Below are positions 1 to 61,818 of a stretch of 61,818 nt of DNA, piece by piece (the first letter of the stretch is position 1; every line of letters starts with the position of its first letter). Origin of the DNA: Stylophora pistillata (lineage: Eukaryota); contig NW_019217978.1 in the NCBI RefSeq assembly GCF_002571385.2, positions 356,481-418,298 of the forward strand, read 5' to 3'. Position numbers and translations under genes: made by a program. The notes under the pieces are model-generated. The model was given only the letters and a program-made list of their open reading frames with translations, was not told the origin of the DNA and did no database searches.

Positions 1-868
1 GTTTCTTGTACAGCTTTAGACCGTGATTACAATTCTATAGTCATTTATCATCCTCAGTAGCCACTTCAAGGCTCTTCATTCAGACAAGTAAAACTAGGAA
101 CTTGCTGTACTATGACCAAAGGTGGAACTGGTGACGAACATAATGTAAAAAGTCCCTTGAGGATCGACAGGTTTGAACATGAGCGCGGGAAACTGGGTCG
201 AGTACATTAGGTCAAAGTTTTTAGGTGAACATCCTACTAGTTGAGATAAGCACTGCATTGAGTAATTATTTTTTCGAAGTATTTAGACAGCCCGGGGAGT
301 GAGAGAAAATGTAGGCTGACCCACAAAAAAAAAAATAATAATACACAAAAACATTCTCTCACAGAAAATGAAAGACAAGCGAAAGAAGTGAAAGAACGAA
401 GTAGATATTGTGTATTGTCTGTTTGTTTGTGTTTTTTTTTTTAAATTTCCGGATAGTTTATTGGTGAACCACGACCTAATGTACTCGATCCAGTTTACGT
501 GGCTATTGTCAAAACATGGCTTCCCGTGGTTGTTCTGGTATTCTTGTTGTAACACCGTGATTGAGAAAAAGTAACTACAGTTAAGAATGGCTGATTTCCC
601 TGTCATAAAGAAGAACGTAATAGATTCTACTTTAAGAAGAAGTAATACACATGCAGGCAGATTCAAGTTTCATTATTTTCTTTTTTTTCCTTTTCAATTC
701 TTGAAAATTAGTCATCGATTTCTGTGATGGAGAGAGCATTGTTTTAGTACAGAAAGAAAATGTTATTCTAACAAAAGTGAAGTTAAAGTTGCTGTTTATT
801 TCAATTCTAAACGAAGGGTTACACGACGTATGATGTCACTTTGCGAATCTTTATCTTTGTTTTTTTTT

Positions 869-2309
869 TTACTTCCAATTTTTCTGCATAACGTTCCCCA
901 GGCTCTCTTTCAGGTCTTTGAGCAGGGCCTGCGCTTGTGAGCTCCTTCCTCCAGAAGACCCCCCATGACCGCCTTCAATGTCTCCAATGACGTAACCAAA
1001 CACGTCTACACAGACCCTGCCCTGGTTATCCCCTTCATGCGAATTCTTCAGATCCTCGCCGTACCAAACGCGGAGCTCCATGTGAGGTTGGAGATACAGT
1101 GGGAAGTCGAAGTTGGAGAAGACAAGCTCGTCCGAGTGCAAGTCATCTACCACAGGCATTTCGTACCACAAACTCGAACTAAGCTTGATAAACTGCGGCA
1201 GTGGAAATATTAGGTTGTTCTTCTTATCAGTGACAACCACGTTCAACGGGTAAGACTTGAGAGAACTGTGACCATGGCAACCCCAACGACTGTTGTACGC
1301 GACATCCGAGACGCATCTCACATGGCCGGACCTGTGCACAAGCTTCAAGGCACCGACCAAAATGCCTTGCGAGCCTCGATAGGTGACGTAACCAGGGCGG
1401 TTATTTCTGGCCTCAAAGCAAACTGGAAGACCAAAATTTAGTTTGTGCCAAGTGGCTTCTCCTATAGAAAACGATAGAAAATGTTAGTTTCAAGGAATGC
1501 TTTAATGAACAGCATGGAAAGATTTTTTTCCCGCCAAAACCAAGAGTAAAACAGGTCGCAGAGCAAATTTCGATGAGTATTCGAATATTCTTTCTTGTTT
1601 TATAACTGTAGCTAAAGCGCTGAAATTATAATATACCAAGATATTTGGGAACTAGAAAAAAACAATTTGGCGGACTTCTTACTCCAGAGAGGTGGTTTGA
1701 TATTATAGTCGTACAATGACAAAAAACCACACCTAAGAATGCGGGTTAGATTTGAGAAATTCAGGTTAAGCTAACTTAATTAAAAGCAGTTATTATATTT
1801 TTGGGAAAAGACTCATAACTCGGTCTTTAAAATCCAACATCTTAAGCGTCAGTGTCACTATAATTTTTCCCAGGATGTATCAAATTTAAGTCACTTTTAT
1901 GCACGTAGAATAGTGTCATTGTACCATGGATACCTGATACCATTCTGGCTAATAAGCTTGACGATTCATGAAACGGCACCCCAGTTCGCACTGGGCTTTT
2001 TGTTTCACTTTAAGCTCAATTGATAGAAGTTTCTTACAAATATTTCTTGAATTCAAAACTGGATAAAGCCAAAAATAGCGTTACGTAAAGTAGAATTTTC
2101 GACTGAAGCAACTGACAGTTTTGCAAATTTATCGTTTTATTAAAAGGAAACAAATGGAAAAGAAATCTCCTGTCTTTATAGACTGTTCAGGGCTAGGAAC
2201 ACCCCGTTCTTTGTAACCAGGCACTAGAAATTATTAACAGAGATGCACCTTTGGAAAGGAAAACGAACTTACCTTGTAATATCTGGTAGCAGAAGAAAAC
2301 GAGTAGAAC
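869..2309 (-). CDS. Small, probably secreted protein with an uncharacterised cnidarian-type domain; ATG exon not located
   Basis: Exon 2273-2309 (ag..gtaag, VLLVFFCYQILQ, signal-peptide-like) splices in phase 1 to exon 869-1461 (EATWHKLKFGLPVCFEARNN...LKLVHRSGHVRC...WGC...ELVF...LRVWYGEDL...DNQGRVCVDVFG, then a Gly/Ser linker and helical tail). The motif string resembles a domain I recall from many uncharacterised anthozoan proteins (recollection, not a search result). Confidence 0.75.
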
Positions 2310-5300
2310 CTGTTTGATAGAAAACGAACTCATTTTTGTTAAATGGTTGCCTTGTGTTCTCCTCTCAGAAAAATGGATTGAAAATGTGAGTAGCGGTCTC
2401 TAATTAAAAATCAGTGTTGGGTAAATGTTTGCATCGAGTCAATTTTTTTCCGTTACGATTTTAATTAGAAAATTAAATACATGAGGAAGTTGTTGACACA
2501 ACCGTTTTATTGGAAGTGGGTAAGTATTCTCTCAGCGCAGGTTCATAGAAGCTTAGACAAGGCACGTGTTTCATTTTTAGGCTGAAAAAATACAAACGAG
2601 TGCCTTGAACTCGTTCCCAGGAATGCTCTGTTCCTCTATCTCTTATGGGCGGGAAGACAAAAAGCTAGAAGCTCCAATAACAGGACTGATTTCTCTCGAC
2701 TTGCTAATGACGTGGAGTCAATCAAACGATATCTATTTTAAATGGTTTTCTTAAAACGAAAGAAGAGCTAGATTTATTTATTCATAGGGGCAAAAAAAAC
2801 AAAAATTGTTTTAGTTGAGGATTAATAAAAGGTGGTTCCTTAGAGTTATCAGCAGTGCTTTATAGAATCGTAGAAAACGGGTTTATATGTTTAGATTGAA
2901 TCAATAAATAACTTGGAATTTGTTCCAAGTTGGATCCTCTGTTAGTTCAGAAGAGAATTATCTTATACCTCATAATAAATACAAAATCCACACAAATGCT
3001 TATTATAGATCGGAATATGATATAACTTAATATGTGAACACTTTTATTGTTTGCTTTGTTTTTGTGTCACAAATATCTATCTTGCATAATCTAGAAGCCA
3101 CTTATTAAAAACTTATTTCGTTAAATCCTGCAGAAGACATTTTTTTTAGCAAACTAGATAAGAATAACTACAAACAAATGTCTTGCTGAGTCAGACAATA
3201 ACAAAAGGCCGTACGGTTTTATTCGATTGGTCTACCACTAGAATTTCTACCATAGTCTGAATAGGATGGAGCAATAGTACAAACAAGATGAAAGTATTGC
3301 TCGGTTGCTTTCATTCGAAAATCCACCCAGTTTTAACTTTAAAGTCTCATGCACAGAGTTTTCGTGAGAACCAGATTGAAAGTACCGCTCAGTAACTTTG
3401 AAGTGGTTATTCATTTCCCGACATTAAAAATTGTCCGAATCGCACGCACAATTTACAGTATCACGAGTACGAACCACTTAGAGCAGCGTAATAGTCCGTG
3501 CCACATTAAGTACTTCTCGATGGCTTAGATTTTATCAGAAGAAAAAAAGGGGATTGAATCAGTCCCCTTATTTCTTTTCTCTTTATTTAATGCTCGAACT
3601 TAAAACCTGTTTCGGACTGAAACAAGTTGTTTAGTAGGATGACAATTGCCCCTTTAATTAAAGGGAAGAGGTTTGTCGGGGGTCTGGGTCTACATTCTAC
3701 AATTCTCTGTTGCTACATATCACACAAGTAAATAGTGCTTTTCGCGTGCGCTGATTGGATGATTTGGAAGGGATTAACGAGCACTATTCACTTCCGTGCA
3801 GCCGAAGAGACAAAATCGCGTGTCAACAATTTAATCTCCTTCGTCCTTCCACTCTTTGGTATGTTGACGGAAATAACAATTTTATTTGGGTTTCTGTGTG
3901 GTACATTCTTAAACAATTAGTAAAAACCTTGTCGTTTAGTGGCTTGGTAAATATTTGCCACCAATCACCTCCCCTTCGGTATATAGTTGTTAATTATCGC
4001 GCCGAGTCTCTGTACTGGCTGATAAAGTCGTGTAAGGTGATCTGTTGGGATGATGTGCTTTAGACCTTGGGAGCTAAAATATGAAATTCATTCGAATTAA
4101 GAGTTCACAATTACTTTATTTGATTTTCATCTATTACAACATGTACAAATGTTTATCAGGAAATGCAGAACTTTCGCCGACAAAGATATTACTCTTTACA
4201 ATTTACACAACACGTGCAAAGAATTGAATTATAGCACAACCTTCACACTTTGATAAAAGTATAAAACATCTTAATAAAAGGATAAAGTTCGGCATTTTAT
4301 ATTACCACGTGAATACAGTAGTACAGGTGGTAAGAGAATCGATACACTAAAACTATTGTCTTAAATACATTGATCAATTTGGAGTCTAACCAACTGGTTA
4401 AAATTCACCCCTGTTATAAGGAATTTATTCGCAAACTCACCATACGCAAGCGATTTTAATTAAAAAGTTGTAAACTATTCTCCGTTGACTCGTTATCAAC
4501 CTTATTTGCAAACTCATTCCCCTCAAATTTATAGTAATTTCCTATGATCAAATATTGAAGATAACAAAAAGAAAAAAAAAAAATTACCTCGAAGCGCCTC
4601 GCAGACTTTCTTTAACGCTTTAAACCCTAGAAGTGACCAGCATCTATTTTCTCTATACCATATCACCCCTGAATCACACAGCTAGGTCACGAGAATGGCC
4701 CGAATGATCATCAATTCAAGAATAATAATGATAATAACTATAATGATATTAATAATAATAAAACATGATAAGGTCTTTCTAATTGGTCGTACTGACAATT
4801 ACGTCACCATTTACGCCCTATTCACACTAGGTGCTCTCAATAGTTAAACTAGTTTAAAATCGGCTACCTCTCTATTTATACATGTTAAAAAAAAAAAACT
4901 ATGCGTAGCTATCGCAATGTAGCGTCCGAATCGAGCTAAACTTGTTTTACCTTATTATAAGCTTGAATAAACCCTTGCACTTTCAAGATCTGATCAAGAA
5001 TTCTTCTGACTGTTTCACAATTCATTTAATGTTAGTTTTGAGAGTTTCCCGCTTTAACGGATATCCTCTGGTTGATATTTTTCTTTATTCTTNTGCGTAG
5101 CTATCGCAATGTAGCGTCCGAATCGAGCTAAACTTGTTTTACCTTATTATAAGCTTGAATAAAATCTTAATGTTGTCTTTAAAGCAAGCCATCTGATATC
5201 GTTTAAATGCTAGAAAAAATTGCTTCGAAAAGGAACTTGGTGAAAACGTGGTGCAGCGCTTCTAAAAGACGCAAAACTTTTAATCTAGAAATTGCAATGA

Positions 5301-5644
5301 CAGTTGCAGGACATAGAACTAAGAATTTAAATGAGCAATGAAACTTTTGGACGACGCCTCTACCGAAGTCAGCGGCAAGCCTAGATGTCGCTTCTTAACA
5401 TAGAAAAATCACAGGCTCGACAAAATGAGTAATTATTCTCTTCCCTTTTTTTTTTGAGTGTGGACTTCAAAGTTTACAAATTACACTCCGTCTGTTTGTT
5501 TTAAGAATTCACATAAAAGTTTATTACATTTATGACGTCAAGACAACAGTGGTGAAGTTCGTTTGGAACATCGAGTACTGGTAACGAAATTGGGCTGGAA
5601 AACTGTGTGCTCGTTTCAATCAGTGATGGCAGCATGTAATGGTA

Positions 5645-5722
5645 AGGTGAGCTCTAAAATCTAGGTGAGCTGTAAAATTAAGGTGAGCTGTAAAATCTAC
5701 AGACTAGGTGAGCTGTAAAATC
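5645..5722 (+). repeat. Short tandem repeat (GGTGAGCTGTAAAAT) x4
   Basis: Four near-identical units are directly visible. Confidence 0.8.
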
Positions 5723-6436
5723 ATACATATCACAACATTTCAATTTATATAACTATTTAGATAGTGTGAACGTGGACACAGAGTTTGCACCCCTTAAGAT
5801 TATCGCTTGCAACTTTCATGTTCATAAGGAAGATCGTCAAGCAAGCTGCGAGCACAAAAGATGCCGCAACACAAATTTGTCTTTCAGTTGTTAAGTATTT
5901 GATAAACCCTTGCACTTTCAAGATCTGATCAAAAATTCTCCTGACTGGTTCACAATTCATTTAATGTTAGTTTTGAGAGTTTCCCGCTTTAACGGATATC
6001 CTCTGGTTGATATTTTTCTTTATTCTTGTCACCTTCCGAGTCGTTAATATATGGATGTTGTAAGGAGAAATTACTTCCTAGTCACTTAAGAGAGTGAAAA
6101 GGCCCACAGGTTGAAAATTGAGACAGAAAACTACAAATGAAATTCGTTTTTGACGAGTGAGCATGCTAAACTCGGCGAAAGGAAATGTTACATGTATGTA
6201 CACAAACGTTTGAATAAATACACAGGGTGAATGCCAGAGGTGAAATCATTAACTTACAGGCTAAAATTCACACTCATCTTATAAAATTCTAAATATTTTA
6301 AAACATCTAAAAAGATTCAATTGACAACAATTTAGAAATTTCGTGGTTTCAGAAAATAGTTTCGACTTTTACAACAACTTCATGTAAGTTTTTTTACTAA
6401 GAAAAAGTTACCATAGGAGAAACCTCGTGCGACTTT

Positions 6437-22663
<16,227 letters not shown>

Positions 22664-23036
22664 TTCTAGACGATTATGATCGTGGATTTGTTGGATAAAA
22701 CATTTCAAACTATCGGCCAGCTCTGAATTCACGAGAATATATAAACAGTGAGTCACCGACGCTAAAAACGTAACACAGGCTAATTGCGCATGCTCAGATC
22801 TTCCAGTTTGCAAATTTTCATGTAAATATTTCCCATTCTGGAAACTGTGGGTTGCATATTTTCCGTGCTCATATAAAGGAAGTTAGAGAAACGACGGTTT
22901 TAACCCCGGAAAGAGTTTTTTTTTTTCAACCCCGCATGGCATGAAATGATTTATTACCTGCAAAATTTTTTTTTAACTTAGCTGAGGTTCCTACTTCATT
23001 TACCCTCCATTGCAATGTACCTCTTCAACAAAAATA
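22664..23036. promoter_or_regulatory. Bidirectional promoter between MAGI and REDIC1-like
   Basis: 373 bp between divergent ATGs; contains an NRF1-like TGCGCATGCTCA near 22785. Confidence 0.5.
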
Positions 23037-26000
23037 ATGAACTGGGTTGGAGGAGCACGGTGAGTTTATTTCTAGAAGCAAAACAACAAAAAAATTCAAA
23101 TATGACCACAATATTGACCATTTGTGGCGAAAAATTTACTCATTTAAGATAAAATATTTAAAGAATAACCGCAAAACCCCTGTAAAAAATTCAAATTTTC
23201 GTTGTCACTGGCGCGTGACGCCAGCTGAGCTCTTACGTGTTGTGGTCTGGAATGTGTGAAACGTTAATTTTGTCGAAACAATACGTTTTTTGTAGAGAAT
23301 TGTTTAATTGTTTAGCGGTTTGTGTCGGAGGAGGTATTAGTCTTCTGTTCTTTAATTAAGTTCTGTTAGGGGCCTGTGCGGTTATAATTAATTACGTTTT
23401 AAATGTCTTGTTCATTATCATACTTGCAAATCATAGAAAGCGGTATGTAAAGCGAAGCTTATCGTAGTTGATAATCCGGTATGAAATAAGCTTATTTGTA
23501 GTAGCTAAGCCGACGAGTTTGGGATATCTCCTTAAGTTTGGACCGTTGTCAAAAGAGTATTAAATCTTTGTCTGAATGGCAATGACACAAGAGAACTGAT
23601 AAATTTACCTCAGTTATTTAATTCCACAGTTTATCTTGATAACTTAACCGTTCGCTTAGTACATAATTTGAATGGGTTGGTGAAGCATAAGATTACGAAA
23701 AGTGAGTTATGTTGTCTAAGAAAATGTCCACACCCATCCAGAGGGTACAAGTAAGATCAGAAACTATTTAAATATTATGCTCTCAAAAGTTCCTCTTTTC
23801 TCCGAGGAGTGTAAAAAGATAGCAGAAAGCTGTCGTGATCACAAATGAAACTAGGACGTTCAGGAATGCGCACCTCTTAACTCAAGGGCATTTGAATTAA
23901 ATGAACCATGTGGAATTTTTTGGATGGTCACACTCATGTGAGAAAGAGGGTGCTTGTGGTGTGATTAAAAAAAAAAAAACAATCAAACAGGGGAAAAATA
24001 TCCTTGGTGGCTTAGGTTTTAATATTTTCTGGTGTTTTAACATTATCAAATTGAAAGCTATGTTGGACCTGTTAAATGCTGTTCATCTGTGTTGTTTTTT
24101 TCAGTATGGCCTGAGAAGAGATTGGGGTGCTAACAAGTCTAGGCTAGCACTAGTTACCATTTAATGTTATATGTGTTCCCATGGTAACTGTTGACAAAAT
24201 AAAAGTTCTAGACTACTGGCCTGGGTTGCTCGAAGGTTGAATAACACTATCCAATGGATAACTCTCTCTCCAGTGGATAGCGCAGTAAGTTTTGTTAACA
24301 CTTATCCACTGGATAGCAATTTATCCATTGGATAGCATTTTCCGCTTTTTGAACAACCAAGCCCTGAAGTTCAGTGTTAAAAGATGGTACAATTATGGGA
24401 ACATTTACGAACTTCATAATAGCATTATAACAAGAGAACATTATTTCTGGGTACTGTTCTATGCATTATATGATCTCATTATGTGGCTGTGTCTCACAAG
24501 GACTGGGAACTACCGAATTCACAGATTTGATTGGCTGAAATCAATATTGAAAGTGGTCTAGATTTTCCCATCTAGACCGGCATCTAGACCGGTCTAGAAA
24601 AAAAAGGCACAAAGAATATAAAAATTGGCATATAAGACACAGCCATATAATGAATATCTTATTAACCGAGCTAGGTCGGTCTATGTGGGAGAATCTTGAC
24701 CTCAGTCAAGATTTGCCNGTCCAGACCTCCGGCTTGGTTAATTAGAACTAAATACTCAGTATATATATAGTAACTGGGGCAGATCCAGGATTTAGTCAAG
24801 GGGCTTCACAGAATTGTTCAAGGGTATGCTCTCCCGGGAGATTCTGAAAGTAAGGTCTTTGGAAACATGATTTCCAGCATTTAGAGGGACAATTTAGCAG
24901 GTTTGACTGAACTACCCAAACCACCTCTGGATCCATCCCAGGGTAAAGTATAGAAAGTCTCAAGCCAGGGTCTTTTGTTATTAGGCTTGGGTTTTGTTTT
25001 ATGAGTTTGTTGTAAATTTCAATGTTCCTCTGTACACGCACTCCTCCTTGGAACAAGAAATTATGTTATTGCACCAGGGGTGGAATTCCCCAAACCGTTT
25101 TTAAAGTTAACTTATTTCTTGGAATTATTTTGGCTTTGCCCCTTCAACTCCAAGAATGTTAACTTTTCACAAATTATGACAAGTAACTCTTATTTTTCTA
25201 GGAACCGTCTCAAGCTTAAACATGAGACAAAGTTGCAAAAGGTAAAACTAAAAAAAACCTTAGTTTGAAATGTGATACAAAAATCTTTAAAATGCATTTT
25301 TTGGGCATCAAGTTGTTTTAACAGACAAGGTTCTACTTATTATAAACTCCTTGGCAATTTTCTTTTTGCTTCTTGCTCTTTTAGTTAACACACCAAAACA
25401 TCAGTGTGCATATTCTTTACACTTTATATTTATTTCCTAAGGAGAATTTGTTCAACACTACAAAGTTTATTTAGCCCTTTAACTCACAGAAGTGATTAAC
25501 ATGTAACTTCTCCCATTTAATACCATATGTCATTCAGCAAACAGGTAATGACAATGTTCAAACTTATCAGCTAAAAGTTGTTACCTTGATCTAACACAAA
25601 ATTCTTATAACTAAATTACAAAAAAAAATGTGTAGCAGTTAGAGGAGAGAATTTACAATCAGATCTGGGGGGCTAAAGGATTAATTGGTTATCATTTTCT
25701 TTATTCTCACGACCCTGATGTGCGGTTCAGGGGTGATATTGTAAGGAGAAATTAGATTCTTGTCATTCTTAGTAGTCAACTGGTTTAACTCTTTTTATAT
25801 GAACAGGAATTTTTTGAAAAGAAGCGGCATTTCAGGAACAGCAACTCAAGTACAGTTAAGAGGGTTAGTAAAGCAACAGCTCAAGCAAGCCAAGATCTCC
25901 TCAGTTTGGAGGTAATCATGGTAGCTCACAGGGAGAAAAAAGAGCAGAAAAAAGGTAATTTCACCCATTATTCTGAGAGGTGTTAAACTCATAATCTAAT

Positions 26001-26578
26001 AAGGGCTGGTTATTAATTTACAAGAGGTCTAACCCAAACTGTGGTTTTACACGATCAGTGGGCCTTGGGGTTTCTCTATAAGAGGATTGTTTTCTTTTAA
26101 TTTACTAGATAAATGTCCTTCCACTGCTAGATTTCAGTCCAGTTGACACGTCCTGTTCACTGTTGTTATTGTTATTATTGTTTTTTTTTTTAAGATAAAA
26201 GAGGCCATATCTCACAGACCATTGGTCATACCAGCTTCAAGAAATCTAGCCAAGCATCATGCTCCAGGGAAAGTTCCTTGAAGCAGCCGCAGCACATATT
26301 TCCAGAGCTCTCCCCCATCAGACCCAAGATACCAGCTGTAAATCTCAAAAAGGTAGTTATAGTCACCCCCAGGAATCAAATTGACTAATAGAGTCCAATA
26401 TTTTGCCATGTAAATTTAGTCATTTCTCTCCATATAGGATGGGCAAGGCATTCACCTTCACTCAGAGTTAGAAGATCAAGAGTTTGTCTTCAGTAGAAGG
26501 CCTTTACCAGCCTTATGCACTGATGGATGCTATTCCCAATCTGACAGACAAATAATAACAGACCATGAAAAGCCCTGA
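23037..26578 (+). CDS. REDIC1: REDIC1/C12orf40-like protein, 5 exons, 169 aa (absent from the ORF track)
   Basis: Exons 23037-23059, 25202-25241, 25807-25954, 26195-26352, 26438-26578 are GT-AG and phase-consistent. Translation MNWVGGARNRLKLKHETKLQKEFFEKKR...SQDLLSL...PELSPIRP matches the N-terminus of C12orf40/REDIC1 as I recall it (MNWVGGSR...QKEYFEK...SLDILNL). The last exon is the least certain. Confidence 0.8.
24217..24366. mobile_element. Palindromic MITE, PIF/Harbinger-like, in REDIC1-like intron 1
   Basis: GGCCTGGGTTGCTCGAA...TTGAACAACCAAGCCC ends with internal TATCCA(C/T)TGGATA palindromes. Confidence 0.55.
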
Positions 26579-29373
26579 AGTATACTGATTTTCCCTTTAA
26601 ATCAAACACGTTAAACCTTCGGAGGTTGAATTGCAGTTTTGAATGAGGCAGCCATAATTTTGTGTCCCATAAAGTTGCAAGCTCATGAATGAATCTATGA
26701 ACTAAAACTTGTTGCAAATTTTTTTAAAAAATTACAGTTGTTTAGGTGTTGAGCTTGAAAACAGATATTACACGCTTTAAAATTTACATTTTTTCAGAGA
26801 GCAAACCTTGTTTGTATGCTATTTTTTATAGCTGTAATAACAATTTATAATATTAATTAGACTATTATTTATGAAGAATATGTGATAGGTATTGTTATTT
26901 ATTTACCCAGTGAGAGAGTCCTAAGGAAATGAATATCAATCTTGATGTTTGATGTATGTTCAAGAAACGACTTAAAAAATTATTTTTGCTTCTTTGAAAA
27001 TCTGAGGTTCTTAAGAAACTTGTTGAATGTAGCTAAATCTGGGAAAAAACCAATACAAATGAAATATTTTTCTGAGATAGTTTGACAATTTTGAATATTA
27101 TCCTTATCCTTTTTGTGTAAATAAATGTGTGCTTACTGAGGAAGGATGAGGAAGCAGCCAGGGGTTTTATTAAGGGCCTTGGCACCCGGCAAATTGACCA
27201 GTTGTGAGGACGGTTATGCCAACCTGACGATCTGGAAGAAAGTTAAATTACCTTATAAGGAAGTTCAATTCAAAAAGTTTTGCACGCCCATGAAAACCAG
27301 TTGCCGTCCTGCTGAAAACGTTATGGAACCCCTGGGAAGCTAAGGTGTTGCACTGCATAAGTTTTGAGTTAATGGCATTTTAGACAGGACAGCTGTCATC
27401 CCTTAGGACACCCTCATAGTCTTCGCAGGCTTTTCTCAGTATTCGTAATCAACTCTTGAATACTTTCTGTCATCAAGCAAAGTGTCAGCCTGAGAATTTA
27501 CCAAGGGTTTTTTTTTGAAGGGGAGGGGGAGGGGCATTAAATTTTTTTAAGTGCTGTGAGAAGAGGCTACACCAATTCTGGCAGTCAACTGGTTTGGTTT
27601 TCTTTCCAAGCTTCATGTTACAGTGTATAGTCTTGAAATAATGAAGTACAAGTATTAAAGTTTCTAAAAATGAAATGTTTGTGTGCTATTAAAATGTCTA
27701 TAACTTGTGCACCTGCTGAAGAAAGAAAGACCCACACAACAAAGTGCTTACTTGAAATGCCTTAAATATCAACATTACCCAGTATTTATTTAGCAGATCT
27801 TATTTTTCTATTACAAATCTGTTTCTCTGCTAAGTCAAATGACAAAAATACAAAGTAATTCGGGAGCAGGTATGCATTTAGTAATATCCTCTTAAAGCTA
27901 CACCTTGCGCGCAACACTAATTCTATAAGGATGCTGACTTTTAGTAAAATAAATATTAATTAAAACACTGCCTGAAAATGGGCACATGTTTAGGCCTTTC
28001 AAATAAGCTGTAAGTTACAGTTAGCATCAAGATCATCATATAAGAATCAACAAAAATTCAACATTGAATAATAGAACAACTCGTAAAGAGAGAATTCCAG
28101 GATCATAATAAGTAACTGGCAAAGTGAGGTGTGCCCTTAACTATAGAAGAGTACAATGCAGGGTTTATAAAAATACCTGAAGGCTATCATGATTTTAATA
28201 TGTCTGTTCATGAGAGACCTATTTCCACCTGAGCTAAAAGTTTGAACAGGACTCAACTGGTCCAGGGTAGAATTTTATCCCTGCCAGTATCTATAACATG
28301 AATCAACTCTAGAGCAGATTTGCCTCTCCATCTGATTAAAATCCTGGTAAATTACAAGTAATCCCATTTTTAAAGGTTCTCTGACAGTTTTCTACTTTGC
28401 CAAAGTTAATACATTTTAATTTTTGTAAAAAATACTTCATTTGGAATTCTTTCATCAGTATGAAATCTATTAAAACGATTTAACCAGGTTAAAATACTTG
28501 TCATAAACATTTATTTTGTAAAAGTGATTTTTTACTTCTTTGACACCAGCAAACTATACGAGCAGCAAACTTTAGTCTGGGAACTAACTTCACTTTTCAA
28601 ATATATCATATATATATTTTTTATCTGTTAAAAATAGTTCATGGTTGCTGAGACACTCCTTTTAAGAGAATACTCATATTACACTGTATCATTGACACTG
28701 CAATTAAATTACCAAATGTTAATGAAAATTATCACATCAAACTTTTTAAAAAAGCTTATATTAAGATGCTGTATAATATTCCTTTCACACCATAAAATTT
28801 AAAATGCTCAGATTTAAAAATCTGTTTAAGATGAACATTTAAAGATAAAAAATCCATTGCCAAAAACCTTGGAAGTCAAGTACTGGATCCTAACTGGACA
28901 ACATTAAAACATTATTTCCATTTGCTCGCCTGCAAAGGAGTTAACTTGGACCATAAGCAACTGTGTTAAACCTCTGGTAAAATATAACTGACATGCAACA
29001 AAAAAACACACATAGGCTTGTGTTAATGTTGCATGAGATATATTTTTCTCATAAATTGTAAATGTGGTTGCATGATGCTCTGATTAACCCTTTAAAACCT
29101 AACATCTCTATCCATGTTCTCCATATTGTTTTCTATAGATTTCCTATGCGAGAGTTTGTCTAACAATCAAGAGAGTTGAGTTTGCCATCTTCCCTTTTTT
29201 TTCTTACAACCTTCATGTTTGTTTCAGGAATGATGTTGTGAAGAGAAATTCCATGCTAGATACTCTCAGGGGTTAAAAAGTTAATAACTTTTACACTGAA
29301 GAGCAAACAGGTCTATAAAGTTTGCTCTTGGCTACCAAACTGGACTTAAGTAATCATAAGTAATAATATCTCC

Positions 29374-29623
29374 GTATGATGCACGATCCGGGTTTATTAC
29401 AAATCAACTTAACGGCCTGCTCCCAGTTGGCTTGTTAGCTCAATTGGTAGAGCGCTGCACTAGTATCGCAGAGGTCAGTGGTTCGACTCCCGTACAGGCC
29501 TGATTTTTTTCAGGTCTGATTTTCGCTATTGCATAAATCGCGCTATCTACTGCGAGGATCGTGCATCATACGTATCTAATACTGCAGTTCAAAATATATG
29601 AACTTCATATATTTCATTGCATC
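29374..29623 (+). mobile_element. tRNA-containing non-autonomous retroelement with a 5' inverted segment and 13-bp TSD, ~110 bp past the BicD stop
   Basis: TSD TAATAATATCTCC (29361-29373, 29624-29636); cloverleaf-like 29429-29501 with A/B boxes; the first 16 nt are an inverted copy of 29556-29571. Confidence 0.8.
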
Positions 29624-29735
29624 TAATAATATCTCCATTGCACCTACAGGTATAGTTACTGAGAGTATAACTCTATTATCATTTGTAGGAAATTACTGAT
29701 TAAAAATAGGTAACCTTTGGGAGGAAAATAAACCT

Positions 29736-32700
29736 CTAGACACGAGTAACTGGTTTTGACCGGTTGGCCTTGCTTCCTTTCCTTGTGTAAGCACGCAGTC
29801 TTTCTCTTGCAATTTCAAACTCCTCAAGTCTCTGTGTCAAATCAATCTTCTGATGAATGGCTTGTTTGAGGAGGTGATTAAGAGTTTTCTTCTCCTCCTC
29901 AGATGCAGCGTACTTTCGTTGTAGCTCATCAACTTGAATCAGGTATTCCTCACACCGAGTGGCATACATGCTGCGAAGTGAGGCGAATGTTGATACTTCA
30001 GCTTTCATTGCCTTCAGGTTTCTCTTCAACTGGCCTACTGTCTCTGACTGGACTGCTTTATCATTCTCGTAACGGCTTTTAAGATTTGCCAGTGCCACCT
30101 CATAGGTAGACTTGTTAGCCTTCAGAACTGTCCGCAGCGTAGTGATCTGTTCCCGCTTGGTTGTCAGTAGACTTTGGAGCTTTGCAATTTGCTGCTTTTG
30201 AACATCACTGTCCTCTCCACTACTAGCTTCGTCATCGCTGACAACTACCCGATACTCCAGTGCATGCTGTTTGGAAATTTCCACTGTCTTTTCCACAGCT
30301 TGTTTCAAAAACTTCACTTGATCACGCACAGAACTGATCAATCTGTAACAGGAATAAGGGTCTCCTCTTTCCATGGTCTCATTTGGATTCTCACTTCCCA
30401 TTGGTGACTGACGCACTTCCGCAGAACTTTCTTTTGTTGTCGAATCTGCCGTATTTCTTTCCATTTGCGATGCTGAATTTGATGCCTTTTCCTGCTTTTC
30501 TTTTCTGGTGAATGAATTGGCTGGGTGATCTCCATTTGCTGAGCAAACATGACTATAAAGCCGCTGCAGATCTTCACTGACGTATTTCAGTTCATCTTGG
30601 GTGCAGTTCAGACTTCCCTGAGCATTTCCAGCAAGATCACTCATAGACTTAACATCTTCTTGAAGGTTCTTAATCAATTCTTCAGATTCAATGCCTTTGT
30701 TCTTTAAATTTAACAACTCCTCTTCAAGCTCCTTGACTCTCTTTGTTAGGAACGTTGCCTCATCAGATTTTGTTTGCAAGCTAGCCCCTTTTGCTCTCAA
30801 GCCATCTACCTCGTTTTTCAATTCTTTGATCACAGCTTGGGACTTGTTATCTTTCATCTGGTAGCTCTTCAAGAGTTTTTTCACCTCTTCAAGTTCTTTC
30901 AATTGATTGTTTATCTTTGAATTAAAAGCTTCTCTCTCTTCAACTCCATCATCGCTGTCATCTAATGTTTCACACAGAACCTTTGCTTCAGTCAGAGTCT
31001 GGATGGCGTCAAATTCTTCCTTCAACTTCAAGACGTCCTTCTCTTTTTTAGCCAAGGCATTGGTGAGCTCAGTTTTCTCACTGCTCAGCTGTTCAAGCTT
31101 GTGGCTCATTTCTTTGACTTCTGACATCTGGAGTTCCCTCATGAGATCTTCCACCAACCCAGGGACAGGTTTGTACTCTTCGATGATGCTTTTTATTAAA
31201 GGATGTTCCACAACTTGTTCAGGTTTGTCAGTCTTCTCAGGACTTTCAATGCCAATAAACCGGCTTTCCTCATGCCAACTACTAACTGTGGGTGACTGCC
31301 GCTGGCGAATTTCTTGCAATTCTTTCTGCAGCAAGGAGTTTCTGTCACGTTGCTCCTTTAAAGATTCCAGTGACTCATTAAGCTGTTTCTCATACTGATC
31401 CCGTTTCTCACAGGCTACCTGAAGTTGGAGTTGTAACGACTCCATTTCATCCGTCAAACTCTTGTTTTCAACCTTCAAGGATTCAAACTCCACCATCGAT
31501 GATCTGAGAGTTGAGTATTGTTTCTGGAGATTGATGTTCTCCTCCTCAAGATCGCTAAATTCTTGACAATATTTAGATTCTCGGTACTTGAGTTCTCTGA
31601 TTTCATCCCTGAGAAGTTTCTTACTATGGGCAAATTGCTCAATTTCTTTGACATAATTGGAGGCCTGATTACAGAGTCTTTCATTTTCAATGAGTGCATC
31701 CCTTTCGGCTTTTCTCGCTTGGCGAACTTCACTCTCTAAATCTGTTATTTTATGGAGGTAATTAGCCTCTCTTGATTCACTCTCTTTTACTAGACTCTCC
31801 TCCCTATCATCCCCAAAGCGACTTCGTTTCTCTTGTTCAAGTTTCAACTGTTCATGGACCTTTGAGTAAAGATAAAGGAAAGCCAAAATATTAACCCTTT
31901 ACACCCTAACATCAGCATACATATTCTCCATACTGTTCTCTAATATACATTTCCTAAGGTGCTGACAAGGAGAATTTGTTTAACAATCAAGTGCTTCTTT
32001 GGTTGGTGATCATTTCCTTTATTCTCTTGACCTTAATGTGTGATTCAGGGGTGATATTGTAAGGAGAAATTAGATGTTAGTCACTCTAAGCAAGGCTGTG
32101 CTGAAAGAAAAATTGAATTGAGCGCAGTACCCTGAAACTGCGACATCCGGGGTGCCCAGCATATGATTTTTATGACAAAACTAAAATTCCTAAGTCACCC
32201 AAGAGCAAAATAATGTAAGGCACCAAGGGTCACTGGGCACTGCTAGACCACAGCCTTGCTTAAGGGTCAAAGGTCTAAAAAACAACAGATTTTCTGCAAT
32301 TTTAGTCCAGCTTAGTTCTGAGTTTGCTGAATAAGAAGCACTCTGAATGCATTTTTAAGTTAGACTCTATGTGGAATGAATATTTCAGTGATAATACTGA
32401 TGACCTGAACACAACTCTGCCTCTCATTTTTGAAAGTCAGACACCTTCTAATCATTATTTGTAAATAGACAATCTAACTTTGGTTTGGGACATTGATCAC
32501 TGCTATGTTTATTTCTCTTCTACTTTTTTTCTTATTCAGCAACAATTTTCAAAAAATTTTCAACAATTTCAAAACAAAAGAAAATGAAGGGAATAATATC
32601 AAAGAAAACAGTAGTTAATTCACTGTGTTGTAAATTAAAATATCAGGAGGCTGATATAGGTTCATTGCATGTAGCTATACATGGAAGCTATTTACAACAT

Positions 32701-33519
32701 CAACAGCGGTCTGATTAAATCTCCAGTAGTCAAAGTCTGACTGACCGTGAAAATTATCATTAATCTATCACACTAATTTTAACCCCTGAACGATTTCCGA
32801 TTAAATAGATCGATGATTTTCAAACTCAGCGCGCCGTTTGAGTTCTCCCACGGCTACAATCTTAAAAAGGAATTCTAACAATATAGGCATCGAGTGATCT
32901 CTCAGGGTAATGCCAGGCAATACGATCTACGTAATCTTTTAATCTCAGAAATTTAGACTGCAAAAAATGCGCAGTCTTACACGTCACAAGAAATCATAAT
33001 TTTCAAAATGACCTATAAGATTTGAAGAGATCGTTTTTTTTATATATATATTTAGACGATAGGTATAATCAGTAAGCGTGATGATCGGTTAATCGCACCC
33101 ATTTGTTAAAATTACAATTACCGCTAAGGAAGGAAGCTTTGACTAACCACCCCACATCGATGTTTTCACTCGTTTGGCGCGTGTAAATAATTAAAGATAT
33201 AAAATATCCAACTTTTGTTATGCACTGTATTCGCGATTCTAACCTTTGATCTGATTAGATCAAATGGTAGGAATACGTTTCTTTCAAATGGAATGGTTAA
33301 CCAAAAACATTTCCTTTAAAATACCTCTCTAAGGCATTCCAATTCCTGCTTGTTTGATTCTAAGACCGTCTCAAGCTCATCATATTGTTCCTGTAATCTT
33401 TGTTTTTCGTCCAAAACTGCCAGCCCATATTCAGCAGCTTGGACCTTTTCTAGACAGGCTTGCTGTAGTTCACTACTTAGGCGTTCAACTTCACTTTTAA
33501 GCTGCTCGATCGAGCCCAT
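29736..33519 (-). CDS. BICD: Bicaudal-D dynein cargo adaptor, 2 exons, ~772 aa
   Basis: Exon 33325-33519 contains the CC1-box EKVQAAEYGLAVLDEK. Exon 29736-31859 is a long coiled coil with the BicD C-terminal signature LLTTKREQITTLRTVLKANKSTYEVALANLKSRYENDK...FASLRSMYATRCEEY. The frame is also open to an upstream ATG at 33660. Confidence 0.95.
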
Positions 33520-33746
33520 TTCGTCTTCAATTTGAACGCCGTAATAAAATCCGCCATGTCTCCATGTTGAATTTTTGAATTGTTTTGAATGACTACAAAA
33601 AGGCACCAGATCCTGGCGGTCCACTGAGAACGCAATGTCTTCTGGTATAGACGCAGCCATTTTGAGTCATGTGATCAGATTAGTAAAAACCAAAAGAGAG
33701 CTAGTTTTTGCGAAATTGTTTTGTTGAAAGCTCAAGATCTACGAAG
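33520..33746. promoter_or_regulatory. Compact bidirectional promoter between BicD and ARL8
   Basis: Only 227 bp separate the divergent ATGs. Contains YY1-like CCGCCATGT and GCCATTTTG motifs and an M-box/CLEAR-like AGTCATGTGAT (33665-33675). Motif function is inferred. Confidence 0.65.
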
Positions 33747-36700
33747 ATGTTCGCCTTTTTTCGTAGTATACTTGACTGGATAAAAAGTCTGTTCTGGAAG
33801 GAAGAGATGGAGCTTACGCTGGTTGGCTTGCAATACTCGGGAAAGACAACTTTTGTCAATGTTATCGCGGTAAGCGAAATGTACAGTTAGTAAATGCTAG
33901 CTATTGAAAAGAACTTAAGTTTTATTCGTGTTTTTATTCCTGGAGTTATCCTTTCATTCTTTAATTTGGTTTTTTCTCACTGTATGTAAACATTCTCTCA
34001 AACTCCTTCTCATTTCGCGCCCCTATTTGGATATGTACATATAATTACGTTTACATTATAGTTCGTCGCTGGCACAATACTAAGTCAATTTGCAAGAGGG
34101 TAAAATTAGGCTTAATTAGATTTAGAAAACAATTTTTTTCACCCTGGAATACATGAAAATTCCCTTCTCGGTTGTTAATGTTGGCTAAGATTTACAGTCG
34201 TGAATATTTAGGATAAGTTCAGGCCTGTGGTAGTGAACCATGACAAAAAAGTGTACCTTGTACACCTTTTGGATTCTATTTTTATGACCTACATAAACTC
34301 CTTCTTGTAACAAAATTCCAGTTCTTTAAAGTTCATTTTGTGAAAACTAGGCTTGTTACTTACCCTGACCAAAGTTTATCTTAAAATAAGTTTTAAACTT
34401 GTCTTTTTCTGAGAAACTAAAAAAACTGAATCACAATGTAATGTTGATAGAAATCGAATACTTGGCCTCAAATAAGCACACATCTTGAATGAGCAGCCAT
34501 TCTCTAGGTCGAAAGAATTGATGAGTGGCCAGGGAGCTTATTTTGAATTAATACAGTAGGCATTGTTCTTCGCAGGCCTCTGATTACAACTCAGAGTAAA
34601 TGTCTAATGAATCTGGGATAAGCAGCTGTACACATAACAGATGCAGAATACATGAGGAGTAAAGACTACAGAATGTAAATTTAGCAGCAATAAATCATCA
34701 GTCGCCAGCATTCATGGAGTACCTGATTCCAAGAGACAAGGAACTCTCATCTGGCTCACAAGAACAAAACTGAGATTAGCTGTAGTAGTAATTGTTGTAC
34801 AAACTGATGATTTTCTTAATTCCCCTTTCCTGCCAGCCTGACATTGTTTTAAAATTGCTAGGAGAGTTTGAGTTTTAATCACTCCCTTAAAGTGGAAGAT
34901 AATGAGACTCCTCTACTGAAGTAGTACTTTGTATTGGCCAAAGACTTAATTTGATTTTGGTCTTGTGTTGTTCCCATGACCTCAGACAATGTTCATGTCA
35001 CATGTTAAATATTTACCTGGCAGATGGCAAAGCTTGCCATCAAGTACCCTGTAAGTTGGTGGTAGAGGTAGAAATGTATGCTTGAAATCTGAAGGTCTGG
35101 GTTTTGCTTCCATGTTGGGGACTCTGAGGTTTCATTTATGACCAAGTTTAGAATTTACCATCCGTCCTATTCTGTTTACTTGCTAATTTTTTTTTTTTTT
35201 TCTCCAAACAGTCAGGTCAGTTCAGTGAAGACATGATTCCAACTGTTGGATTTAATATGAGAAAAGTCACCAAGGGTAATGTTACAATAAAGGTCAGTTG
35301 TTAGATGAAGTATTCTATTCTAGTAGTCAAACTTGTGTGTTGTTTGATTTTTGCTGTATTGATTGCCTGATTTTAACTAAATAAAAACACTACTTTTTAA
35401 AGAGGCTTTTACCAGTTAGTAGACTACCTATTTTTTTTTCTTTTTATTGTATATATTTTCCTTAGTTGATCTTGTTAAATTGATTGTATCTTATGTTAGA
35501 AATTAACTTCTACAACTGTTATATACTTTAATAATTTAAATGTTTTTTATCTTTAGAATTATGATTATTGTAAAGCGCCATTGAGCTCACGGAAGTGGTG
35601 CTATAAAAATTGTTGTATTATTATTATTGTATCATTAGCTGTGGTGTGTGAGTGAAATGACAAGTTCCTTGCATATATTACATGTCTTATGAAATTCTGA
35701 TTGGTGTTTGTTTTCTTCTATTTAAACACCCCCTTTGTAGTCCATAGTAATGAAGTCTTGAATCTCAGTTGCTAATTGTGTGCTTCACACTGTTCAATTT
35801 TCTCTTTCAACCCAATCTCTGGCTACGGACCAGTCCTTGTTCAACACCCCTATTTTCTGAAGTGCATATCCGACTTGGCAACTAGGTCTTGTGTAACCCG
35901 CATTATTATTGATCATTTTACCTTTTTTGTTTTTCTTACAGGTCTGGGATATTGGAGGACAACCTCGCTTTCGAAGCATGTGGGAACGATACTGTAGAGG
36001 AGTTAACTGCATTGTGTGAGTATTGACGGCTCTTTAATTATACCTAGCCTAACAGTGTCAGATATAGCAACATGATCTAAACGGTTGGATATTTTGACCT
36101 AATGTGCTGCCTACAGTTTTAAATGTAGGGTTTTCTCTTCAGGTACATGGTTGATGCTGCAGATCATGAAAAGCTAGAAGCATCAAGAAATGAACTCCAT
36201 GGGCTTTTAGAAAAACCACAATTAGCAGGCATTCCTGTAAGTCACACACAAGACTCTCTTCTGTTCGCTTTATTTTGTTCTTTGTACAGCGTTCTGCATC
36301 TTTTAATGAAACGCGGATAGTTTAGGGATTAGGGGGTTGAACTTTCTGTTTGAAGGTCCAGGTTTAAAATTGGGCCAAGGTAAACTTGATTCTTCCAGTA
36401 CTTTTTGCCATTCAGGATTACAAATGGGTATAGACCTGTGAAAAACAGATAAAATAGTTTGAAATAAACCTGTAATACACTAACATCCCATTCAAACCCG
36501 AGTTTTTAATAAGACTAACTTCCGCATTCAGCAAGTAGTTATTTATCAGGTTGGTCGTCAAGATTTGTTTGTGCAGAAGATACTAATCTGCTGAGTATTC
36601 ATGTCTGGGCAAGGGGATTTTTTTTTTTTTTTACAATGACTGCTACAAGCTGGGAAAGTAGCTAATTTATTTAATGAAAAATGTGTACTGTTTACATTTA

Positions 36701-37971
36701 TATCATGTTGTCAATACTTTGGCAGGTCTTAGTTTTGGGAAACAAAAAAGATCTTCCAAATGCATTAGACGAAAAAGAAGTAGTGGAGAGACTGTAAGTA
36801 TAGAATGCCAGAAAGTGATTATTAAAAACTGGTTAACAAGTAACTTAAGTTACTGTGGCATACCTCTTTCAAAATGTCTTGTAAACGAGTTAATTTCTAA
36901 CTCTCTAAGTTTACTTTCTGACAGTAACTTGGCATCCATTCAAGATCGAGAAATCTGTTGCTACTCCATCTCATGTAAAGAGAAAGATAATATTGGTAAG
37001 TATCAGCGCCTGTTGTTTTCACTCTAGAAATTTTTGGAAAAGGAGACAATTAACAAATGGCAAGGCCAAAGTGTACACTATTGAGTTATGGCTGCATGCA
37101 GGAGGTTGCTAAGTACAAAAGAAGCGTAAGAGTCACGTAAGGCGATAGCCAAGAGCCACTCTAGCTTCTTGAGTACTCAGCAAACCTCCTAAATGCATCC
37201 ATAACTCAATAGTGTACACTGTGGTGTTTACCATTTGTTTAATAACATAATAGTAATACATTGTTGCCAAAAAGTTCCCTTTCTAGTTAACAAATCTTAT
37301 GTGATGCACATTTGCTCATGTCAGCAGTGTACACCATTGGGTAAATGGTTAACACTTATTGACCAATCAGAGTGTGCATTTTACTTTGGTTATGTTTTAA
37401 AGTGCTCTGGATAAGGCTGTGCTCTGTTTCCAATTTGTATCTGATGAGTGGCAGGTGGTAAGGGACAGGGGGTTTGGTCTGATAGGTTCTTAGATCAATT
37501 TTGATAGGAATGGTTAAAGTTCTGGTCTAATAACCCACTTAACCTTTTAACTTCTCAGTTTGACCAGCATCTACTTTCTCCTTAAAATGTCACCCCTGAA
37601 TCAAACATTGAGAATAAAGGAAATGATCAATAATGAAAGGCTGGAGCTTTTGATTGTTAAACAAATTCTCCTTGTTGTTACCTGAAGAAATGTAAAAAGA
37701 ATGGAATGGAGAATATGCATACTGACATTGGGTGTAAAGGGCTCAATAAATTGTCCATGGAAACTGTCTAAAGAGCAGTCATAAGAATAGGTATGCTAAT
37801 GTAAAGGCAGGTGGGGTGGTGGGGTTATGGAGTTTCGATTTTTCGAACTTTTTCTTTTCTACAATATTTGAAAGATTTCCTTTCACCAAAAACTTCTAAT
37901 TGTATGTCTGTTTGTTAATTATAGATATCACTCTGCAGTGGTTAATCCAACACTCAAAGTCTCGTGGTTGA
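33747..37971 (+). CDS. ARL8: ADP-ribosylation factor-like GTPase 8 (lysosomal), 7 exons, 185 aa
   Basis: Exons 33747-33869, 35212-35292, 35942-36015, 36143-36236, 36726-36793, 36925-36995, 37925-37971 (558 nt). Motifs: [83 protein letters not shown]. Confidence 0.97.
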
Positions 37972-39243
37972 AGTGATCGTATATTCATTCAGATTCCTCG
38001 CAAAGAGGAGAAAACCTTGGTGCGCTTAGTGAAAACGAATGAGAGCAGAGAGTGGACATTCGCAATCAAATTTATAGAACTTAAAGAGACTACATAATGC
38101 CATTTTTCTATTAATAACCTATAGTGCATGCTTGAAGCCATTGATATGTTTAAAATCCTGACATGACCAATAGTCACCCTTTAACTCCAAGATGTGATTA
38201 AGATTTATTTTCTCCCTAAATAATACTCAGTACATTATTCTCCAAACAGGTAATGAGAATACTCAAACTTATCAGGTACAAGTTATCTTAATCTAACTCC
38301 AAATTCTTATAACTAATTTAGAAGGAAAAGTTTAGTGGCTAGAGGGGATAATTTACAGTCAGATCTTGGAGTTGAGGGTTAAAAGAGAATCTAACAGCTA
38401 TTTTCTGTATTAACTTAAAAAAAAAAAAAAATACAAGTAGCCAGTCATTTTTTTAAGGAGATGCACTTGTCTGTTTAGAGGTGTAGGCTGGGTTTGTAAC
38501 AAGAATGGACAGTGAGATCCATATTAATGAGTCAGAGAAGTGTTAAAGAATTTATCTTGCAAATATTGAAAAAAAGAGTACAGTTTATAAACCCCTCAGG
38601 AAAGAGTTGAATACTCTTTGTGCTCTAAAGTGATTGCAGCTTATGATTGTTTTGCTTTTCATTTGTTGTTGTCAATAACTTAACCAAGACCATGCCTGTC
38701 AGATGGAAGCTTGATTACTTTGATAAAATGTATATCATATTTTCTCAAATGTGTGCTGGTGAAAGTTGTAGTCCTGCAGAGACTTGCATGATTGGAAAGC
38801 ACTCTTTTCAAAGATGGTGAAAATATAAAATGATGAAGGTTTGTTTTGTACCATTGTAACATGTTGCAGTCCCTTGATTTTTGTATGTTTCCTTTTTCAT
38901 AGACAATTTCAACTCAGTAGTTTCAAATGTGACACAGTAAGGTCTTACTAAATTATTAGTTAGATGAACTCTGATGATTACATGGATCACTTGTCTACAA
39001 AAACAGAACTCCAGTGAAGTCAATACAAAAAGAGGCATCTTTGTGCTGTTCAACTGAAAAAATTGACAAACCCCTACTGGTACATTTTACCAAAGAAAGC
39101 TATTCCAAACATTGTGGGGGACGTGGGGGGAGGGGGAGGGGTGTGGAAATTCAAAGGTTGTAAGACTAGTACATATTTTACGCACCCTATGCCTTGTATC
39201 CCAATCAAAAGTAAAGTTTATCTTTGTCTTACCCTCATGCTTA

Positions 39244-42119
39244 TTAAGAAGATAAGGCTGTAGGTCCTATCCTCCTTGAAAGAAAAGCCAGGCAACATGG
39301 GGTTCTCTCCATTCTGTCCTGCAGCTCAGCTAAATTTGTTTGAATCATTTGGACATAAACATGCTCAGGTCCGAACTTCTTCAAACAAATGTCCACTGCA
39401 TGGGCATAATAGTCTGCTGCTAGCTCAAAGTTACCTTCTGCTTCATGTGCATTACCCAAGTTATTGTAAGTGGATGCCACATCGACATGCTCAGGCCCAA
39501 GCTTTTTCACATATATATATTGAGTGCAGTTTCATAGTAGTATCTTGCCTTCTTTATTTTACCCGGATGCTTGTACACAAGACCCAGTTCATTGTACGTA
39601 GATGCAACATCAACATGCTGAACTCCAAGCTGTTTGATACGTAAAACCAGTGAATGCATTATACAGAATTTTGCCCGCTTCAAGTCACCAAGGTCACGAT
39701 GTAGAACACCTAGGTTGTGATAAGAAGTTGCAATGTCATCATGATCAGGGCTAAGAATTTTTGTTTGAATGTCCATTGCACGCAGGTAAAAGTCTTTAGC
39801 CTGCTGCAGGTCACCAAGCCTATTGCACACAAGACCAAGGTTATTGTAAGAAGAGGCAACATGAACTTGGTCTAATCTAAAATTTCTCAGATGGATGTCC
39901 AATGCTTGTAAAAAGTAATCCTTTGCCTGCTCTAGTTTTCCCAGGTCACAGTGCACCCTACCTAAGCCACTGTAAGCTGCTGCCTTTGCTTTATTGCAAC
40001 CTACCACACCCAAGTTGACAAAGGTTAACACCACATTACAGCACTTTAGTGCTGTCTTTAGTTCACAGTGTTCAATACACATCTCTCCGAGTGTTAGAAA
40101 GTTTTCAGTAAAGTCTTGCACTGTAACTATGCCACTTTTGGTAACTTCTGAGATTCCTTGCTCAGAAAACAATGGATCTGTTTCAGTGATCAAATTTTTT
40201 ATATGGGGGACTATGTTCTTGCAGAGGAATATCGGATCTAAGTCTTGCCCAATCTTGGATGCATCAGTTTCTTTGTAAATGGCTTGTGAAAATGATGCAA
40301 TGGCCCCATGGATGACTTTAAGGTGTTCATCATTGGTATGGCATTTTACTACAGTATTGATGACTTCATGGACAACTCTATGGACTCGAATGTAGACACA
40401 GCCCTCGTCTTCTGTAAATAACAACAGTGGGCATCGGCTGAGTTTTGCCACAACCATTTCTCTATCCTGAAATTCTTCATCTGTTTCTGTAATGTAGCGG
40501 GTGACAATGTCTTGAAGTATCGGTTGCGATGCACACAGGGAGAGCAAAGAGAATGTGTGATGAATAACTTTGTCACATGTCATTGCCTTCTCTACAGCAA
40601 GTGTTATTGCAGCTGTCATGGATTTTGGGTAACTTGAGTTGGTTTCAGCAAGAATCCTCTCTGTACTTCTCCGTTTCCCTTTATCCAATTTCTTCAAGTA
40701 GTCAATCCAACCAAAAGCTGCCTTGTTTTGTCCAACTTCTCTGACATATGTGGCAGCACTTGCCATGGCAAGAGGTTGGTAGTCTAATACCTGTGCAACT
40801 TCTTTTTCCATCTCACTATCTGTGACACCAGAAAGCTGTTTCAACAAAAATCTGGCATCTTCAAGATCCATACCTTTGCTGATTGAGACATGTTGTATGC
40901 AAGAGCTTGTTAATGGGATGGACATAGTATCTTGTGTTGTAATGAGCATCTGGCCTCTTGCCCATTGCTTGTTCCCTGCATCTGGTAAATGACTATGTAT
41001 GCCAAATGCATCAGCAACATTATCAACCACCAGCAGCCAGGATGCAAAAAGCTCAATTTTGGTGCTTATTAAGGCCTTGAGATTAGTAATTTTCTCATTT
41101 GTGTCCATCTCTCTGGATTTGAGGGTGTTTGTAACAGCATACTCAGGACATTTACAATACCGTGCAAAAGAGACATACGACTCCATAAGAGCTCCCGTGT
41201 TTTCCGCGTTTAGTGCCATAACGAATGAAGTACTGAGAGTCGAGTCTTCAACTTCATCATAGAATTGCTTGGCTACCAAACGGGACAACTGAGATTTCCC
41301 ACTTCCTGGATTTCCTGATAGATACAGGATGCTTAAACAGTTTTCATTAGCCCCTTTGAGTGCTTTGAGCTGCTGTGTTATTTCAGCAACCTGACGAGTA
41401 CAGGGTGCAACATCGTGGGAAGGTGCAGAAGGAAGAATGCAAAATGGAGAGACTTCAGTTTGTAACTGTTCCTCCAAAACCTGTCGTTGTCCTTCCTTTT
41501 CTTGAAGTTCCATTTCCTTTTCTCGGAGTTTCATCTCTTTTTCTTGGAGTTTGTTTTCTTTCTCATAAACTTCTTGTTTAAGGTCATCTACCTTCCTCAG
41601 AACCTCTCCTAACTCCTCTGTTGGAAAGCTTGTCTGATTTTGGATTTCTTTGATTTTTGCAGTGGCAAGACCAAGATTGTGAAATGCATTGTAGACTTTG
41701 AGAATATCATTCTTAAATTTAATGTTAGAAAGATGGCCATGTGGTACATGTGCAAATTCTTCATTTCAAAATTTCCTGAGGTCATCCACATTTGATTGCA
41801 CTGTTGGATTGAGACTATTCAGGCAATCTGAATACAGAATGGCATAAAAGAGCATGGAACAATCCCATTCAGCTCTATTGCCATTCTTCATGGTTGTCAA
41901 CAGATGGGCATTTTTCTTTCTGTTTCGATGGGATTCACCCTTCCAGAAGTCCAGTCCATTTTTCGGTTCATCTTTCCATTCTCCTAGCGTTGTTTTGTAG
42001 CGTTTGTCCCATTCCTGTTTGAAGATTGTTCGTAGACCGTCCGTGAGTATATTCGTGACAACATAGGATATCCTGGAGTAGTTCAGTTGCTCTGCAGTGT
42101 ATTGCAATGCAGTGGCCAT
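39244..42119 (-). pseudogene. Disrupted paralog of the HEPN-STAND-TPR gene
   Basis: Colinear with 55429-58260. Codon 118 CGA>TGA (41766-41768). A 2-nt insertion beside an (AT)5 run near 39509 creates a stop before the last TPR. The frame is otherwise open (675-aa ORF, 39507-41534). Confidence 0.85.
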
Positions 42120-42496
42120 GTGACATGTACTTTGGTGAAATTAGGGAACCTATTCAAGAAAGGTTCAAACAAAATGTTTTCTACAGGGTAATTGTACAAG
42201 CGGAGTTTTTAAGCTTGACAGTTGGGGTCAATTAGAAACCTTTTCCACTATGCAGATGTTTTATGGAGATCGTGCTTGGTCAGCAGGCAGTGCAAAATCG
42301 AGTATTATTCCCTGCAAGAGAATTACTCAGTGATTACCAGTTGAAACTAGAAGATCGGTACGTCAACTGATTTTTTTATTCTTCAATTTCTTTCCAAGTA
42401 TTTCAAAATGCTTCTGCACTACTTTTAGGAGAGTAATTTATATTCAGAGTTTGTCATAGTAGTTTTGTAAGCACAGATATTAAGCTTGCAAAACAA

Positions 42497-43049
42497 TAGC
42501 CTGTGTATAGCCGCCCCATCCCCTCAAAAAAATCGGGAATGGGGCGTCTGTGATTTACCGCTGCTAATCGTGTATGGAACCTCGTGATTTTTCCCGGAAT
42601 GTGCGGAAAATGATCTCATTGGCTGTTACTCGTAGATCAGTACATCATGTGAACCACGGGTTTCGATTGGCTATCAATTTCGCGGGGAATCGACTTCTGA
42701 GATGTGAAGCCTTCTCTCAAAGTACACATTGCTCTCACAATAACAAGTGTGCGAATTAGCGATGAGTTTGTGTGTTCTTTGTGAGAAAAACATCGTTCAG
42801 AATTCTGATAAAAATCTCGTTGACGGACGGTAGAGCTCGAGTTTTAACGTCCAGGAGGAGTTGCTGTCGCTGGAGTATAAAGTGTCTATAGATACCGCTT
42901 ACATTTGCAGAAATTGCCTGTCGACTTTAAAGAAACGAAGGGCTGTTCTGACGAATCTTTGTGTTGTGAACTCTACGATTCGAGAGATTATCAGCTCGAA
43001 ATTTTCTTCCCAATTTCTTAGAGGGGATGGGGCGGCTGTACACAGGCTA
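42497..43049 (+). mobile_element. Internally deleted DNA transposon (TAG...CTA, 9-bp TSD) with a C2C2 zinc-finger remnant; possibly AcademH-like
   Basis: TIR TAGCCTGTGTATAGCCGCCCCATCCCCTC / GAGGGGATGGGGCGGCTGTACACAGGCTA; perfect TSD GCAAAACAA (42488-42496, 43050-43058); internal MSLCVLC...YICRNC peptide with a stop. Superfamily is inferred. Confidence 0.8.

Positions 43050-61818: not shown

What the first reader, a model, noticed from the sequence alone, without database searches (positions are those of the whole stretch)
39244..42119. Paralog knocked out exactly at the HEPN catalytic arginine, leaving a 675-aa effector-less STAND-TPR frame
Seen: intact copy TTT CGA AAT GAA GAA TTT GCA CAT vs this copy TTT TGA AAT GAA GAA TTT GCA CAT (41766-41768). 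The only other lesion I found is a 2-nt insertion near 39509 that removes the last TPR. An in-frame ATG at 41534 opens coiled coil + NTPase + four TPRs with Walker motifs intact. Inference: either a young pseudogene whose toxic effector was disabled, or a HEPN-less sensor/decoy partner of the neighbouring intact gene (as in paired plant NLRs). Caveat: CGA>TGA is a common CpG-deamination event, so the coincidence may be neutral.
Basis: partly seen in the sequence, partly recalled or inferred. Interest (0 to 1): 0.7.

Follow-up and report, generated by a model that had tools for sequence, protein, structure and literature searches.

The report
Segregating null allele, coral HEPN-STAND-TPR gene
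The stop codon is real, but other corals of this kind carry the same immune-receptor-like gene whole and spliced, so this is most likely an ordinary broken allele, not a purpose-built decoy partner.

Summary
Both lesions are in the window as described, but neither is fixed. Public runs read Arg (CGA) at the stop site in 4 of 4 covering samples other than S1; TGA appears only in sample S1, beside CGA. The 2-nt insertion is present in 4 of 8 runs and absent in 4; S1 shows both forms. One RNA contig covers the whole reading frame without either lesion, 953- and 957-aa full-length alleles are on record, and spliced contigs join a 5' UTR exon. The gene is an old paralog under purifying selection, HEPN part included (dS 0.30, dN/dS 0.30-0.33). 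No enrichment at this codon: 0 of 53 other copies carry TGA, 0 of 42 family stops fall there. The site is one of 7 CGA codons in a CpG-depleted gene. Seven out-of-frame ATGs lie between the stop and ATG 41534. Verdict: a rare CpG nonsense allele, probably on a common frameshift haplotype, of a known kind of coral HEPN-NTPase-TPR gene. The sensor/decoy reading is not supported. Side lead: 41 of 120 homologs end in a CaaX-like box.

The parts
44399..44508 (-). 5' UTR exon 1 (upper end approximate, from a 109-letter loose end); GT donor at 44398-44397
   Evidence: Loose ends of X12, X19 and X2 match window 44400-44420 exactly; the paralog's exon-1 copy differs at the junction
42150..44398 (-). 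5' UTR intron, GT...AG, 2249 nt; an alternative AG acceptor at 42313-42312 is used in X2
39244..42119 (-). Single coding exon of the HEPN-coiled coil-NTPase-TPR gene; 957 aa in full-length alleles, broken twice in this window
   Evidence: natural full-length alleles P0137 (957 aa) and P0004 (953 aa, 97% identical); RNA contig of X13 spans 39150-42238
41625..42119 (-). HEPN-like domain, residues 1 to about 165, motif R118-N-x4-H124
   Evidence: R, N, H invariant in 34 aligned rows; Pfam HEPN_Swt1 E 0.011 and HEPN_DZIP3 E 0.066 for the paralog, family copy L063 passes the HEPN_Swt1 cut-off; ESM Atlas 0.95 to HEPN_DZIP3 clusters for homolog P0094
41766..41768 (-). Premature TGA at codon 118 (polymorphic; CGA in other samples)
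39507..41534 (-). 675-aa open frame left downstream of the stop; no evidence that it is translated
   Evidence: exact protein on record from one contig only; seven out-of-frame ATGs between the stop and 41534
41292..41315 (-). Walker A, GNPGSGKS
   Evidence: Pfam AAA_16 and NPHP3_N below cut-off
41016..41036 (-). Walker B, LLVVDNV
39510..40007 (-). Four 42-residue TPRs before the frameshift
   Evidence: Pfam TPR_12 E 1.5e-32, TPR_10
39509..39511 (-). 2-nt insertion in an (AT)n run; frameshift, stop at 39509-39507 (polymorphic)
   Evidence: present in X1, X2, X8, X16, absent in X4, X12, X13, X19
39244..39507 (-). Fifth TPR, capping helix and Cys-Cys tail, out of frame in this haplotype
55429..58260 (-). 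Intact tandem paralog, 943 aa, CGA at 57909-57907
46326..46505 (-). Duplicated last exon of the neighbouring MTMR14-like gene; part of the tandem duplication unit

Best explanation
The window holds a broken allele of an old, spliced coral HEPN-NTPase-TPR gene that is whole in other samples, and the stop is likely a chance CpG change that makes this copy a null. Shown: TGA and CGA both occur at codon 118, frameshifted and open forms both occur at 39510, spliced RNA contigs exist, and the family has many broken copies with lesions spread along the gene. Inferred: the intact protein works like an NLR-type receptor (TPRs sense, NTPase oligomerises, HEPN domains pair and cut RNA); the gene body is methylated, so CGA is a hotspot; the AT-run slip came first and is common, and the stop arose later, probably on that haplotype; the TGA allele yields only a 117-aa piece lacking the Rx5H motif, and the 675-aa frame is a leftover.
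For: Site 41768 was covered in 6 of 8 runs laid: G (CGA) in all 6, window letter (TGA) only in X4; leaving out S1 as a possible source, 4 of 4 samples from 4 studies show CGA only (X8 weak, 4 letters from a contig end). Insertion present in 4 of 8 runs, absent in 4 of 8; S1 shows both. X13 RNA contig of 3974 nt covers the frame with CGA and no insertion. P0137 and P0004 are full-length alleles with R118. Spliced junctions in three runs of three studies. dN/dS against the paralog: HEPN 0.30 (0.17-0.49), NTPase region 0.33 (0.23-0.49), codons 1-868 0.33. CpG observed/expected 0.30 in the coding part against 0.69 in the window. Family: 24 of 58 other loci carry a stop or frameshift in the aligned part; 0 of 53 copies covering the codon have TGA, 11 have CGA; 0 of 42 stops at 118; 2 of 9 single-lesion copies are hit in codons 1-165, 2.5 expected. 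0 of 114 short homologs end cleanly at F117.
Against: All runs are contigs: they drop rare alleles, so TGA frequency is unknown and its support in X4 is depth 3.5. Phase of stop and frameshift (2.26 kb apart) is not shown; contigs of one sample are mosaics, and the window may be too. Only 8 of 24 listed runs were laid. 10 of 114 short homologs end or lose frame within residues 117-122, a bump that I ascribe to contig breaks at k-mers shared by paralogs (such a break is seen at 41742-41771) but did not test. The a priori chance that a random stop lands on this codon is small (0.25-3.8%). dN/dS between old paralogs says little about the last few generations; the tail after the frameshift gives 1.36 on 5 synonymous differences. 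No proteomic or ribosome data.
Confidence: 0.85

Rival explanations
1. Second-site suppressor: the common frameshift allele keeps HEPN and NTPase but loses the last TPR and cap, would be leaky or hyperactive, and the stop was favoured because it silences it.
For: The frameshift form is in 4 samples of 4 studies and is spliced in X2 with CGA. Complete open-frame records (X13, P0004, P0137) share His143 with CGA, while the window pairs Tyr143 with TGA, which weakly places TGA on the frameshift background. Precedent: a widespread C-terminally truncated plant NLR allele causes autoimmunity (PMC7826191, abstract only).
Against: A common allele is unlikely to be strongly harmful; the stop was seen in one sample only; any stop before the NTPase would do, so the position adds nothing; phase is not shown (X19 and X8 do not fit the linkage).
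Confidence: 0.06
2. HEPN-less sensor or decoy: ribosomes would restart at 41534 and make a 675-aa NTPase-TPR protein that partners the intact neighbour, as in paired plant NLRs.
For: The frame is open with both Walker motifs; the locus is transcribed; the only intron seen is in the 5' UTR, so no exon junction lies downstream of the stop; an intact paralog lies 13 kb away.
Against: The allele is rare, not fixed. Seven out-of-frame ATGs lie between stop and 41534, the first starting 2 nt below the stop; restart after a 117-codon frame is poor in eukaryotes (recalled). ATG 41534 sits in a 21-nt repeat unit the paralog lacks. No joint or loose end that skips the HEPN part in the runs laid. HEPN is as constrained as the NTPase. 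Genes are head-to-tail with separate exon-1 copies; paired plant NLRs are typically head-to-head (recalled). The 675-aa product is on record from one contig only.
Confidence: 0.04
3. Assembly or contig artefact: the TGA is a consensus error, or the window joins lesions from two haplotypes.
For: Five of six covering runs show only CGA; X1 and X4 of one sample give different mixes of alleles, so mosaics occur.
Against: X4 splits at exactly 41768 and carries the window letter on part of its depth; the insertion is bridged in four runs. A mosaic would change only the phase (then S1 would carry one lesion on each haplotype), not the verdict.
Confidence: 0.05

Closest known systems
Coral NACHT/NB-ARC-type proteins with N-terminal DZIP3-like HEPN and C-terminal TPRs (PMC10236652, passages; PMC8260672, passages)
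   Same: HEPN-like N-terminus, P-loop NTPase, TPRs; large family (66 matches in this genome; 1174 proteins); tandem duplicates. PMC10236652 reports many N-terminal DZIP3-like HEPN domains and that NB-ARC proteins mostly carry TPRs.
   Different: This clade scores below Pfam cut-offs for HEPN_DZIP3, and had no NB-ARC or NACHT hit at E 0.01, so domain-based surveys would miss or misname it (NCBI names homologs Nephrocystin-3 or uncharacterized). The passages read do not discuss segregating null alleles.
HEPN superfamily, DZIP3/hRUL138 and Swt1-like families (PMC3710099, passages)
   Same: Rx4-6H motif with polar residue after R (here R-N-x4-H); fusions to STAND NTPase and TPR are listed there; R and H are needed for activity in RNase L KEN and PrrC according to that paper.
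   Different: No RNase activity shown for any member here; fold searches were inconclusive.
Plant NLR alleles with premature stops, e.g. Arabidopsis DM10 (PMC7826191, abstract)
   Same: Intact and truncated alleles segregate at one immune-receptor locus; one truncation removes C-terminal repeats.
   Different: DM10 is a TIR-NLR with a shown autoimmune phenotype; here no phenotype is known and the second lesion removes nearly the whole protein.
Paired sensor/executor plant NLRs (RRS1/RPS4, RGA4/RGA5, Pik-1/Pik-2; recalled)
   Same: Two related receptor genes side by side.
   Different: Here head-to-tail, no integrated domain, the supposed sensor form is a rare allele and both genes keep the effector motif in other samples.
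Haplotype-variable NACHT and DZIP3-HEPN arrays in pearl oyster (PMC9646362, passages)
   Same: HEPN immune genes differ between the haplotypes of one animal.
   Different: There copy number and order vary over megabases; here point lesions at one syntenic locus.

Membership tests
HEPN superfamily | Rx4-6H motif, polar residue after R | tested here: met
   RNxxxxH in 118 of 120 homologs, R in 119 of 120; R118, N119, H124 invariant in 34 rows. In the window allele the R codon is TGA.
HEPN superfamily | Profile match to a HEPN family | tested here: inconclusive
   Paralog: HEPN_Swt1 E 0.011, HEPN_DZIP3 E 0.066, both under cut-off; 1 of 3 distant family copies tested passes HEPN_Swt1 (28 against 27.5 bits); precomputed PF18738 on 3 and PF18731 on 1 of 114 short homologs; Atlas 0.95, 204 of 256 features, for homolog P0094.
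HEPN superfamily | All-helical HEPN fold with motif at the end of helix 3 | tested here: inconclusive
   Model all-helical, motif at the end of helix 105-122, mean pLDDT 69.5; Foldseek no match at E 0.001; VIA-align best Z 7.8 to generic bundles, Cas13 Z 5.8 and Csm6 Z 5.6 among them.
HEPN superfamily | Metal-independent RNase activity | not testable with these tools
   Needs an assay.
STAND / NLR-like receptor | Effector - P-loop NTPase - repeat architecture with Walker A and B | tested here: met
STAND / NLR-like receptor | Pfam NB-ARC or NACHT match | tested here: inconclusive
   Neither listed at E 0.01; only AAA_16 and NPHP3_N below cut-off. STAND class is inferred from architecture.
STAND / NLR-like receptor | Ligand-triggered oligomerisation | not testable with these tools
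   Not tested.
Paired sensor/executor NLRs | Sensor form fixed or common, effector lost or decayed | tested here: not met
   CGA in 4 of 4 other covering samples; HEPN dN/dS 0.30.
Paired sensor/executor NLRs | Head-to-head pair (typical, recalled) | tested here: not met
   Both on the minus strand, head-to-tail, separate exon-1 copies.
Paired sensor/executor NLRs | Sensor protein is made and binds the partner | not testable with these tools
   No ribosome or protein data; no complex was predicted.
Fixed pseudogene | Lesion fixed in the species, dN/dS near 1 | tested here: not met
   Open alleles exist; dN/dS 0.33.

The most novel reading that the evidence does not exclude
This coral HEPN-NTPase-TPR locus keeps full-length, TPR-truncated and null alleles side by side, as plant resistance genes do: the common 870-aa frameshift allele is a functionally distinct (leaky or retuned) RNase receptor, the codon-118 stop is a suppressor on that background, and the ortholog in a related coral shows the same pattern with other lesions (5 truncated among 14 listed non-MTMR members). 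That would be cost-driven balanced polymorphism at an animal HEPN immune receptor.
Probability: 0.1. Interest if true: 0.6.

Novelty: new member of a known kind. Interest (0 to 1): 0.2.

Why it matters
As read here it is ordinary birth-and-death turnover, and a caution: a single collapsed assembly makes a live, polymorphic immune-type gene look like a designed HEPN-less partner, and databases hold its 675-aa leftover as a protein. It has some use as a natural allelic series (957 aa, 870 aa, null) for testing what coral HEPN-NTPase-TPR proteins do, since none has a shown function in the papers I saw. If the alleles were kept by balancing selection it would tie these genes to immune cost in corals.

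Tried and rejected
Fold searches with the 177-aa model found nothing clear; no conclusion drawn. Metagenome scan gave 7 distant loci (31-70% identity), none an allele or ortholog, not used. X16 and X19 do not cover 41768 and were left out of that count. Depth was not used as expression. Looked for enrichment of lesions at the Arg codon or in the HEPN part: none; L073 was dropped from the broken count because its stop lies beside an N gap; C2494 and C1596 (gene runs off the contig; codons CGG and CGC) and C202 were not fetched full length. The short-homolog test is weak because only cluster representatives are shown and fragments can hide inside larger clusters. The 716-aa ORF at 29736-31886 is Bicaudal-D, not a third copy. 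Loose ends at 39263 belong to the paralog's 3' end. The 607- and 650-aa cluster members are MTMR14-like proteins, not truncated alleles. Earlier scan notes: nothing found by sequence or words. Paper searches listed nothing on this locus, on null alleles of coral HEPN receptors, or on CaaX ends in them; the library lacks most subscription papers and no supplements were read (those of PMC10236652 list domain compositions and may include this clade).

Full report
Setting. The window lies on contig C195 of a 398-Mb eukaryotic genome. Runs holding the stretch include libraries labelled coral metagenome, named homologs are from stony corals, and proteins of the neighbouring gene carry the source name Stylophora pistillata. 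Two related genes lie head-to-tail on the minus strand: the target (ATG 42119) and an intact 943-aa paralog (ATG 58260).

Observation. The target has TGA at 41768-41766 where the paralog has CGA, at the Arg of RNEEFAH. The only other frame-breaking difference is a 2-nt insertion in an AT run near 39510. The 675-aa frame, both Walker motifs and four TPRs are as stated.

Is it HEPN? Probably. R, N and H of an R-N-x4-H motif are invariant in 34 aligned rows and present in 118 of 120 homologs; PMC3710099 (passages) gives Rx4-6H with a polar residue after R as the HEPN signature. Pfam scores for the paralog are under cut-off (HEPN_Swt1 E 0.011, HEPN_DZIP3 E 0.066), one distant copy passes, and the Atlas places a homolog's N-terminus at 0.95 with HEPN_DZIP3 clusters. 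A model of pLDDT 69.5 was all-helical but fold searches were inconclusive. Catalytic role of R118 is therefore inferred.

Both lesions are polymorphic. I laid 8 of 24 listed runs, all as contigs. Position 41768 was covered in 6. All 6 show CGA; only X4 also shows the window letter (4.44 of 7.94 depth is CGA, and long contigs stop at 41767 and restart at 41769). X1 and X4 share sample S1, which may be the assembly's source and is left out: the other four samples, from four studies, show CGA only (X8 weakly). The insertion is bridged in all 8 runs: present in X1, X2, X8, X16, absent in X4, X12, X13, X19, so S1 has both forms. One RNA contig (X13, 3974 nt) covers 39150-42238 with CGA and no insertion. 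Two full-length proteins, P0137 (957 aa) and P0004 (953 aa, 841 of 866 identical to the target), share a cluster with the 675-aa product, which is on record from one contig only.

The locus is transcribed. Loose ends at 42150 (X12, X19) and 42312 (X2) match window 44400-44420 exactly, next to a GT donor, and both landing sites follow AG. The paralog's exon-1 copy differs at that junction. No intron or joint was seen in the coding part. X2 carries the frameshift with CGA, so the 870-aa form appears in spliced RNA. No RNA contig laid carries TGA.

It is an old, constrained gene. Against the paralog dS is 0.30 and dN/dS is 0.33 (0.26-0.42) over codons 1-868, 0.30 in the HEPN part, 0.33 in the NTPase region and 0.59 in the TPRs; the 80-codon tail gives 1.36 on 5 synonymous differences. 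In a tree of 19 rows the target and its alleles group (100/98) with intact proteins P0002, P0003 and relatives, and the paralog falls outside (midpoint root). The only named member of the P0003 cluster is a Pocillopora MTMR14-like protein, and MTMR14 is the neighbour here too, with its last exon and the exon-1 region duplicated along with the gene. I infer that the duplication predates the split from that genus and that the target is the conserved ortholog.

No targeting of the Arg codon. Of 58 other family loci fetched, 24 carry a stop or frameshift in the aligned first 600 codons. The Arg column is covered in 53 copies: 11 CGA, 0 TGA, 5 non-Arg (4 otherwise broken, 1 fragment). None of 42 aligned stops is at 118. 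Among 9 single-lesion near-full copies, 2 are hit in codons 1-165 against 2.5 expected; one of them (L056) also leaves a long frame, 1325 aa, so the 'effector-less frame' is the usual result of an early stop. Of 114 short homologs none ends cleanly at F117, though 10 end or lose frame at 117-122, which I ascribe, untested, to contig breaks at sequence shared among paralogs. The gene has 7 CGA codons counting 118 and CpG observed/expected of 0.30 against 0.69 for the window, which fits a methylated gene body (inference). The hit is 1 in 7 among CpG stops and 0.25-3.8% among all single-base stops: a modest coincidence picked out after the fact.

Re-initiation. After the 117-codon frame, seven out-of-frame ATGs come before 41534, and that ATG lies in a 21-nt repeat unit the paralog lacks. 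Restart after so long a frame is poor in eukaryotes (recalled). Nothing here shows the 675-aa protein is made.

Mechanism. Inferred for the intact gene: an NLR-like receptor in which TPR sensing drives NTPase oligomerisation and pairs the HEPN domains into an RNase. Inferred history of this allele: slippage in the AT run removed the last TPR and cap and became common; a CpG change then put a stop at codon 118, probably on that background, because complete open-frame records share His143 with CGA while the window pairs Tyr143 with TGA. Phase is not shown. The TGA allele would give a 117-aa piece without the motif.

Known context. Coral proteins with DZIP3-like HEPN at the N-terminus and TPRs after an NB-ARC-type domain are described (PMC10236652 and PMC8260672, passages); HEPN immune genes vary between haplotypes in pearl oyster (PMC9646362, passages); truncated NLR alleles segregate in Arabidopsis (PMC7826191, abstract). 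Four searches listed nothing on this locus.

Verdict. Real lesion, ordinary cause: a rare null allele of a live gene of a known kind. Interest 0.2. The boldest reading left open is a maintained allelic series with the stop as suppressor (probability 0.1). The better lead may be outside the finding: a C-terminal CaaX-like box in 41 of 120 homologs.

Noticed in passing
Homologs P0001-P0120; own-genome loci L044, L047, L056, L067: 41 of 120 homologs have Cys at position -4 (0-7 at other positions -1 to -12; background Cys 1.8%), ending mostly in Leu (23) or Phe (13): a CaaX-like, geranylgeranyl-type box (name recalled), suggesting membrane-anchored HEPN-NTPase-TPR receptors. Target and paralog end in a Cys-Cys motif instead, which the frameshift removes. 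One paper search listed nothing on it.
   Followed up: partly
Protein cluster of P0003 (340 members): The putative ortholog in a related coral also has truncated members: four listed 662-aa proteins that start just after Walker A and one 743-aa protein with a shifted TPR end, on contigs of 7-18 kb. Their lesions seem to differ from codon 118; DNA could not be fetched.
   Followed up: partly
window 45180-46584, 44249-44945, 58614-58962, 60591-61284; L087: The tandem duplication carried the last MTMR14-like exon and the exon-1 region; a third, more diverged exon-1-like copy lies near 58740-58960. A database model fuses MTMR14 to the paralog (P0143, 1547 aa), probably a misannotation.
   Followed up: partly
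window 42126: An out-of-frame ATG 7 nt upstream of the main start opens a 52-codon overlapping frame; could damp translation.
   Followed up: no
window 41513-41545: A 7-residue repeat in the coiled coil varies in copy number between paralogs and between 932- and 939-aa members of the related cluster.
   Followed up: no
window 29736-31886 (-): Bicaudal-D coded by one long 716-aa open frame, possibly intron-poor.
   Followed up: no
L052, L055, L044: Family copies with open frames but altered motif spacer or lost His (RNKYLSS in L052), possible inactive members.
   Followed up: no
window 40499: Three different letters at one site across the window and runs (Arg, Gly, Ser; Cys in the paralog).
   Followed up: no
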